From Candidatus Bathyarchaeota archaeon (GTDB taxonomy: Archaea; Thermoproteota; Bathyarchaeia; Bathyarchaeales; Bathycorpusculaceae): DNA of 64,000 nucleotides. The DNA lies in NCBI GenBank assembly GCA_963782525.1, contig CAWAKC010000002.1, forward strand, positions 1-64,000, given 5' to 3'. Positions 1 through 64,000 of this stretch are shown one piece after another. Within the stretch, counting starts at the first letter, position 1; the number at the start of each line of letters is the position of its first letter. The notes beneath the pieces were generated by a model. That model did not search any database, was not told where the DNA came from, and worked only from the letters and a program-made list of their open reading frames with translations. The position numbers and the translations under genes were made by a program.

Positions 1-3
1 AAA

Positions 4-2235
4 ATGAAGAAAAAAGTATTCCTATTAATAATTTCATTCTTAACTATCTTTGGAATTGTTTTTTCACTGACCGCTATTAACGTTGCAACGGCAACCGTGA
101 TTTTAAGTGACGATTTTCATAATGGCAGCTTAAGTGCTTGGACTAAATTCCAAGTAGAGGGCGCATTACCAAACTCGCTTGCCATAAGTAGCGCGATTAC
201 AAACAACGGCGAACCCTTTAGTGTAGAATGCACACTTTCTGCGGGTGACGACTCAAATATTGCTTATCGACCTTTACCCCAAGTTACAAACCCTATACAC
301 TTCAGAGAATATGTCAATATAAGGTCTATAGCAACACCATCAACGAGTGGCGACTATTATGAAGTCGGCGGTTTCTCTAGCAGTGGTGGTCCAAACTTTG
401 GGGAAGGAGAATTAATTGTGGTTAATGTCGGTGGAACACTTTATTGGGGCATATATTATCGCGACGCGACAGGTTCGTTTAATCCCACCGGCTTTTCTTT
501 TCGAATAAGCACATCTAACAGTACAGGAAGTGCAGTGCCAGTTACGGTCGGTTGGACTTGCATAGAGTTAGCCCACACCTCAGGCACTAACGGTCTACAA
601 GACGGTGAAGAAAAATTATATGTGAATGGAAACCTAATTATAGACGCCACAAATGTGCTAAATAATGACAACCGAACTCCCTTTAATGCGGTTATCGGTG
701 GAAGCCAGATTATAACTGCCCTAACTGGGGGCACATTGAAATATTATATTGCAGATGTAATTGTCAGCGATAGCTACATAGGCTTAAATCAAAACGTTTT
801 AACCGTTTTCTCTAATGCGGGATCTGTGGATCCGGCTAATGGCTCTTCTTACGCTCAAGGTCAAGAAGTAACGATTACTGCAATTCCACCAACGACGGTG
901 ACAGGTGAACGGTACATTTTTACTGGCTGGACTGGTTCAGGTATCGGCAGTTACTCGGGCACCAACAATCCTGCCACAGTTACAATGAACAGTGCGGCAA
1001 TTACCGAAACAGCCACCTGGGAACATCAATATCAATTGACAATAATTTCACCTCAAGGTACAGTTACAGGCAACAATACATGGTATGACGTTGATACTAC
1101 TGCGACTGCGACGCTAACAAGCGGCACTGTGGCTGGCTCAACTGGTACTCAATATGTCTTTTCAGGTTGGACTGGTGGTGCTTCAGGTTCTGCTTTAACT
1201 TCTAATGCCATTACTATGAATGGGCCTATAACTGCGACCGCGACTTGGACAACTCAGTATTTCTTGACTACAACAACTGCTCATGGCACTGTCACTGGTT
1301 CAGGCTGGTACAATGCGGGCGCTTCTGCAGCAGCGACACTGAACGCGTTAACTTCACCAGGAACAGCAGGAGTTCAATACGCTTTCACCAACTGGGCTAC
1401 AGATGCTACAGGTGTTGCTTTAACCTCAAATGCCATAACCATGAGTAGTCCTAAGACCGCTTCCACCGTGTGGCAGACTCAATACAACTTGACCTTTACG
1501 CAATCTGGCGTAGGTTCAGATTACACTGGCAACTTGACTACCGTTAATGGAAATGCATACAACTCGAGTGGCTACTCAACTTGGGCAAATGCAAACGCCG
1601 CTTACACATTTAGCTACGCACTTCAAGCAGTTGTTAGCGATACTACAACACAATACTTGCTTACTGGAGTAACCGGCAACACCACTGCAACATCCGTAAC
1701 TGTCGCAGCTCCAACAACGTTAACCGCTACCTACTCGACGCAATACTACTTAACTGTCACATCACAGTACGATTCGCCTTCGCCAACAAGCAGATGGTAT
1801 GATAACAACACTAGCATAACTGCCTTTGTTTCATCTCCAGCCTCCGGGTTCACTTGTTCAGGCTGGTCAGGCACGGGCAGTGTTCCATCTTCAGGCGGCT
1901 CATCAGCTACGACGTTTGCGATTACTGCGCCTTCAACTATTACTTGGAACTGGTATGATGCTTCAGCTACCCCCACACCGGCTCCCACTGCTGCACCAAC
2001 TGCTCATCCTACAGCTGCACCAACTGTTACTCCTACACATGCACCAACACCAACTCCCTCTCCAAGCCCTTCACACACTTCGTCTCCAACACCTACTTCA
2101 ACATCGTCTGATTCCACTGGAAACTCCGCTAACAATCTATACATCTATGGCGGTGTCATTGCAATAGTCATAATTGGAATAATAGCTGCACTCCTGTTTC
2201 TGAGAAGAACCAGAGCCAAGAAGGCTCTCCCCTAA
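4..2235 (+). CDS. Cell-surface (glyco)protein: signal peptide, N-terminal beta-sandwich (ConA/LamG-like) domain, InlB-B-like repeats, Pro/Thr linker, C-terminal TM anchor
   Basis: Basic-hydrophobic N-terminus; recurring 'Y.F.GW.G...ATW.TQY.LT' units; PT-rich stretch; hydrophobic C-terminus followed by RRTRAKK. Confidence 0.85.
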   Translation: MKKKVFLLIISFLTIFGIVFSLTAINVATATVILSDDFHNGSLSAWTKFQVEGALPNSLAISSAITNNGEPFSVECTLSAGDDSNIAYRPLPQVTNPIHFREYVNIRSIATPSTSGDYYEVGGFSSSGGPNFGEGELIVVNVGGTLYWGIYYRDATGSFNPTGFSFRISTSNSTGSAVPVTVGWTCIELAHTSGTNGLQDGEEKLYVNGNLIIDATNVLNNDNRTPFNAVIGGSQIITALTGGTLKYYIADVIVSDSYIGLNQNVLTVFSNAGSVDPANGSSYAQGQEVTITAIPPTTVTGERYIFTGWTGSGIGSYSGTNNPATVTMNSAAITETATWEHQYQLTIISPQGTVTGNNTWYDVDTTATATLTSGTVAGSTGTQYVFSGWTGGASGSALTSNAITMNGPITATATWTTQYFLTTTTAHGTVTGSGWYNAGASAAATLNALTSPGTAGVQYAFTNWATDATGVALTSNAITMSSPKTASTVWQTQYNLTFTQSGVGSDYTGNLTTVNGNAYNSSGYSTWANANAAYTFSYALQAVVSDTTTQYLLTGVTGNTTATSVTVAAPTTLTATYSTQYYLTVTSQYDSPSPTSRWYDNNTSITAFVSSPASGFTCSGWSGTGSVPSSGGSSATTFAITAPSTITWNWYDASATPTPAPTAAPTAHPTAAPTVTPTHAPTPTPSPSPSHTSSPTPTSTSSDSTGNSANNLYIYGGVIAIVIIGIIAALLFLRRTRAKKALP

Positions 2236-2530
2236 CCTCCTTTTACCACACCTTTCTTTTTTCAAAACATCACCAAGTAGCAGATAATAAATTAAGGGCT
2301 CAAGAAAGACGATAAACACGAACTTTCTTTTTTATTTTTTTAAATGATTCTTGAGTGTTTATAGAAAATTATGAACTTCTTTCTAATGATCTTTATTTAT
2401 GAAAGAAGTAGAGAGAACGTGAGAACTTAATTCATTTAGAACGTCAACAATCAGAGCATCAAAATCATTTTAAATAAAAAAAGAACCCATACACCTTTCA
2501 AATCTTCGGCAACAATACATTAAAACAATG

Positions 2531-3661
2531 TTAAATAGCCTTTGCGAAAGTCTCTATACGCGCGCCAGTGCTTTGAAGATAAGACAAAGATCTACTATTT
2601 GTAGTCCAGTTGAAAAATCTGTTCTTAAGTCCCTTTTTTTGTATACTAAATTCAGAGTTATTCCGAACCTTTGCTTTCCACCGAGACTTATACTCCTCGT
2701 CACCACGCAGAAAATCAAGCTCCTTCAACTTTTTATCAATTCCATATTTTATGAGATTTTTAAATGCTAAATGTCCCGGTCGATACTTGGCATATTCCGG
2801 ATCAAATCCACAAAGGTAGGCGTATAATTTTCCATTGTACTCGTAAGAGTAAATTGCTGAAACAGATCTGTCATTGAACGTTAAAAAGAAAAGATCTAAC
2901 CACCCCTTCTTTGCAAAAGCCTTCGCCAAGTCCTCGTGGAAGCTCTTTTGGTCGCCACTTGAAAAAACACCATAGTTACCCTTTGCAACTTGGCGCTTTT
3001 GGTGCAAATCGAAAAAGATTTTCATCGCTTCTTCAACCGTTCCGATTTCATCGTATTTTACGAATTTAACTCTGTAGTCTTTTAGTGCTTGTTTTTCCCA
3101 TACTTTCAGGTTTCTTCGCATATTCGAACCTAAAGTCTGACTGAATATCTCATAATTATTGGGAAGCGGGATATACGGGCATGAGCTGGTTGTAGAATTA
3201 GAAGTTCCAAAGCGCCCTCCTTTGATACCTTCAAGCAATATGCCAGTAACGGAATCTTCGGGCACTTCACCAAAAATAACGGCGTCTGTATCATTTGAGT
3301 CTTCCATTATGTTTTCTATTAATTGGTTAACGCCTTTAGCCGCCTCTTCGAAATTTGTAATTATAAAACTTTGATAATCAGAATCCCCCGAAGCGACAAA
3401 CTCTACCTTAGTACGTTTTGAACCTAAGACCTTGCATGTGGAATACATCACTGGAACAACAAGCGAGACTTCATTTTTGTTTTCTAAGGTAAAGAGTTTC
3501 AGCTCCCTTCCTTTTCCAAAATGTTTCCACCATATTGTGAGCCACTCGTACGTCAAAAATGGATGGTTGTCTATGCTGTTGATAAGTAACCGATTCCACC
3601 AAGTTTCAAAATCGTTATGATCTTCAAATCGCTGAAATTCTAAGATTGCCATTGTAAGCAT
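2531..3661 (-). CDS. GNAT-family acetyltransferase, CelD/BcsL-like
   Basis: 'PFLTYEWLTIWWKHF', 'SDY', 'GFDPEYAKYRPGHL', 'LDFLRGDEEYKSRW' motifs. Confidence 0.85.
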   Translation of the reverse strand: MLTMAILEFQRFEDHNDFETWWNRLLINSIDNHPFLTYEWLTIWWKHFGKGRELKLFTLENKNEVSLVVPVMYSTCKVLGSKRTKVEFVASGDSDYQSFIITNFEEAAKGVNQLIENIMEDSNDTDAVIFGEVPEDSVTGILLEGIKGGRFGTSNSTTSSCPYIPLPNNYEIFSQTLGSNMRRNLKVWEKQALKDYRVKFVKYDEIGTVEEAMKIFFDLHQKRQVAKGNYGVFSSGDQKSFHEDLAKAFAKKGWLDLFFLTFNDRSVSAIYSYEYNGKLYAYLCGFDPEYAKYRPGHLAFKNLIKYGIDKKLKELDFLRGDEEYKSRWKAKVRNNSEFSIQKKGLKNRFFNWTTNSRSLSYLQSTGARIETFAKAI

Positions 3662-3855
3662 CTCGACATTTAAGACTTATGACTTATACAGCATAAAAGC
3701 GGTATTCCAATTTCAGCAATATTCCGAAAAAAGTCGGCAGAATATCTCTGCTCATGCTCAATTGGAAAAAATTGTGAACTACAAAATTTAAATTCCAAAG
3801 AACAATACATGCTTTAGAATAAGATATTAATTGAAGTTTCAACAAGGGTAACTGA

Positions 3856-4644
3856 ATGCTTAGAATCAAGAAAATCATAGGTAATCAAGATATTTTCACA
3901 GTGCTCATGATAGGGATAGCTCTTTTAACAGGAGTAGTCCTGATAGTTTTATCAGCACTGAATAATTCATCATTTCTAGCTGTCGTCGGAGTGTCTGTTG
4001 CCTTCTGGAGCATCTTGCTTCTTTTCTTCACTCCCCCGAAACAGGCGTTTCTCTCTTTGTTGAAGGCTTCTGCGAGTGCAAGCGGAAGCAGCATCGATCG
4101 CTTCCTAAACGAGTTCAATTTGGTTGAAAAAGGAATATATTTGCCCCCTCAAAACCTCAAGAACTTTGACTCCAGTGTTATCTTTGTACCTAAAACGCCA
4201 GGAACCCCTCTGCCAACATCTAGTGAAACGACTGACAAGTTGTTTAATCAGGCGAAAACCGGCTTGTTCTTCACTCCTCCGGGACTTGCTCTTTCCCTAA
4301 TGTTTGAAAAAGAACTCGGCTTATCTTTCAGAAAAATTACTCTACCTCAAATGCAAGATATGATTAAGAAACTATTCCGCAACTTGAAATTTGCGGAAGA
4401 TGTTCAAGTTCTAATCAAAGACAGAACAATTACTGTAGAAATAACTAGTAGCATATTCAACTCGCTTTGCTCCGAAACCAGCACTAATCAACCTCGAACG
4501 CATGCGCAAATCGGATGCATTATAGCTAGCGCATTCGCATGCGCATTTGCTAAAGCCTCGGATAAACCGATAACAATCCAAAAAGATACACTAGATCCCG
4601 AAACAAAAATTCTAAAAATAGAGTATCGCATGGAAGAACTATAA
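3856..4644 (+). CDS. Conserved archaeal membrane protein with C-terminal V4R-like domain
   Basis: Two N-terminal TM segments; C-terminal 'C...IGCIIASAFAC' pattern resembling V4R. Confidence 0.6.
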   Translation: MLRIKKIIGNQDIFTVLMIGIALLTGVVLIVLSALNNSSFLAVVGVSVAFWSILLLFFTPPKQAFLSLLKASASASGSSIDRFLNEFNLVEKGIYLPPQNLKNFDSSVIFVPKTPGTPLPTSSETTDKLFNQAKTGLFFTPPGLALSLMFEKELGLSFRKITLPQMQDMIKKLFRNLKFAEDVQVLIKDRTITVEITSSIFNSLCSETSTNQPRTHAQIGCIIASAFACAFAKASDKPITIQKDTLDPETKILKIEYRMEEL

Positions 4645-4646
4645 CC

Positions 4647-4847
4647 ATGTTACTTCCCCCCATAACTGGTCAAGACCTGAGTATTCTTCTAGCGGTTAGT
4701 GCGATTCTTCTCCTTATTACCGCTGAACTTTTACCTTACATATTTGGAGAAAAAACGTTAGTCTCAGACATGAAGAAACTGAGGAACATAGCGATAGTGC
4801 TTGGCGTATTATTTTTGGTGACTATTGTAATAACATATTTAGCATAA
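4647..4847 (+). CDS. Small two-TM membrane protein
   Basis: Starts 2 nt after the upstream stop; two hydrophobic helices. Confidence 0.7.
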   Translation: MLLPPITGQDLSILLAVSAILLLITAELLPYIFGEKTLVSDMKKLRNIAIVLGVLFLVTIVITYLA

Positions 4848-4981
4848 TTTCAGCTTTCTGCAATGGATGAATTTGTAACTCTGAAAGTATACGATTAGGT
4901 AAAGATTAAAGATAGTAAACCCGTTGTTTTCATAAACGATTAATCCACTCCAAGTCACCAAGAAACGTATGATGAAGAAAC

Positions 4982-7900
4982 ATGAACAAACTAAGTATCC
5001 TAATAATCATACTTCTAATTTCGTTGTCACTTTGTGCATTTGAAAGTCTGCAAGTCAAAGCTCAAACAACTGAGGTTTCTGTTTCTGTTTCTGTGTCTTA
5101 TACTTCTATAGATAGGGGCAGTGGGACTTCTGTTTTGACAGCTACCGCTTCAGGCGGTATTGCTTATTCCTATCAATGGATGATGGAAGCACCCGGTCAA
5201 ACTGCTTTCTCCAATATCCCGAGTGCTACTGGAGAGATCTACACATTTACGCCTTCGAACTCTGCAACTCCGGGGCCCTATTACTTTGAAGTTTTTGTAA
5301 CTGAGCTGTCTACTCAATCTTCGGTGATGTCTTCAGCTGTATCTGTTACTGTGAATGCGGTTCCGATTGTGACTGTGTCGCCTGCTTCAGCGACGATGGA
5401 TGCGGGTCAATCTCAGTTGTTTACAGCTACGCCCTCTAGCGGTTCAGGCATTTACTCATCTTACAAGTGGTATGTAGACCTTGTACTTCAAAGTGGCACT
5501 GCTTCAACGTTTACATATTCACCAGGTTCCACGACGGGGTCACACTCGATCACTGCGATGGTTACGGATAGTTTAGGTGCAACTTCGGCTCAGTCTTCTG
5601 CTGCGTCTGTTACGGTGAATTCTGTTCCGACTGTGAGTGTTTCTCCTGTTGGTTCTCTTAAGATGGATGTTGGTCAGGTTCAGGTGTTTACAGCTACAGG
5701 TAGTGGTGGTTCTGGTGCGCTTTCGTATCAGTGGTATTTGGATGGTTCTTTGGTTTCTGGTGTTACTGGTGTGAGTTATTCTTATACTGCTGGGGGGTCT
5801 TCGCATTCCGTTACTTGTAAGGTGACTGATAGTGCTTCTGTGCCGGTTACATCTGGTGCTTCTAACGCTGTTTCAATCACTGTGAGTGTTGTTCCTACTG
5901 TTAGTGTTGCTCCTGTTTCTTGGACGATGAGTGTTGGCCAATCTGAGACGTTTACTGCTTCTGCTTCGGGTGGTTCTGGTGTGCTTAGTTATCAGTGGTA
6001 TTTGGGTGGTTCTGTTGTTTCTGGCCAGACCGGTTTAACTTACTCGTTTACTGCTGTTTCTGTTGGTTCACCTACGATTTACTGTAAGGTGACTGATCAG
6101 GCTGCTTCTCCGGTTACGGTTCAGTCTAACACGCCTTCAGTTACGGTGAATTCTGCACCGATTGTTTCTATTTCGCTTACTTCTTGGACTATGGATATGG
6201 GCCAATCTAAGAGCTTCTTAGCTGCTGCTAGTGGTGGTTCAGGCGTTTACTCTTCTTATCAATGGTATGTGGGTGGAGCTATTCAGTCTGGAGCTACTTC
6301 GTCAACGTTTAGTTATGCTCCTGGGTCTGTAGGTTCTTATTCGATTACTGTGACGGTTACGGATAGTTTGGGTGCAACTTCGGCTCCGTCTTCTGCTGCG
6401 TCTGTTACGGTGAATTCTGCTCCGACTGTTTCTATCTCTCCCACAGGCCCTTTTACGATGGATGTTGGTCAGACTAAGATTTTTACTGCTACTTCTCTTG
6501 GTGGCTCTGGCACTATTCATTATCAATGGTATTTGAGTTCTGGTTCTGTTGGGACTGACAGTTCAAGTTATACTTATACTGCGCCGGGATCTTCTGCTTC
6601 AATTACTTGTAAGGTGACTGATAGTGCTTCATCACCAGCTACATCGCTTGCTTCTAATGCTGTTTCAGTTACAGTGAATCCTGCTTTGGTTGCTCCATCT
6701 GTTTCTGCTTCTTTGGGTTCGATTAGTCAGGGTCAGACTAGTAGTCTGACTTCGTCTTCGGTGACGACGGGTTCTTCTCCTTACGCTTATCAGTGGTTTT
6801 CGAGGGCTCCTGGTGCTGGTTCTTACTCGTTGATTAGCGGTGCGACTTCATCTAGCTACTCCTTTGCTACATCGATTTCAACAGCTACCGGTAGTTGGAG
6901 CTTTATTCTTCAGGTCGGGGATGCAGCTAGTGCAATACTGAATTCTTCTGCCGTTTCGATTGTGGTAAATGTTCCACCTCTTGATCACTTTATTTTTAGC
7001 TCTATAGGTACTCAAACTGCAGGTACATCGTTTAGCATCATAATAACTGCTAAGGACGCTTCTAACAATACGCTTACAAACTATGTGGGAACTAATACTT
7101 TGAATGTTTCAACCGGAACTATTAGTCCGACTAGCACCGGTGCCTTCTCAAAGGGTGTTTGGACAGGTTCAGTGACTGTGACTGGGGCCAGTTCAGGAGT
7201 TACCCTTTTCACCACTGGTTTGAGCATGTCTGGAACAAGTAACAGTTTCAAAGTTAATCCTGGGGCTCTCAACCGCTTTACTTTTAGTACTATCAGTAGT
7301 CCTCAGACTTCGGGTTCTGCTTTCAGCATAACTGTTACGGCTAAGGATGTGTATGGAAATGTCGTTACCGGCTATATTGGGGGACCGTCTTTGACGGTTT
7401 CGTCGGGGTCAATTAGTCCAAGCACGATGGCTACTTTCGTTAACGGTGTCGGGTCAACTTCGGTTTCGGTGACCGGTGCAGCTTCAGGAGTTACCATTAC
7501 GGCTACTGACTCAATTTACACTGGAATCAGTAACTCATTTACTGTAACAGATGCTCCAACTTCAACTCTGTCACCTACTCCTACTTCAGCACCTCCATCC
7601 ACAATAGAACCCACTTCAACGCCAAAGTCAACAAGTACTCCAAAAGTTACTCCAACTCCAACAGCAAACCCATCGCCTTCTCCAACACCACTAGAAACGA
7701 CGGTAAAAGCTAAGACAGATAGTGGTGCAACCGTTAATCTTGCAATCAGCGGAAACATAACAAGTTCCCAGATGTCCAACGTCACGATTGCAACAAACCA
7801 GTCCACAAATTCAACAACAGTTTCTATAACAGTGACGGGCCAAAGCGGCAGCATAGGTTTTAGTAACATAACTATTCCGAAAACTGCGATACTCTATGGA

Positions 7901-8155
7901 ACAAACCCAGTTGTATTCATAGACGGCCAGCAAGCCACAACTCAAGGATATACCCAAGACTCACAAAACTTTTACGTATGGTACACAATGCACTTGAGTA
8001 CGCATTTAATGAAAATACAATTTGCCGTTTCTTTAAAGCCGCAAACATCGTCATTTGAGTCGCTTTTGGCTGTTGGAATAATAGCCCCTGAAATCGTTTT
8101 AGTCTACACAGTAATAGCTATTAGACGTTTGAGGCGAGGACCTGAAAATACATAA
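4982..8155 (+). CDS. Large surface protein with tandem PKD/Ig-like domains, Pro/Thr linker and C-terminal TM anchor
   Basis: Signal peptide; about seven ~88-aa units 'P.VSVSP....MD.GQ...FTA...GGSG...YQWY...CKVTDS'; two further 'F.FS.I..QT.G..FSI..TAKD' domains; TM then RRLRR. Confidence 0.9.
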   Translation: MNKLSILIIILLISLSLCAFESLQVKAQTTEVSVSVSVSYTSIDRGSGTSVLTATASGGIAYSYQWMMEAPGQTAFSNIPSATGEIYTFTPSNSATPGPYYFEVFVTELSTQSSVMSSAVSVTVNAVPIVTVSPASATMDAGQSQLFTATPSSGSGIYSSYKWYVDLVLQSGTASTFTYSPGSTTGSHSITAMVTDSLGATSAQSSAASVTVNSVPTVSVSPVGSLKMDVGQVQVFTATGSGGSGALSYQWYLDGSLVSGVTGVSYSYTAGGSSHSVTCKVTDSASVPVTSGASNAVSITVSVVPTVSVAPVSWTMSVGQSETFTASASGGSGVLSYQWYLGGSVVSGQTGLTYSFTAVSVGSPTIYCKVTDQAASPVTVQSNTPSVTVNSAPIVSISLTSWTMDMGQSKSFLAAASGGSGVYSSYQWYVGGAIQSGATSSTFSYAPGSVGSYSITVTVTDSLGATSAPSSAASVTVNSAPTVSISPTGPFTMDVGQTKIFTATSLGGSGTIHYQWYLSSGSVGTDSSSYTYTAPGSSASITCKVTDSASSPATSLASNAVSVTVNPALVAPSVSASLGSISQGQTSSLTSSSVTTGSSPYAYQWFSRAPGAGSYSLISGATSSSYSFATSISTATGSWSFILQVGDAASAILNSSAVSIVVNVPPLDHFIFSSIGTQTAGTSFSIIITAKDASNNTLTNYVGTNTLNVSTGTISPTSTGAFSKGVWTGSVTVTGASSGVTLFTTGLSMSGTSNSFKVNPGALNRFTFSTISSPQTSGSAFSITVTAKDVYGNVVTGYIGGPSLTVSSGSISPSTMATFVNGVGSTSVSVTGAASGVTITATDSIYTGISNSFTVTDAPTSTLSPTPTSAPPSTIEPTSTPKSTSTPKVTPTPTANPSPSPTPLETTVKAKTDSGATVNLAISGNITSSQMSNVTIATNQSTNSTTVSITVTGQSGSIGFSNITIPKTAILYGTNPVVFIDGQQATTQGYTQDSQNFYVWYTMHLSTHLMKIQFAVSLKPQTSSFESLLAVGIIAPEIVLVYTVIAIRRLRRGPENT
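5560..6419 (+). repeat. Near-identical intragenic 65-bp direct repeat (5560-5624 and 6355-6419) within the Ig-repeat gene
   Basis: ggttacggatagttt(a/g)ggtgcaacttcggctc(a/c)gtcttctgctgcgtctgttacggtgaattctg, 2 mismatches. Confidence 0.9.
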
Positions 8156-8286
8156 CTAAACCTTGAATCTGTAGCTTTCTGATCCTGAATCGAGGTTGGA
8201 ATTGCCTTTTTGATCACTGTTGCTGTGCAATTCGGATAACTTTCTGATCAAAGCTAAACCAAGTTGCTTGATTCTTAGGTGTTGGG

Positions 8287-8943
8287 TTATGTTATTCTGG
8301 TGGCGGTTTCAATAATGAATCCTTTTCTGCCCAGAGTATACGTTAACCTTCTTGTTGGGATTATCGTTCCTGACATTTTCCTTATAATCAAATGCCTCAT
8401 AGTCGAGTCTGCAGCCCAGTTTAATGCGAAGTTAATTGATCCTTCGGCAAAGTGATTCATGGTGGCATCAGCTTGAGGATCCTGCATGCCCTCGGTGAGC
8501 AGAAGAAGGTGGTAATTTAGGCCTTTTCTGTTTTGATGTGTCATAGCGGTCAATAGGCTAGCTATTTCTTTGATCTTGTGGATTAGCAGTAGCTCTGAGA
8601 CTGAGTCTATGGCAACTGTTCTGGATTGTTCCATTTCATCCAAAACGGCTTTTAGCATTACATTTGCTGTTGTATCTTTGAGGCTCTTGAATTTCCAAGA
8701 CTGTGCTTCTTCAAAGGGCAATGTGTCCCATCCATAAGCTGCCATATCTTCCCTGATGCTTTCGGCTGTAGTGTTCACAGTGAAGTAGGTTACTGGGCAC
8801 GTCTTTACCCTGTTGAATAAGACTTGTTTGGCGAAGACTTCGTTGCCTGAACCTGGCGCTCCCGAGAGAAGTATGATTTTTGGGGGCAACCCACCCATTA
8901 AGAATTCGTCAAGGCCAGCAATTCCTGTCTTCACAATCTTCAT
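8287..8943 (-). CDS. RAD55/KaiC-like RecA-superfamily ATPase with degenerate Walker A
   Basis: 'VKTGIAGLDEFLMGGLP...LLSGAPGSGNE', 'AIDSVSEL', 'RHLIIRKMSG'. Confidence 0.85.
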   Translation of the reverse strand: MKIVKTGIAGLDEFLMGGLPPKIILLSGAPGSGNEVFAKQVLFNRVKTCPVTYFTVNTTAESIREDMAAYGWDTLPFEEAQSWKFKSLKDTTANVMLKAVLDEMEQSRTVAIDSVSELLLIHKIKEIASLLTAMTHQNRKGLNYHLLLLTEGMQDPQADATMNHFAEGSINFALNWAADSTMRHLIIRKMSGTIIPTRRLTYTLGRKGFIIETATRIT

Positions 8944-9169
8944 TGGCAGTCATCTTTTTTGGTATTCAATATCGTTTAGCTTAGTTATAACTTTTGTATC
9001 ATTGAAGTATTGATTACACATTCAACTCGTTATCCCAGTCGATAACTAACAGTTAGATGGTCTTACTTTTTCTGATGCATGTCAGAATTTGATAGACGAT
9101 TAATTCATCAAGCTTTTAAGTACCAAGGGCTAAGTAAAATCAACAATCAACAAAGGAGAAATAAATAAA

Positions 9170-9625
9170 ATGAATTTCGGAAAAACAATAAGAAAATTCC
9201 GTAGAAACACACGCGCAATCTCACCAGTAATAGCCACTCTGCTAATGATAGCCATTGCAGTCGTCGCATCCCTGGTCACATATGCTTGGGTCATGGGCTA
9301 CATGAACTTCACAACAGAAAAGACCGGTAAAGCAATACAAATCCAAAGCGTCAGCTACGCTCCAGCCACTCATATATTTACTGTATATGTGCAAAATGTC
9401 GGTGACACTGATGTTCAATTTCCAACTGCTAACGCAGCAAACATTTTCATTAATGGCGCAGTAGCTAACCCTATCACTGGAAATGTTGCTACCCTCGCGA
9501 AGGGTTCTACCGTAACATTGACTGGTACAATGGCTTTAACACCTGGCGTACAATCAGTAACTATCAAAGTGACGACTACTGACGGAACCTTTAGTCAAAC
9601 AACTCAGCAATTCACCATAACTTAA
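9170..9625 (+). CDS. Archaeal type IV pilin (probable major pilin)
   Basis: Class III signal peptide 'RRNTRA|ISPVIATLLMIAIAVVASLV'; SD-like AAAGGAG upstream; T-rich tract downstream. Confidence 0.9.
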   Translation: MNFGKTIRKFRRNTRAISPVIATLLMIAIAVVASLVTYAWVMGYMNFTTEKTGKAIQIQSVSYAPATHIFTVYVQNVGDTDVQFPTANAANIFINGAVANPITGNVATLAKGSTVTLTGTMALTPGVQSVTIKVTTTDGTFSQTTQQFTIT

Positions 9626-9718
9626 ATCCTGTAAGCGTGAATTGTTTTGAGCTTTTTCCTTTTTTATTTTTTTAAGTTTATATGCGAAAAAAAATATGTG
9701 TGAGGGGGCATCGCTGAG

Positions 9719-11398
9719 TTGACATCTTACAAGAAACTATTATCTCGCAAAAAGCCAGCAGAGGTTTCAAAATCTGCAGAAGATTCACAATCAAAGATAA
9801 AGAAGAATAAGAAAACTTCATCCCCCAGAAAAATATCTTTGTTCACTAAAAAAAGCAAATTAGAAGTTCCTGTTACTCTAGTTCCCGAGATAGCGACAAC
9901 TGCCCCAATATCCGAGCCAGTTAACGAGAAAGTGCTCGAAACTTACTCACTTATTGAGCCTTATTGCCGCGTGAATATTGTTAAGGATTTGGATAGGGGT
10001 AATATCAAATATGTTGTTGAGGAGCCTAAACTCACAACTGATGATGAAGTCCACCTTAAGCGGTTAAAAGAAATCCTCAATCAAGTAATTACTTTGAAGC
10101 CGGCAGATTTACAGTCAAAAGACGCTGCTGGAAAGTACCTTGTAACCAAGAGCAAGGAGATTTTTAATGACTATGATTTCAAAATCGATGAAGCAACTCA
10201 AAATAGGCTGCTCTATTGCATAGTTAGGGATAATCTTGGTTTTGGAAAAATAGATTCGTTAATGCATGATCAATTAATCGAGGACCTTTCATGCGATGGA
10301 GTCAACATTCCAATATTCGTTTGGCACCGCAAATCCGAATCTATTCCAACCAACATTCGATTTGAAACGGAAGAAGAACTTGACTCGTTCGCTTTGCGTC
10401 TCGCGTATATGTGTGGAAGCCACGTATCAATCGCTCAACCATTATTGGACGCCAGTTTGCCTGATGGCAGCAGAATCAATCTCACTTACGGCAAGGAGGT
10501 AACTCGAAAAGGATCAACTTTCACCATAAGAAAATTCAAACTCGACCCATTCACAGTAACTGATTTAATCACCTTTGGCACAATTTCGGCGGATATGGCC
10601 GCTTTCTTTTGGTACGCAGTCGAAAACCGAGTATCAATTCTAGTAGCCGGTGGCATTGCAGCTGGCAAAACAACTCTTCTAAACTGTTTAAGTATGTTCA
10701 TTAAAGCTGACTTAAAAGTCGTGTCAATCGAAGACACGCCCGAAATCAATCTTCCGCACGAAAACTGGATTCCAGCAACCACAAGATCGCATTTCGGCAT
10801 AGCCACAGATTCAGCGGACGTAACATTATTCGATTTGCTTAAAGCTTCTTTGAGACAAAGACCAGACTATATCATAGTGGGAGAAATCAGGGGAACAGAA
10901 GCATACACACTCTTCCAAGCAGTAAGCACGGGGCACCTTGGAATGTCAACTGTCCACGCCGAGTCAGTTGAATCAGCCGTTTACCGTTTAGAATCAGCAC
11001 CAATGAACATACCTCGAACTCTTATCGCGGGCATAGACATTATTTTGGTTCAAAAGCGAGTCGAAATAAAAGGTAAACCCATGCGAAAAACAGTTGCGGC
11101 TTCAGAAATCGTCGGTTTAGATCCCCGTTCAGGAGAAATTTTAACAAACGAAGTATACAGATGGAACGCAACAGACGAAACATTCGATTATACTGGCCGA
11201 AGTTACATTCTTGAGAAAATTGCAGAGAAAACGGGTGTAAGCATCGAACAGGCCGAAGAAGAACTCAAAAACAGGAAAAAAGTAATTACCTGGATGGCAA
11301 AGAAGAACATTCGCAATTACAAGGACGTATCAAACATTATTCGCTCTTATATGGAAAATCCTACACGCATACTTGCGGAGGCACTAAAAGACGAATAA
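9719..11398 (+). CDS. Type IV pilus / type II secretion assembly ATPase (FlaI/VirB11/CpaF family)
   Basis: Walker A 'GGIAAGKTT', 'SIEDTPEI', 'SLRQRPDYIIVGEIRG', 'TGHLGMSTVHA'. Confidence 0.95.
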   Translation: MTSYKKLLSRKKPAEVSKSAEDSQSKIKKNKKTSSPRKISLFTKKSKLEVPVTLVPEIATTAPISEPVNEKVLETYSLIEPYCRVNIVKDLDRGNIKYVVEEPKLTTDDEVHLKRLKEILNQVITLKPADLQSKDAAGKYLVTKSKEIFNDYDFKIDEATQNRLLYCIVRDNLGFGKIDSLMHDQLIEDLSCDGVNIPIFVWHRKSESIPTNIRFETEEELDSFALRLAYMCGSHVSIAQPLLDASLPDGSRINLTYGKEVTRKGSTFTIRKFKLDPFTVTDLITFGTISADMAAFFWYAVENRVSILVAGGIAAGKTTLLNCLSMFIKADLKVVSIEDTPEINLPHENWIPATTRSHFGIATDSADVTLFDLLKASLRQRPDYIIVGEIRGTEAYTLFQAVSTGHLGMSTVHAESVESAVYRLESAPMNIPRTLIAGIDIILVQKRVEIKGKPMRKTVAASEIVGLDPRSGEILTNEVYRWNATDETFDYTGRSYILEKIAEKTGVSIEQAEEELKNRKKVITWMAKKNIRNYKDVSNIIRSYMENPTRILAEALKDE

Positions 11399-12269
11399 GC
11401 AGCTGCTTTCCCTCTGCCTAAAAGCATCTAAACTTGTTCCATCCTCCCTCGTTGAAGAATTAAAGAGTATGCAGGACAACCTATCTAAAGCAGCGGTAAA
11501 AATCACCTTCCAAGCTTATTTAGGTTTGATGGCGTTTTCCACCCTTGTTGCGGTCGTGTTAGGTTTTGGGCTTTCTTTTCTGATTTTTTCTATCAGACTT
11601 CCGTTTGTGCCCGCATTTATATTTTCGATAGTAGCGGCAATGATAGCGGGAATTTCCGTTTTTGGGTTTTGCTATGTTTATCCTGTCCTTACAATATCTT
11701 CAAAAGTGCGAAAAATAGATTCAAATTTGCCCTTAACGGCCAATTTCATGGCCGTATTAGCAAGTTCAGGCATGCCCCCGGAACGCATTTTCCGATCTTT
11801 AGCCAATGTCGGTGATGAATTCGGAGTTGGTGATGAAATGAGGCGGGCAATTGCTGATACAGAATTGATGGGTTTAGATTTGAACGATGCTTTAAAGCGT
11901 GCAGCTGTAAGATCTGCTTCAAGAAAGTTTGGTTCAATGTTAGATGGCATTGTTACAACTTCGCATATGGGTGGAGACTTAGCATCTTTTCTCAGAGATG
12001 AGTCAGAAAAAGCCAAGAAGCTACGAGTTACTTCAATGAAAAGCTTCCTAGACAGTCTTGCAGGCATGGCTGAAGTCTACGTCAGTTTCATGATTGCATT
12101 GCCATTGGTCCTTGTTGTTATGCTCTCCGTAATGTCCTTCTTAGGCGGCGGATCAATGCTCGCTGGCATGGATCCTCAAACAGTTTTGGTTCTAATGACA
12201 TTCGTAGTGACACCTGCAGGCGTCGGAATAATGTTGCTAATGGTCGATTCAATGACTCCACCGAGGTAA
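11391..12269 (+). CDS. TadC/FlaJ-like (T2SS F) membrane platform protein; the frame is open from ACG at 11391, first ATG at 11469
   Basis: 'KIDSNLP...MAVLASSGMP...G.DL..AL...GGDL..FL' T2SSF pattern; several TM segments. Confidence 0.88.
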   Translation, partial: TNKQLLSLCLKASKLVPSSLVEELKSMQDNLSKAAVKITFQAYLGLMAFSTLVAVVLGFGLSFLIFSIRLPFVPAFIFSIVAAMIAGISVFGFCYVYPVLTISSKVRKIDSNLPLTANFMAVLASSGMPPERIFRSLANVGDEFGVGDEMRRAIADTELMGLDLNDALKRAAVRSASRKFGSMLDGIVTTSHMGGDLASFLRDESEKAKKLRVTSMKSFLDSLAGMAEVYVSFMIALPLVLVVMLSVMSFLGGGSMLAGMDPQTVLVLMTFVVTPAGVGIMLLMVDSMTPPR

Positions 12270-12274
12270 TACTA

Positions 12275-13129
12275 TTGGGCAAAGTAACAATTAAGAAAAG
12301 ACAATATACCGTGGGGCTATCGATACTTGCTGTAGTTATAGCTATTGCAATTATTGCTGCTATTTCATTCTCGGCATTAACAAAATATGTCAACGAAATC
12401 TTTTTCGTTAGCATACTAATAGTATTAGTTCCCTCGGCAATTCTTGACTTAAAACATCAAAGATGGATATCCTCAATAGAAAATCAGATGCCTCTACTCG
12501 TTAGAGGCGTTGCAGAATCTCAGGAAACCGGAATGACCTTAATTCGAGCTTTAGAAAAAGTTGTCGACAACAAAATGGTTAGCGGCCCCCTTTCCAAAGA
12601 AGTAAAACAATTAGTTATTGAAATGTCTTGGGGAACCTCCTTTGAAGATGCACTAACCAATTTCAAAAATCGCATAAACTCACCAATCGTAAATCGCTTC
12701 TGTGTGCTAGTTCTGGAAGCAAGCCGATCAGGAGGCACAATCAAAAAAGTCTTTACAGCAACAGCCGGTTTCATGGAGGAAATGAAAGACATCGATAGAG
12801 AAACCGATGCTCAAATGAAACCTTACATCATAGTTATTTACGCTGCTTTTGCTGTGTTCATAGTTACAGCAATTCTTCTGGTCCGCTCATTTTTTGCACC
12901 GATGTCTGGTTCTCAGCAAATATCTGGTTCAGGCAACGCCGTTATCGGTGGGGTGGGCGGTCTTAAGGACTTCTTCTATCAAGACATGTTAGTTTCCGGC
13001 TTAACAGGGGGTCTGATGGCGGGAAAAATTGGGGAACGTAGAGTGGCTGGAGGCATGAAACATTCGATCTTACTCGTGGTTGTTGGATACGCCATATTCT
13101 TTGCCGGTATACCGCCCAATTGGATGTGA
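12275..13129 (+). CDS. TadC/FlaJ-like (T2SS F) membrane platform protein
   Basis: 'IENQMP.LVRGVAESQETGMTL..AL', 'SWGTSFEDAL', 'EASRSGG', 'GLMAGKIGE...GMKH'. Confidence 0.9.
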   Translation: MGKVTIKKRQYTVGLSILAVVIAIAIIAAISFSALTKYVNEIFFVSILIVLVPSAILDLKHQRWISSIENQMPLLVRGVAESQETGMTLIRALEKVVDNKMVSGPLSKEVKQLVIEMSWGTSFEDALTNFKNRINSPIVNRFCVLVLEASRSGGTIKKVFTATAGFMEEMKDIDRETDAQMKPYIIVIYAAFAVFIVTAILLVRSFFAPMSGSQQISGSGNAVIGGVGGLKDFFYQDMLVSGLTGGLMAGKIGERRVAGGMKHSILLVVVGYAIFFAGIPPNWM

Positions 13130-13133
13130 AAAA

Positions 13134-13559
13134 ATGAAAAGAAACCTATTTAAAAATAAAAAAGGCGTTTCAACTGTTATCGGCACCATTCTAATGATAC
13201 TGGTTGTTATGGCTGGTATGAGCATACTTTTCGGTGCTTTAATCGTTTACTCTGATGATTTTCATTCAGGCAGAGGAAGTTCAGTGTTGGAATCCATAAC
13301 TGTAGAGGATGTTCATTTCGTTAACCAGAATACTGTTCAGCTTTCACTTTATAACACTGGCAAAGTGGAATTAACAGTTAGCGACGTTTATATAAATGGG
13401 CAAATGGCAACTATCAATGCTAAGTTAACTCTCGCTGAGGGGGCTCATGGAGTCATAGTCGTATCTCCTCCTTTCACATTCAGTGGTACTGGAGTCGGTT
13501 ATGGCTTCAAGATTGTAACTTCAAGAGGATCTGGCTTCGAGGGAACATACATATGGTAA
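13134..13559 (+). CDS. Minor type IV pilin
   Basis: From ATG 13134: 'KNKKG|VSTVIGTILMILVVMAG' class III signal; 'YNTGKVEL.VSDVYING'. Confidence 0.88.
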   Translation: MKRNLFKNKKGVSTVIGTILMILVVMAGMSILFGALIVYSDDFHSGRGSSVLESITVEDVHFVNQNTVQLSLYNTGKVELTVSDVYINGQMATINAKLTLAEGAHGVIVVSPPFTFSGTGVGYGFKIVTSRGSGFEGTYIW

Positions 13560-14635
13560 ACAAGAATACTCCCAATTTTATTAAACGCTTCATGGTCAAT
13601 CGTAAAGGCACTGCAGAGGTCATAGGCACTGTTCTTTTCATTATAATTCTTCTTTTTGCTTTCAGCAACATCTATCTTTGGCATGACACTCAGGTAAAAA
13701 CAATGAACACACTCCTCTCGGACAAACTAAATTCCCAAGTAGAAGTCTATTGGCTGCTAGACGCAAATGGTAAAGAAACTTCTACCATAGCTGTTACAAA
13801 CACTGGTGGCATAAGTACCAGCTTATCCAGACTTTGGATAGTAACTAATTCGGGAACTCATCGGTATGCTAATTTGGAGGATGCAAGCGGAAATTTCTTC
13901 AGCATTGCAGCAGGAAATACTGTGACAATCGTTTTAAGCGGGACTACATCAACAGCTGATCCAATCCCTGCCACTTGGACTAACTCTGTGGCTACAGTGT
14001 CATTCAATAAAGCTGACGGCGAGACATTTACAGTTCTTACAACGCTAGGTAACATGGCATCACCACAAGGAATGTTAAAAGTAGTCAACCAAATCGGTGG
14101 CGGAGATGGAGGAAATGAGAACAGTAATTCTCCAGTTGGATCTGTAATTGTCGCGAATTTTTCAACTTTCGATTATTACACAGTTTCAGGTTCATCATTA
14201 GGTTCTTCTAACAATGGATACAACATTAATTCAAACGGAGCGCCCGTTGCATTTAGTGTCGTCTTGACAAACATGGATGAGAATCATCGGAATATAGTCT
14301 TGAATTATACCAGTCAAATGTTTTTTATCGATACATTTAACCCCACTAAAGTTGGATACCTTATTTTCTATACCGTTAACGTTGATAATAATGGTAATAT
14401 CTCTCCAACCTATTCGAATGTGAATTTAGACTATGGTAAGCCGACTACTGTGTACTTCGCTTCTGCAAATGCTATCTTTGGGTCTTCACATTACAAAGCT
14501 ATGACCTTGGTAACCACAGGAAGCAAAGCCGATCCGGGTGTCTATCCATTAAATCTCGCATTGCTTGGATCTTTCAGCGATGGTAGCGTTTTAGGACAAA
14601 ACGTGCCCTTTGTGTCTGTTTACATAAACAGTTAA
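13553..14635 (+). CDS. Minor pilin / pilin-like adhesin (two beta-rich domains)
   Basis: 'NRKG|TAEVIGTVLFIIILLFAF' class III signal; overlaps the upstream stop. Confidence 0.8.
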   Translation: MVNKNTPNFIKRFMVNRKGTAEVIGTVLFIIILLFAFSNIYLWHDTQVKTMNTLLSDKLNSQVEVYWLLDANGKETSTIAVTNTGGISTSLSRLWIVTNSGTHRYANLEDASGNFFSIAAGNTVTIVLSGTTSTADPIPATWTNSVATVSFNKADGETFTVLTTLGNMASPQGMLKVVNQIGGGDGGNENSNSPVGSVIVANFSTFDYYTVSGSSLGSSNNGYNINSNGAPVAFSVVLTNMDENHRNIVLNYTSQMFFIDTFNPTKVGYLIFYTVNVDNNGNISPTYSNVNLDYGKPTTVYFASANAIFGSSHYKAMTLVTTGSKADPGVYPLNLALLGSFSDGSVLGQNVPFVSVYINS

Positions 14636-14828
14636 AATCTATTCTTTTTTTATATTGTTCTATCTTTTAAGTAAAACTTTGGAAAATTGATTAAACAAAT
14701 TTTTAGCTATCCTTCGAGCTTTATTAAATGGTCTGATTATCAAAAATTTTATCTAAAACTCAACAAGATAGTTCTTTATCTTACTCTAGACATATAAAAA
14801 ATGTTTTACGTTATGTTTCGGGAAAGTT

Positions 14829-15308
14829 TTAGTTTCCCCATTTTAAGGTGCTGTTGTATTCTGTTAGTGTGGTGCCGTGGTAGGAGAATTGGATGTCTAC
14901 TTTTGCGTATGCGCCTGCTTTTAGAGTTTCTATGTTGGTTGAGCTATCTATACCAATGGAGTTATCAGTTCTGAGTGCGGTTACCTGGAGTACGCAGTTG
15001 TTTGCTGTGCTCGTTCCAACGTTGCATACATATCCGTTTACTTCCAAGAAAGGTGCACTAATGTCTGTCCGATTATCTGTGTACTGCATGCCAACGGTGA
15101 TTAGTTTGGCTGTTGGCAAAGTGCCATTTACCACTTGTGTTTGAAGATTGACTATTTGGTTGTTCAAAGATTGGATCTGAGTGTTTTTACTATTCATTTC
15201 TGAGTAGTAGGTAAATATAGAGAAGTTTAGAGCAACTAAAGTTGCAATACAGAGTACAACAAGTGCAATTGCCACTTTTCTGCTTACTGTTTTGGCTGTG
15301 TGTGTCAT
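14829..15308 (-). CDS. Membrane-anchored protein with short coiled coil and Ig-like C-terminal domain
   Basis: N-terminal TM, 'QIQSLNNQIVNLQTQV' heptads, 'VNGYVCNVGT..A'. Confidence 0.7.
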   Translation of the reverse strand: MTHTAKTVSRKVAIALVVLCIATLVALNFSIFTYYSEMNSKNTQIQSLNNQIVNLQTQVVNGTLPTAKLITVGMQYTDNRTDISAPFLEVNGYVCNVGTSTANNCVLQVTALRTDNSIGIDSSTNIETLKAGAYAKVDIQFSYHGTTLTEYNSTLKWGN

Positions 15309-15475
15309 ATGGAATCGTCCTTTTTCCTACTGTTGTCTCATTGAGCATAAGTATTTTTCGGAGGATTATTACATCAACGTAATGAGCTCAATTGTATTCT
15401 CTAATTGCACCTTTAAATTAGCTCTGAAATGGGTATATATTAGCCATTCGCCTTTACCTAGGTAGGTTAAAAGTC

Positions 15476-15700
15476 ATGCCGAAATGTCCAAATTGTCTAA
15501 CACACACTATAGGACCTGATAAGGAATGGAACTTTGGGCGATTCCGAATCAAGATGTATAAGTGCAAAAAATGTGGAAATCAATTTAGAGAATTTTACAA
15601 AGAAAATACGCTAAAATTCGTGTTGAGCGCCCACAACGGCAGTTTAGGAAAAATCAAAGCCACAAAAGAAACAATGGATAGGCAAAAAACCTACCAATAG
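15476..15700 (+). CDS. Small Zn-ribbon protein (CPxC...CxxC)
   Basis: MPKCPNC...YKCKKCG; paralogs at 23753 and 52830. Confidence 0.75.
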   Translation: MPKCPNCLTHTIGPDKEWNFGRFRIKMYKCKKCGNQFREFYKENTLKFVLSAHNGSLGKIKATKETMDRQKTYQ

Positions 15701-15834
15701 ACGCTTTTATCAAGGAGAGGAAATAGACTTGAGTTTCCTTTGAGCGTTCGCTAAGAGATGGCAAATAGAGATAACAAATAAAAGATTAAGCGGCTTAAAA
15801 AAAACTAAAATATAAACTAGGGAATGGAATAATT

Positions 15835-16308
15835 TTGGAACCAAACAATGAAGAGACTAAGATTATTTATGAAGTAACAGACCACATCAAAAAAAGATAT
15901 TTTAAGAATAAACCCGTTAAGTTCGAGATTTTTGAACCTCTAACTCCCGAGTGGAAAAACAAATTCAAGTATCCAACTGGAGGATATGCTTGGGGAGACA
16001 ACTGGTCAAACGAGATTATCCATTTAACAAGATGTCAAGACAAGATGGCATTCTATGAACTTGTTTTCCACGAAGTCTATAGATTGAACACTCCAGAAGG
16101 GCACGAAGAGATCTTTCCGAAAGAAAGGCGGTATATTGAAGCAAAATTCGGAGTCAAACTTGATCAATGGTTGCCTCTTCAAGACGAAATGATTAGAACC
16201 CTCTATCACGTAGATAAAAAAATGTTAGAAAATAGTTTAAAGAATTGCGGGGAACAATCAAGAACAATGGATGAAATAGAGCAACGCGCAAAAGAGCTGG
16301 GGCTTTAA
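15835..16308 (+). CDS. Hypothetical protein with degenerate zincin-like motif
   Basis: 'GGYAW...ELVFHEVYRL...GH..IF' (HExxH with the second His replaced by Arg). Confidence 0.55.
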   Translation: MEPNNEETKIIYEVTDHIKKRYFKNKPVKFEIFEPLTPEWKNKFKYPTGGYAWGDNWSNEIIHLTRCQDKMAFYELVFHEVYRLNTPEGHEEIFPKERRYIEAKFGVKLDQWLPLQDEMIRTLYHVDKKMLENSLKNCGEQSRTMDEIEQRAKELGL

Positions 16309-16386
16309 TTTTTTTAGCCTTTTTTGCGGGCGCTATCATTCTCCCAAACTAAGCAAGGGCTAAAAAATTTCAAAGGATTAATTGCG

Positions 16387-16683
16387 TTACGGGATGTATT
16401 CTGTAACAAGCTTCTCTGCTTGTTCATCCGACAAATAGTCTGATAGATACATATGGATGAGTTCTCTCAAAGCATTCCTTCGGAGTTCCTTGTTGAGTTT
16501 ATTATTTGATGCGTCGTTGATTCCACTATTCTGATTGTTGATGTAGCTATTTGGGTTGTTAATGTCATAGTTTGGGTTATAGAAGTCGCTTTTGGGATTA
16601 TTTAGGTAGCTATTTGGATTGTTGTCTTGAGTCTTCAAGTCTTTGATAATTTGTCTGAATAATGAGCCAATAGTAATAGGCAT
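16387..16683 (-). CDS. Hypothetical protein with Asn-rich NPNS/NPxS repeats
   Basis: GGAGG SD upstream; 'NNPNSYLNNPKSDFYNPNYDINNPNSYINN'. Confidence 0.6.
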   Translation of the reverse strand: MPITIGSLFRQIIKDLKTQDNNPNSYLNNPKSDFYNPNYDINNPNSYINNQNSGINDASNNKLNKELRRNALRELIHMYLSDYLSDEQAEKLVTEYIP

Positions 16684-16785
16684 AAACGTCCTCCTTCTAA
16701 ATCTCTAAGGCGGATCATTCTTATTAGTCTATAACATTTAATCTCAGACCCTAATTTTTTAGGGCAATGCTCTAATAAGGTTGAT

Positions 16786-16804
16786 TGGATTAAAATTTAA
16801 TCCA
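16786..16804. promoter_or_regulatory. 19-bp palindrome, copy 1 (operator- or recombination-site-like)
   Basis: TGGATTAAA-A-TTTAATCCA, identical to 17825-17843. Confidence 0.6.
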
Positions 16805-17116
16805 CAAATTTTAAACAAAAGTTAACTAACGTTTTGTTAAACTTTTTATGCTCTAAAAAGTTCAGCCATTAGATGATTTCGCCTAACAAGTAGAACAGCA
16901 GCCAAAAAAGTAAATAACTAAAAGATTTGATTAAATTAGAGGGATTTTCCCTCTCTTTCGTGAGAAGCTCTCCTTTCTCCTCAAACAAAAAAGGTGACTT
17001 TAAGGCTTAAAAAGAATAGTTCAACTTTGGAATATATCAAAAGCAACAACTCAGTAAGCTACTTTAAAACAATCAGTTAGAAATTAATGGAAACTCACAC
17101 AACAATACACAAGATT

Positions 17117-17500
17117 TTATACGCCTTTGATAGATTCGTTTATTTTCCTAAGTTCTTCTTTCTCTTCCGCTTCCAACTCTTCCTTTCGCTTTATATCCGC
17201 AAGTTCCTTGTTTTTCTGGGCGATACACGCAACGTTGGCTTGCTCCAAATACTTATCCATCAATTTTATGTCATTTTTGAGTTCACCCATTGTTGACTCA
17301 AAATCAAGCGTGCTATCTGACGCGAATCGAGCATTTGATGGATGTGTTTTGTTATGTTGGCAACTGATAGGGTTTCTAAAATACTGTAACCAATTCACAT
17401 TAGGAGCCGAACTTAGGCGAATACGAACCCATAAATCATCACCCGTTTTGCTCACTACCTCCGCTGAACCAACCCTTCTAATGTTTGAAGACTCAGACAT
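17117..17500 (-). CDS. Hypothetical protein, paralog of 18298-18687
   Basis: Shared 'RVG...W.Q.YFR.P...HPS...MDKY..QAN...EL..INE.. K' pattern. Confidence 0.75.
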   Translation of the reverse strand: MSESSNIRRVGSAEVVSKTGDDLWVRIRLSSAPNVNWLQYFRNPISCQHNKTHPSNARFASDSTLDFESTMGELKNDIKLMDKYLEQANVACIAQKNKELADIKRKEELEAEEKEELRKINESIKGV

Positions 17501-17824
17501 TGCTTGTCACCATTTGAGAATAAACATTGTATATAATTATAATTTTTCCTTGTAAAATCAACAAGCCATAACTAACTATTCGAAGTTTTGCTCTAGTGGA
17601 CCGATATACGTCCCTCTAATCTCTTTGTTTGAGTTTTAATTTTTTTTATGCATTAAATTTAGTGCAATTTGTGTATACTCGATTCCGACACTATCCTATA
17701 TGGTTAAACTATCCTACCCCCTCTTCATCCCGATTTTGCAGCCCAGCCCTAAACAAAGTAGGTATGAACGATTATACCTCCTTTGTTTGAAAAGCTGCCC
17801 CTGATGTTAAAGAAGTGGTGGTGG

Positions 17825-17843
17825 TGGATTAAAATTTAATCCA
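17825..17843. promoter_or_regulatory. 19-bp palindrome, copy 2
   Basis: TGGATTAAAATTTAATCCA. Confidence 0.6.
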
Positions 17844-17899
17844 ACCGCACCTAAAACTTTTTGAAGGTTAAAGTTGTTCATTTACAAGGATAAATTTTG

Positions 17900-18034
17900 A
17901 TGGATAAAGCAAAAATTAAAGATGAAATGTGCACATGTGGGCACCTCAAAAGTGAACATTCGTATTTTTTAGATAGAGTATGTACTAAATCTAGATGTGA
18001 ATGTTACAAGTTCGTTTTGAAGGATGAAAAATAA
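17900..18034 (+). CDS. 44-aa Cys/His zinc-finger microprotein (CxCGHxxxxH...CxxxxCxCxxF); not in the ORF track
   Basis: MDKAKIKDEMCTCGHLKSEHSYFLDRVCTKSRCECYKFVLKDEK; AAGGA upstream. Confidence 0.7.
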   Translation: MDKAKIKDEMCTCGHLKSEHSYFLDRVCTKSRCECYKFVLKDEK

Positions 18035-18297
18035 AAGCCTAATTTTTTAGACTTGCGGAAACTCTAATGACACTCAAACGAAAAGAGAAGAATTGAAAGA
18101 GATACTCTGCTTTGGGTTCTTCAAAACATGCCGTAATTAATTCATTTTCTTAACTTTTGTTAAGTCTTAAATCTGCACAGCAAAGAAAGAGATTCTCATG
18201 GCAAGAGGAGCAAGATTAAATTTTAATGCACACACACATTTCGTTAAAATTAAGTTTTCTGACCAGAAAAGCCTTTTGATTGCTCAAACAGAATAAA

Positions 18298-18687
18298 TTA
18301 AAGGTCTTTGAGAGTTTCGTTAATTCGCTCAAGTTCTTCTTTTCGTTTTCTTTCCAGTTCATGGAGGTTTTTTTCTTCAAGTAACTGCTCGGCTTTTTTT
18401 CTGTTATAACCATCATTTGCTTGCTGTATATACTTGTCCATCCACTCAACATTAGCCTTAATATCAGACTCAAATGATACAAAAATAATGGTGCTGCTTT
18501 CTACAAATACGCTGCTTGGATGTACTCCACTAGCCGTATTAAATAAAGGGTGTCTAAAGTAGTCTTGCACCCAAATATAGTCAGGATAACCATTAAGAGA
18601 AATTTCAACAGTGAGGAACCCGTTTACATCTTTGGCTTTGACTCTGGGTGGTCCAACCCGTTTAAACTCAGCTTTTTCAGTGCTCAT
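18298..18687 (-). CDS. Hypothetical protein, paralog of 17117-17500
   Basis: Same pattern as the paralog; C-terminal coiled coil. Confidence 0.75.
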   Translation of the reverse strand: MSTEKAEFKRVGPPRVKAKDVNGFLTVEISLNGYPDYIWVQDYFRHPLFNTASGVHPSSVFVESSTIIFVSFESDIKANVEWMDKYIQQANDGYNRKKAEQLLEEKNLHELERKRKEELERINETLKDL

Positions 18688-18822
18688 TAGGATACCCCTT
18701 TCATAATTTGTGCTAATTGCTTATTACTGGATACTGTTATTAACCGTTGCAAAAAGACTTTTCGTGCTGGGTAATTTCACAGTATCTACTAACCAAAGGG
18801 TTTAACAGGTTAAAACACAGAA

Positions 18823-19149
18823 GTGTTTTTGGTGGATTTGAAAATGACTTCAAGAACTTCTAATGTTGGTAAGCTTTTTGATTTTAATGTAAACGGATAT
18901 GGAGTAGTAACCCACGAAGCAAAAGTAGACTATAAAACTTGGTCACCTGTTATTCACATTTTGAAGTTTACAGATGATAAACATAAAGACTTAATTAAAC
19001 TCAGATTCGGATATTGTGATAACACTGGAAGACTGATTGCGAGACCATTATTCCTTAGCGAAAGTGAACTTACCGAATTGGGAAAAGAAGCCGCAAAAGA
19101 CCCCGAAATGAAGAAAATGCTCAAAGGCTTCTGTGACCAAATCAGGTAA
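18823..19149 (+). CDS. Hypothetical protein (likely start ATG 18844)
   Basis: Clean ORF with protein-like composition. Confidence 0.6.
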   Translation: MFLVDLKMTSRTSNVGKLFDFNVNGYGVVTHEAKVDYKTWSPVIHILKFTDDKHKDLIKLRFGYCDNTGRLIARPLFLSESELTELGKEAAKDPEMKKMLKGFCDQIR

Positions 19150-19225
19150 CTTAAACTTAACAAATGGCAGACCACGTTTTAATGCAACCACATTTTAAAA
19201 AAATAAGGAAAAGAGACGTAAAAAC

Positions 19226-19483
19226 ATGAATAAAGGCAGACTTTATGAAGAGTTAATTCCAATTGAACAATTATCTTATAAGGGGTATACTACTCCTGAA
19301 CTTGTAAATGCTAAAATAAAACAAATTTTAGATGAAGCTAAAAAAGAAATGCTGCCTTTCACCGAAAAATGGGTTAACACAGAATACGAAAACCCTGATT
19401 GGAAAGCAACCTGTGAAACTATGAACGAGAGAACAATAGCAAGAGAAAAGTGGTTTATAAAATGGTTTGGAGAACAAAAATGA
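19226..19483 (+). CDS. Hypothetical protein, virus-like small ORF
   Basis: Clean ORF ending 'REKWFIKWFGEQK'; overlaps a following short ATG ORF. Confidence 0.55.
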   Translation: MNKGRLYEELIPIEQLSYKGYTTPELVNAKIKQILDEAKKEMLPFTEKWVNTEYENPDWKATCETMNERTIAREKWFIKWFGEQK

Positions 19484-19732
19484 GCGAAGTCAAAAAAGCG
19501 AAAAAAACCGCTGACTGTGTTTGGAAGATGCGTTAATACTAAATAGACCAATTAGAATTGGTTAATAATGCGACTTCCAAATTGACTGCGAAATCAAAAA
19601 GCCGAAAACCCAACGTTCCAGTACCTAATTAAGCTTGGTAACTTAACCTAACTTAACAGTATCAGTCAATTGAAGGTTTTTAAGATTCAAGCCTCTATCG
19701 TTTAATCGACGGTAATAAAAAGGAGTAATATT

Positions 19733-19981
19733 ATGAGTAATTCAAGGCAAGGTGGCGGTTACGAGGGAAAACGTGGTCATGGTAAGGGTTTTAAACGTTG
19801 CCCAGTTATGTTGGGGGAAGAATTAGAAGTAGCAATTACGGAATTGAGCCCCAAAGGAGAAGGCATAGCTAAAAACCAAGGCTTTGTAATTTATGTTGCC
19901 GACACAAAACCTGGAGACCGAGTAAAAATAAAGATCACCCGACTAACTAATAAGGCAGCAAACGGACAAGTAGTCAAATAG
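19733..19981 (+). CDS. TRAM-domain RNA-binding protein
   Basis: 'PV..GEE.EV.I.ELSPKGEGIAK.QGFVIYV.DTKPGDRVKIKIT'; AGGAG SD. Confidence 0.9.
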   Translation: MSNSRQGGGYEGKRGHGKGFKRCPVMLGEELEVAITELSPKGEGIAKNQGFVIYVADTKPGDRVKIKITRLTNKAANGQVVK

Positions 19982-20279
19982 ATTCACCTTGGAAAAAGCG
20001 AACTAAAATTTTGCAAAATCAACAAGTACAATAATAACGATAACTATTTAGTTAAAAATCTCGCTAATTTTCTAAACGAGTTTAAATCATTGTATGACAA
20101 TATATAAGTTGCAAAGTCAGCCGTTTTCAAACAGTTGAAAGTGTTAAGTTTCGAGTCTCTTAATAGTCAAATGTCTCTTATGCGGTTTGACTCTGGGATT
20201 TGGGCGTGTCCTACAAATAAAAAAAAAGCTGACGTTGCTAAAAAAGACTATTAATAAATAAAATTATGGAGAAAATAAC

Positions 20280-21914
20280 ATGGCATATTTAACGCAAACT
20301 AAAAGTGGTCAACCTGTACTCATCTTGAAGGAAGGAACCACTCGAACCAGAGGCAAAGAAGCCCAACGAAACAACATCATGGCAGCCCAAGTGATTGGTG
20401 AAGTACTGAAAACCACTCTAGGCCCACGAGGCATGGATAAAATGCTAATCGACAGCTTAGGAGACATCACCATAACAAACGACGGAGCCACAATTCTGAA
20501 AGAAATGGACGTGGAGCATCCAGCAGCAAAAATGATGATTGAAATCGCCAAAACTCAAGACGACATGGTGGGTGACGGAACCACAACAGTCGTAGTGCTA
20601 GCAAGCGAACTTCTCAAGAAAGCCGAAGAACTCCTTGACCAGAATGTCCACCCAATGATACTCGTTGCTGGATACCGTAAGGCAGCACAAAAAGCAATCG
20701 AAATCATAGCTAAAAACGCTGTGGCCATTGACGTTGAGGATCAAAAAATGATGATGAAAGTTGCTTTAACGGCCATGGGAAGCAAAGCTGTGGGGGGTGC
20801 TAAAGAGCACTTTGCGGAAATAGCTATAGAAGCGATAAGGCAGGTAGCCCAGAAGCACGGGGACAAGACGATAGCCGATATAGATAACATTCAATTGGTG
20901 AAAAAGACGGGAAAAAGCCTCATCGAGACGCAACTAGTCAAAGGAATAATCATAGATAAAGAAGTCGCCCATCCAGGGATGCCCCGAAAGAAAGAGAACG
21001 CAAAAATCGCACTTTTAGATATGGCATTAGAGATTGAAAAAACCGAAATAAGCGCGGAAATACGCATACATGAACCGAACCAGATGAAAGCCTTCCTAGA
21101 TCAAGAGGACAGCACACTCAAAGAGATGGTAACTAAGATCAAAGCTTCAGGAGCGGAAATAGTGTTTTGCCAGAAAGGAATAGATGATATGGTTCAACAC
21201 TACCTTTCTCACGAGGGCATAATGGCTGCTAGGCGCATCAAAGAGTCAGACATGGAAAAGCTGGCGAGAGCAACAGGCGGACGAGTAAGCTCCAACTTGA
21301 ATGATTTAAAGGCGGCAGACTTGGGTTTTGCTGGCTTAGTGGAAGAACGCAAGATCGGCGACGACAAAATGATCTTTGTCGAAAAATGCAAAGATCCACA
21401 TTCAGTAGCCATTCTCATCCGTGCAGGTTTAGAGCGCATGGTGGATGAAGCTGAAAGAGTAATAACCGACGCTTTGTCAGTAATTTCAGACGTCACAGAA
21501 AATAATAAAATCGTGGCTGGCGGCGGGGCAATCGAAATCGAAATCGCTAAAGGACTACGCAACTACTCAACCAAAGTCGGCGGAAGACAGCAACTCGCAG
21601 TAGAAGCTTTCGCAGACGCAGTTGAAGTAATCCCACGTACGCTCGCAGAGAACGGAGGCTTAGAGGCAATCGACATACTCATAGAGTTACGTCAAGTGCA
21701 CGATAAAGAAGACGGCAAATTCATCGGCATTAACGTGTTCACAGGTAAACTGCAAAACAGTATTGAAAACGGCGTCATTGAACCAATCGTCGTCAAAGAG
21801 CAAGCTATACAATCTGCAGCTGAATCAGCAGCCATGATTCTACGTGTAGACGACATTATAACAGCTAAATCTCCAAAGGGCGGTCCAGGTGGACCAGGCG
21901 GCATGGGCGAATAA
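20280..21914 (+). CDS. ths: Thermosome (group II chaperonin) subunit
   Basis: '[12 protein letters not shown]', 'ITNDGATIL', 'GDGTTT', 'AGGGA.E', GGPGGPGGM tail. Confidence 0.97.
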
Positions 21915-21951
21915 TTTTCGTCCTTTACGATAACTTAGAAGTGATTTAGTA

Positions 21952-22047
21952 ATGCCGAAATGTCCAAATTATACAGCGCGCAAAACGGTAGTTTGGAAAA
22001 ATCAGAGCTGCAAAAGAAACAGTGATAGGCAAAAAACCTGCCAATAA
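21952..22047 (+). pseudogene. Internally deleted copy of the Zn-ribbon gene at 15476-15700
   Basis: Starts atgccgaaatgtccaaatt, then jumps to sequence matching the 3' third of 15476-15700 (...aacggtagtttggaaaaatc...gataggcaaaaaacctgccaataa). Confidence 0.75.
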
Positions 22048-22138
22048 CCATCATCTAAGGTATTTTGGGGTCAAGCTTAATTGGTTTCTTAAAATATGCA
22101 AGAAATAGTGAGTAAGCATAAAAATGCCTCTCTACTAA

Positions 22139-22711
22139 CTATTTCACTTCTACTTTGTGCTTTTTAGGCGCTGGTACAACGGTCTTCTTTGGGATGCAAA
22201 CTTCAAGTAATCCGTCTTTAAATGTGGATTCTGCTTTCTCCGGGATTACTTCTTCGGGGAACGAGAGCTGTTTGTAAACATGCGAGTAAACGCGTTCTCT
22301 AACAACAAAGTTCTTCTGCTTGTCTTCCTTTTCAACGTCTGTTTCAGCCGAGATTTCAATACCCTCGTTGGTCAGGGCAACGTCAATCTTGTCTTTCGCT
22401 ACGCCAGGCAATTCAGCATGCACCACAAACCTGTTTCCCTCATCAACCAAATCTACAGTTGCCTCACGAACTGGAGCATAAGGTTCAACACTTACCCAAT
22501 CCCATGGAAAAGCTACGCTTTCAATAAAATTTCTTCGAAAATCCTCAACCAAATCGTCAAAAGTCGTTAGAACATGAACTGCGGGAAGGTGCTTTGCAGG
22601 AACGCGTTTGGCGGGAAGGTGTTTAGCAGGAATATTTTTTGTTGGTTTTACTGCGATTTCAGCTTTTTCAATCGCTTTCACCGGTGCCTTTTTTTCTTCT
22701 TCTTTAATCAT
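22139..22711 (-). CDS. hsp20: Small heat-shock protein Hsp20 with N-terminal PAKxx repeats
   Basis: 'VDLVDEG..FVVHAELPGV.KDKIDV', 'RER', 'FKDGLLEV.IPK'; GAGGTGA SD before ATG 22711. Confidence 0.93.
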   Translation of the reverse strand: MIKEEEKKAPVKAIEKAEIAVKPTKNIPAKHLPAKRVPAKHLPAVHVLTTFDDLVEDFRRNFIESVAFPWDWVSVEPYAPVREATVDLVDEGNRFVVHAELPGVAKDKIDVALTNEGIEISAETDVEKEDKQKNFVVRERVYSHVYKQLSFPEEVIPEKAESTFKDGLLEVCIPKKTVVPAPKKHKVEVK

Positions 22712-22852
22712 TTTTTTCACCTCTATTAATCTTATTACCATGATAGTAACCTTGAATTATCCCAGTTCTTTCTGCAACTGCGTCCCACTGCAATTTCTTT
22801 GGAGATTTTTCAAATCCCTTTACTAAACTCGTACTGAAAACCATAAATGCTT

Positions 22853-23014
22853 CTATCGTTGATCTTTTAGCAATTGCAGTCGTTTAGCGACTTCTTTGGA
22901 AACTTTTTCTAAGCCCTCAGCCAAATCTAACTGATCCACTTCATCTATAGGGTACCATTTCCCTTCTTTGTCGATGAAAACAATTTCCAATTTTCCAACT
23001 TTTCTATTGACCAT
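22853..23014 (-). CDS. Small hypothetical protein
   Basis: MVNRKVGKLEIVFIDKEGKWYP...; GAGGTGG SD. Confidence 0.6.
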   Translation of the reverse strand: MVNRKVGKLEIVFIDKEGKWYPIDEVDQLDLAEGLEKVSKEVAKRLQLLKDQR

Positions 23015-23245
23015 AATTTCCACCTCAGTGAACAAAATTCTTTTTCTACGAATATCTAACTTTTTTTATTGTAACCGATTGAATCAAATAATTCTTTGAA
23101 CACCTATTCTAAAAGGGATCTCAAAGTTAGATTGCCCATAATTCCCTGTTTTGAGGGTTTTCGAGGCTAACTGGCTCCCTGCGCCCATTGCCGAGGCACT
23201 CTTAATAATTTAGTTATTTGGGTTTAGGAGGGGCGACTTCACTCT

Positions 23246-23389
23246 TTACTGGTTTTTGTTGATCCATGTTTTTACTGCTTCTTGGACAGCTTTGGATAAG
23301 TCGCCTTTTTTGCCTCCGAATCTTTCTACGGTTTTTAATCTTAGCTGTTTTTCTAAGTCGTCTGAAATGTCAACGTTGATGCGGCCCAA
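23246..23389 (-). CDS. Ribbon-helix-helix (CopG-like) protein, 47 aa; not in the ORF track
   Basis: TTG start: MGRINVDISDDLEKQLRLKTVERFGGKKGDLSKAVQEAVKTWINKNQ. Confidence 0.8.
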   Translation of the reverse strand: MGRINVDISDDLEKQLRLKTVERFGGKKGDLSKAVQEAVKTWINKNQ

Positions 23390-23752
23390 GTTTTAATCAC
23401 TTTTTGTTTGTTATGTGTTTTTGAAATAAGCGAGTCACGATTTTTCGTATTTGGTTTTTATTTTTATCATGTTTTAGTTCGCTTATTTATATTAACATAT
23501 AAGTGCATACTCACTTATAAGTTTATGTGTTTAAGTGAATAAATTCTCAAGCACGTAAGTTGGACACGACGCCTTTCCCTCGCGGCGATTTTCCGATCTT
23601 AGCATTTTTCAAGTTTGATTTTAGCCTCCGCTGAGCAAGGAGGTTCAAGATAGTATCTGATGGCTTGTTTGTTGTCTCTTTCAGGTGCCAACAAAACATC
23701 AAATACTCTTTTTCACTATAAACGTGAGTTTAAAAAAATGCTGGAGACTTTC

Positions 23753-23878
23753 ATGGCAAGATGTCCAAAATGCAATGAAGAAATTGCAAAACCAGATAAA
23801 TCGCTTAAAAACCACTCTTTCCAAATAGAATCTTACACATGCCCTAAATGCAAACAACAATTTAAAATTGCTAATTAA
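23753..23878 (+). CDS. 41-aa Zn-ribbon microprotein
   Basis: MARCPKC...YTCPKCKQQF; GGAG upstream. Confidence 0.75.
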   Translation: MARCPKCNEEIAKPDKSLKNHSFQIESYTCPKCKQQFKIAN

Positions 23879-24114
23879 CTATTTTTTGTTGCACGAAAAA
23901 CTAATAGTCCATTAATAGTGACCATTTCTAAACCGTGGTTAGCAACTATTTTTTCCAAGCACAGAACCTCTGACGGATGAGGGATGGAATTAACATGAAG
24001 TTCCCAACTGTCAATTTTCTTATTTTTCTCTATGGATACTGATTGTGCATCATGGAATGACCCGCAAACAGCCGCCATTTCCTTCAATAGTAAGACTGCC
24101 TCTTGCCGATTCAT
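23875..24114 (-). CDS. Small hypothetical protein, 'MxRxEA..LLKE' family
   Basis: Similar layout to 28971-29207 and 53833-54071. Confidence 0.65.
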   Translation of the reverse strand: MNRQEAVLLLKEMAAVCGSFHDAQSVSIEKNKKIDSWELHVNSIPHPSEVLCLEKIVANHGLEMVTINGLLVFRATKNS

Positions 24115-24688
24115 CGGTTACTCTCTTCCCCTTGATCCGGGTTCGTACATAACCAATTTAAAGCTTACCCACCAAACCTAAAAAAACTGATTAGGCCTTT
24201 TGAAGCAGGTATTTTTCTTCTGAGGATGATTTGTTTGAGTTATACGAAAAAATTAGAAAGCCTATAGAGTTTCTTGCAAAGAGTTAAGACCTATTGTGAT
24301 TGCCTAAAACACGTCTGCCTTTCTTAAAGAAGGTTAACCAGCCTGGAAATGCCCGAACGAACCTTGAATAATTGGGAATAATTAAAATTATTTAGTCTCA
24401 GATTTCAACATGGACTCAAGTGTTCGGTCGTGGTACAACATAATGGTGAAGGGGTTACAGTGATACGATGAATGTTCGGGTACACGGGTTAAAAAAGCCT
24501 TGACATAGTTGAAGATTATTAACCAATTACAAAATGTGGTACAATCGAGCTATTCTTGGGAAAATAGTAGAAGTCAAAAAATCAAAACTGTGCGAGAAGG
24601 AATTAGAAAAGTTTTTTCGAAAAATGGTAGCAGTTGCTCGGTCATAAAAGAAAAAGAAAGATTCTGGGTTTTACCTGTGTTTTAGTTT

Positions 24689-24940
24689 CTTAATGCGTCA
24701 CGACGAAACCAGTCCACGATGCCGTAGTTACGCTTGTAGGTTGATCGTAAGAGAACACGAGTGTTTGTCCAGCGAAACTGCCGAAACCTCTAAGCACGCA
24801 ATGCACAGTTAATTGTGAAACTGCCAAGTTGTAAACTGTTGGTGGGAAAGGGTTACTGCTGTATACTTGACGTATACGTCGTCTTTGAATCCATCACTGG
24901 AATTGATTGTTTCGGTTGCATTTGATTGATAGAAAAAGAT
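24689..24940 (-). pseudogene. Frameshifted C-terminal remnant of a probable secreted protein
   Basis: Minus-strand frames read 'FFYQSNATETINSSDGFKDDVYVKY' then 'LTVHCVLRGFGSFAGQTLVFSYDQP...WTGFVVTH*'; no intact start. Confidence 0.3.
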
Positions 24941-25013
24941 CTTCTTGTAACTGTGAATGCACACTCACAATACTATATTTACAATCAACCCATTGCTAGT
25001 TTAGGTGTAAGTT

Positions 25014-25187
25014 TTGTCGAAAGCACAACCTCATCCGGGTCATGAAAATCACCTCTGCAAAATGGTAGAGGACAAAGTACCTATAGAAAAGATTAAGCCA
25101 CTTGTGAAAGATGCGAAATACATCTGCAAAGAATGCATGCGTACAGCTGCAAAAGCAGAAAACCTCTGCGCCCCAGAACCCCTCTAA
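25014..25187 (+). CDS. 57-aa His/Cys metal-binding microprotein; not in the ORF track
   Basis: MSKAQPHPGHENHLCKM...LVKDAKYICKECMRTAAKAENLCAPEPL; AGGTG SD; T-run after the stop. Confidence 0.75.
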   Translation: MSKAQPHPGHENHLCKMVEDKVPIEKIKPLVKDAKYICKECMRTAAKAENLCAPEPL

Positions 25188-25310
25188 CCCTTCTTTTTTT
25201 TACCATAGAAAGTAATCAAAAAAATGAGCTCAAAATTCTTTTTTTAATTTTATTTAAATCAAAATTACCGCAACTTTGATTAACGACATGCGAATATTAA
25301 TATTTAATAT

Positions 25311-25439
25311 ATGCCATCATCGTGTTTTGGAAAATTCAAGTGCTTAGAAGAACAAAAACTAACATGTAAAGACGCTGACTTATGCGAAATCAAACAAATC
25401 GAAAAACAATACCAAACCTTCGCTAAACAATTTGTTTAG
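25311..25439 (+). CDS. 42-aa Cys-rich microprotein; not in the ORF track
   Basis: MPSSCFGKFKCLEEQKLTCKDADLCEIKQ... Confidence 0.45.
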   Translation: MPSSCFGKFKCLEEQKLTCKDADLCEIKQIEKQYQTFAKQFV

Positions 25440-25675
25440 CCCAATCTTTGCAAAGAAGCTTTACCTGCTCCTTTACTGCGAAGGTGGTTTTATTCTTGTT
25501 TATTTTTGCGGATAACGTGTTATAATGTTTTTTTGCGACAAATAATGATTGAAACAGCTTTTTAGCAAGCAAGATGGCTTAATTAGTGATATCCAAAAGG
25601 CAGCCGAGAGAAAACTAATAAATATTGTTTCTTGTTCAATTTAATGTTAGGACTCTATTTTTGGAAGGTTAGATA

Positions 25676-26404
25676 ATGAATAACACTGTAGGAGACGTTT
25701 TCCAAATCGAGACAAAGTACCTGCGCAACAAAGGCCTTGGCGGAAATCTGGACTGGGCAAATAAGCCTGAAATCTACAAGGGCTATCCAACCAGTAAAAC
25801 AATTCAGCTGCCAAACCCACTCCAAAAAGCAACTCCCAGCTTTGTTGAAGTTCTTCAAAAACGCAAGAGCATACGATCCTTCTCAACACAGCCCTTGAGC
25901 AAAGTTGATTTGGCTTTTCTTCTATGGGCCTCTACTGGTATACAAAGAGCTGAACACGGTTACGCGTTCCGTACAGCTCCGTCGGCTGGAGCATTATATC
26001 CTATCGAGACATACATAGCTGCAAACAACGTGGAAGATGTGGAGAAAGGAGTTTATCACTATAACATACAGAATCATTTGTTGGAAGAAATAGTACTTGG
26101 AGATTTTGGAGTCAAATTAGCCCACGCAGCCTTGGATCAAGAGATGTGTGCAGACGCTTCCACTGTCTTCATTTGGACGGCTGTTTTTAGGAGATCAAAG
26201 TGGAAATATTCCCAGAGAGCCTACCGGTACATCTATTTGGATGCAGGACACATTGCACAAAATTTGGCGTTGGCGGCAGCAAGCATCACTTGTGGGTCCT
26301 GTCAAGTTGGGGCTTTTTTTGATGATGAAGTTAATTCGATAGTGGGTATAGACGGAATCGAAGAGAGCATAATCTGTCTTAGCGTAGTTGGATATCCCAA
26401 ATGA
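25676..26404 (+). CDS. SagB/ThcOx-family nitroreductase (FMN-dependent dehydrogenase)
   Basis: 'KRKSIRSF', 'RTAPSAGALYPIETY', 'RAYRYIYLDAGHIAQNL', 'GAFFDDEV'. Confidence 0.92.
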   Translation: MNNTVGDVFQIETKYLRNKGLGGNLDWANKPEIYKGYPTSKTIQLPNPLQKATPSFVEVLQKRKSIRSFSTQPLSKVDLAFLLWASTGIQRAEHGYAFRTAPSAGALYPIETYIAANNVEDVEKGVYHYNIQNHLLEEIVLGDFGVKLAHAALDQEMCADASTVFIWTAVFRRSKWKYSQRAYRYIYLDAGHIAQNLALAAASITCGSCQVGAFFDDEVNSIVGIDGIEESIICLSVVGYPK

Positions 26405-26524
26405 CCTTCGACTTGGCATTTTCCATTTCATAAACTATTGTCATCTTAAGATCACGACTGCCTCGCCCTCTTTTGGGGTAAGCAACTCGAACAACCTTGA
26501 TTCCAAATAAACCCCTCTTCACAA

Positions 26525-27805
26525 TTACTTAATATCTTTGGCAAGCAGTCGTACTGCATTCAAAGCTGACAAAGCCGACGTTTCCATGCTTGAGACCGAA
26601 GGCTCAACTGCATTGATATACATGAACCGTTTATCAATACGTGTTGAAGGCAGCTTAGTGACTGGCTTGAATATAGGGTAGGCGGCTTTCCAACAATGTT
26701 CCAAAACCGTAACTCCGCCACTTTTGAATACACCGTTGAATATGTTGGAATCAAAGGGGTTTGGTGAAGAAATTGTCACCAATGACTCGCCATTGCTTGC
26801 TTTTTGAATGCCAAAGTGAGTTATTGGATCTGCATCTTTTGTAGTCAACACTATAGCTGGAGGGTTAGCTGATTTTTTCAGCCCGAAGTAGTCTGGATCA
26901 AAAATGCCCTTCATAACCCGCCTGTATACAGCCTGATAAGGCTGAGGTGCCCGGCTATGCAGGGATAAGCCGTTAAATTCTATGTCAGCAAGTTCTAAGG
27001 GCGTAGCGACAATAACGCTGTCGAAAACCTCCGTCTCAGTTTTTGTGTATAAAAGGTAAGTTCCTTTAGAAGTCTTTTCTATCCTGTCAACTTTTTGACC
27101 CAATTTAATCGCCGCTTTCGAAGCATTCGCAAGGCTAACGGGCAAACTGCTGTTACCCTCAGCCAAACTATAGGTTGGTCCTGAGTAAACACCAATCAAA
27201 GCCGAAAGCCCGGCGAAGCCCCCCAAGTCTGCGTTCTGAGAGTATATGACCCTTGTAATTGGCGTTACAACTTCATCAATGAAGGCTTGGCTTACACCTC
27301 TCTCAATCAATTCTTCCAAAAAAGACATTTTGGGCCATTTATCAAGACCTGCGGATTCAAAAAGTTCTTCGAAGTCGGAGGGATTTTTTTGTTCTTCTTG
27401 GTATAGGTTGGCCACTTGTCCTTTTACTTTTTTGAGAAGCAAGAAAGTTCGCGCTAAGCTCAGCCTATATTTAGAAAGAAGGCTAAAGATAGTGGCAAAG
27501 GATTGCTTGTTTGACCTAAAAACAACTTCTGAGCCATTCCAAACCGCAAAATCTTTGGGTTCTTCAACGGGTGCTATTTTTAGTCGCTCAGCTTTTATTG
27601 TGCCTAAAAGCGTCCTGTTGAAACGGTTGAAGAATGCAGCGCCCATTTCTATGCTGACGCCAGATTCATTGTATGTTCGGATTCTACCGCCTATTCTGTT
27701 TTGAGAATCGAAGATTGTCACGTTTAGGTTTGGAAGGTATTTGCGTGCAAAATAGGCAGCTGAACAACCGCCTATACCAGCACCAACGATTGCTAAATTC
27801 GCCAT
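26525..27805 (-). CDS. FAD-dependent oxidoreductase, prenylcysteine oxidase/lyase (PCYOX1)-like
   Basis: 'AIVGAGIGGCSAAYF', 'IGGR', 'FIDEVVTPITRVIYSQ', 'DSVIVATPL', 'W.AAYP.FKP', 'YINAVEPSVSSMETSALSALNAVRLL'. Confidence 0.8.
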   Translation of the reverse strand: MANLAIVGAGIGGCSAAYFARKYLPNLNVTIFDSQNRIGGRIRTYNESGVSIEMGAAFFNRFNRTLLGTIKAERLKIAPVEEPKDFAVWNGSEVVFRSNKQSFATIFSLLSKYRLSLARTFLLLKKVKGQVANLYQEEQKNPSDFEELFESAGLDKWPKMSFLEELIERGVSQAFIDEVVTPITRVIYSQNADLGGFAGLSALIGVYSGPTYSLAEGNSSLPVSLANASKAAIKLGQKVDRIEKTSKGTYLLYTKTETEVFDSVIVATPLELADIEFNGLSLHSRAPQPYQAVYRRVMKGIFDPDYFGLKKSANPPAIVLTTKDADPITHFGIQKASNGESLVTISSPNPFDSNIFNGVFKSGGVTVLEHCWKAAYPIFKPVTKLPSTRIDKRFMYINAVEPSVSSMETSALSALNAVRLLAKDIK

Positions 27806-27984
27806 CTCATATTCGGAAATATATGCTCAAATAATAAGATAAACCTAAGTGTAGAGATGTGCAGTGTGAAAGTTAGTTGCCACCTAATGGTTCTGTTGCT
27901 GGCTTAGCAACAGCTAAGCTCAAAGAACTGCGCCCTTAATTTTCGCAGTGAACATTTAGCACACTACTCTATGAGCAATATTTT

Positions 27985-28881
27985 CTATAATATTGGGTTT
28001 ATTTTCAACAAGCTGCTCAGCATTAGGCTTAGAGTGAACACAATAGCTACGATCACAAAATCCTTGGATAACACTTCGCCTAATTTGAAGAGTTTTTGTG
28101 TGTCTGCTTTGTCTTTTTTGAATAGTGTTTGCCTTTTTTGGATTAAACGCAAAGTGATGAAGCTCGCAAGAGTCACCAAGGTAGCATAGTAAATAATTGA
28201 CAGCTGAAATAATACGCCTACTAGAACCATAAGTGGAATCATGACGTATCCCAATGTGACAGTTAAGAATAAGCCACGTCTAAAACCCAAAATAATCGGT
28301 ATAGTTCTTGAGCCACTGTGGAAGTCCGAGGCAAAATCAGCCAAATCCTCCCACAAACTGTTCACTGCTGTTGTTACGCCGATAAGCAAAATCAATATTA
28401 TTATGTTAATTGAAAACAAGTTGAAGAACGCTGCAATAATCATAATCGGAACCGCACCCACTGTAAAGTTAATGATTGGTTTGTAGGTGGTTTTTCGCAG
28501 TCTGAAGGGTGGAACGGAATAGATCACTCCAAAAAAGATGCCTATACCCACAAATAGTAGCACAAACGGCATCAATGTTGCAGCACCCAACATTAGGGAC
28601 AGGGTGGTAAACGCAACCGCGATAAAGAAACCAAACTTACCCAACTTCTTAGTGAACTTAGCCCGCACTGGATCAGACAAAACATCCAAGTCCACATCAC
28701 AAATGTTATTCATGGCATCAACAGCACTCCAAATACAAAAAACGATTACACCAAGAAAAAGCGCTGCAGGCCAAACGAGCGCTTGGCCCATAAGAAATGT
28801 TGTTCCAACTGAAATCATGAAGAGCATCAGTCCCCGTTCAACAGAGATAAATTGGGCAAAGCCCTTCAAATCTTGGAGCAT
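27985..28881 (-). CDS. UbiA-family prenyltransferase
   Basis: 'MNNICDVDLD', 'YSVPPFRLRK', 'EDLADFASD..SG.RTIP' motifs; about 8 TM segments. Confidence 0.88.
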   Translation of the reverse strand: MLQDLKGFAQFISVERGLMLFMISVGTTFLMGQALVWPAALFLGVIVFCIWSAVDAMNNICDVDLDVLSDPVRAKFTKKLGKFGFFIAVAFTTLSLMLGAATLMPFVLLFVGIGIFFGVIYSVPPFRLRKTTYKPIINFTVGAVPIMIIAAFFNLFSINIIILILLIGVTTAVNSLWEDLADFASDFHSGSRTIPIILGFRRGLFLTVTLGYVMIPLMVLVGVLFQLSIIYYATLVTLASFITLRLIQKRQTLFKKDKADTQKLFKLGEVLSKDFVIVAIVFTLSLMLSSLLKINPIL

Positions 28882-28970
28882 GCCAACTTAGAAAAAACAC
28901 ACTTTCTTAAGCTTTTCACATCAAGAAACCGATTGTACCCTTATAAAATGTTTTGAGGGCTTGATGCATA

Positions 28971-29207
28971 ATGGAAAAAACCCAGGCTTTATTTACTATG
29001 CATGAAATGGTGGTTGCACTAAATGGTTCTCCAATTGCAAAACATGTCTGCTTAGATTCAGACCCAAAGATTTGTAAATCGGCCAATGACTACGTTATAA
29101 CGATAAAACGTGATTTAGATGATAATTCTCTTAAAATTATTGAGCCTATACTGAAAAATCGTAACTTGAAAATCGAAAAAAGAGAAGATATGTTAGTAAT
29201 TCATTAA
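28971..29207 (+). CDS. Small hypothetical protein, same family as 23875-24114
   Basis: 'MEKTQAL..MHEM...Y.I.IK...IEPILKNRNLKIE....LVIH'. Confidence 0.6.
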   Translation: MEKTQALFTMHEMVVALNGSPIAKHVCLDSDPKICKSANDYVITIKRDLDDNSLKIIEPILKNRNLKIEKREDMLVIH

Positions 29208-29873
29208 TACCTTATCTTACAACTTTTTCTGATTCCCTAAAGTTTCATACGCCTGAGCGTAAATTCTTTAACTCTTATCATTAAATGAAATAAACGAGCT
29301 CCAGATCGATTGATGTTAATTTAATATGCAGGTTTAGTACCTGAAGGGGCAAGGCAATCAAGCATTCAAACCACTTCCTTAAGCCCTTAACGGGAAAGGA
29401 AATTTCACCTCAAATCAAAAGCCAATCCCCGCTTCGAGTTGGGTCTTTTCTAATTGGAACACTTTTTTCAAAAAGAGGCTCTTAACTATTTAGGGTTTAA
29501 GTACTTCCTGATCCAACCTCATTTCCAATATTTATGGTTCGACCATCGGTTTAAACTACGGCTTAGGGCTTAGCCCGCAGCACTCTTAACCTTATTTTGA
29601 CCTTTTTTTAGGCAAATAGGCTAAAAACATATTTGTTTAACCATGCTTGATCATAAACGCAAAAGAATTTTGTTTTTATCTAAACCTAAATGGCTTTAGA
29701 GAAATGATCTCTTTCCCGGACTTCTGTGAAGTGCCTGATATTAATTTGCAATTCATATGTTTTAAATGCAATTCTAGAACCTTTTGTATTCTGTGAAAAT
29801 GAATCAAAGCCAAGACCGAATGAATAATGCTTTAGTGATAGAAAAATTTGGTTAAAAAAATGGGTAGAAATCT

Positions 29874-31657
29874 ATGAATATATTTGCTCTGCTTTCGTTA
29901 ATCGCTAGCATTAGTTGCCTTTTTCTAGGTATAGTAGTATATTCATTTAACAGAAAATCAGTTCTTAACAAAATTTTCTTTTTGACGGCTTTAGCGGCTT
30001 TTTTTTATTCATTTACCACGTTATGATGTGGACAGCAACCAACTTTGCAGGTGCTAATTTCTGGAACAAGATGGGCACCGCCTGGCCTTTTTTCGTGGCT
30101 CTAGTAGTTACGTTTGCATTAGTTTTCACAGAAAGCAATTGGATAAAAAACAAACTAAACTACCTAATTCTATTTTTGCCTGCAGTGGCATTTTGGATTG
30201 TCGATTTATCCACCAGCCTAATAAACGGTCCTCCAGTCATGGAATATTGGGGGTACAATGACGTTGCCTCTGGAACATTGGTTTACTATGGTTCCATCAT
30301 TTGGACCGTAGCTCTGCCAATACTGGCATTTGTTCTATGTTTCAGATACTATCGCAAGGCAGAAGACAACATGCAGAAGCAACGAAGAAAATATGTAACT
30401 ATAGGCTTTGCCATTCCCATAGCTGCATTCATAAGTACTAACATGGTTGCTCGTATGATTCAAATGGGCATTCCAAATCTTGGGTTCATAACTACACTAT
30501 TTTTTAGCGGTTTTGTTGGATACGCTGTTGTGAAATATGACTTATTTACTTTTGATGCCGTATTAGCCGCAGAAAACATACTTATAACAATGCCTGATTC
30601 ACTCATACTTGCCGACGTGAAAGCAAAAATCCTCAGAGTAAATGAGCGTTTAGCCAATTTCATTGGTTATGAAAAAGAGGAATTGATCGGTAAATCAATA
30701 ACAAAATTATGTACAGAAAACGAAGAAAAAACTTGCGCAAGCCTTTTAAAAGAATTAGCAATCGAGAGGATAATTAGAAACCGCGAACTGACCTTCCAAA
30801 GTAAATCCGGCATAAAACTAAACGTATTTTTTTCAGGTTCAATTGTCAAAAGTAAAATGGGACGCGACATCGGAATAGTGTGTATAATACATGATATTAC
30901 CGATATGAAAAAGATGGAGGAAAAACTTGTTAAAACAGAAAAGCTTGCTTCCATAGGCGAACTGGCAGGGCAAATTGGACATGACCTGCGCAACCCTTTA
31001 GCCGGTATTAAAAACGGAATATACCTCATTAGAAAGAAAGACAAGACACTCGCAGAAGCAAAGAAGGAAGAGATTTTTAGAGTGATTGAGAACGCAATTG
31101 AAGATTCAAACAGAATTATCACTAGTTTAGTAGATTATGCAAGCGAGCTTAATCTGCGACCGGAGCAGTGCACTCCTAAGTCGCTTACACTGCATGCGCT
31201 GTCTAACATTCAGGTCCCCGACCACTTGAACGTAATAAACAACACGACTGATGACGTCAAGATGCTCCTTGATGTGCAAAGCATGGAAAAAGTTTTCGCA
31301 AGCATAATAAAAAACGCTATAGAGGCCTCACCAGAAAGCGGAAGCATAAAAATACAAAGCGTGTTGAAGGGACAGAATATTGAAATATCTTTCACCGACT
31401 CCGGAATTGGAATATCCGAAAGCATTTTACCCAAACTCTTCGCGCCGCTTGTAACTACTAAGGCAAAAGGAATGGGTATGAGCCTAGCAATTTGCAAAAG
31501 AATTGTAGAGGCACATGGTGGAAAAATCGGCGTTGAAAGCGCAGTTGGGAAAGAAACAACATTCACAATTAACCTCCCAATCAAACTCTCGAAAAGTGAA
31601 TTCACGCAATTCCAGATGTTTGCAGGAATTGAAATGAAGCAGTCAACCTTTATTTAG
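29874..31657 (+). CDS. Membrane sensor histidine kinase (N-terminal multi-TM, PAS, HisKA, HATPase) with one frameshift near 30020
   Basis: ATG 29874 frame gives MNIFALLSLIAS...FFYSFTT and joins the 30023 ORF if one G is restored; H-box 'GHDLRNPL', 'NAIEA', 'DSGIGI', 'TTKAKGMGMSL'. Confidence 0.85.
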
Positions 31658-31964
31658 CATTCTCGTGAATTCTTTAAACGGAAAATAAACGAGAGGATAG
31701 TGTTTGCTTCAATTCGATTCATGCCAATCTGAATATTTAATATTTTAACGGGCTTCAGCATAACTCGTAAAACTTTTAAACTTATTATGAGCGTATTTTG
31801 GCATATAGGTTACAAATTACGATCGTTTTCGGATGAAATCAACTTTTATTAACTCAGCTCCGAAGGTGAGACCCACATCGATTTGGGGTAAGCCCGGTCC
31901 GGCTCAGACTGCTATCGAGATCATTTAACCTTTTAACGTTGTAGAGTTTGAGTGGAGATGACCC

Positions 31965-31989
31965 GATTAAGATAATTATTATCTTAATC
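31965..31989. promoter_or_regulatory. Perfect 25-bp palindrome
   Basis: GATTAAGATAAT-T-ATTATCTTAATC. Confidence 0.5.
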
Positions 31990-32280
31990 AGTGGAATGAG
32001 CTATTTATCTTCAATGGCTTCCTGAGAGACAGATAATCTGCAATAGTAGTAGCCATCACTTTTTTTGATGAACTAAATTCTGGGAAGGCAAACGTATTAT
32101 GAAGTGGTTCCTTTGCGCTCTTGACTCTTTAGATATGCAGATTTAGTGCTTATCTTATTTTTAATTTAAAATTCGTTTATTTGTGATTCTGAACTTTTAT
32201 AGTCTCTTTTTGTGCCCACAAACCTTCTTAATAGCTTTTTCAGGTTTAACCATCGAGATCAAAGTTGAGGATATCCGAAA

Positions 32281-32450
32281 ATGGTAACTAAACTCCGCAA
32301 GCAACATGAATGCCGGACAAGGACAACCATCAATACAACCATATAATAGTCATTCCAGAAGAGGCAGTCAATGAATTAGGCTGGAATAATGGACAACACC
32401 TAGAGCTTACGATAACAGAGTTGCGATTAATCATTGAGGCAAAAGAATAA
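32281..32450 (+). pseudogene. AbrB/MazE-like DNA-binding protein, frameshifted by one base
   Basis: MVTKLRKQHECRT / KDNHQYNHIIVIPEEAVNELGWNNGQHLELTITELRLIIEAKE; 170 nt, one base short of an intact frame. Confidence 0.65.
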
Positions 32451-32674
32451 GCAATTTCACAGTTGATTCAATGAGCATTATTTCTTTATATTGTGGGTTT
32501 GAGAAAATAGATTTTTGAGCTTTATCCACTTGCTCTATTTTTAAGGTATAATCGCTAAAGAGTGATGTGCAATGATTCTTGTCCCTTTTCGCTCAGCAGT
32601 TTCTTTAGCCTCAAAAGAAAAATACTACTTGTTAATTCAGGTCTACAGAACATAAAGTTGTTAGAGGTACAAAC

Positions 32675-32899
32675 ATGACAAAATGGGAGTATGTCTCAAT
32701 TGCTTTAGTAAAAGGGATTCTGGATGCTGGCGTTAAAACGCAAGAAGAGTTGTTGAATAAATATGGTTTAGATGGGTGGGAATTGGTTTCTATTGTTGCG
32801 CTTCAAATTAATCAAAGTTTTGAAGTGGTTGCTTATCTGAAACGAGAATTAAGAAGCGAAAGCGAACTATCCAATAATGAATCAAAAAATAACAGCTAA
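32675..32899 (+). CDS. DUF4177-like small protein
   Basis: 'KWEY...LNKYGLDGWELVS...YLKR'. Confidence 0.8.
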   Translation: MTKWEYVSIALVKGILDAGVKTQEELLNKYGLDGWELVSIVALQINQSFEVVAYLKRELRSESELSNNESKNNS

Positions 32900-33134
32900 A
32901 AGAAATTGGCCAATCAATCGAAGCCTTATCACTTTCCGTTTAGCTAAAGACCGTTGCCCATACAGCTTACAGTGTGTAGGACAAATTCGTTGTTTGTTTG
33001 ATAACGTTCTAAGAAGGGTTTTTGCAGTTAGATTGCCCATAATCTCGGCGAGGTGTTCCAGGCTAACTGGCTTGTCCTGGCCTTCTTCATTGGTTTCTTG
33101 TAATTTAGTTATTGGTATTTGAGGACTGGCGATT

Positions 33135-33246
33135 TTATTCTTGTTTGTTGATCTATGTTTTTACTGTTTCTTGGACAGCTTTGGATAAGTTGCCTTTTTT
33201 GCCTCCGAATCGCTCTATGGTTTTTAATCTGAACTGTTTTTCTATG
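33135..33246 (-). pseudogene. Truncated copy of the RHH gene at 23246-23389
   Basis: EKQFRLKTIERFGGKKGNLSKAVQETVKT*(TGG>TAG)INKQE; N-terminal strand lost. Confidence 0.75.
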
Positions 33247-33474
33247 TGGTATGGGGGCTAATGGCGATACCAAAGGCCTTCAAAATATGATCCCTTAGAA
33301 GGAAAGATGTTGTCTGCATTTTGTTTTATTATCAGAACATTTAAAATCAAAAAATAAAATTTTAAGGCTTGATTCAATGTTGCCAGTTTGGTGAAAGGAA
33401 TTGGTTCTCGAGTGAAATAGCAACTATTGTGAGCGTTGGGGGACGATTCATTCGTGGGTAGAGCATTTGTGTTG

Positions 33475-33757
33475 TTAATGTCGAGTTTCTTCTTCTATAG
33501 GCAATGCTAGTGTTAGTTCCCGAAAATACTTCAAAACATTAGTGCCGCGTTGTGTAATCGAGAAAACATTGTGTTCCTTTTCGACAATACGTTTTTCGAC
33601 TAAGCCTTGTTTGATTAAGAAGTCCAAGTATTCGTTGAGAATGCTGCAGTTGATGTTGGCCTTGTACATTATATGTGTCAACTTTAATGATCCTCTGTGG
33701 ACCAAAACTTGAAGGATGTTGAACGTATATCTCTGATTTCGATCTTCTACTCTTCAA
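33475..33757 (-). pseudogene. Winged-helix regulator (RRSKLE / HTH_45-like), +1 frameshift near 33720
   Basis: MKSRRSKSEIYV / NILQVLVHRGSLKLTHIMYKANINCSILNEYLDFLIKQGLV. Confidence 0.8.
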
Positions 33758-34023
33758 TTCCTTTCCCCTTACTTAATTATGTATATCTGCATGTTATGAA
33801 ACAGAATACAATAAACTTTGCTGAAATGTTGTTGTTTAATTCGAGCAGTTTTGCTTTTTATTAGCAAATCAGCTGTTAGTATAATAAAATAAATTATTTG
33901 ATACATAAATCTAAAAATAATTAACAAATTGCGGTGAGTTTGTGACTGTGCCGTGCCTACTACAATATTTAATAAGCTTTCAAAATAACTGTAATTTTCC
34001 TTTCTCTGAATAAGGAAATAACC

Positions 34024-34302
34024 GTGACAAAAAAAAGCATACAAGAAAGCGACTTAATTTTTCCCAAAGTCTATATCGGAAAATTTGTTGCTCGTAGAAC
34101 ACCCACACCCATTATCAAGTGTGTCTGCGGCTTCAAAATTTTAGTGGTTCCCGATTTGAAGGCTATGAACCGCGCCATAAAAAAGCATATAGCCGAACAC
34201 AAGCAAGCGGATTATGCTTTAGTGACTGATTCGCTGGAGGAGTTTTTGACAGAGCAGATTCTGACAGCAGCAAGTAAAATGAGCCTGCCAAACGTAAGTT
34301 AG
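34024..34302 (+). CDS. CxC...HxxxH zinc-finger protein ('VPDLKAM' family)
   Basis: 'IKCVCGFKILVVPDLKAMNRAIKKHIAEHK'; paralogs at 60844 and 63694. Confidence 0.8.
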   Translation: MTKKSIQESDLIFPKVYIGKFVARRTPTPIIKCVCGFKILVVPDLKAMNRAIKKHIAEHKQADYALVTDSLEEFLTEQILTAASKMSLPNVS

Positions 34303-34480
34303 TTGAGAAAAGCTTAACCAGGTCTTCCAAAAACTGGGAACAGTAGTCTCTGATCAGTTCTTGACATACATCTCAAACAAAAATTTTAAGAGAATAATAC
34401 CTTTGAGTTATTCCTTAGCCACAAAATCCAGATATGCTAAAATAGTAAACACTTATTAATTTAAATAACTCAATATAATA

Positions 34481-36370
34481 TTGAGTCTTAATATGACATT
34501 AATTAGCACAGCAGAAATGGCTCTTTCAAGTAAAAAGAAAAACATTCGAATTTTACATGTTGATGATGACCCGTGCTTTTTGGAAGTTACACAACAGTCG
34601 CTGACTATGGAGAACCACTTTGACATCGATATTGTCACATCGGTTGATGACGCCCTCAAAAAAATGAAAAATCAAACCTACGATGCAATAGTTTCCGACT
34701 ATGAACTGCCCCAGAAAAACGGATTAGAATTTCTTAAAAGTATCAGAGAACAAGAGAACGAAATTCCTTTTATATTATTTACAGGAAAAGGTCGAGAAGA
34801 AGTTATCATTAAAGCCCTAAATCTAGGCGCTGATAGATACATCAACAAGCATGGGCCCCCTGAAGTAGTTTACTGCGAGTTAGCAGACGCAATAATCAAA
34901 ACTGTAGAACGCAAGAAAAGCAGGCAAAATTTAAAAACGAGTGCAGAAAACTACCGTTTGCTTTTTGAATCGATTGATGAGGGGTTTTGCATATTAGAGA
35001 AAATTAACAAAACTAGCGAATCGCTAGATTTTCTTTTCATTCAAGCCAACAAGGCGTTCGAGACCCAATCTGGAGTCCACGATGTTTTAGGCAAAACCAT
35101 CCGTGAAGTGGTTCCGAGCGAACCGGACGAGTGGGTTGAGACTTACGACACTATTCTCAGAACTGGTAAAGCGATAAGGTTTGAACTTGACCTATTTACT
35201 AAGGGGCATTGGTTGGAACTATATGCCTTTAAAGTTGAAGATGAAACAAATAATCATATTGCCCTGCTGTTCAAGGACATTTCCGAGCGCAAAAAATCAG
35301 AGGAAAAGCTGAAAAATAGCGAAAAAAAGTATCGCGAGCTATCTGAGTCTCTTCCTGAGATTGTTTTTGAAACAGATAATGCAAAAAAAATTACTTTTAT
35401 GAATAAACGTGGACTCGAAATCCTCGGATACTCAATGAATGAACTTATGGAAAGGCGACTCACAGATTTTGTTATTCCTAGAACCAATAACCAAAAATTA
35501 GAACAAGAACTGAATAGAAATAATCAAGAAGAAACAACAGTGGAAAAATACAAAGTCCTAAACAAAGAAGGCACTTCTTTTCCAGCAATAATGTTTACAG
35601 ATCAAACCCCTCAGCAAGAAAACAAGTCTGGGCTGCGCGGGGTTATTATTAACATGAGTGAAACAGTAAAAGAACAAGAGAAACTGACTCTTCTTAACGA
35701 GAAATTGCGTGTTGAAGGTTCATTGGTTAGGCATGATGCAAGAAACAAACTTGCAATCATTGAGGGCAATTTACATTTAGCCAAAAAAAAGTTATCCGAA
35801 GAAAGCGCAACTTACAGTTACCTCAAAAACATTGAATCTTCTTTAAATAGCATTGAGACTATTTTTGATTTTGCGGCAACTTATGAGCGCATTGGTCTAG
35901 AAAAGCTATTGCCTATCAAAGTTGAAAGTGTAATAAAGCAGGCAGTTTCACTTTTTGCCGATACTCCAAAAGTAAGAATAGTTAACGAATGCCAAGGCTT
36001 AACAGTTTTGGCTGATTCTCTTTTGAGTGTAGTGTTCTATAACTTAATAGATAACTCAATCAAACATGGACAAAAAACTGGCAATATCAGAATATATTAT
36101 CGAGAAAATGATGGAAACCTGAAGCTTTTCTACGAAGACGACGGAATTGGTATCCTAGCTGCAATAAGACCTAAACTCTTTGCTGAAAGCATCAGCACGG
36201 GCAAAGGTTCAGGCTATGGTCTTTTCTTGATCAAAAAAGTAACAGAGTTCTATGGCTGGAAAATTGAGGAAACAAGTAAGACCGGTCAAGGAGCTCAATT
36301 TACTATTACGGTTTCTGAGAAAGATGAGCCGAACAAAAAATATTGGATAGAAAAACAAGTTCGGCACTAA
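34481..36370 (+). CDS. Hybrid REC-PAS-PAS-histidine kinase
   Basis: REC 'ILHVDDD...SDYELP...FTGKGREEV...K'; H-box 'RHDARNKL'; 'NLIDNSIKHG', 'EDDGIGI', 'GSGYGL'. Confidence 0.92.
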   Translation: MSLNMTLISTAEMALSSKKKNIRILHVDDDPCFLEVTQQSLTMENHFDIDIVTSVDDALKKMKNQTYDAIVSDYELPQKNGLEFLKSIREQENEIPFILFTGKGREEVIIKALNLGADRYINKHGPPEVVYCELADAIIKTVERKKSRQNLKTSAENYRLLFESIDEGFCILEKINKTSESLDFLFIQANKAFETQSGVHDVLGKTIREVVPSEPDEWVETYDTILRTGKAIRFELDLFTKGHWLELYAFKVEDETNNHIALLFKDISERKKSEEKLKNSEKKYRELSESLPEIVFETDNAKKITFMNKRGLEILGYSMNELMERRLTDFVIPRTNNQKLEQELNRNNQEETTVEKYKVLNKEGTSFPAIMFTDQTPQQENKSGLRGVIINMSETVKEQEKLTLLNEKLRVEGSLVRHDARNKLAIIEGNLHLAKKKLSEESATYSYLKNIESSLNSIETIFDFAATYERIGLEKLLPIKVESVIKQAVSLFADTPKVRIVNECQGLTVLADSLLSVVFYNLIDNSIKHGQKTGNIRIYYRENDGNLKLFYEDDGIGILAAIRPKLFAESISTGKGSGYGLFLIKKVTEFYGWKIEETSKTGQGAQFTITVSEKDEPNKKYWIEKQVRH

Positions 36371-36390
36371 CTTTTAAAAAGGCAAACACT

Positions 36391-37600
36391 ATGATCAACC
36401 TTGAAAGCGATTTTAACCAAAAGAACTTGGAAGAAAATGCTGAAACACCATCAAAAATATTAATTATTGATGACGATGCAGGTCTTGGGGCAATGTTGGA
36501 GGACATTCTTAGTCAAGAAGGGTATCAAACGACAGCTGTTCAAACAGGGGAAGCGGCTATTAAGAAATGTCAGATGCAAACATTTGATGTTGCACTTGTA
36601 GATATAAAACTTCCCGATATGGAGGGAACAGAACTACTTGAATTACTAAAGAAAATTACGCCCACTACTTTACTAATTGTTATGACGGGTTATCCTTCTT
36701 TGGACAATGCTGTTCGATCCTTGAATTTAGGCGTTGACAATTACATTGTTAAACCTTTTAAATCCCAAAAATTGCTGGAGCAAATTAAAGCCCAGCTTGA
36801 AAGACGTCGGTTTACAAGATGGGAGACCCTGCTCAGAAACACGGGGCTGTCGATTTATGAAGCTAAACTCTATTTGACTTTGACTCTGTCTGGGTCTTCG
36901 GAAGTGAGAAGACTCAGTATGACTGCAGGGGTACCAAGAACCAAAGTATATGAAGCCCTAAAGAAACTAAAACAAAGGGGACTTATTAATGAGGTTCCAG
37001 GAGGAACCCAAAGGTTTTCCATTACAAACCCCGAGGGCGCTTTCTCAACCTTTGTTCAAAATTGGAAAAGAGAGATCTTGGAGCGCTCGTCTCTTCTGAC
37101 AGAGTTTGAAAGCGCAATAGCTGTTATGGATTCAATTCATTCAAAGCAGTTGAATCCTCTACAAATAGACTTGCAAAAGGAAGATGTTTGGTATATTAGA
37201 AGCGAGCAGGAAATAAAACAAAGAATAAGCGATATTCTCTCTAAAGTGAAAACCTCGATCTGCATTTTGACAACGGAAGAAGGCTTAGTTTTTTTACATA
37301 AAAATTTTGCAAAGGCACTGGATATTTTGGCTGAGAATGGGGTCAAAATTCTAATAAAAGTTCCAATTGGGCCTTTCAAACAGAAGTTTTGTCAAAGACC
37401 TCAGGGTAAATTACAAAGTGGAAAATGTAAGTTTATCTATTCCTATTTTTTTTATGAAGGTGGACAAGACAGAGGTTTTTTTCGATTGCCTCAAGAACGA
37501 TGCGAATGAAAACGTCGATGGAAAAGTAGTCGGATTATTTTGTAGTAGTGAAACCCTTTGTTCTTTCTTTTCCGACATTTTTTTCCGCACTAAAACTTAA
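36391..37600 (+). CDS. Response regulator REC fused to a TrmB-type HTH and C-terminal domain; +1 frameshift near 37370
   Basis: REC 'IIDDD...VDIKLPD...MTGY...KPF'; TrmB 'GLSIYEAKLYLTL...GVPRTKVYEALKKL..RGLI'; continues into the 37367 ORF. Confidence 0.85.
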
Positions 37601-37858
37601 AATTAATGTGAAGCTTGTTTTCACAATATTACATAAATGATTCAATAGCTATTCATGAAATAAAAAATGTTTCTTCGGTGAATCCAAAAATTTTCTTGGG
37701 ATAAATGTTTCGTGATTTACAGGGAATTGTTTAACAATGACTTTTGGAGAATCGAGTTTTAAGTTTTTGCTTGTCACTGAGGCTTGCGTTTTGCTCAGTC
37801 ACAGTAAGTTTAACCTGATCATTGCTGTACACAAATACACTCGGGAGACATAAGACTC

Positions 37859-38221
37859 ATGGTTTCACAAGATAACAGTGGAGAAAAGAACACGCCCTCG
37901 CCTAAACTTGAAAGTCGAACAAATCTTGAAATTTTGGTGAACACACTAAGTCTGATATCTATAAGTCCGTCAACATTAAATGAACTAGCGAGCGAAGAAA
38001 GGATTTCCAACAAAAACATGGCTACTTATTTGGGTTTTCTCTTAAATCAAGGTTTGATTTACAAAACAAACCAAGGCAAGAAATTAACTGCTGTTTTTTC
38101 CTTGACTCAACGAGGCATTACTGCATTGAAGACCTTCAGACCCCTTGAGAAGAAAAGCCAAATAGAGTTTGAATCCGAAGAGAAAAAATGGGCAATCAGC
38201 AAACTGGTGAAAAGAAATTGA
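37859..38221 (+). CDS. Diverged winged-helix regulator (same family as 38188)
   Basis: 'SRTNLEILVNTL...YLGFLLNQGLI...FSLTQRGITALKTF'. Confidence 0.65.
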   Translation: MVSQDNSGEKNTPSPKLESRTNLEILVNTLSLISISPSTLNELASEERISNKNMATYLGFLLNQGLIYKTNQGKKLTAVFSLTQRGITALKTFRPLEKKSQIEFESEEKKWAISKLVKRN

Positions 38222-38502
38222 GACGTTCAAAACTAGAAACGTATATTGATATCCTCAACGTGTTAGCACGCAAAGGACCATTGAAGTTAACACACGTAAT
38301 GTACAAAGCTAACCTCAACAGTAATGTGGTCAAAGAGAATTTGGTCTTTCTAATCAAACAGCACCTGGTTGAAGAACGAACTATTGCGAGAAGTCAAGTA
38401 GTTTTCACGGTGACACAACGTGGAATAACTGTGCTGAACTACTTCCGAGAACTCACCCAAGTTTTACCAATTATAGAAACCAAAAATAGAACGCTTGCTT
38501 GA
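38188..38502 (+). CDS. Winged-helix regulator (RRSKLE / HTH_45-like)
   Basis: 'RRSKLETYIDILNVL..KGPLKLTHVMYKANLN...TQRGITVLNYFREL'. Confidence 0.85.
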   Translation: MGNQQTGEKKLRRSKLETYIDILNVLARKGPLKLTHVMYKANLNSNVVKENLVFLIKQHLVEERTIARSQVVFTVTQRGITVLNYFRELTQVLPIIETKNRTLA

Positions 38503-39108
38503 GGCACTGAATTTTTTCAGACACACGCTCTTCTAAAATTACACCTACCTTTTCTTTATTTCATAGAGTTCTTTGTTATCGAATCTGTAACTGAATTAAG
38601 AAAGCAATTTCACAAAATTTAAGAAATTATTGTTTGGCAAAAACAACTTCAAAGTGGTTTTTTAAATTTTCGCTTCTTTACCTTTTCTCTCGAGCTGCTT
38701 TTTAGTCAATTTTTTGCAGTATGCGGTTGGAGAGGTCTATGCTTACCCTGTTTGTTCGTCAGTCTTCCAGTTGATTTAGGTATTTATTTAACAATTGTTG
38801 TAAAGTTTTAATAATGTTTTTACAACTGAATTTTCGGCAAAATAAGGCACTTCTCTTTTGATGACAACTGGAAATCTATGAAATTGACATGTTTGGCTTT
38901 GGAATTGACTTGTATACATTCTTAATAGTTTCATACTTTGCCGTGATCTTCTCAGCGAAGGCATACTTTATGTTGAGTACAATCCGCTCGTAACCATCTT
39001 CACATTGGGAATTAAAATAAGATATTAGCCGGTTGCATTTGTATTGTGAATTCACAAACAATTAATAAGTCTTAAGATGATTCAATCTGTATTGTCTGGG
39101 ATTATTGT

Positions 39109-42108
39109 TTGGTTGATTTAAAGGCTTCAAAAGAAGCTAATTCTATTCGTGTTTTGCACGTTGACGACGACGCTCCCTTGCGGGAGATTTTGAAGTTGAT
39201 TTTATTGGATCTGGATGGTGGCTTTGAGATTGACCAAGCCAGCTGTGTGGAAGAGGCTCTTAACAAGTTAGCAGTTGGAAGTTATGATGTTGTTGTTTCT
39301 GACTATGAAATGCCACAAAAAAACGGTCTGCAATTCCTAACAGAGCTACGCCAACAGAAAAACGATATCCCATTCATCTTGTTTACCGGAAAAGGCAGAG
39401 AAGAAGTTGCCGTTAAAGCCCTAAATTTAGGCGCCGATGGATATTACAACAAACAAGGATCACCAGAAACAGTGTATGGCGAGCTTGCACATGGTATTCA
39501 AACAAGTTATAAAAATAAAAAAGCTGACGAGTTACTTAGGAAAAGCCAAGCTGAGCTAAATGCAATTGTTTATAATGCACCCATAGGAATTGCGACGTCC
39601 GATTCAAATATGATATTTAAAAGTGCAAATTTGGCTTTCTGCAGAATTGTTGGGTATTCAGAGGATGAGCTGCAAAACCGTTCTTTTAAAGACATAACAT
39701 ACCCAGAGGATGTCGAAGTTAGCAATAAAGATATGAGAGAACTCAGTTGTGGAAACATCCCCTATTTTATCCAAGAGAAAAGGTATGTCCGAAAAGACGG
39801 CAGTATAATTGATGGAAAAGTCATAGTTAATGCAATACGAGACAACGAAGGCAAACCAGTTCTTTTCGTTGCCGAATTAGAAGACATCACTCAACAAAAG
39901 CAGGCGGAAGCAGAGTTGAGAAGAACTTTTAGTGTTCTTGAAAGAGTCGGGGAAGGCATTGATGCGGGTTTAGCTGTAATCGGTAAAGATTATCGGGTGA
40001 TTTGGGCTAATAAACGCTTGAAGGATTTGGGTGTTTACACCAAACAAGAAATGCTATCAGACTATTAACCGATACAGAATCGGTTTGTGCAGACTGCGGC
40101 GTCAAAAAAATCTTTGAACAAAATGCATCTTTTGATATTCATGAATATAAAACTGTTAATTTGAGAGGCGAAACTGTTTGGGTGGAATTGAGGGCGACGC
40201 CTCTCAAAGACAAACAAGGAAACGTGACAGCTGCAATAGAACTAGCAGTACCAATAACTGAACACAGAAGAAACCAGGTCATTCTTAAGAAGAAAGAACA
40301 GGAATTAGAAAACATCTTGGATTCTTCACCAATGATTGTTTTCCACAAAGACCTAAATGGCAAATTCATACAAGCAAACAAAGCATTTGCTCAAGCTCTT
40401 AACACAACCAAGGAATACTTATTGGGTAAAACAGTTTTTGATATTTATTCAGCCAAGATAGCTCAAGAAATGACATATGATGATAACGTAGTTTTGAAAT
40501 CTAAGACTCCTAAATTGAATATAGTAGAATCTTACGAATCCACGACGGGGTTGAGGTGGATTCGAACGCATAAGATTCCAACATTTGACGAAAAAGGAGA
40601 AGTAACTGGACTAGTCGGTTTCTCAGAGGAGATCACCGATTACAAAAAAACAGAATCCAACTTTAAAGAGAGCTTGAACGATTATCACAGTTTAATTAAT
40701 GGTATGGTTGAGACTGCTTGGGTTATTGATTTTGCGGGGAACTTTTTGGAAGTAAACGATGCAGCCGTTGAAGCGCTAGGCTATTCAAAAGATGAGTTGC
40801 GCTCTATTGGCATTATGGGTATCGATAAACATTTGAGTAGACTTCAAGTTCAAGAACTTATAAACAATTTTCCCTTCAATAAAAAACAGATTTTTGAAAC
40901 TATACATACCAGAAAAGACGGTGTTGAAATTCCTGTAGAGATAAGCTCAAGTCTAATAACTTATCAAGGGAAACAAATGATTCTAAGTATTGCGCGAAAC
41001 ATTACAGAACGAAAAAAAGCTCAAGAAGCCATTAAGCAAAGTGACCAGCACTATTATCAACTCTTTATGTCTATGAACGAGCTCTTCCAAGTTGTTGAGG
41101 TAATCCATGACAATTCTGGCAAGGCAGTTGATTTATTTTATCGCGAGGTTAATCCTGCTTTTGAAAGATTTACAGGAAAAACCAAACGGCAACTTGTCGG
41201 CAAAAGTGTAAGGGATTTATTTGGTGTTGTTGAAGCTTACTGGCTAGAATTTCTCGATAAGGTTGCTAGAACTGGCGAATCAAGCGCTTTGGAGAATTAT
41301 GGAGCTTCACTTGATAAATATTATGAAGTTCATGCTTGGAAAATAAGAGAAAAGGAAAACCTTGTTGCAGTCCTTCTTAATGAGACAACTGAGCGTAAGA
41401 AAGCTGAAAAAGAACAAAAAGAATATAGCGAAAAAATTCAGATGATAAACGAAAAGTTGCGTGTTGTTGGAGGTATGACTAGACACGATGTGGGTAACAA
41501 ACTCATGGTTGCCAAATCAAATCTGTATTTGTTAAAGAAACAGATTGGAATGAACCCGCAGTTGGCTAAGTATCTTGATAATATTGATGGCGCGCTTGTT
41601 TCTTCTGACAAGTTTTTTGAGTTTAGTCGTCTCTATGAGAAAATTGGAGGCGAAACACCCTTAATTGTGGATGTTTTTGAATGTTTCAACGCGGCCACAG
41701 CTCTGTTTTCTGATTTGAGTTCATTAAAGATTATCAATGAAGGTCAGGGGCTGAAGGTTATCGCGGATTCACTTTTGAGACAGTTGTTCTATAATTTCAT
41801 TGATAATTCACTAAAGCATGGTGAAAAAGTAACCCAAATACAACTACACTACACCAAAGTGAGCAATAGAGTGAATTTGTTCTATGAAGACAACGGCGTC
41901 GGGATCCCTATAGCAAATAAGTCGAAGCTTTTTAAGAAAGGTTTCTCGACTAGAAAATGGCAGCGGTTTTGGATTGTATTTTATTAAAAAGATTATAGAT
42001 GTCTACGGTTGGAGTATTACTGAAGAAGGCGAAGCGGGAAAAGGAGCAAAATTTGTAATATCAATTCCACTAAGTTTGCTTTCTGGCGCGGAAAATTTTA
42101 GCTCTTAA
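39109..42108 (+). CDS. Hybrid REC-multi-PAS-histidine kinase, interrupted by frameshifts near 40036, 40072 and 41955
   Basis: 39109 ORF (REC, PAS) joins through 'TPNKKCYQTIN..ESVCADCGVKKIFE' to the 40161 ORF (PAS x3, 'RHDVGNKL', 'NSLKHG'), then 'GSGFGLYFIKKIIDVYGWSI' to stop 42108. Confidence 0.85.
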
Positions 42109-42939
42109 AAAACTGTAATTACGAATTCACATTTTTTTGAAATTATTCGATTGAACTGTTTTGATATAACGAAACTTGGGTAATGTTGAAATCTCTTCGA
42201 TATACTTTGGATAAATTGTAGCTAAATATACTTAATCCTAAGTCGGAGAATATCAGATAAACGTTTATTGCAATTTTATGCCTTGAATGTTGTTTTGGTT
42301 TTCATAATTGCGTTGATTAACGTGAGGTTCATGATAACAAAAGTACTTAATGGAGATAATTGAAACTATTTCAAAATAAGCCAAATCACAATTAGTAATC
42401 AAACGTTATCATCAAAACTGGAAGCAAAGTAGAAAAACGCATGCCGCACTTTGCATCTATTGAGATAAACTATGGCTTACTGAGGTTAACAACTTATTCG
42501 GTTTGAGCTTATACATATTGTGTCACCGTCTCACTGAAGACACGGTTACAACTAATTCTTATTGCAACTATCGCATATATCATTTGGAGAGGGGATAGTT
42601 GCTTAAATCAAAGTTCTACATCAAGGCGCTATTTGAGATGCGAAAAAGATTTTCTCTTTTTTATCGTATTTCATTAGGGCAGAATTTATGCTCTAATTTG
42701 CCGGAAACCTTTCACAACCGAAAACAAGAATTATTCAATAGACTTAATGCATTAAAACAATCGATTGGAATATTTCTTAGTTATCTATGGTTCACTCGAG
42801 GGTCAATTAAATATATCTTCACGAGAAAATTGAATTTGGTAGAGTTGAAACCTCTTTTTTCACTAAAACCTTCAAACATTCGAGTTTATTCAATTGGTGG
42901 CAAAGGAAAAGATGTCTTTTTCAAACGAGGACAATAGAC

Positions 42940-43440
42940 ATGTATCTTGACGATTTGGATAAGACGCTACTGCAATATCTAAGTATGGGTACGTGTTCCT
43001 ACGAAGAAATGGCTCGCTTGTGCAATGTCACCCGAAACACAGTTTATCGAAGAATATCAGCCCTTGAAAACAAAGGGATTATAAAAAACGTACTAAACTG
43101 CATTGTAAACTTGGAACAGCTTGATATATCGCCAGTGTGTATTGGAGCGAGAATTGCGCAATCGGAACAAGACAAAGCTTTAAACTTGCTTGCTGCTCAT
43201 TTGAACGTTAGATTGCTATGGCGAACTTATGGCGACTATGACTTTCATCTTATAGCCTTCTGCGCAAAAGGCAAAGAGGGCCACACTATTCAGTGCTTAA
43301 GGACTCTTTTAGAAAAGCTCAATGCAACAAACATAAGTGTGTCCATAGGTTTTGTGTGGGAGAAAATGGATCTAACACCTTTTGGGGAGCATACGCAGAT
43401 TATAGACAACTCAAGCCTGATTGTAGAAAACAAATATTGA
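42940..43440 (+). CDS. Lrp/AsnC-family transcriptional regulator
   Basis: 'LDDLDKTLLQYL...SYEEMA..CNVTRNTVYRRISALENKGII', 'TYGDYD'. Confidence 0.88.
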   Translation: MYLDDLDKTLLQYLSMGTCSYEEMARLCNVTRNTVYRRISALENKGIIKNVLNCIVNLEQLDISPVCIGARIAQSEQDKALNLLAAHLNVRLLWRTYGDYDFHLIAFCAKGKEGHTIQCLRTLLEKLNATNISVSIGFVWEKMDLTPFGEHTQIIDNSSLIVENKY

Positions 43441-43841
43441 CTTTTCATAAAAAAGATAACTCCCTAGTTACATTCAATAATGTGAAGTAGTGGAAGCCAT
43501 TTGCTTTCCAAATATGATAAACCACGGATTTTAGTCCACAACATGAAAACTTCAAGCGAAATTAATGTAAAACAAAAAATGGGAAATCTAGTACTATCAA
43601 TCCAATCGGCACTAAAAATATGGACTTGAACTTGTTCAGGTCTGCAACTCGGCGGACTTATCACAATCATAAAATTTGATAAATAATGTCAAAAGCTAAG
43701 GCTTGAGCACACCGATGGGGACACGCCCTAGCTGCTCAATCTTCTATCGAAGAGCATTTACGCTCTTGACCTCAAAAAGTTGAATGGAGAAAAAAGATGA
43801 AAACGCTAATTTATCCTATGGGTGAAAAATGCTATTTTGTT

Positions 43842-44963
43842 TTAGGTTAAACACACTTTTGTGGGTCTGTTGTTGCCTATTCCGTAGATTATCCAGTCGC
43901 CAACAGCAAGATCAGCAGGGGCGTTTGTGGTTCCAGCCATGTTTGATAGGTAAGCTGTGTCTTCTTTGTTTGTTGTTTTCCCAATTATTTGGTAACCCAT
44001 TTGAGATAGTACCTTGCTTCCCAGCTCTGAGGGATTAGTGGTTAGAAGGCAGATTGTAATGCCTATTTTTCTTCCCTCGGCAACTGCTCGATTGAGTGTT
44101 TCTCCCTTGAGGTTTTCTGCTTCTTCAATTATTAGGAATTGCGGCATGATTTTTTGTTCCAGTCTCAGTGTCAGTATCGTCTGTAGGGATTCAATGAAAG
44201 TAGCCCGTTTTTCTTCAAGTGTCATTCCTTGTGCATTTAGGACGGTAATTGGACTCTTTTTTATTGTTCTAGTCAGGGAATCTTCATCGATTTTTCCCTT
44301 TAGTTCAATTTTTTTTGCTGAATCTATAGAGCCAGAATATTCGTTGTAAGAGTCAAAGACAATTATTTGCGCTGAATTTTTGGCGGAGATTTCTTGGAGC
44401 AACAATTTGGCGAGGCGTGTTTTACCCGTTCCAGGACCAGCTGCAATTATTGAGTTTTTTGAAGTGAAATCCTGTGCGTCTATGAAACATTTGATGAATC
44501 CATGATTTTCCGGGTCTTCTACTGAGGAATTTTTAAACATTCCAATCTGAATTGGCGCTTTGAAGGGTTCCCCTTTGGTGTTTCTATTCAAAATGTCCTC
44601 AAGAAACTTTTTTAAGGGTATGTAGACGCGGCTGCCAGGGTTTGGCGGAACTAAAACGTCGCAAATAGGTTTGCTTTCATTTCTCAGGTCGATGTAGCCG
44701 ATGATTTCGGCGGTTGCAAACATTTTGCCCATTTTATCGCCGATGGTTGAACCGGCAACTTCTTCATAACTTGTTATATCCGTTATAACCGAGAGCATTG
44801 GGCAGGATTCGCCATAAAGTGGATGGTCAACTATGACGTAGTCGTTTTTCTCTACGCCTGATCGATTTTTTGGGGGACTAACTAGAAAGCCGAATTTTCC
44901 TGTATGAGTGTCGTTGGATACTAGCCCAAAATGTTCTCTTATGCGTACGTTTGATAGATCCAT
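43842..44963 (-). CDS. HerA-like (HAS barrel plus DUF87) P-loop ATPase, shortened
   Basis: 'PPNPGSRVY', Walker A 'AGPGTGKT', 'VFDSYNEY', 'IIEEAENL', 'EGRKIG...NPSEL..KVLSQ'. Confidence 0.82.
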   Translation of the reverse strand: MDLSNVRIREHFGLVSNDTHTGKFGFLVSPPKNRSGVEKNDYVIVDHPLYGESCPMLSVITDITSYEEVAGSTIGDKMGKMFATAEIIGYIDLRNESKPICDVLVPPNPGSRVYIPLKKFLEDILNRNTKGEPFKAPIQIGMFKNSSVEDPENHGFIKCFIDAQDFTSKNSIIAAGPGTGKTRLAKLLLQEISAKNSAQIIVFDSYNEYSGSIDSAKKIELKGKIDEDSLTRTIKKSPITVLNAQGMTLEEKRATFIESLQTILTLRLEQKIMPQFLIIEEAENLKGETLNRAVAEGRKIGITICLLTTNPSELGSKVLSQMGYQIIGKTTNKEDTAYLSNMAGTTNAPADLAVGDWIIYGIGNNRPTKVCLT

Positions 44964-45186
44964 TAATTTTTCCTCTGACTTGCTGGTCTTATTTGGTGTG
45001 TTGAGGATTTTAATTTATTGGAGTACAAATTCATGTTTCTTTAGCGGTATGTTGCTTGCTCTATAGTGGTTTTGGGGCTTGAGGGGACTATAGAACAATC
45101 TTCCTTGGTTTCTTATATACAACTTTCTCGTAGTTAGCGCTTAATGGAATCTAGTTTGTAATTAAAATTAAGAAGGAAAAGAAAAA

Positions 45187-46794
45187 TTGACAAGAATTAG
45201 AAATGTAAGAAATACTATTAAATTCAAACGTTCAATAAAAGCAATATCTCCCGTAATAGCAACTCTGCTAATGATCGCCATCGCAGTTGTTGCCTCGCTT
45301 GTAGTCTACGCTTGGGTAAGTGGCTACATGGGCACAACGACAACTAAAGCTGGAAAAGCAATACAAATCCAAAGCTATGCCCCCACAGGCACCGACCCAC
45401 TCAACCCCACTAACTTGCTCGTATACGTGCAAAACGTAGGCCAAGGCGACGTAGAACTTAGCCAAGCCCAAAGCGTCTACATTGACAGCATCTTGGTACC
45501 AATTAGTAACCCAGTTACTCCAACAATCCCAATTGCAGTGGGACAAACTGTGGAACTTACAGTTCCATTACCTACCGGATACCAAAAAGGGGACACACTT
45601 AATATCAAAGTGACAACAACCGACGGCACATTCATGACAGCATCAGGCAAAGGCACAAGCAGCACAGGCGGCGGCTCAAACACAAATACTCTTACAGCTC
45701 CAACTGTAACTGCTGGATCAGTGTCAGTTAATCAAGGTCAAAGCTCGAGTCTTACTTCCTCTGCTGTTACGACAGGGACTGCGCCTTACACTTATCAGTG
45801 GCTGCAACAAGCTCCTGGTACAGGTTCCTATTCTGCTATAACTGGTGCTACATCTTCTAGCTATAGCTTTATGACTACGGGTACTACAACTGCAGGTGTT
45901 TGGTCTTTTGAGTTGAGTGTGACTGACAGTGCTAGCGCAACTGTTACGTCTGCTCCTGCTACTGTTACAGTGAATGCTGTTGCTTTGGCTACTCCAACTG
46001 TTTCTGTTCCTACTTTGGCTCCTGTTAGTCCAATTACGCTTGGCGCTTCTGTGACTGCTTCTGTGACTGTTTCTGGTTCTGCTGGTACTGCTACTGGTAC
46101 GGTGACTTTCCAGGTTTCAACTGATAGCGGAACAACATGGAATACTCTTGGTACAGTAAAGACGTTAGCTACTGGTTCAGCGGTTTCAGACTCATACACA
46201 CCCACAATCGCAAGCAGCAACTATCGATTCCGAGCATTATATAGTGGTGACAGCAAGTATAACGGTGCGACAGGTAGCACAACTTCGCTTACAGTTGATC
46301 CAGTAAGCCACCATACAGTATCTTTCGCTCAATCTGGCTCCACAGCAACGGTCACAGTCAGTTACCAAATCGATGGAGGATCAACCCAAACCGGAAACTG
46401 CCCATTTAGCGTCCAACTAAATCAAGGACAATCCATCTCTTACACATACCCAGCCACTGTCAGCGGCGGCACTGGAAAACAATACGTTATAAGCACGGCA
46501 GCTAGTCCAGCTTCCCCACAAACAGTCGCTACATCTGACATCTCCATATCTGCAACCTACAAAACACAATACCAAGTAACTTTTGCAACAAACCACGGAT
46601 CGACAACTCCGACAGGGACGAACTGGTATGATTCAGGGGCACAAATTTCAATATCTACAACTTATCCCGGCTACAACCACTATTTCAATCATTGGACATC
46701 AAGCACTGGGAAAACAACTTTCGATCATAATGACCATACATCTGCGACCGCAACAATAACAGGCACTGACACAATTACTGCAGTTTGGTATTAG
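45187..46794 (+). CDS. Type IV pilin fused to Ig/PKD, Big-3-like and InlB-B-like domains (pilin-adhesin)
   Basis: 'RSIKA|ISPVIATLLMIAIAVVASLV' nearly identical to the 9170 pilin; C-terminal modules match those of 4982 and 4. Confidence 0.88.
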   Translation: MTRIRNVRNTIKFKRSIKAISPVIATLLMIAIAVVASLVVYAWVSGYMGTTTTKAGKAIQIQSYAPTGTDPLNPTNLLVYVQNVGQGDVELSQAQSVYIDSILVPISNPVTPTIPIAVGQTVELTVPLPTGYQKGDTLNIKVTTTDGTFMTASGKGTSSTGGGSNTNTLTAPTVTAGSVSVNQGQSSSLTSSAVTTGTAPYTYQWLQQAPGTGSYSAITGATSSSYSFMTTGTTTAGVWSFELSVTDSASATVTSAPATVTVNAVALATPTVSVPTLAPVSPITLGASVTASVTVSGSAGTATGTVTFQVSTDSGTTWNTLGTVKTLATGSAVSDSYTPTIASSNYRFRALYSGDSKYNGATGSTTSLTVDPVSHHTVSFAQSGSTATVTVSYQIDGGSTQTGNCPFSVQLNQGQSISYTYPATVSGGTGKQYVISTAASPASPQTVATSDISISATYKTQYQVTFATNHGSTTPTGTNWYDSGAQISISTTYPGYNHYFNHWTSSTGKTTFDHNDHTSATATITGTDTITAVWY

Positions 46795-47326
46795 AAAGCA
46801 CTACATTCTTTTTTCTTTTTTTATTTTTAAAATAATTATATTTTGCTTGAGGTCTATCTCTGCGTGTAGGTCGTCACTGAAGTTTTTTGAACACAAAAGC
46901 ATTTTTAGGTTGGGCTTCTCGATAGGGTAAGTTGGATTGGATTTTTCTAATTTAACTACCTTCTGAGATTTTTTGAAATGCAGAAAATGTAGCTTATGAT
47001 CCAAGGACGATTATTTGTAAACTATTTCGGTGATTTTTTATGAAGAATAATATTTGATCCCCTGATAAGTCAGCTGTCTCTATTTAATTCATTTACTGAA
47101 ATTTGCTAGATTTTTCTGGCAGATTAGTTCTTACATTAACAGGTAAAAGTGATTTTTTCCCAATGGTTATTGTTAGATCTTTAATGCTAAATGATACTTT
47201 TGACTCATTAATTCATTAGACTATGAATTGACCTTTGGGTACCATTTATGCTTCGAGAGTAAAAGCGCTTAATTTAGGTTGATTATCTATAAAAAAGGGA
47301 AAATATTTTTTTGATGCTTGATGTTT

Positions 47327-49783
47327 TTATGGATGTTTTCGGAGCATCAATATCGCTAATACGGCGCCGACTGCGATGATTGCAACTAATAGACCTGCGA
47401 TGGCGGGAACGAAGTATATGTCAGCCATTGATTGAGATGCTTGCGTTGGGACTGGTGTATTTGTTGGTCCTTGAATGACGTTGACGGCTGTTTCTGCTGA
47501 TGAGCTCCAATATGCGCCGCTGCCTGCGAACGTGGCTATAACTGTGTATACTCCTTGAATTGGAGGAGTCCATGCGATAGAGTATTGACCTGCTGAGTCA
47601 GTAGTTGTTTGGCCGATGTTTTGTGTATTTCCGTTAGAATCGATTGCAGTGAGGATGACTGGCACGCCCTGGGGTGTGGGTGGATTGTTGACTAAGCTTG
47701 CGTTGTTTTGCATGTAATAGTTCATCTGGTTTGTCATGTCAACGTCTGAAACTGCGGGCGTTCCTGGGCAAAATGGAGATTGATCCAGAACTTTGCCTGT
47801 TATCAAAACTTGGTCTCCAAACATCTGGTTCGCTAATGGTGTTTGAACTGTGGTTGATGTTTGTCCTTTGCCGAAGCAGTATAATTTTCCGTCGTCACCA
47901 TTGTTACCTAAGACGTAGCCATCTGCAACTGCGGTAGTTGCGATAGCGCCAGATACGTTCCAAATGAATTCTCCTGTTGTGGCGTTTATGCAGAAGAGTT
48001 TATTGAATCTGGTCATTGGTTCTCCTCGGTAGTTGGTTTGTGTGCTCCAGTAGAGTTTTCCGTCTGCTGCTACGCCTGGTTCGCTGTTGCCTGCATATGA
48101 TGATCCACCAGAGGTCCATGTGCCTTCTACTGTTTCGCCTGTGGTTCCTACACTTTGGCTCTTCCAAATCAGTGAGCCATTGGTTAAACTGAAAGCGTAG
48201 AGGTATCCGTCATATCTGAATGTGTATCTTACGTCTCCAATGCATATTGCGTAGTACGCTGGTATGTCACCCCAAGGATAGGTTCCAACGGGGGCAGTCC
48301 AGATTTGTGCACCCGTTTTTACGTCGTATCCAATGTATGAGCTTGTCACACCATCAAATTGAACATAGGGTCCACCTGGAGGTCCATATCCAAAGCTTGG
48401 CATTTGTTGAACGTTAGAGTATGTTTGGTTTGTTTGCCATAGGAAAGCTCCGTTCGACATGTTCCAGCCGAGAATTGATGCTCCACCGTTACCTTGTCCC
48501 GTGACGATTACGTTTGCATCTGGGTAAACTGCTAAAGTGTAGGTTCTGCCAGCCTGAAGCCATGCGCCAGTTTGTGCCATCGAAACGTTATACATCAATC
48601 CTGTTGTCCAATTGTTGCCTGTGACTTTGCTGTAATTCCAACACATCAAGCGGTTGGAGGATAGGAAGTACGCTAACGGGTTTCCGTCATCCCACCAAGG
48701 CGTTCCAAGGCCCGAGGGAATGTTAGTGAGTGTCTGAACTAATGCGCCAGTCATTGGATCATAAAACTGCCATGTTCCTGTGTTGACAAGGTAAGCTACC
48801 GGTATGCCTTCATTTTGTTGGGCACCGACTTGGTAGCCTCCGAGAAAATGAATGCCTCGGCTGACTGTGCCGTTAGCGGTGTATAGTAATTTGCCAGTTG
48901 TTATGTCAAGGCAGTTAAAGGTGTTTCCGTAAGGGTTGTTGTAGTAGACTTTTCCGTTTATAACTATTACAGTTTGTCCGCCATAGTAAGCGTCGCTGCC
49001 CCATTGACCGCCCATAAGTCCGCCAAGGACTTGTTGGGTAGCCCATACGATGTGTCCAGTGGTTGGACCAGTGCTATATGGATTATATTTAGTTGCTGCG
49101 TTGTTGTAACCTGAAATTAGCCAGTCACCTGCTATTGCAGCCCATTCTCTGTTGTTTATGTTAATTGGGTTGCTCCAGTATTCTGTTGGAAGCGGTGCGT
49201 ATGGTGTGCCGTCGAGTATTCCAGCGCTTACAGGGTCAGTTTGAACAGTAAATTTGAAGGGTTGTGCTACGCATGGTGTATAGTATCGGGTATCATTGTT
49301 TGATTTTTCAGTAAATGTCTGTCCTGGAAAACTGAAAGTGACACTCCAATTTCCAGCTACGGTTGGTTTGTAGATGAAGTACATTGCGCCGACTGATTCT
49401 GTCCAGCCTGGTGCGATGCCGAGATTGCCTTGAATAAAGCTCTCATCCGTCGGCATGAAAGTGTCGTTTGTTCCGTCGGGTCTTGTGAAAGTTACTGTTA
49501 CGTTAGCGTATCCCACGTTTGATGCTGCTATATCTGTGATGCTTCCGTCTGGTGATTGCGGATTGGGTTGAATCCAAAGGTTAACGACTGCAGTTTGTCC
49601 AACTCCTATTGGGTTTGGTGCAACTGAGATAAAGCCTGCAGTTTTATAATTTGGCCATGCTATAGCGGCTTGGGTGTCTAAGACCATGAATGTTGAAGAT
49701 GCCATCAGGAATGTCAGTGTTGCAATTGCTAAAAGTGCTTTAATTCTGTTATATTTTGCATTTTTGCTAAAAATATTTTGCAT
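47327..49783 (-). CDS. PQQ-like beta-propeller surface protein with C-terminal TM anchor
   Basis: Signal peptide; 'PNPIGVGQT', 'TGKLLY', 'TGAQIW', 'TGEFIW', 'LYCFGKGQTSTTV', 'FAGSGAYWSSSAET'; TM then RKHP. Confidence 0.88.
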   Translation of the reverse strand: MQNIFSKNAKYNRIKALLAIATLTFLMASSTFMVLDTQAAIAWPNYKTAGFISVAPNPIGVGQTAVVNLWIQPNPQSPDGSITDIAASNVGYANVTVTFTRPDGTNDTFMPTDESFIQGNLGIAPGWTESVGAMYFIYKPTVAGNWSVTFSFPGQTFTEKSNNDTRYYTPCVAQPFKFTVQTDPVSAGILDGTPYAPLPTEYWSNPININNREWAAIAGDWLISGYNNAATKYNPYSTGPTTGHIVWATQQVLGGLMGGQWGSDAYYGGQTVIVINGKVYYNNPYGNTFNCLDITTGKLLYTANGTVSRGIHFLGGYQVGAQQNEGIPVAYLVNTGTWQFYDPMTGALVQTLTNIPSGLGTPWWDDGNPLAYFLSSNRLMCWNYSKVTGNNWTTGLMYNVSMAQTGAWLQAGRTYTLAVYPDANVIVTGQGNGGASILGWNMSNGAFLWQTNQTYSNVQQMPSFGYGPPGGPYVQFDGVTSSYIGYDVKTGAQIWTAPVGTYPWGDIPAYYAICIGDVRYTFRYDGYLYAFSLTNGSLIWKSQSVGTTGETVEGTWTSGGSSYAGNSEPGVAADGKLYWSTQTNYRGEPMTRFNKLFCINATTGEFIWNVSGAIATTAVADGYVLGNNGDDGKLYCFGKGQTSTTVQTPLANQMFGDQVLITGKVLDQSPFCPGTPAVSDVDMTNQMNYYMQNNASLVNNPPTPQGVPVILTAIDSNGNTQNIGQTTTDSAGQYSIAWTPPIQGVYTVIATFAGSGAYWSSSAETAVNVIQGPTNTPVPTQASQSMADIYFVPAIAGLLVAIIAVGAVLAILMLRKHP

Positions 49784-49954
49784 TTTTTCATTTCCTATAT
49801 TATTTTATTAATTCCAACATATAAGAAATATTTAAAAGGTTGGTGGTAGAATGCCTACCAATTGCCAAAAAATATTTTTGGGTTTGAACACCCGTGAAAA
49901 TCATCCTCCGTCACGGATGAGTTTGAGATATGAGGTTTTATCCATTTCTCACAG

Positions 49955-50222
49955 GTTGATAGAACAACAACAGTGGCAAAATTTTGTTTGTTGTTGTTCT
50001 TTCGACTGGAATCTAAGTTGAAAGAAGAAGAAGTGCAAATTTTTCAATCTTCTTCTTCTACCCAATAGAGAATTAGGCGGCTTAAGGCCTTTCGTCTAAT
50101 TTGGAAGAACAACAGCACGCTTTTTTGTAGGATTGTGCAGTTGTTGTTCTTCTTAGATATGCTATTATGATTGAAAGAAGAAGAACTGCAATTCTGTAGG
50201 AAATATGTCCTTCTTCTTCTAA
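49955..50222 (+). repeat. Array of five inverted repeats with alternating (CAA)n/(TTG)n and (GAA)n/(TTC)n arms; putative structured ncRNA or REP-like element
   Basis: Arms 49961-72/49989-50000, 50023-33/50049-59, 50071-79/50093-101, 50104-14/50142-52, 50176-85/50211-20. Confidence 0.75.
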
Positions 50223-50374
50223 TTGTTATAGCGACATTCTTTAACATCTTGCAAATGAACGTTGATCGTTTTTTCTAAAAAGTACTGACACTTAATATCT
50301 TACAAATCAGTGCTTTTTCTAGCGCGTTTCCGCAATCAGAAGATGCTGAATTCGTAGTTTTTGTGGTTTGGGTT

Positions 50375-50719
50375 TTAGCCTGCTTCTCTTTTTGTTGTTC
50401 CACATTTTGTGCATCGAAGGAAGGTGATTGTCGAATGAATGGTTTCGTCTGCAGCTTCTACGTTCCATGTTTCGCTTTCGTTATGACCGCATGTTAGACA
50501 GACCACATTAACTGTAGGAAGTTGTCTTAGAGATGCTGCCTTTTTGTCTATGACCGCAATTTCTACTGATTTACCACTGTGCACGTTTATTTTTTGTTTT
50601 GTTTCTTCTTGATTTAGCGGCTTTTGGTATTTGCATTTTGGGCATCTAAGTGAAGGAGTGCCCTTCTTGACTACTTGGAGCAAAGCCCCGCATTGTGGAC
50701 AGAAGTTCATGTTGGTCAC
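50375..50719 (-). CDS. TFS/RPB9-like transcription factor S paralog
   Basis: 'MNFCPQCG..L', 'CPKC', 'PTVNVVCLTCGH', 'AADE', 'FLRCTKCG'. Confidence 0.85.
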   Translation of the reverse strand: MTNMNFCPQCGALLQVVKKGTPSLRCPKCKYQKPLNQEETKQKINVHSGKSVEIAVIDKKAASLRQLPTVNVVCLTCGHNESETWNVEAADETIHSTITFLRCTKCGTTKREAG

Positions 50720-50922
50720 CTTAGGAGGCTTCTTATCTCAAATGATTTTTAAATTTTGTGACTTTCAGGATACAAATAATTTAATTTATGTTCTAATTGG
50801 TGCAGTGAGAGCAACGATTCCATTAGACAATAGCTTATTAATCCAGAGAAGAAGTTCTTTGAAAATGTAATTGTCTGTTGTCAAAAAATCCGTTTATATC
50901 TTTTGAAAATTAAGCATTAAGT

Positions 50923-52082
50923 ATGAAACGAGTTTTGATTTCTGGTGCTGGTATAGCAGGGCTCACCTTAGCTTGTTGTCTTGCGGATTCAGGTTGGCAA
51001 GTAGACATTATTGAAAAGGCAGGTGGCGAACGTAAAAGCGGGTATATGATTACTTTTTTTGGAAATGGCTGGAAAGTTGCGGAAAGAATAAAAATTCTTG
51101 ATCAGATTAAAGAAATTCGGTATCCTGCCCAAAAATTTCAATATGTGAACAGCTCAGGGAAACCATATTTCAATGTCCGACTTGAACTTGTCAAAAAAGG
51201 GTTGGACAAGAATATACATACCTAAGAAGACCTGACCTTGAGCACATTCTGCTTGAGCGCTCCAAGGAACTCTCAGTTTCTGTTAAATATGGCACGCAAG
51301 TTGCGGATATCAATGAAACACCCGATTCGGTAAATGTAAAATTTCAAAATGGCGACCTTAACTCGTACGATCTAGTTGTTGGCACTGACGGCATGCATTC
51401 TGGAGTCAGAAAACTAGTTTTTGGTGAAGAACATCAATTCGGCCGCTTCTTAGGTTATGGTGTGGCTGCATTTCAAACTTCATATCGAGATGAAATCGGC
51501 AACAGTATAAAAATCTATCAAGAACCCAACCGATCAGCGATTTATTATCCAGTTTCCGAAAAGACAATGGACAGCGTGTTTCTATTCTCTTGCAACAACA
51601 CGGAAAGGGTTCCCAAAGAAAACTACAAAAGCATTTTAGCAGACGCTTATGCTGGCTCAAAATGGATAAATCAGGAAGTAATTCAGAGCTCGCCCAACGA
51701 AAGCATAGGATTTTTCGATGTACTAAAACAGATCCAGATGCAGAAGTGGGCTAAAGGTCGGATATGTCTTACCGGTGATGCGTGCGCATGTTTAAGTCCT
51801 CTTGCTGGCCAAGGTGCTTCAATGGCAATGTTAGAAGCGTTTGTTCTTTCAAACGAGTTGAAAAAGAGCTCCAATGTCAAAGAATGTCTAGAGCGCTATG
51901 AAACCATCTTGAAGCCAGATATTGTAAGTCGCCAAGCTCAAGCAAGGCACATCGCAAAAAGATTTGTTTCCTCTACGACAAAAGAAATGGCTTGGTATCG
52001 ATGGCTTACCCACATGGAGTTTAGTTCTCTTCTTGTGAATAGGACTTCAAATGGATTCAAAGGGAAAATCTATCAAATTTAG
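50923..52082 (+). CDS. FAD-dependent monooxygenase (UbiH/aromatic hydroxylase-like), one-base frameshift near 51210
   Basis: 'ISGAGIAGL', bridging frame 'YLRRPDLEHIL...DLVVGTDGMHSGVR', 'GDACACLSPLAGQGASMAM'. Confidence 0.85.
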
Positions 52083-52829
52083 ATTCAAGTTCAAATCCGG
52101 TAGAAAACAACCCAATAGGGTAAGTCCGGTTGACTTATTTATTGTCCAAACATGTTTTGGTACAATTCGAGTGGCATACGAAAACATGGTTTTCCAAACT
52201 TAGAAAATCAAGCATTTTAGAGCAACCTGCCATGGTATTTGCCTTCTTTTTTCCAGAGTCGAATGGTTCTAAAAGAGAAAATCGTCATTGGCATTCAATT
52301 CTATACCCTTAATCACGATTTCTTTTGTTTGCCTTTAATTATATTAAATAACGTAGTACAAAAAACACAACAAAAAGCCCTTTAACAAAAAACAGGGCAT
52401 CTAATTAAAACGGGAAGTATGATCCCAAAATTGGAATCGTTTGGCTGGATCAACGTTGGCGGGACGCGGAGGCTATTTAGCCCAAGCAAACAACCTTGAC
52501 GCATCTGCACCAAAACGTGCTTTGATCCCCAAACGTTTACTCCCCCTTTTTTTAAAGTATTCAATATTTAGAAAACCAGAAATAAAATTTTGTTTTCAAA
52601 AAATGGCTATAGTAATTCAACCGATTACTCATTTAAAGCTCCAGGTTTCGGGTTAGTATAATTGACTCTGATTCCGCAAGTTGCATAGCAGTCTTTGCCA
52701 TCCCAAGAATTGACTGTGACAACCTGTGGAACATTTAGTTTTTGTACATATTCGGCAAGAAATTGTCTTCTGCGACACAGAACCCTTTTATCGTCCAATG
52801 TAAACCCTCGTCCTAAAGATGCAGTTCAA

Positions 52830-52982
52830 ATGGTCAAATGCCCAAGATGCCAAAAAGAATTCGCTAAACTAAAAAGTAGTCATGAAAGCGATTATTTCTC
52901 ATTGAAATACTACTCTTGCGATAACTGCAGCCACATTTTCAAAGTAGCCCGCGTTAAATATCCAACCAGTCTAAAGTTATAA
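52830..52982 (+). CDS. Zn-ribbon microprotein, paralog of 23753
   Basis: MVKCPRC...YYSCDNCSHIFKV. Confidence 0.7.
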   Translation: MVKCPRCQKEFAKLKSSHESDYFSLKYYSCDNCSHIFKVARVKYPTSLKL

Positions 52983-53832
52983 AAAACATCATAACAAAAA
53001 AGCAATAAAGCTTTTATTTTAAGAGGAACATATTCTTCTTAGCCATGAAGAACCAAAAGAAGAACCGCAAAGAGCGACGCAAAGAAATCCTGGCTGAAGT
53101 TCTGGATCAACAAAGTCTTTAGCGGTTAGTAAATATTAATCTTCAAAGAAGAGCTGGCCTTGAAGTTCTGACAAAGGATATGGATAGTCAATATGCTATC
53201 TTATCCCTTTGAAAGCGGAGGGCGTTTAGAAAGTTCTTGCATCTGTGATATGATGTAGCGATTCTTCTTAGGCGTCAAGGTTTTGCGGTGTTTGCTGTTT
53301 TTTCTATGTATTCTTTGATTTCGTACTGTAGGCTGGGTGCAGGTGACGTTGAATTATGTGTAAATTTGTTGTGGTTCCATGCCTGGGTAATGTTTTGAAT
53401 GGCAGTCTTCTTTTGGGCATCCTTCGCAGCTGCTAAAGTCGCCTTTTTGGCACGGTAGTGTATATGAGCGATCCAATATCTGTCACTTCCTTTTTAGTTA
53501 GTATTATATGTCATGTCTTGCTATACCAAGATGCTTAAAAGATTTGCTATCTCTGAAATAATATTAACCATATCTCAGGACGGTTTGTTGACTTTTAGGC
53601 GTTAAAGCTGGGAATTGTTTAGTTAATATTAGATATTTTTCTGAGACGGTGGCTTTTATGCAGGTACATTGATTTAAACGCGTAAAAAAATGCTTGGTCT
53701 ATTATTTGCGGATTAAAACTGCAGATTGTCTAATTTCGTTTTTTTGCGCTTCTGTTTTTCGCTAATTGCTTAGGAATATTTTGCATAGCTTTAAAAACAT
53801 TGTACGTCCTAACGATGTTTAGGGGGAACTCT

Positions 53833-54071
53833 TTGGATAGGGTAGAGGTTATGGCTCTCTTGAAGGAATTAATTGCTGGTAACATGGTAATCCCTCTTTT
53901 GTTAGCTTGTCACAAAGAATGCCCAACCATTATCAGCTTCAGATAAAAAGCGATTATTATAGATCAGAATTAGAAGAGTATGCAAAAAAATTCGGCTTAA
54001 GCATTGAGGAGAATAAAGAACAAAAATACATAGTTATTTCAAGCCACAAAAAATTTTTTTTGATTTTATAG
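53833..54071 (+). pseudogene. Frameshifted third member of the 'MxRxEA..LLKE' family
   Basis: MDRVEVMALLKELIAGNMV / NPSFVSLSQRMPNHYQLQIKSDYYRSELEEYAKKFGLSIEENKEQKYIVIS; GGGGGA SD. Confidence 0.6.
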
Positions 54072-54843
54072 CCAATTGAGTTCATATTTTCTCGGAGAAA
54101 ATTAATGTTAAGCGGATTTAGCCATGCAGTCATAATTGATAAAACGCAAAAGGATGGGGAATATTTTAACCTGAATTAGCAGCCTAATCCACTTAGCGCT
54201 TTGTCTTGTTGGTTGAATCTTGCCTGTCAGCACCTATCGCTTTGTAACGACATAGACGAATGTTGTTGTATCTTGATGCAACAACTCTTACTTTTTTTCG
54301 GAGAATTATTTTCAGTTTAAAGAAATTAGACATCGCCTTGGCTTCTTTGATTTAGCAGCTGCACGATATTTTCCACAATATTGATAGGGACCATAAATTC
54401 ATGTTGCACTTTTTTCTTGATGAAGGTTGCAGACATTCAGTTCAGGGCAACCCCCAAAAACATGACGAACCCTTTCCTTAAAAGCTCTCATAACTTTATT
54501 TCCTACTTCTCAAACTCTGCGTTTGCATATTTTTAAAGCGTGTTTCGAATATTGGAATATGATAGGATAAAAAAAACTAGTATTCTGCAAGACTTCTTGA
54601 TGGTTAAAAGCTTCCCTGATTAGTTCACTATATTGTTGATAGTTACTTTCTGAGGGTATTTTCACTTTTTAAGATGGATTACCTGCTCACAATTGGTGAA
54701 TATGGATGTTGTCTCCTTTACGCACCAACATACTGTCTTATAGTTTCTTTTCTTAAGTAATTTGAAGTTGAGCTGGAGAGATAGTATGGTAAAATGTCCG
54801 CTATGTGATGAAGAAGTCGGAATATCTGTTAAGTCTCTAAAAA

Positions 54844-56823
54844 ATGCTCAATTCTATGGAGATGTTGTTTATGTTTTATACCCAGCATTGTGATTTTTAT
54901 TTTGCAATTCATGAAAATGGATTTAACGACGCGATAAACCTGGCAATGAAATTCTTGCCATCCTTCTTCAACTACACAGACAAAACTAATTTCAATTCAA
55001 ATGTCGCCTGCGTTCCAATCAATCCAGACCCAAGCGTAACCGCACATGGCGATCCAATCGTATCGAAAATTTATCCTCCTAACGGTATTTATCAATCATT
55101 TCTTATACAATTCCCGCAGACACCTATCCCACTAACGCCGCTAACTATTCAATTACCACAAAATTCCCTCAATTATATTTTTCAACTAACAAAGCTACAA
55201 GTGGATTTTAGTCCTGGAAATGTTATTTCACTTCCAACAACAGTTCCACACCCGTTACCTGCTCAGAATCTTGCCATACATGCAGCTGTGGCTTTGGGGC
55301 TTTCTTGTCCTGATAACTCGGAGCTAATAAATTGCTTCTTGATAGACTTGTTTACTGAACTCTCACTCAAGAATTCTTCTTCGCCAAAGTTCCTTGATGT
55401 AAAAATGAAAGCTTTGGATATTCCCGAGTTAAAGCCAGACGGGCTGAGGAAGATTCTCGACTGTTATGCAATGTTTTTGACAAACGAAGTCTTTAGTTGG
55501 CTGAGCCTTCAGATAGATAACCTAGTTTCCAATCCGCTCCCCTTCACCCCCGGTGGCGTAATAAATAATATTCAAATCACTCCAGCTTCAATTCCAAACC
55601 AGAATAATCCGGCGCTTGAAAATGATCAGCTGAAATTATTTATGAATTTAACATCCCTAGACCTAAACTATGCTGGTGTATCTGTAGCCTCAAGTGGACC
55701 AAGCTCAAGCTTGTTACCCCCTGTCTCAAAGTCTCTACGCAGTAGACCAGGAAGCGGACCTAGTGACTTCACAATTGCAATATCCAGTGGAACGTTTAAC
55801 AAGATACTGGCTGACATCATAAGTGGATTAACGATTTTTGAAGTTCCAGCGCCATCTGGAGTTTACAACCCCGTACACCCATTCTCTAATCAACCCTGGG
55901 GTAAGTTTGATTCGCCCCCAATTCACATACAGTACAAAGTAGGAGTTCAACTTACCGGCGGAACAATAAGCCTGAAAGATCCCTTGGTTGGGCAGCCAAA
56001 CGGTTCGATTCAAGTTGATAACTTGCAGATGCTGTGGGACGAACTAAAGTTTCAGATTTCTATCGACTTGCCGCCATTTACCGTCGGAGGCATCCATACC
56101 GCTGCAGTGACTATCCCCAACCCATTTGGTGGCACCATAACTCTCATCCCTGCAATCGACTGGCCCGGACTGACGTTTCCAGGAGGGACCATTCAGATAC
56201 CACTAATAGATCTTAGCCCACTGAATTTAGTCAGCGAAGCCAGCTTCTCAGCGGAACCAGTTGTTTATTATGGTACGGGTAACCCATCAAATAATTTGTG
56301 CCCGAATAGATGGCAGTTCTACGTTGTACCTCAAGTTCCGATATTCGTCTGGCCAGTGTTCAGTTTCAATCTCACCAATGCAATTAAAGCAGGAATAAAC
56401 CAATATTTCAACGACTTACTCGGAAATAACCCGGGCCCAGTTGTGGATGCAATAAAAGCTGCTCTAACCGCTGTTCTAACAGGCGCATCTGCTTTTCTAT
56501 CGGATATCTTCACAGATATAGATTCGGTCACTCAAACTATCGCGGACATGATTCTCAACGACATCCCTGGAATTAAACAGGCTCTCGACAAGCTACTTCT
56601 CAACTATTTCACCAGCCAAGCACCGATACTCGAACTAACCGATCCATTGATAGGACCAAGCCCCACATCGCAGAATTGGGGATCAAGCCCGCTTGCTTCA
56701 ATTAACCTACCCGTCAGTGGCAGCATCGGTCCAGCGAAAATTATCCTCCCAATCCCGATCCCATATCTTGGAGTAACCGTTAATTCAAAAGAAATGGTGC
56801 TTGAAGGAGATATAGGACAATGA
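54844..56823 (+). CDS. Large Pro-rich hypothetical protein, two-part beta-rich architecture (likely start ATG 54871)
   Basis: 659-aa ORF; both halves begin with similar 'DFYFAIHENGFN' / 'DFTIAISSGTFN' motifs. Confidence 0.75.
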   Translation: MLNSMEMLFMFYTQHCDFYFAIHENGFNDAINLAMKFLPSFFNYTDKTNFNSNVACVPINPDPSVTAHGDPIVSKIYPPNGIYQSFLIQFPQTPIPLTPLTIQLPQNSLNYIFQLTKLQVDFSPGNVISLPTTVPHPLPAQNLAIHAAVALGLSCPDNSELINCFLIDLFTELSLKNSSSPKFLDVKMKALDIPELKPDGLRKILDCYAMFLTNEVFSWLSLQIDNLVSNPLPFTPGGVINNIQITPASIPNQNNPALENDQLKLFMNLTSLDLNYAGVSVASSGPSSSLLPPVSKSLRSRPGSGPSDFTIAISSGTFNKILADIISGLTIFEVPAPSGVYNPVHPFSNQPWGKFDSPPIHIQYKVGVQLTGGTISLKDPLVGQPNGSIQVDNLQMLWDELKFQISIDLPPFTVGGIHTAAVTIPNPFGGTITLIPAIDWPGLTFPGGTIQIPLIDLSPLNLVSEASFSAEPVVYYGTGNPSNNLCPNRWQFYVVPQVPIFVWPVFSFNLTNAIKAGINQYFNDLLGNNPGPVVDAIKAALTAVLTGASAFLSDIFTDIDSVTQTIADMILNDIPGIKQALDKLLLNYFTSQAPILELTDPLIGPSPTSQNWGSSPLASINLPVSGSIGPAKIILPIPIPYLGVTVNSKEMVLEGDIGQ

Positions 56824-56963
56824 TCGCTCTGGCAGCTTCTCCTATTTCTATTTATGCGCTTTTACCAATGATACTACTGAAAAATAACAGCTTCGATTTT
56901 TTCTATCGATGTTTTGGAGCTAAGAATAAATCGGTAAAAAAAAACTAATTACAGGCGTTTTTT

Positions 56964-57527
56964 ATGTCTAAAGAAAATAAAACAGTTAAAGACCATGAAA
57001 TTTTGAAGAAGAGCGAAGTACCCATTAGCAAGAAAGAAACAAAATTATCCATAAAACCCTCAAAAAAACAAGCAACCACAACACAAGTTCAGCCACAAGA
57101 CCTCTGGCAAGCTTTTGACGATACCTTTGCACGCTTCAGAACCGACTTTGAAGACCTCCTTTTTCCAGCTAATTGGCCTGAAGCATTCTCGTTTGTCCCA
57201 GAAATCAGAGTTCCGACAGTAGATCTAAAAGACGGAGAAAAAGAGTACAACTTAAAAGCAGAGATGCCTGGATTTAAGAAACAAGATATCGAAATTGAAG
57301 TACAAGCTGATGCAATAGCGATAACGGGAACTGCAGGCTGGAAATACGCTGAGAAAGGTCAACTATACATATGCAAAGAACGCGCATGCAAGACATTCTA
57401 CAGAAGAATCGAGCTGGCTGAAGAAATAAAGGTCGAAGAAGTCAACGCCAACTTGTCAGACGGTGTACTAGAGATAACTCTTCCTAAAAAAACAATAAAA
57501 GAAAAACGAAAGGTAACTGTAAAATAA
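56964..57527 (+). CDS. hsp20: Small heat-shock protein Hsp20
   Basis: 'PTVDLKD.EKEY.LKAEMPGFKKQDIEIEV', 'KER', 'ANLSDGVLEITLPKK'. Confidence 0.93.
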   Translation: MSKENKTVKDHEILKKSEVPISKKETKLSIKPSKKQATTTQVQPQDLWQAFDDTFARFRTDFEDLLFPANWPEAFSFVPEIRVPTVDLKDGEKEYNLKAEMPGFKKQDIEIEVQADAIAITGTAGWKYAEKGQLYICKERACKTFYRRIELAEEIKVEEVNANLSDGVLEITLPKKTIKEKRKVTVK

Positions 57528-57544
57528 ACTTGCAAATTCAGTAT

Positions 57545-57720
57545 TCAATAACAGTTGCAAATGATTGGTCTTTTTTCTTTTTAATGAAACAATTTTGAGA
57601 GAAGAAGTGGCAATTCAGCAGTCTTCTTCTACTCGTTAGTGATTATTCGCAGCTGGACTTTTGGTTTAAGTTGAAAGAAGAAAAAAATTTAATTTTTCCC
57701 TAATAGCAATTTTTCTTATT
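57545..57720 (+). repeat. Diverged second copy of the 49955-50222 hairpin element
   Basis: AGAAGAAG(57600-07)...CTTCTTCT(57623-30)AC; TAAGTTGAAAGAAGAA at 57667-82 identical to 50014-29. Confidence 0.6.
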
Positions 57721-57998
57721 GTAGGCTTGTACGATTTAGTCAAAACCTGTAATAATCGAGATGCTTTCATCGCAAAGATGTTTAAAACCTTTACAAGCTC
57801 CAAATAAATACGTCGTTTTCAGAGCTCTTTTACCAATCCAATTATTCAAGCCAATACCTGATAGTTCGCCTTTTAAAATCTACTAATCAGTTTTAGGTTT
57901 TTCTGAAGCGCTTGGTTGGTTGCTTGTTGTAGTGGCGAGACTACAGCATGATCTTATATCGTCAATCATCACTCTTAATATATTGGTGAATTGACCTT

Positions 57999-58334
57999 TT
58001 GGAGAAGATAAATTTGAACAAAAAAATTTTTCATGGAGCCATTCTTGAAAGCATACTGCTCAACCTAATAAACGAAACCTCGGACCAAGGTTTACATGGT
58101 TATGCAATCTTAAAGATGATGCAAAAAAAGTATGGAGTTAATTTGGGTTCTTCTGCAATATATCCTGAACTTGGGTGTCTAGAAAGAAGGGGACTTGTAG
58201 CTTCAAGCTGGGTGTTTTCGTTTGAAAAAGCCCAGAAGAAATATCGAATAACACGGAAAGGCCAGACTCTTTTGAAGGAATATTTTGTGGAGTTAAGAGC
58301 AGTTATTCCAGTTTTGGTTACGTGTAAAGTGTAG
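57999..58334 (+). CDS. PadR-family transcriptional regulator
   Basis: 'LHGYAI', 'SAIYPEL..LERRGLV', 'KKYRITRKG'. Confidence 0.88.
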   Translation: MEKINLNKKIFHGAILESILLNLINETSDQGLHGYAILKMMQKKYGVNLGSSAIYPELGCLERRGLVASSWVFSFEKAQKKYRITRKGQTLLKEYFVELRAVIPVLVTCKV

Positions 58335-58623
58335 GTGAATAGAAACAATTTTGGCAAAAACAGTTTACAAAAGAAAGATAAGTCATCCTCCGCTAAAACG
58401 TCTTGATTGATTGCCAGAAGCATTTTTTAATATTGTTAACCCAAAAATCGAGAAAGGCTACATAATGATTCACGTTTTATCATTTATCACAAAGATTATG
58501 CGTTTGAGCAAAGAAACTAATTGGCTTTCGACAGTTGCACGGATTTTTTGTAATAATACTTGAAATAAATAAAACTTATATAGTAATAGTTAAGTAATCA
58601 GATTGCAGTAGTGGGTCCTCTCT

Positions 58624-58851
58624 ATGGTAAAAACTACCGGCAGAAAAAAGCGTAGTAAACTCACAGTCGCAATACTTTCCCCAATTCTCTTAATTGTTTT
58701 CATAGTAGGTTGGGTGCTTTTCATAACGGGGCAATCAAGACATCAAAAGGTGAAACAAACACAAAAACCAATCAAAAGTACATCCGTTTCTCAAGACAAT
58801 GTTGAGTTAATTGTGATTCCCACCGAAGAAGAAATCCAGATCCAGGAATAA
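58624..58851 (+). CDS. Small single-TM membrane protein
   Basis: Basic N-terminus, 'AILSPILLIVFIVGWVLFITG'. Confidence 0.65.
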   Translation: MVKTTGRKKRSKLTVAILSPILLIVFIVGWVLFITGQSRHQKVKQTQKPIKSTSVSQDNVELIVIPTEEEIQIQE

Positions 58852-59132
58852 TAGGAACTTCATCTACAAATAATTAGAATTCGAATCCAGACCGTACAAA
58901 AACTAAAACTAATAAGCGACTAATTCTTATTCGCATAAAATGATCTTGATACATGGGACAATTAATTAAGGCAAAAGGCAAGATTAGCGCTGGCACTATT
59001 AGCTCCCTTTTCTAAAGCTAAAGTAGCTAGCTCTTTAGCTAACCTCCATCTGAGGAAACCGAATTGGGGCGCAACCAAGCTTACTTTAGAAAATGTTGTC
59101 ACACATTAAGGCAACAAAATTGAGCACATTGG

Positions 59133-59273
59133 CTAAAGCTTGCTGTGCCAAGTGATCCTGATTTTTTTTATTTGATTGTTCTTTCTTTTGTCTGTCCATG
59201 ACGAAAGGCATAATCCAACTAGAAAGATGGGCCCAAGAAGAGGTAACATGACAAATTTGATTATTCCGTTCAT
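59133..59273 (-). CDS. Small single-TM protein resembling 58624-58851; not in the ORF track
   Basis: MNGIIKFVMLPLLGPIFLVGLCLSSWTDKRKNNQIKKIRITWHSKL. Confidence 0.4.
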   Translation of the reverse strand: MNGIIKFVMLPLLGPIFLVGLCLSSWTDKRKNNQIKKIRITWHSKL

Positions 59274-59977
59274 TTTCAAAGCGTCCATTCCCCCAGTAGC
59301 GATTATTATCAAACTTAAGATAAAACTTTTTGCAAAGCCCGCTTCGCTAATTTGTCAAGTCTTGCACAATATCCATTAAAAGCAATCAGATCATAGATCA
59401 ATCCTAAAAAAGTGAAAATTTTCAAATTAAGTATTTTTCAACTGAAAATTTGTCTTAAAAACTTTGGATTTTTAAATTAATCAAATAAATGAGGCGAATA
59501 GTTGTTGAACTTAATCGCGAAAATTGAACGGGGGCTTTCAGTTGTCGTAATCGCGCCCTCGCTTGAGCTCGAAAACAAAGAACGAGCTGGAAGGCTCGAA
59601 GAAATGAAAATTATCAAAAAAACAAAAGTTACAATTTGACTTTTGACTCATTATGTTTTTGTAATATGGATGTATATAGTATCTTAGCTCTCGTTTCTTA
59701 AAGTACGAGCGGATGAAAGAAATGACAATCATGTACTTTTAGAAAACATATAATCAAAAATAAAGGTGTTGAACCATTTGACCCAAAAAACTACAGATGG
59801 AATTCGAAAACTATTATCTGAGCTAATATAGATTTCGAATATGCAGAAAATCAAGAATTGAATGATTCCCTTCCAAAAATACTTCAAACCTGCCCCTTTA
59901 CATAAGATGTGTGCACAAAATTAAGATGCCTCGAATGCACAAACTTTAGTTAAATAAGTAGATTTTGATCTGAAAAA

Positions 59978-60011
59978 AAATCAAAGAAGGATGCTAAACT
60001 TTCTTTGATTT
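59978..60011 (-). terminator. Hairpin plus U-tract terminator after the 60017 gene
   Basis: AAATCAAAGAA-12nt-TTCTTTGATTT with an adjacent A-run on the + strand. Confidence 0.55.
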
Positions 60012-60016
60012 CGCTG

Positions 60017-60559
60017 TTATTGTTCTATAGTGGTTATAGCGGTTTCGAAGCTAAAGTTAGTTATGTCGACTATTGTGGGTTCCACTTTTAGTGTTAATTC
60101 TATTGGAATTACCTCACCTGTTCTGAGAATTTGTCCAGCATAATTCCAGTTTAGAGAAATGTATCTCGACGTAGCAGATGGAGTCCACGTTAATGTGTTC
60201 AACTCTAACGTAACAGCTGAATTACATTCGTCCCTGACATAAACTGTCAAATTATTGCTTGAACTTAAATCTATTAGTCCCCAATTGAACGAAAGAGTTC
60301 TGTTTGTACAGGTTTGATCCCAGTAAACTCCGGCGCCTATTGCAATTACAGAATTTGCTTGGACAATACTTCTGTTTGAACCGAAGCCAGTGATGGCTGC
60401 ACCGAGAACTATGATAATTAAAAGGCATAATGCGGCCAGTAAAGTTTTTTTGTTAAAATTGTTACTGCGTGGTATAGTGAACTTAACTTTCGGCTTTACC
60501 AATTGTGTTCTAATTTTGTTTTGTGATTCGTTAAGGTTTTTTCCTGTCACTCTAAACAA
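60017..60559 (-). CDS. Membrane-anchored hypothetical protein with Ig-like domain
   Basis: TM segment, then 'GAGVYWDQTCTNRTLSFNWG...VYVRDE...LNWNY'. Confidence 0.7.
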   Translation of the reverse strand: MFRVTGKNLNESQNKIRTQLVKPKVKFTIPRSNNFNKKTLLAALCLLIIIVLGAAITGFGSNRSIVQANSVIAIGAGVYWDQTCTNRTLSFNWGLIDLSSSNNLTVYVRDECNSAVTLELNTLTWTPSATSRYISLNWNYAGQILRTGEVIPIELTLKVEPTIVDITNFSFETAITTIEQ

Positions 60560-60843
60560 CTTCTATATTATGTCTTAATACATTGTATTGAATTGTGGCA
60601 ATAAATAATGATGTGACTGCTAGGATGCAATCACAAATACGTTTCCAACAAACTCGACGATTTAAGCGATCAGGCGTCTTCATCCAACTGAGTCCAGTCC
60701 ACTTTTCCAATAATCGCCTTTCGCCGAGAATGATCTTCTGATTTTTTCTGCAATCCAAGAAGTATGAATTAATTTTTCCTTTTCATGTGTCTAAGAACTA
60801 TTTGTCTTGTAAACTAAAAATCTCCGAAGATTGTCAAGGTTGA

Positions 60844-61158
60844 TTACTTTGGCTGCTTTATCTTGCTGGCTACAATTAGTACCTGCTCTGTCAAGTAAGT
60901 TTCCAACAAGGCCAGTCTATCTGGATCATCATTACCCTGCTTGTGCTCGGCAATATGATTCTGTATGGCCTTGTTCATGGCTTTTAAATCAGGCACAACT
61001 AAGATTTCACATCCGCAATAACATCGAATGGTGCACGTGTCCATTTTGTGAGAAACGAATATACTTTTGTTGTCCTTATCGGAAGTTACGTAAACTTTTT
61101 GGATGCTTTTTTTGTAATGCTCGCTCACTTTACACTTGCCTTCTCTTGATTTAGACAA
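60844..61158 (-). CDS. CxC...HxxxH zinc-finger protein ('VPDLKAM' family)
   Basis: 'IRCYCGCEILVVPDLKAMNKAIQNHIAEHK...LETYLTEQVL'. Confidence 0.8.
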   Translation of the reverse strand: MSKSREGKCKVSEHYKKSIQKVYVTSDKDNKSIFVSHKMDTCTIRCYCGCEILVVPDLKAMNKAIQNHIAEHKQGNDDPDRLALLETYLTEQVLIVASKIKQPK

Positions 61159-61531
61159 TCCGCAGACGGTTGGTTCATTTTCTCCGATATAAAACTTTTT
61201 GACGGGCTTTACAAAATCCAGATGGCAAATAGTTCTTAAAAGGAGTTAAAGTTGTCTTATTCCATTCAGGCACATAATTCTGGCATCTCATTGTCCTGTC
61301 CGACTTTAATATTCCCAGAAAGAGAATGCATCCGCAATAGAATCATTCCCAATTTGCGGTCGTAGGCACTGTGCTGCCATCAAAATTTTTATATTATTAG
61401 TAGAATTAGATTCATTTTTTAACATTAATATTTTATTTGTTAATAAAAAGCAAAATTGCTTGAATTGAACAACAGTAAAATAGCAATGTTTATAACATTC
61501 TGTCTTATAACATGCGGATATATATGATTGT

Positions 61532-61882
61532 ATGAGGGGAAGGGAATCAAGTTTGAGACGATCAAAACTAGAAATGTACATTGATATCCTCAACGTTTTG
61601 GGTCATCGAGGACCATTAAAGTTGACCCATATCATGTATAAAGCCAACATAAACTGTAGCGTACTCAATGAATACATAGACTTCCTGATCAAACAAGACC
61701 TAATCCAAAAACGAACGATCCAAAAAGAACGCATAGTTTTTGAAATCACCCAACGCGGTATAAAAGTATTGAAGTACTTCCGAGAACTAGAACAAGCGCT
61801 GCCTATATCGGAAGAAACTCGAAAACAAACAACACCATTGCTCACCCAACGGACGAATCGCACTTCAAAGTTTTCGATCTAA
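61532..61882 (+). CDS. Winged-helix regulator (RRSKLE / HTH_45-like); likely start TTG 61553
   Basis: 'RRSKLEMYIDILNVLGHRGPLKLTHIMYKANINCSVLNEY'. Confidence 0.88.
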   Translation: MRGRESSLRRSKLEMYIDILNVLGHRGPLKLTHIMYKANINCSVLNEYIDFLIKQDLIQKRTIQKERIVFEITQRGIKVLKYFRELEQALPISEETRKQTTPLLTQRTNRTSKFSI

Positions 61883-62113
61883 TAAGCAAAAACCAAATTC
61901 TTTCTCGAATCGAGCCATACAATCAAGCCAAATATTTTTTATTTCATATTTCAACATTTTCCAATAGTGAGAAAAACCCCGACAACCTTTTACTCTGGAA
62001 GGGCCAGATTTTGAAGGGTTTCATAGTTCTTTAAACGATGTAAATTGTTCTTCCAGTCACTTCATTTTTTGGAAGGAGGTCTAAAAAGAGGTTAACACTC
62101 AAGTAGCATTTTT

Positions 62114-63086
62114 TTAGCGCATTAGTAGTTCTTTGCCTTTATCAAAAACATATGCGAATTCTGCATATATCCTGAGGTAATACGCCCAATATCCTTTCCA
62201 TTTACCCTTTCCATTTACCGTATTTCTCAGCAATCTTTCAGACCTCTTCGTTAAATATTATTTCCTCTTTTCCATCATAAATTCTGCCGACATCTAAAGC
62301 AAGCTGCGGTTCTATGTTTGACGGTTTCTCCATTCTTCCAAGTCCTCGTATCATTACAAAGTTGGCAGACCAATCTCCAATACCTTTGATATCCATTAAC
62401 CAATCATGAACCTCATCATAAGGTGCTGTTCTAAGCCATTGTTCATCAACCTTAGAGAATGCTTCGGCTACAGCTAATAAGTACTCTTCTTTTCTCTTAT
62501 TTGGCACAAGCTTTGGCAGCTCGGTGGATGCAGCCAACAGATTAGACGGTTCAGGAAACGAATGATAATCAACTCCCTCGACTTTAATTTGACTACCAAG
62601 TCTCTTCATAATGTTGTCTTTCATTCTGTGAGCGATTTTCATTGGTATTCTCTGGGCTAGAATTGCCCAGCAAGCAATCTCAAAGGGCGTTAGGAACTTT
62701 ACTTGTTTGTGGCCATAGAATTGTTTTATTGCGGGCTGTATGCGCTCGTCTTTTTGCGCTATTTCATAAAACTCTTTTAGGTTGTCCTGAAGGCTTAGAA
62801 AGAAACTTATCCTGTCAACAATCAACTTTTGGGTTTCATCTGCGAACTTTGATTCTGAATATGCCGTAAATTCTAACATTGGTTTTTCAATGGTTCCTTT
62901 ATCGGCGACCTTGAATGCTATTGTTTTGCCCTTTACTTGGACAGCTTTTGTCAAGATGCCGGTTTTTACGACTTGTTCATCTTTCATTGGACTAAAATCA
63001 GATAGGAATTCGAGCGATTTGGAAAAATTAAAAGGCGCAACAGGCTTCAAGGTACTTTCAAAAGAATAAAGACTCAAAAAACACAA
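62114..63086 (-). pseudogene. alkA: AlkA-like DNA-3-methyladenine glycosylase (HhH-GPD) with a premature TGA and a 13-bp tandem duplication
   Basis: 'PFEIACWAILAQ', 'IKGIGDWSA'; after TGA 62238 the frame resumes 'KIAEKYGKWKG/YWAYYLR'; cctttccatttac x2 at 62193-62218. Confidence 0.85.
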
Positions 63087-63693
63087 TAAAATTATTGTGT
63101 AGGAACAGCTATTTTAAGAATCGTTAATTTGGTAACTTAACATGCATTTTTTCAATTTATCCTAATAGTTTTGGTAGCTTCAGCTAACTTTTTTTAAATG
63201 CAAAGAGGTCTTCAAGCCCTTTAATTAGACATGTTTAAGACGGAAAAAGTAAGAAGGAAGTCGAAATATTTCAGTTAAAGTCCACGTGATTCTTAATCAC
63301 TTGTTTTTAGGCTCAGATAAGTTGGTATCAAAAGAATTAATTCAGATTTAATTTGCGATCTTTAGCTTTAATTTGCTTAGAATCTTTTGTGCACCATTTT
63401 TACCCAAGTCACAATTTATAGCTGAGAAATCTGCAATGTTTTGAAGTTCTCGAAACTTCCTTAAGTACTCTACATTTGAATTTTTATGTGCTTCGAAGGT
63501 ATATTCGACGAGGTTTCTATCAGTTTAGTGTATTCCAACTCGGCTAAATATGAAACAAGCATTTGCGGCTTAGATTAAACTTCTCATTATTGCTCAACTG
63601 ACATCCGAGGTTTTTGGTACTGTTCCAGAATTCATTTATTATACGCAAATGTTCCCGATTTTTCTTTCCGCCAATGACAGACAATTTTAAACC

Positions 63694-63990
63694 TCAAAAA
63701 GTTGCTGCTTTGTCCAGTGCTTGCACAATCAAAAGATTCTGTATTCGTGCTTCTTCAAAAGCAGCTTTCGCAATATCTTTTTCTTTTTTCGCATGTTCAG
63801 CAGCGTGAACTTCAATAGCTTTGCCCATAGCTTTTAAATCGGGAACTAATAGAATTACAAACCCACATTCACAAATAATGAATGAACTAGCTTTCGTCTT
63901 TCTTTGTTTTTTCTTTGTCGACAAAGTTTCATCAACCGATTTGCTCAGATTGATACTTGTACAGAAAATGCTTAAGAGGGATGTTCCCAA
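63694..63990 (-). CDS. CxC...HxxxH zinc-finger protein ('VPDLKAM' family)
   Basis: 'IICECGFVILLVPDLKAMGKAIEVHAAEHAK'; start uncertain at the window edge. Confidence 0.75.
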   Translation of the reverse strand: MGTSLLSIFCTSINLSKSVDETLSTKKKQRKTKASSFIICECGFVILLVPDLKAMGKAIEVHAAEHAKKEKDIAKAAFEEARIQNLLIVQALDKAATF

Positions 63991-64000
63991 AGCAAGAATA

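Follow-up and report, generated by a model that had tools for sequence, protein, structure and literature searches.

Prenylcysteine oxidases (PCYOX) cleave S-farnesyl- and S-geranylgeranyl-L-cysteine oxidatively, yielding cysteine, an aldehyde and H2O2. To our knowledge, studies of these enzymes are confined to animals and plants, where they carry out the last step in the disposal of CaaX-prenylated proteins. A literature search for prenylcysteine oxidase or lyase in combination with archaea, Bathyarchaeia or bacteria returned no account of an archaeal or bacterial member of the family (PF07156). Here we describe such a member from the archaeal class Bathyarchaeia, encoded in a 64,000-nucleotide stretch of a Candidatus Bathyarchaeota contig that was analysed as a whole (the window), together with the genes and intergenic DNA that surround it. 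The features discussed below are as follows.

25676-26404, plus strand: SagB-type nitroreductase-fold dehydrogenase, the convergent downstream neighbour (TIGR03605, 137.7 bits, cut-off 78.4)
26525-27805, minus strand: PCYOX-family FAD flavoprotein of 426 aa without a signal peptide (PF07156, 9fxq match, AF2 model)
27806-27853, minus strand: conserved block upstream of the oxidase gene, a probable promoter (alignment of 13 loci)
27854-27984, minus strand: variable part of the UbiA-oxidase spacer, with two overlapping perfect hairpins at 27893-27919
27985-28881, minus strand: divergent UbiA-superfamily prenyltransferase of 298 aa (PF01040, both Asp-rich motifs)

Family membership and active site of the oxidase

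The 426-aa protein genuinely belongs to the PCYOX/FCLY family and constitutes a new archaeal branch of this already known family. The Prenylcys_lyase model PF07156 is its best Pfam profile (E 5.9e-47, 160.9 bits, profile positions 3-354 of 363, gathering cut-off 27 bits), ranking above the generic Amino_oxidase model (84.1 bits), and NAD_binding_8 is matched at 54.9 bits. A profile scan of the whole genome gave 161.8 bits for the same protein and PF07156, and the same search found the family in none of 14 well-known control genomes, so the match is neither a chance nor a generic one. Among PDB sequences, the best phmmer match is 9fxq (E 1.6e-38, residues 4-420 on 13-457), followed by a second-best match at only 1e-12; this structure is described as the reconstructed mammalian ancestor of PCYOX1 (J Biol Chem 2024, PMC11530802). 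An AF2 model computed from a 128-row alignment (pLDDT 96.0, pTM 0.94) replaced a model based on only 16 close sequences (pLDDT 67.9), and its best Foldseek match is again 9fxq (E 1.7e-35, TMq 0.89, 28% identity), the second fold being NicA2 at TM 0.70. The end-to-end homology to PCYOX1 that the first-pass annotation had proposed from motif order is confirmed by all three comparisons. The name 'prenylcysteine oxidase/farnesylcysteine lyase' is carried in the JGI annotation by 31 among the 120 relatives listed, so the family assignment is already automatic in at least one public annotation.

Most of the motifs listed there, namely GAGIGGCSAAY, FIDEVVTPITRVIYSQ, DSVIVATPL and YINAVEPSVSSMETSALSALNAVRLL, fit the translation exactly; 'W.AYP..KP' is present but one residue off, as the protein reads WKAAYPIFKP. 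The Rossmann motif GAGIGG occupies residues 8-13 in agreement with the GxGxxG pattern, and the oxidase has all 22 of the positions that are near-invariant for the family in the 128-row alignment. No signal peptide was found, as had also been noted earlier: the N-terminus, MANLAIVGAGIGG, has no extension and enters the Rossmann strand at residue 3.

The Y221A mutant of PCYOX1 is reported to show neither activity nor substrate binding (PMC11530802). The numbering of that paper equals the chain index +20, an offset that fits all three mutated residues. In the phmmer alignment to 9fxq, Tyr221 corresponds to Tyr188 of the archaeal oxidase, the flavin-side Tyr433 to Tyr376, and the tunnel residue Val234 to Ser201, a small residue with which the tunnel stays open. 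Within the archaeal, bacterial-like and eukaryote-like row groups, which are our own and were drawn from the tree, Tyr is found at position 188 in 31/33, 28/37 and 57/58 rows, respectively, and at position 376 in 28/33 archaeal-clade rows. At position 201, Ser or Ala occurs in 21/33 archaeal rows, and Val or Ile in 53/58 eukaryote-like rows.

In comparison with PCYOX1, the oxidase is homologous from end to end, with 28% identity, shares the two-domain FAD fold, and retains GxGxxG, the equivalents of Tyr221 and Tyr433, and the C-terminal flavin-contact motif, whereas it lacks a signal peptide, is about 50-80 residues shorter, has Ser in place of the tunnel Val234, and resides in a host without detectable CaaX machinery. 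Plant FCLY belongs to the same Pfam family and has the same presumed role in salvage, with cysteine and a recyclable isoprenoid aldehyde as products, but differs by an N-terminal signal-like extension (Fabaceae cluster P0176) and is separated from the archaeal clade by a supported branch in the C20 tree. The bacterial-like branch also lacks a signal peptide, is similar in length (about 440-450 aa) and keeps the same conserved positions; however, it forms a separate clade with Phe for the key Tyr in 8/37 rows. The archaeal oxidase is small, looks soluble, and resembles the ancestral PCYOX1 form already expressed in E. coli.

Substrate and host physiology

On balance, we lean towards the protein being a cytosolic FAD thioether oxidase, encoded by a stand-alone gene with its own promoter, that would salvage S-prenylcysteine-type compounds; the assignment of this putative substrate is based on the 28% identity to the mammalian ancestor. 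By homology, the FAD enzyme would act on a long isoprenoid chain in thioether linkage, taking a hydride from the carbon beside the sulfur, and the oxidised product would then hydrolyse to an isoprenoid aldehyde and a free thiol (cysteine), while the flavin would presumably be re-oxidised by O2 to give H2O2. The S-prenylcysteine-type compounds may be scavenged from the detritus of eukaryotes or come from an isoprenyl-thiol conjugate made by the cell itself, and would supply cysteine and isoprenoid. A search of the genome, which is 95.8% complete, for CaaX prenyltransferases gave a best PF00432 score of 18.6 bits, short of the 26.5-bit cut-off, and no match to PF01239; there is thus no known endogenous source of prenylcysteine, and exogenous uptake is assumed.

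The genome encodes a haem-copper oxidase subunit I (270.9 bits), which makes O2 a plausible electron acceptor in this organism, and peat Bathyarchaeia are described as facultative anaerobes with an aa3 oxidase (PMC11619403). A link between the prenylcysteine oxidase and O2 respiration was considered across the class and is not convincing: COX1 is present in 7/18 PF07156-positive vs 62/383 PF07156-negative genomes. Since COX1 is absent from the other 11 of the 18 positive genomes and PF07156 is missing from the COX1-rich family f35, no tie to aerobic respiration emerges, and the flavin might pass its electrons to an acceptor other than O2.

An enzyme of the same fold and chemistry might instead oxidise the carbon beside the S, O or N of a native archaeal isoprenoid conjugate, for example the S-archaeol-cysteine that remains when lipoproteins are turned over, or lipid intermediates that carry geranylgeranyl in allylic ether or ester linkage. 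Archaeol thioether-linked to cysteine is reported as demonstrated in Haloferax volcanii, but the same source indicates that few lipoproteins are predicted for TACK archaea (PMC12462473), and by our own chemical reasoning the carbon beside the sulfur of archaeol-cysteine is not allylic. The empty search for CaaX prenyltransferases and the Ser/Ala201 of the archaeal rows, a possible sign that the tunnel has another shape, fit a native conjugate, as does the description of PCYOX1 as accepting an altered head group such as that of salirasib (PMC11530802). Nevertheless, the oxidase retains the tyrosine responsible for binding the cysteine head group, and an enzyme of core-lipid turnover is not expected in just 18/401 genomes. 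We regard an archaeal substrate of this kind as unlikely, and retain the salvage of S-prenylcysteine-type compounds as the preferred reading.

The UbiA neighbour and the upstream region

The co-oriented UbiA gene and the 179-bp spacer reported by the first-pass annotation were both recovered, with ORFs at 26525-27805(-) and 27985-28881(-), the UbiA gene lying upstream of the oxidase gene. Its product matches PF01040 at 65.9 bits (Pfam cut-off 34.2), and the Asp-rich motifs read off the translation are NNICDVDLD and DLADFASD. The nearest curated relatives are the BchG/ChlG enzymes, although its scores are far under the family cut-off: TIGR01476, the top NCBIfam match, gives 47.7 bits vs a cut-off of 212.3. 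The DGGGP synthase model PRK12882 gives 34.1 bits vs 296, and none of the curated NCBIfam subfamilies reached its cut-off. Chlorophyll a synthase is the top PDB match (E 0.012), and the Atlas cluster of the protein, composed mostly of Bathyarchaeota, is auto-named BchG/ChlG family. A 'functional BchG' on an MCG (Bathyarchaeota) fosmid is attributed to Meng et al. 2009 in PMC3930316; no tetrapyrrole genes were seen beside the UbiA gene of the window. Five UbiA paralogs, the neighbour gene included, are present in the genome, and one of them (L078) is DGGGP-synthase-like at 232 bits.

The two genes had been read as a make-and-break module, that is, one functional unit in which a metabolite is prenylated by UbiA on a thiol or another heteroatom and then deprenylated by the oxidase next to it. 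The genes are co-oriented neighbours in the window and five further loci, and divergent neighbours in L026, but the linkage is not conserved: a UbiA ortholog adjoins the oxidase in only 7/32 sources (7/30 with enough upstream DNA), all in one subclade with an oxidase identity of at least 67%. On the oxidase tree this adjacency takes 4 changes, and the starred branches force at least 3. UbiA is the commonest Pfam family among the 115 ORFs flanking the oxidase, with 7 occurrences, followed by MFS (4), PALP (3) and rubrerythrin (3); as the neighbours vary between loci, the oxidase is best described as a stand-alone gene.

Within the genus (n=120), 10 genomes carry both genes, 2 the oxidase only, 22 UbiA only, and 86 neither. 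The UbiA ortholog thus occurs in 10/12 oxidase-positive vs 22/108 oxidase-negative genomes, which are kin rather than independent observations, and a looser functional tie may exist between the two genes. Where both are present, they are adjacent in 7 genomes but far apart in 3. In the UbiA loci without an adjoining oxidase, the conserved partner of UbiA is instead a CheY-like receiver (13/13), and 3 of these genomes carry the oxidase on another contig. We know of no UbiA-family enzyme that makes thioethers, which also counts against a module.

The oxidase gene keeps a conserved upstream element of its own. The core TTTATC-TTAT, which lies at 27834-27843 and starts 38 nt before the oxidase ATG, is invariant in 13/13 aligned loci whatever lies upstream, these being 6 loci with a same-strand UbiA gene, 1 with a divergent UbiA gene and 6 without UbiA. 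Judged by its pattern, the block is a probable archaeal TATA/BRE promoter, from which the oxidase gene would be transcribed. The spacer ranges from 63 to 179 bp over the 6 co-oriented loci, and its sequence is not conserved. Its fold z-score is unremarkable (-1.15) with respect to structured RNA, Rfam gave no match over the whole window, and a sigma-70 promoter and terminator scan returned counts no higher than those of shuffled sequence, the sigma-70 model not being applicable to archaea. The variable spacer and the separate element argue, together with the 7/32 adjacency and the occurrence of the genes apart, that a make-and-break module is quite unlikely; UbiA became the neighbour of the oxidase in one sublineage and is not part of an obligate pair.

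Contigs of four sequencing runs were compared with the window. Wetland metatranscriptome contigs, 90-95% alike, cover 26562-27007 and 27141-27389; they are weak evidence of expression, because DNA can occur in such a library. At this partial coverage, with 0.28 as the best share of the stretch found in a run, no RNA contig bridges UbiA and the oxidase. One peat DNA contig spans the spacer (27821-28268), and another peat DNA contig departs from the window at 27851, upstream of the oxidase.

On the downstream side, an ortholog of the SagB-type gene adjoins the oxidase in only 2 sources (the window and L013), and a more distant one lies 3.6 kb off in L043; we treat this gene as context, its membership in the feature being only putative. 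In L043, cysK and cysE follow the oxidase. A link to cysteine metabolism by neighbourhood was rejected as a general clue, since only 2/36 sources searched have cysK close to the oxidase.

Distribution and origin

The oxidase is a patchy, dispensable accessory gene in Bathyarchaeia: the profile search found PF07156 in 18/401 class genomes, representing 6/131 genera, and in 12/120 genomes within the genus. A scan of genome contigs by peptide patterns from the archaeal alignment retrieved 31 further full-length relatives, all of them (31/31) titled Bathyarchaeota, Bathyarchaeia or Thermoproteota, which agrees with the archaeal host proposed earlier; since the patterns are archaeal-derived, bacterial or other archaeal PF07156 members missing from this set are no evidence of absence.

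The patchy distribution could also mean that the gene was acquired recently from a eukaryote, or that a eukaryotic fragment was mis-binned, in either case without a settled archaeal role. The LG+C20 tree is in line with this, as it nests the archaeal clade among eukaryote-like rows, together with fungal, EukProt and signal-peptide-bearing ones, and leaves the plant clade on the opposite side of a branch with SH-aLRT 95. However, the nesting is not forced under LG+G4, where an arrangement that holds the eukaryote-like rows together is not rejected (AU test, p-AU 0.134), and the tree therefore does not settle the direction between archaea and eukaryotes. Furthermore, archaeal-type genes surround the gene on its contig, which is at least 116 kb long, and the 31 further loci hold intact copies of ~425 aa without a signal peptide that have diverged to 43% identity, which points to long residence under purifying selection. 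We consider recent import or mis-binning very unlikely.

There is next to no chance that the protein is a generic amine oxidase, protoporphyrinogen oxidase or CrtI-type desaturase mislabelled through the common FAD-binding domain: NCBIfam, which seems to lack a PCYOX model, aligned only residues 1-91 with PPOX, HpnE and CrtI, all far under their cut-offs and uninformative because no PCYOX model matched, and the Amino_oxidase model also matches (84 bits), but PF07156 is ahead by 77 bits with the substrate domain covered, and the PCYOX1 structure leads by 26 orders of magnitude in sequence and by TM 0.89 vs 0.70 in fold.

The description 'eukaryote-type' in the first-pass annotation proved too strong. 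A bacterial-like branch exists, and once the archaeal clade is set aside the best-scoring matches belong to it (P0137, 205 bits; P0140, 190 bits), the latter being named as a 'Bacillota bacterium' MAG protein; the Atlas cluster of this branch is 59% Bacteria, most commonly Actinomycetota. Support for the bacterial-like clade is SH-aLRT 96 under C20 and only 45 under LG+G4. Of 30 sister-clade representatives looked up, 4 clusters carried an organism name, and the remaining 'eukaryote-like' and 'bacterial-like' labels are based on length, N-terminal signal-like segments and clade membership. The eukaryote-like rows have hydrophobic N-terminal extensions of 15-40 residues, whereas the archaeal oxidase has neither the signal peptide nor the host CaaX prenyltransferase of a eukaryote-type PCYOX. 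As a label for the PF07156 family, 'eukaryote-type' is therefore inaccurate.

More speculatively, and in our view very doubtful, the Bathyarchaeia and bacterial-like proteins might represent ancient prokaryotic isoprenyl-thioether oxidases ancestral to PCYOX/FCLY, with the turnover of archaeal S-isoprenoid conjugates as their native job; these conjugates could be anchors made of archaeol-cysteine, or products of the adjacent BchG-like UbiA in which a thiol or carboxylate is prenylated. If true, isoprenoid lipids bound to archaeal proteins or metabolites would thereby have their first catabolic enzyme.

This work demonstrates that a conserved, signal-peptide-free branch of the prenylcysteine oxidase family exists in archaea, in a host genome in which the CaaX machinery was not found. 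Its presence there suggests either that these soil and sediment archaea obtain cysteine and isoprenoid from the remains of eukaryotes, or that the family has an older, different substrate.

Identity and fold of the oxidase

The observation made from the sequence in the first-pass annotation is correct, and the assignment of the 426-aa FAD flavoprotein to the prenylcysteine oxidase family is secure, with very little room for doubt. The two co-oriented genes were found as described, separated by 179 bp.

Features of the region
22139-22741, minus strand: Hsp20 whose long N-terminal extension is rich in Lys, Pro and Ala, flanking the region
25676-26404, plus strand: SagB-type dehydrogenase, putatively stand-alone (TIGR03605, 137.7 bits), convergent with the oxidase gene
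26525-27805, minus strand: oxidase, 426 aa
27834-27843, minus strand: TTTATC-TTAT core
27893-27919, minus strand: two overlapping, mutually exclusive perfect hairpins in the variable UbiA-oxidase spacer
27985-28881, minus strand: UbiA-family protein, 298 aa (Pfam, 65.9 bits)
30023-31657, plus strand: 7TM-PAS histidine kinase, flanking the region

The oxidase matches Pfam PF07156 (Prenylcys_lyase) with 160.9 bits (E 5.9e-47, profile positions 3-354 of 363; the gathering score is 27), whereas the generic Amino_oxidase model reaches 84.1 bits. The same family search gave no PF07156 match in 14 well-known control genomes. The best match among PDB sequences is 9fxq (E 1.6e-38, residues 4-420 against 13-457; runner-up 1e-12), the reconstructed mammalian ancestor of PCYOX1. 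The PCYOX1 motifs that the annotation had listed are present, except that W.AYP is one residue off. The protein starts straight at the FAD-binding strand and thus lacks a signal peptide, as had been claimed.

From an alignment of 128 family sequences, AlphaFold2 produced a model with a pLDDT of 96.0 and a pTM of 0.94, which replaced one made from 16 close relatives (pLDDT 67.9). A Foldseek search of the PDB placed 9fxq first (E 1.7e-35, TMq 0.89, 28% identity), followed as second fold by nicotine oxidoreductase (TM 0.70, 13-15% identity). According to the mutant results reported in PMC11530802 (J Biol Chem 2024), PCYOX1 neither binds its substrate nor is active when mutated to Y221A, V234W closes off the tunnel and Y433A changes little; the crystallised construct spans residues 26-502 plus a tag. 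Taking the paper's numbering as chain index +20, which gives Tyr, Val and Tyr at the three mutated positions in the 9fxq alignment, Tyr221 corresponds to Tyr188 of the oxidase, Tyr433 to Tyr376 and Val234 to Ser201. Tyr occupies position 188 in 31 of 33 archaeal-clade, 28 of 37 bacterial-like and 57 of 58 eukaryote-like rows, three groups that we defined from a family tree. In the 128-row alignment, 22 positions reach 90% conservation or more, and the window oxidase keeps every one of them.

Candidate substrates and electron acceptor

On balance, the protein is most likely a cytosolic FAD-dependent isoprenyl-thioether oxidase that would serve salvage, a reading that we hold with modest confidence. 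An endogenous pool of farnesyl- or geranylgeranyl-cysteine is not explained, since no CaaX protein prenyltransferase was found in the window's genome (95.8% complete), where the best PF00432 score was 18.6 bits, below cut-off, and PF01239 had no match. Two candidate sources of substrate remain, namely prenylcysteines from eukaryotic debris and archaeal S-isoprenoid conjugates. Contigs 90-99% alike to parts of the window occur in DNA runs from freshwater sediment, peat and rhizosphere. The main rival to salvage is action on an archaeal-specific substrate, for which the thioether linkage of archaeol to cysteine demonstrated in Haloferax volcanii offers a precedent, although the lipoprotein predictions in the same paper (PMC12462473) are few for TACK archaea; we consider this rival rather unlikely.

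For the oxidase, O2 is a plausible co-substrate in this genome, because a haem-copper oxidase subunit I is encoded there (270.9 bits); related peat Bathyarchaeia are described in PMC11619403 as facultative anaerobes. Within the class, COX1 occurs in just 7 of the 18 genomes that have the oxidase gene and in 62 of the 383 that lack it, so the oxidase gene is not tied to aerobic respiration.

On the chromosome of Ca. Bathyarchaeum tardum (locus L043, 7850-11164, plus strand), an oxidase homolog is followed after 22 bp by cysK (TIGR01139, 460 bits, cut-off 351) and then by a serine O-acetyltransferase gene (NF041874, 157.6 bits, cut-off 150). This co-oriented trio suggests a link of the oxidase to cysteine metabolism, although just 2 of the 36 sources searched have a cysK gene close to that of the oxidase.

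The UbiA gene and its linkage to the oxidase

Conservation of the UbiA linkage, which the first-pass annotation had named as a check, did not hold up. ORFs were called and clustered in the window region and the 31 loci with oxidase relatives, and a window-type UbiA ortholog (71-95% identity) adjoins the oxidase in 7 of these 32 sources, or 7 of 30 assessable ones, as the upstream DNA available for L021 and L036 is too short. UbiA precedes the oxidase on the same strand in six (the window, L015, L016, L018, L023 and L024) and is adjacent but divergent in L026. Pfam assigned UbiA to 7 of the 115 ORFs lying no more than two genes from the oxidase, MFS to 4, PALP to 3 and rubrerythrin to 3, with at most three occurrences of any other family and no further UbiA-family protein. 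On a 29-sequence oxidase tree the adjacency requires four changes, at least three of them forced by supported branches, and it is lost in two members (L013 and L014) of the tight eight-member clade around the window. Assuming, as shared handles suggest, that both counts were drawn from the same 120 genomes of the genus, the UbiA ortholog is found in 32 and the oxidase in 12; ten carry both (seven adjacent, three on different contigs), 22 carry UbiA without the oxidase and two the oxidase without UbiA. Each of the two genes can be dispensed with on its own, and their pairing is specific to a lineage, mostly an accident of one sublineage. That they form a module making and breaking a prenylated compound is improbable, more so than an archaeal-specific substrate: the adjacency is patchy, each gene is found without the other and the spacer is variable. 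The two may share a looser functional tie, as UbiA is the commonest oxidase neighbour and occurs in 10 of the 12 oxidase-positive genomes, an enrichment of little weight because these genomes are close kin.

The spacer measures 63-179 bp, and conservation is confined to the ~50 nt that immediately precede the oxidase gene. Inside this block, the TTTATC-TTAT core starts 38 nt before the oxidase ATG (27805) and is invariant in all 13 aligned oxidase loci, six of which have no UbiA upstream. From its pattern and position, the block is probably the oxidase's own archaeal promoter, travelling with the gene. The spacer hairpins (GCTTAGC/GCTAAGC and CTGTTGCT/AGCAACAG) occur only in the window, with a degenerate form in L024; the fold of the whole spacer RNA is unremarkable (z -1.15).

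The UbiA protein retains both Asp-rich motifs and falls in no curated subfamily, scoring 47.7 bits against NCBIfam BchG/ChlG (cut-off 212) and 34 bits against the DGGGP synthase model (cut-off 296). Its best PDB match is chlorophyll a synthase (E 0.012), and its ESM-Atlas cluster, mostly Bathyarchaeota, is automatically named BchG/ChlG-family; PMC3930316 credits Meng et al. 2009 with a 'functional bacteriochlorophyll a synthase' carried on a fosmid of MCG (Bathyarchaeota). The genome has five UbiA paralogs, of which L078 is DGGGP-synthase-like (232 bits). A second divergent paralog lies on the same contig at 66974-67651, ~3 kb past the window end and ~38 kb from the first (62.7 bits; best NCBIfam PRK13591, 107.8 bits, below cut-off). 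All 13 UbiA loci without an adjoining oxidase gene (L083-L095), three of them from genomes whose oxidase is on another contig, share a CheY-like receiver of ~131 aa, a conserved neighbour that is not a biosynthetic gene. The receiver precedes UbiA on the same strand in 12 loci; in L095 it follows UbiA and has the opposite orientation. A glucose/sorbosone-dehydrogenase-like propeller sometimes stands between the two. It is odd to see a membrane prenyltransferase so consistently accompanied by a response regulator.

As for the other neighbours, a SagB-type dehydrogenase ortholog adjoins the oxidase in L013 too, and synteny of Hsp20 is limited to L024, the closest relative.

Distribution and evolution of the family

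Scanning a single genome for each prokaryotic species yielded 31 loci with full or near-full-length oxidase relatives (43-91% identity), all labelled Bathyarchaeota, Bathyarchaeia or Thermoproteota, and 34 matches to the N-terminal FAD motif only; the peptide patterns used came from the archaeal alignment, and the scan is therefore uninformative on other phyla. With 18 of 401 class genomes positive, spread over 6 of 131 genera, the oxidase is an accessory gene in the window's lineage. In several copies a stop or frameshift splits or shortens the gene (L023, 8001-9083 and 9085-9279; L042, 7767-8672 and 8716-9273; L026, L038 and L041), which may reflect gene decay or assembly error. A large protein collection holds at least 249 relatives; the 120 listed are mostly ~425 aa, all have PF07156, and by our count 31 already bear the JGI name 'prenylcysteine oxidase/farnesylcysteine lyase'. 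A 50%-identity representative library gave 136 clusters at E ≤ 1e-30 and 790 at E ≤ 1e-10.

PF07156 is not confined to eukaryotes. The representatives include a named Bacillota MAG protein, bacteria make up 59% of an Atlas cluster that carries PF07156, and the best oxidase matches outside the archaeal clade belong to the clade of the Bacillota protein (205-184 bits, versus at most 167 for eukaryote-like rows). Named eukaryotic anchors were a Fabaceae FCLY cluster, a Wickerhamomyces protein and a EukProt sequence; 26 other looked-up representatives were labelled by length and N-terminal signal-like segments. In a 62-row IQ-TREE phylogeny under LG+C20, the archaeal-type rows fall into a single clade (SH-aLRT 94) and the bacterial-like rows into a second (96). 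Fungal, EukProt and protist-like rows stand with the archaeal clade, with the plant clade across a branch of SH-aLRT 95, so that no branch separates the eukaryote-like rows from all others. Supported branches no longer force this split under LG+G4, and the best tree uniting the eukaryote-like rows, 36.25 log-likelihood units worse, is not rejected (p-AU 0.134). Transfer may have run in either direction, and the prokaryotic root suggested in the first-pass annotation is one candidate reading.

Literature searches found no paper treating a prokaryotic member of the prenylcysteine oxidase family. The oxidase represents an archaeal branch that is new and unstudied within a known enzyme family; it is easy to test, and the question of its substrate is a real one.

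Follow-up and report, generated by a model that had tools for sequence, protein, structure and literature searches.

The element at positions 49955..50222 of the stretch of Candidatus Bathyarchaeota DNA analysed here (64,000 nucleotides, hereafter the window) was found to belong to a dispersed family of palindromic units. We interpret it, with about even confidence, as a REP/BIME-like array of DNA-level palindromic units that probably derives from a viral cis-acting site, most likely a packaging (pac) signal. The same hairpin is strongly conserved inside a DNA-packaging gene of tailed proviruses, so a viral signal is the probable origin of the repeats. The array and its surroundings comprise the following features.

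47327..49783, minus strand: downstream neighbour, an 818-aa PQQ-propeller/Ig-like surface protein
49934..49943, plus strand: direct repeat GGTTTTATCC, first copy flanking a 427-nt stretch absent in the relative G023
49955..50006, minus strand: hp1 unit, CAA/TTG arms at 49961-49972 and 49989-50000; strict-pattern match at 49960-50002 (minus strand)
50018..50063, plus strand: hp2 unit, GAA/TTC arms at 50023-50033 and 50049-50059 (11 nt, 100%); head GTTGAAAG, tail CTACCC; strict-pattern match at 50021-50060 (plus strand)
50071..50101, no strand: linker with a weak 9-bp hairpin, AATTAGGCG / CGTCTAATT
50100..50156, plus strand: hp3 unit, mixed arms GAAGAACAACA / TGTTGTTCTTC at 50104-50114 and 50142-50152 (11 nt, 100%)
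50171..50224, plus strand: hp4 unit, GAA/TTC arms at 50176-50185 and 50211-50220 (10 nt, 100%); head ATTGAAAG, tail CTAA, loop with TGTAGGAAAT; strict-pattern match at 50174-50221 (plus strand)
50223..50370: unique spacer of 148 nt separating the array from the TFS-like stop codon
50371..50380, plus strand: direct repeat GGTTTTAGCC, second copy, overlapping the stop codon of the TFS-like gene
50375..50719, minus strand: upstream neighbour, a 114-aa zinc-ribbon protein of the RPB9/TFS type
57596..57722, plus strand: second, smaller array of two degenerate units, GAGAGAAGAAG..CTTCTTCTAC and GTTGAAAGAAGAAAAAAA..TTTTTCTT

An earlier note on this DNA had described five hairpins. The four with triplet arms were present where it had placed them, and the TTG(A/G) ahead of each, the motif GCAAA..TTTT in loops 1-2 and TGTAGGA in loops 3-4 are likewise visible in the sequence. 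The fifth, the linker hairpin at 50071-50101, did not hold up: it folded weakly (z -1.76, with 11 of 200 shuffles folding as well) and was missing from the consensus structure of nine arrays, the linker being kept in other arrays as sequence and not as structure, whilst the hp3 hairpin, with its TGTAGGA-containing loop, was part of that consensus. The inverted repeat of hp1 could be extended to 49955-50006 (18 nt, 89%), and its family head (TCGAAAG) and tail (CTATC) are read on the minus strand, inverted relative to hp2-hp4, such that hp1 and hp2 form a head-to-head doublet. The part of the query matched most widely across the genome by BLAST was hp2. Folded as single-stranded DNA, hp1 and hp3 surpassed all 200 shuffles (z -5.6 and -4.8), hp2 was beaten by one of 200 and hp4 by four of 200, and for either strand of a 301-nt stretch the fold was far better than in shuffles (z -6.5 and -5.6). 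The zinc-ribbon neighbour scored just below the PF02150 cut-off (24.5 against 25.2 bits), and a paralogue of the surface protein flanks four other unit-bearing loci. The smaller array gave weak BLAST matches, its units having been read directly from the sequence.

The arms are simple GAA, CAA and TTC runs of a slippage-prone kind, and independent trinucleotide slippage or chance inverted repeats would be the plainest account of them. Its probability is negligible and the reading is already refuted, given that the strict unit pattern occurred three times in the window against 0.00 expected (100 shuffles), that a reversed-pattern control returned 0 matches in 401 genomes, and that heads, tails, loops and unit order are common to different arrays. 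A lack of further homologues, which by the earlier note would have refuted its view, was not observed: 99 BLAST matches to the element were retrieved from the genome.

A clean alignment was obtained for 65 oriented units. Each unit, about 45-60 nt in length, opens with the head TTGAAAG and closes with the tail CTA(C); between them lie a GAA, CAA or GTA triplet arm, a loop of 14-31 nt and the complement of that arm. At the four tail positions of the head strand, the 65 units had C in 62, T in 63, A in 42 and C in 32; the full CTAC (GTAG on the other strand) is therefore present in at most 32 of 65, with the AG of GTAG lying within the stem. In this genome some 64 strict units are spread over roughly 30 loci, most of them intergenic; by a crude ORF set (79% of the genome is coding), 54 of the 64 units lie between genes. 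Near-full arrays were located at C11:25394-25645 (82%) and C4:164019-164235 (84%), and no array pair exceeds 84% identity over at least 200 nt, which argues against a recent burst. The loop motifs GCAAA..TTTT and TGTAGGAAAT recur across arrays, and the order of units is shared by eight to nine of them; unit number and order vary among loci. That units and linkers keep a conserved order within arrays is not accounted for by the pac-derived reading. Arrays contain 4-7 consecutive units with no cassette between them and flank housekeeping genes, including those encoding TFB, eRF1 and LysRS; in one 30-kb stretch (C3:361-392 kb) units occupy nearly every intergenic spacer.

The strict pattern was identified in 17 of 401 genomes of the class, all of them within a single family (f1) of the Bathyarchaeia, this genome giving 12 matches, forward and reverse. 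In a scan of all prokaryotes, 64 of the 80 matches listed were titled Bathyarchaeota or Bathyarchaeia. Among close relatives, arrays were present or absent at syntenic sites, and orthologous arrays had gained or lost whole units. The 427-nt stretch absent from G023 is replaced there by a junction with one copy of the 9-10 nt direct repeat; a deletion in G023 explains the direct repeats at this indel equally well. The 148-nt spacer within that stretch is single copy in the genome, and the relative G010 shares its first 11 nt. Rearrangement points coincided with three of six examined arrays. In orthologous host arrays the arms (71% conserved) did not differ from the spacers (66%; p 0.13), and arrays had diverged further than their flanks, which are 88-91% identical, such that a function in the host is unsupported; the arm-versus-spacer test gave no detectable constraint on the host arrays.

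These patterns bear upon the suggestion that the element is an ordered protein-loading site, be it an origin, a partition site or a chromatin-organising site. Near-invariance of the arms in positional homologues and recurrence of the loop motifs would suit such a site, yet we consider it very improbable, as unit number and order vary, loop length spans 14-31 nt, close relatives lack arrays at syntenic sites, and the arms drift as fast as the spacers. With about 30 loci per genome the origin or partition site proposed by the earlier note is unsupported, and no replication or partition gene consistently adjoined the arrays among the flanking genes.

A structured RNA had also been proposed. It could take the form of a small RNA with several hairpins, or of a UTR element by which the TFS-like transcript is stabilised or terminated or the 818-aa gene is regulated. 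The folding of the 301-nt stretch is in keeping with this, as are the better folding of the GTAG-leading (opposite) strand in 43 of 65 oriented units (worse in 20, tied in two) and the hp1- or hp2-like pieces from relatives in Logan contigs of two metatranscriptome libraries (X16 and X18), for which DNA carry-over is possible. A third library (X17) gave no piece over the array, and all three were available as contigs only, which reveal neither transcription nor its strand or end points. In this array G-T pairs did favour the plus strand, as claimed (-98.2 against -84.3 kcal/mol), but this is not a family trait, and G:T cells in the arms were no commoner than A:C cells (five of each). An Rfam scan, which the earlier note had recommended, returned 14 matches at E up to 10 that resemble miRNA- or snoRNA-like noise, the best scoring 23.7 bits against a gathering score of 82, and thus no family reached its gathering score. 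A tRNA/tmRNA scan of the window found 0 genes, and scans for sigma-70 promoters and intrinsic terminators, which rely on bacterial consensus and were not made for archaea, yielded nothing above shuffle level and no terminator-like T-run after the stems.

Orientation also counts against an RNA, since that of the units was independent of gene strand: by crude ORF calls, spacers between tandem genes held ten forward and ten reverse units, convergent spacers seven and six, and divergent spacers 12 units. The mirrored C/G swaps cited as a sign of selection on pairing do exist between different units, the G/C columns having co-varied in a test that was blind to them (arm cells: G:C 56, C:G 13, A:T 22, non-standard 26), whereas the same hairpin in nine arrays hardly varies, its arm sequences being almost invariant across positional homologues, with compensatory change in one of 34 pairs and a covariation term of +1.5. 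A structured RNA is accordingly quite unlikely; the array is not a gene and gives no sign of strand-specific RNA action.

Of the earlier note's three options, a REP-like element is the best fit. REP-type families that have been well characterised come mostly from bacteria, and RAYT transposases are linked to their origin. As REP and BIME elements of the GTAG superfamily are described in the literature, the likeness extends to short palindromic units in many, mostly extragenic copies; to clustering in alternating orientation with conserved linkers and head-to-head pairs; to subfamilies set by complementary stem changes and an uneven load between related genomes; and to a GTAG-like end with an IS110-family insertion sequence as visitor. 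In the present family an IS110-family element sits in a TTG arm, with a second such junction in a metagenome contig, and insertion sequence targeting of the same kind has been reported for bacterial REPs (Tobes and Pareja 2006, PMC1525189). GTAG repeats have been reported in bacterial phyla (Di Nocera et al. 2013, PMC3733652), whilst the host here is archaeal. REPs of this superfamily lie mostly downstream of genes, in convergent or co-directional spacers; of the oriented units here, 20 were in tandem, 13 in convergent and 12 in divergent spacers. Further differences from REPs, the stems of which are GC-rich with short loops, are the AT-rich triplet stems of 10-17 bp and loops of 14-31 nt, the partly conserved GTAG with its AG paired, the homologous copy in frame in viral genes and the lack of a RAYT.

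REPs typically flank their cognate RAYT gene. No RAYT was found associated with the arrays, the three Y1_Tnp genes of this genome having unrelated GC-rich end hairpins. The array-rich genomes G001, G010 and G012 had no Y1_Tnp match, and G002 and G016, with ten and seven matches, have few or no arrays. An association with HUH/TnpA genes, which the earlier note had proposed, thereby failed when tested, and no TnpB-type domain scored above cut-off.

Other repeat classes were also considered. The REP/MITE-like single-stranded DNA element of the earlier note proved apt in that the units are dispersed, mostly intergenic, clustered and palindromic. Like MITEs, they are small, non-coding and foldable; unlike MITEs, the arrays have no terminal inverted repeats at their ends and no matching autonomous insertion sequence, homology between arrays beginning and ending at unit borders and no parent insertion sequence having been found. 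The resemblance to attC sites lies in imperfect palindromes between genes with structure conserved more than sequence, and the differences in the absence of a nearby integrase and of cassettes, and in the housekeeping-gene neighbours; an integron was rejected, none of the eight tyrosine recombinase matches in the genome falling within C3:355-395 kb. The earlier view that the element is not CRISPR-like was borne out by a crude k-mer scan of the genome, which found no array, and by the varying sequence and spacing of the units. An intrastrand-triplex motif, as outlined in PMC4666352, was rejected as the required R-Y-Y segment order is missing.

A homologous hairpin was identified in tailed proviruses of these archaea, in frame within the disordered linker of a 150-aa Myb-type helix-turn-helix gene located directly upstream of that for the large terminase (TerL). 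In L230, for instance, the hairpin lies in a 150-aa ORF overlapping the start of TerL, the latter being recognised by Pfam Terminase_6N (5.8e-15) and PHROG terL (1.1e-36). The CAA-armed hairpin was present in 14 of 20 viral-contig matches, all five viral records examined had one site each, and hp1 is 82-84% identical to the viral hairpin over 44 nt. Across eight contigs, no variation was seen at 15 of the 16 third codon positions within the hairpin, compared with 33 of 117 in its flanks (Fisher p 5e-7), showing strong selection on the viral hairpin at the nucleotide level. The arms of this hairpin co-vary from one virus lineage to another, and provirus copies carry other arms at the same linker position, encoding the peptides QQQ..CCCS, EEE..SSSS, VVV..TTTT and EVVD..TTTS. 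Selection at the level of DNA overrides protein sequence here, in that the peptides swap between QQQ..CCC, EEE..SSS and VVV..TTT with the stem intact.

The 150-aa protein is predicted to have a Myb/GcrA-like helix-turn-helix at its N-terminus and long helices at its C-terminus, joined by a low-confidence linker, and may be a small terminase (TerS), an assignment made from position, size and architecture only. It matched no family in Pfam, PHROGs or NCBIfam, a Foldseek search against the PDB returned nothing at E <= 0.001, and a complex prediction with TerL scored 0.00, which says nothing on binding either way. A clear hairpin is missing from several terS-like lineages, and the linkers of hairpin-bearing proteins are 10-14 residues longer than those of hairpin-less ones.

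A solo chromosomal unit on contig C5 still has some 15 nt of flank that resembles terS-like coding sequence (85-88% over 62 nt), 54 of 65 host units are open in the terS frame, and 32 of 65 have a length that is a multiple of three. Intergenic arrays hold all the provirus arm types, including a GTA unit (C3:392159) and an inverted unit of the L256 type (C5:37329). In-frame units also occur in two D5_N/DUF5906 primase-helicase paralogues of other integrated elements, such that one type of site would serve two gene contexts, and some array units have loops resembling those of the D5-like units. The three annotated intragenic units identified are all in mobile-element genes, one terS-like (C6:13800) and two D5-like (C1:83712 and C9:66413, at an identical position in both paralogues); two more intragenic matches (C7:213355 and C10:44987) fall within a duplicated ORF that has no annotation, and the remaining ones in spurious-looking ORFs. 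The genome G014 carries three close proviruses with a hairpin-bearing terS-like gene, yet almost no chromosomal arrays, indicating that viruses alone do not generate arrays.

Rickettsia palindromic elements (RPEs) are selfish palindromes of about 100-150 bp found in frame in protein genes, in their case host housekeeping genes. The present units resemble them in occurring both between genes and in frame in ORFs, where they add linker or loop residues, and differ in that their annotated in-frame copies are restricted to mobile-element genes, where each gene family has them at a single conserved position, with synonymous sites frozen. A possible, though doubtful, explanation is that the units are selfish REP- or RPE-like palindromes with a mobilising enzyme of their own, which spread through intergenic DNA and occasionally enter mobile-element genes in frame, at linkers that tolerate them. 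The packaging link would then be coincidental, and the arrays BIME-like pile-ups that arise by insertion beside existing units. The REP-like traits (partial GTAG end, head-to-head doublet, clustering) agree with this, as do the whole-unit gain and loss between orthologous arrays, the presence or absence of arrays at syntenic sites and the 10-14 extra linker residues of hairpin-bearing terS-like proteins. The triplet arms contain no stop codon in any frame and are thus suited to in-frame insertion; the IS110-family element in the TTG arm matches what is reported for bacterial REPs (PMC1525189), and intragenic REPs are already known from the survey of 2013, in which RPEs are mentioned too (PMC3733652). 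Nonetheless, no RAYT was found and three array-rich genomes have no Y1_Tnp match, there is no sign of a recent burst, and all three annotated intragenic units are in mobile-element genes. Moreover, a fresh insert should not be frozen at its synonymous sites, as the viral copy is.

In the pac-derived reading, which we prefer, the hairpin or a cruciform would be a cis-acting DNA site of these viruses, most likely read as a packaging signal by the Myb-type helix-turn-helix protein together with the large terminase. The chromosomal arrays would be copies of the viral sites, in effect pac-site homologues. Units come and go as whole modules and stack into arrays in either orientation. To our knowledge, known pac sites are not long perfect palindromes. 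A precedent for the arrangement is phage P22, for which the pac site is placed in the centre of terS, and generalized transduction is described as starting at pac homologues in host DNA (both PMC8575938). On the account given there, the likeness to phage pac sites consists of a lone cis-site within the gene that immediately precedes that of the large terminase, nucleotide-level selection atop coding constraint, and look-alikes in the host chromosome. The candidate site is, unlike a P22-type pac, a long perfect hairpin, and its protein falls outside recognised TerS families; unlike the chance pac homologues of hosts so described, the look-alikes are a structured, multi-copy, arrayed family.

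A more specific and rather unlikely version is that the arrays are ordered pac hairpins copied from several resident tailed-virus lineages and from other mobile elements, acting as decoy or transfer sites. As decoys they would divert the viral terminase onto host DNA, a defence at the level of the population; as transfer sites they would cause flanking host DNA to be packaged preferentially, a transduction counterpart of DNA uptake sequences.

Searches of the literature on archaeal and Bathyarchaeia palindromic repeats and on the arm sequences found no description of these repeats, and a preprint on Bathyarchaeia viruses makes no mention of a hairpin or palindrome. The family is comparable to REPs and confined to a clade of the Bathyarchaeia, has no RAYT, and possesses a clear homologue, under selection, in a packaging-module gene of the clade's own proviruses. 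As insertion sites of an IS110-family element and, in three of six examined, as points of rearrangement, the arrays are useful for assembling these MAGs and interpreting their population genomics. Should the hairpin of the viruses prove to be a pac signal, a viral cis-site would have seeded a chromosomal repeat family, and would offer a direct way into packaging, transduction and conflict between virus and host in archaea that are abundant yet uncultured.

The four triplet-arm hairpins (hp1-hp4, 49955-50224) are located in a 590-nt spacer between two minus-strand genes, and the window carries a second array:

47327-49783, minus strand, PQQ-propeller surface protein gene (818 aa), start facing the spacer
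50375-50719, minus strand, zinc-ribbon (TFS/RPB9-type) gene (114 aa), stop codon facing the spacer
57596-57722, second array, two degenerate units

All four hairpins were present exactly as the earlier note had claimed, and a strict unit pattern (AAAGAASAASAAS-N8-32-STTSTTSTTCTA) matched three times at the array, against 0.00 expected from 100 shuffles. Folded as DNA against 200 shuffles, hp1 and hp3 were better than all, hp2 than all but one and hp4 than all but four. The linker hairpin (50071-50101) described alongside them proved weak, with 11 of 200 shuffles folding equally well, and both it and hp4 are absent from a consensus structure of nine arrays. A crude k-mer scan of the genome found no CRISPR array, in agreement with the view that the element is not CRISPR-like, and a tRNA scan of the window found no tRNA.

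Further homologues with the pairing kept were found in the same genome (2.87 Mb), where a 321-nt query returned 99 BLAST matches, a more sensitive search gave 79 hits resolving to 42 places, and a pairing-based scan identified 64 distinct units. Two arrays were near full length:

C11:25394-25645, 82% identity
C4:164019-164235, 84% identity

By a crude ORF set covering 79% of the genome, 54 of the 64 units were intergenic, and some of the 10 ‘intragenic’ units fell within short ORFs made by the repeats themselves. Unit order was common to eight aligned arrays, some of which have two extra hairpins past hp4, and the genes beside arrays were unrelated housekeeping and surface genes (TFB, eRF1, LysRS, isocitrate dehydrogenase, transporters and PQQ-propeller paralogues). 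Over some 30 kb (C3:361-392 kb; loci L043 and L044), units occupied almost every intergenic spacer; this stretch looks like a variable island, encoding three PQQ-propeller surface-protein paralogues, an NHL-repeat protein, catalase, a UPF0175/DUF3368 pair and a Vsr plus NgoPII restriction pair. A short GAAGAAAAAA..TTTTTTCTTC hairpin (peptide ..TEEKIQLFSS..) was also seen at C7:213355-213380 and C10:44987-45012, in two identical copies of an unannotated ORF of ~420 aa.

When 65 units from this genome and four relatives were oriented by flank and aligned, the consensus read (A)AGTTGAAAG, arm, loop, complementary arm, CTACC. Conservation of the head is circular, since the head was used for orienting; the tail gives an independent measure (C 62, T 63, A 42 and C 32 of 65), so that the opposite strand of a unit begins with a partly conserved GTAG. 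The head of hp1 is on the minus strand, hence hp1 and hp2 form a head-to-head pair. The choice of G or C was mirrored between arms across units. With head and left arm as anchor and the right arm picked by A:T columns only, a right arm was found for 39 of 60 half-sites, whose G/C columns held 56 G:C, 13 C:G and 22 A:T cells versus 26 non-standard cells; G:T-type and A:C-type cells numbered five each. Among positional homologues in the nine arrays, however, stems barely differed and compensatory change was seen in one of 34 pairs. The mirrored C/G swaps of the earlier note thus hold as covariation between unit types, not within one site.

A structured RNA had also been proposed, with a plus-strand folding preference. 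The preference held for the window array, but family-wide the other strand folded better in 43 of 65 units. By crude gene calls, units were oriented forward or reverse relative to the nearest upstream gene in equal measure in tandem spacers (10 and 10) and similarly in convergent ones (7 and 6), with another 12 lying between divergent genes. No Rfam family came near its threshold for the window array, and orientation is independent of genes, both of which speak against a structured RNA. Contigs from metatranscriptome libraries contained hp1- or hp2-like pieces from relatives, but are unable to show transcription. Because orientation is mixed, flanking genes are unrelated, the strand preference is not shared and RNA evidence is limited to these contigs, we favour a DNA-level role for the element.

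Comparison with relatives revealed turnover by modules. In G023, whose TFS gene is 96% identical, both flanking genes were kept and the window stretch 49944-50370 was missing. The 9-10 nt repeat that occurs once there borders the stretch on both sides in the window:

49934-49943, 10-nt direct repeat
50371-50380, 10-nt direct repeat, overlapping the TFS-like stop codon

The Gly preceding that stop is encoded by synonymous codons, GGC in the window and GGA in G023. A 148-nt spacer inside the missing stretch is unique in the window's genome, its first 11 nt are also found in G010, and the window array is at most 84% identical to any other; deletion in G023 is therefore tentatively favoured over recent insertion in the window. 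The C11 array was syntenic in G010 and G023 and missing between the same two genes in G001, the C4 array was syntenic in G023 and at a rearrangement point in G010, and the C1 array was syntenic in G023 and G001; the flanks of two relatives' arrays mapped to separate places in the window's genome. Orthologous arrays differed by presence or absence of whole units, with borders at head and tail, and were 66-71% identical (gaps counted) versus 88-91% for flanks. Arms were not better kept than spacers (p 0.13), and host arrays show no measurable constraint.

The units form a clade-restricted family of palindromic DNA elements. By BLAST, the query matched 13 of the genus's 24 other genomes; 16 genomes drawn from eleven further families of the order gave no hits. 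Heavy loads were found in G010, G023, G012 and G001, among the closest relatives (LysRS identity 96%, 97%, 92% and 92%), yet G002, at 93%, had two hits only; load thus follows relatedness largely, not wholly. Among 401 genomes of the class, 17 had the strict pattern, every one in family f1 (9 of 40 in genus g1 plus the window's genome, 6 of 12 in g21 and 1 of 1 in g31), and a reversed-pattern control gave none across the 401. An all-prokaryote scan with one genome per species matched at least 114 stretches; among the 80 matches listed, 64 had Bathyarchaeota or Bathyarchaeia titles, two were ‘uncultured archaeon’ and 14 were bacterial. Most of the listed bacterial matches look like chance terminators, whilst a few look like genuine units and may come from mis-binned contigs. 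Contigs L121, L127, L178 and L176, labelled as an Acidoferrum MAG (three hits) and an Acidimicrobiales MAG, contain units complete with the family's head, arms and tail, and may be mis-binned archaeal contigs.

Associations with HUH/TnpA or integrase genes, suggested earlier, did not emerge. Three Y1 (HUH) transposase genes were identified in the genome, with GC-rich end hairpins unrelated to the GAA/CAA units:

C3:60238-60591, IS200-type Y1 transposase gene
C3:287795-288148, IS200-type Y1 transposase gene, sharing an identical 576-nt element with the preceding copy
C7:224408-224767, IS200-type Y1 transposase gene

Array load does not follow the distribution of Y1 genes across 31 genomes, and none of eight tyrosine-recombinase matches was near the unit-rich 30-kb C3 stretch. 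Units are targets of an IS110-family element (Pfam DEDD_Tnp_IS110, Transposase_20; 1.2 kb, single copy):

C1:~218003-219231 (L045), IS110-family element within the TTG arm of an hp1-type unit, at TGTTGTTG^TGTTC

The syntenic arrays of G023 and G001 are without it. In a DNA contig of sequencing run X1, the same end of the IS abuts window position 49965 within hp1; the contig is otherwise identical to 49965-50290, indicating that the same arm motif was hit by two independent insertions. IS110-family elements are reported to target bacterial REPs in a parallel way (PMC1525189, PMC11208160). Non-coding DNA following the transposase includes GTGTTGTTGAT, which matches the left junction and may belong to a guide (bridge or seek) RNA. 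Of the REP/MITE-like option raised earlier, the kinship stands, REP/BIME being the closest known system, whilst the search for an associated RAYT gave none; the element further differs in stem composition, loop length, archaeal host and a viral in-frame homologue. Literature searches returned no published description of these repeats.

The units are homologous to a selected in-frame hairpin of mobile-element genes. The strict pattern matched 20 IMG/VR viral contigs (14 with the same CAA-armed hairpin, four family-like variants and two doubtful). In contig L230 the hairpin lies in a 150-aa ORF (here terS-like) whose end overlaps the large terminase (TerL) start. Across eight contigs aligned over this ORF, flanks differed mainly at third codon positions and the 48-nt hairpin was frozen, with 15 of 16 third positions invariant within it versus 33 of 117 outside (p 5e-7). 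Five viral records (23-38 kb) had one hairpin site each. TerL homologues, marking tailed proviruses, were present in 24 of 31 genomes of the genus, and the window's genome has the following terS-like/TerL homologues or remains:

C6:13641-15513, truncated remnant, then host-type genes
C1:165915-166644
C1:446822-448246
C3:53882-54052
C3:76202-76980
C5:37354-37449
C7:222-1902

The corresponding part of the linker forms a GAA/TTC hairpin in the C6 gene and has arms GAAGTAGTAG/CTACTACTTC at C1:166526; copies in G014 and G009 have CAA and GAA arms, one in G014 with arms swapped (GTT...AAC), and in other terS-like lineages the stem is weak or absent. The encoded peptide follows arm type (QQQ..CCCS, EEE..SSSS, VVV..TTTT, EVVD..TTTS), and hairpin-less homologues lack the inserted segment. 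The N terminus is a Myb/GcrA-like three-helix domain (profile matches: Timeless Myb-like, E 2e-4; GcrA, 0.04), and the predicted structure has a low-confidence linker including the hairpin-encoded residues and long C-terminal helices. Small terminases have this layout, but searches of Pfam, PHROGs and NCBIfam gave no small-terminase family match, and a Foldseek search of PDB no fold match.

Viral arm types recur in host copies. One unit of the C3:391.9-392.5 kb array is of the GTA type, C5 has an inverted hairpin of the L256 type beside a CAA unit, and the C5 unit retains ~15 nt of terS-like coding flank. Read in the terS frame, 54 of 65 host units were stop-free, compared with 8 and 43 for the two remaining frames, and 32 of 65 had a length that is a multiple of three. 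Two D5_N/DUF5906 primase-helicase paralogues carry an in-frame GAA/TTC unit at one shared C-terminal position, in small islands with PIN-domain genes that could be integrated plasmids or virus satellites:

C1:83453-85942, D5_N/DUF5906 primase-helicase gene
C9:64067-66697, D5_N/DUF5906 primase-helicase gene

More units lie near the C9 gene (58.97, 70.55 and 74.4 kb).

The main rival explanation, a self-propagating REP- or RPE-like element that invaded viral linkers, accounts for the REP-like traits, but leaves unexplained both the synonymous-site freeze and the confinement of annotated intragenic copies to mobile-element genes. We infer that the hairpin of the viruses acts in cis as a DNA site, most likely as pac, and that the chromosomal units derive from such sites. 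The precedent is P22, in which pac is located centrally in terS and host-DNA homologues of pac initiate generalized transduction (PMC8575938). Against this reading stand the putative nature of the terS identity, the units in D5-like genes, the presence in G014 of the viruses but of almost no arrays, and the lack of measurable constraint on the host arrays.
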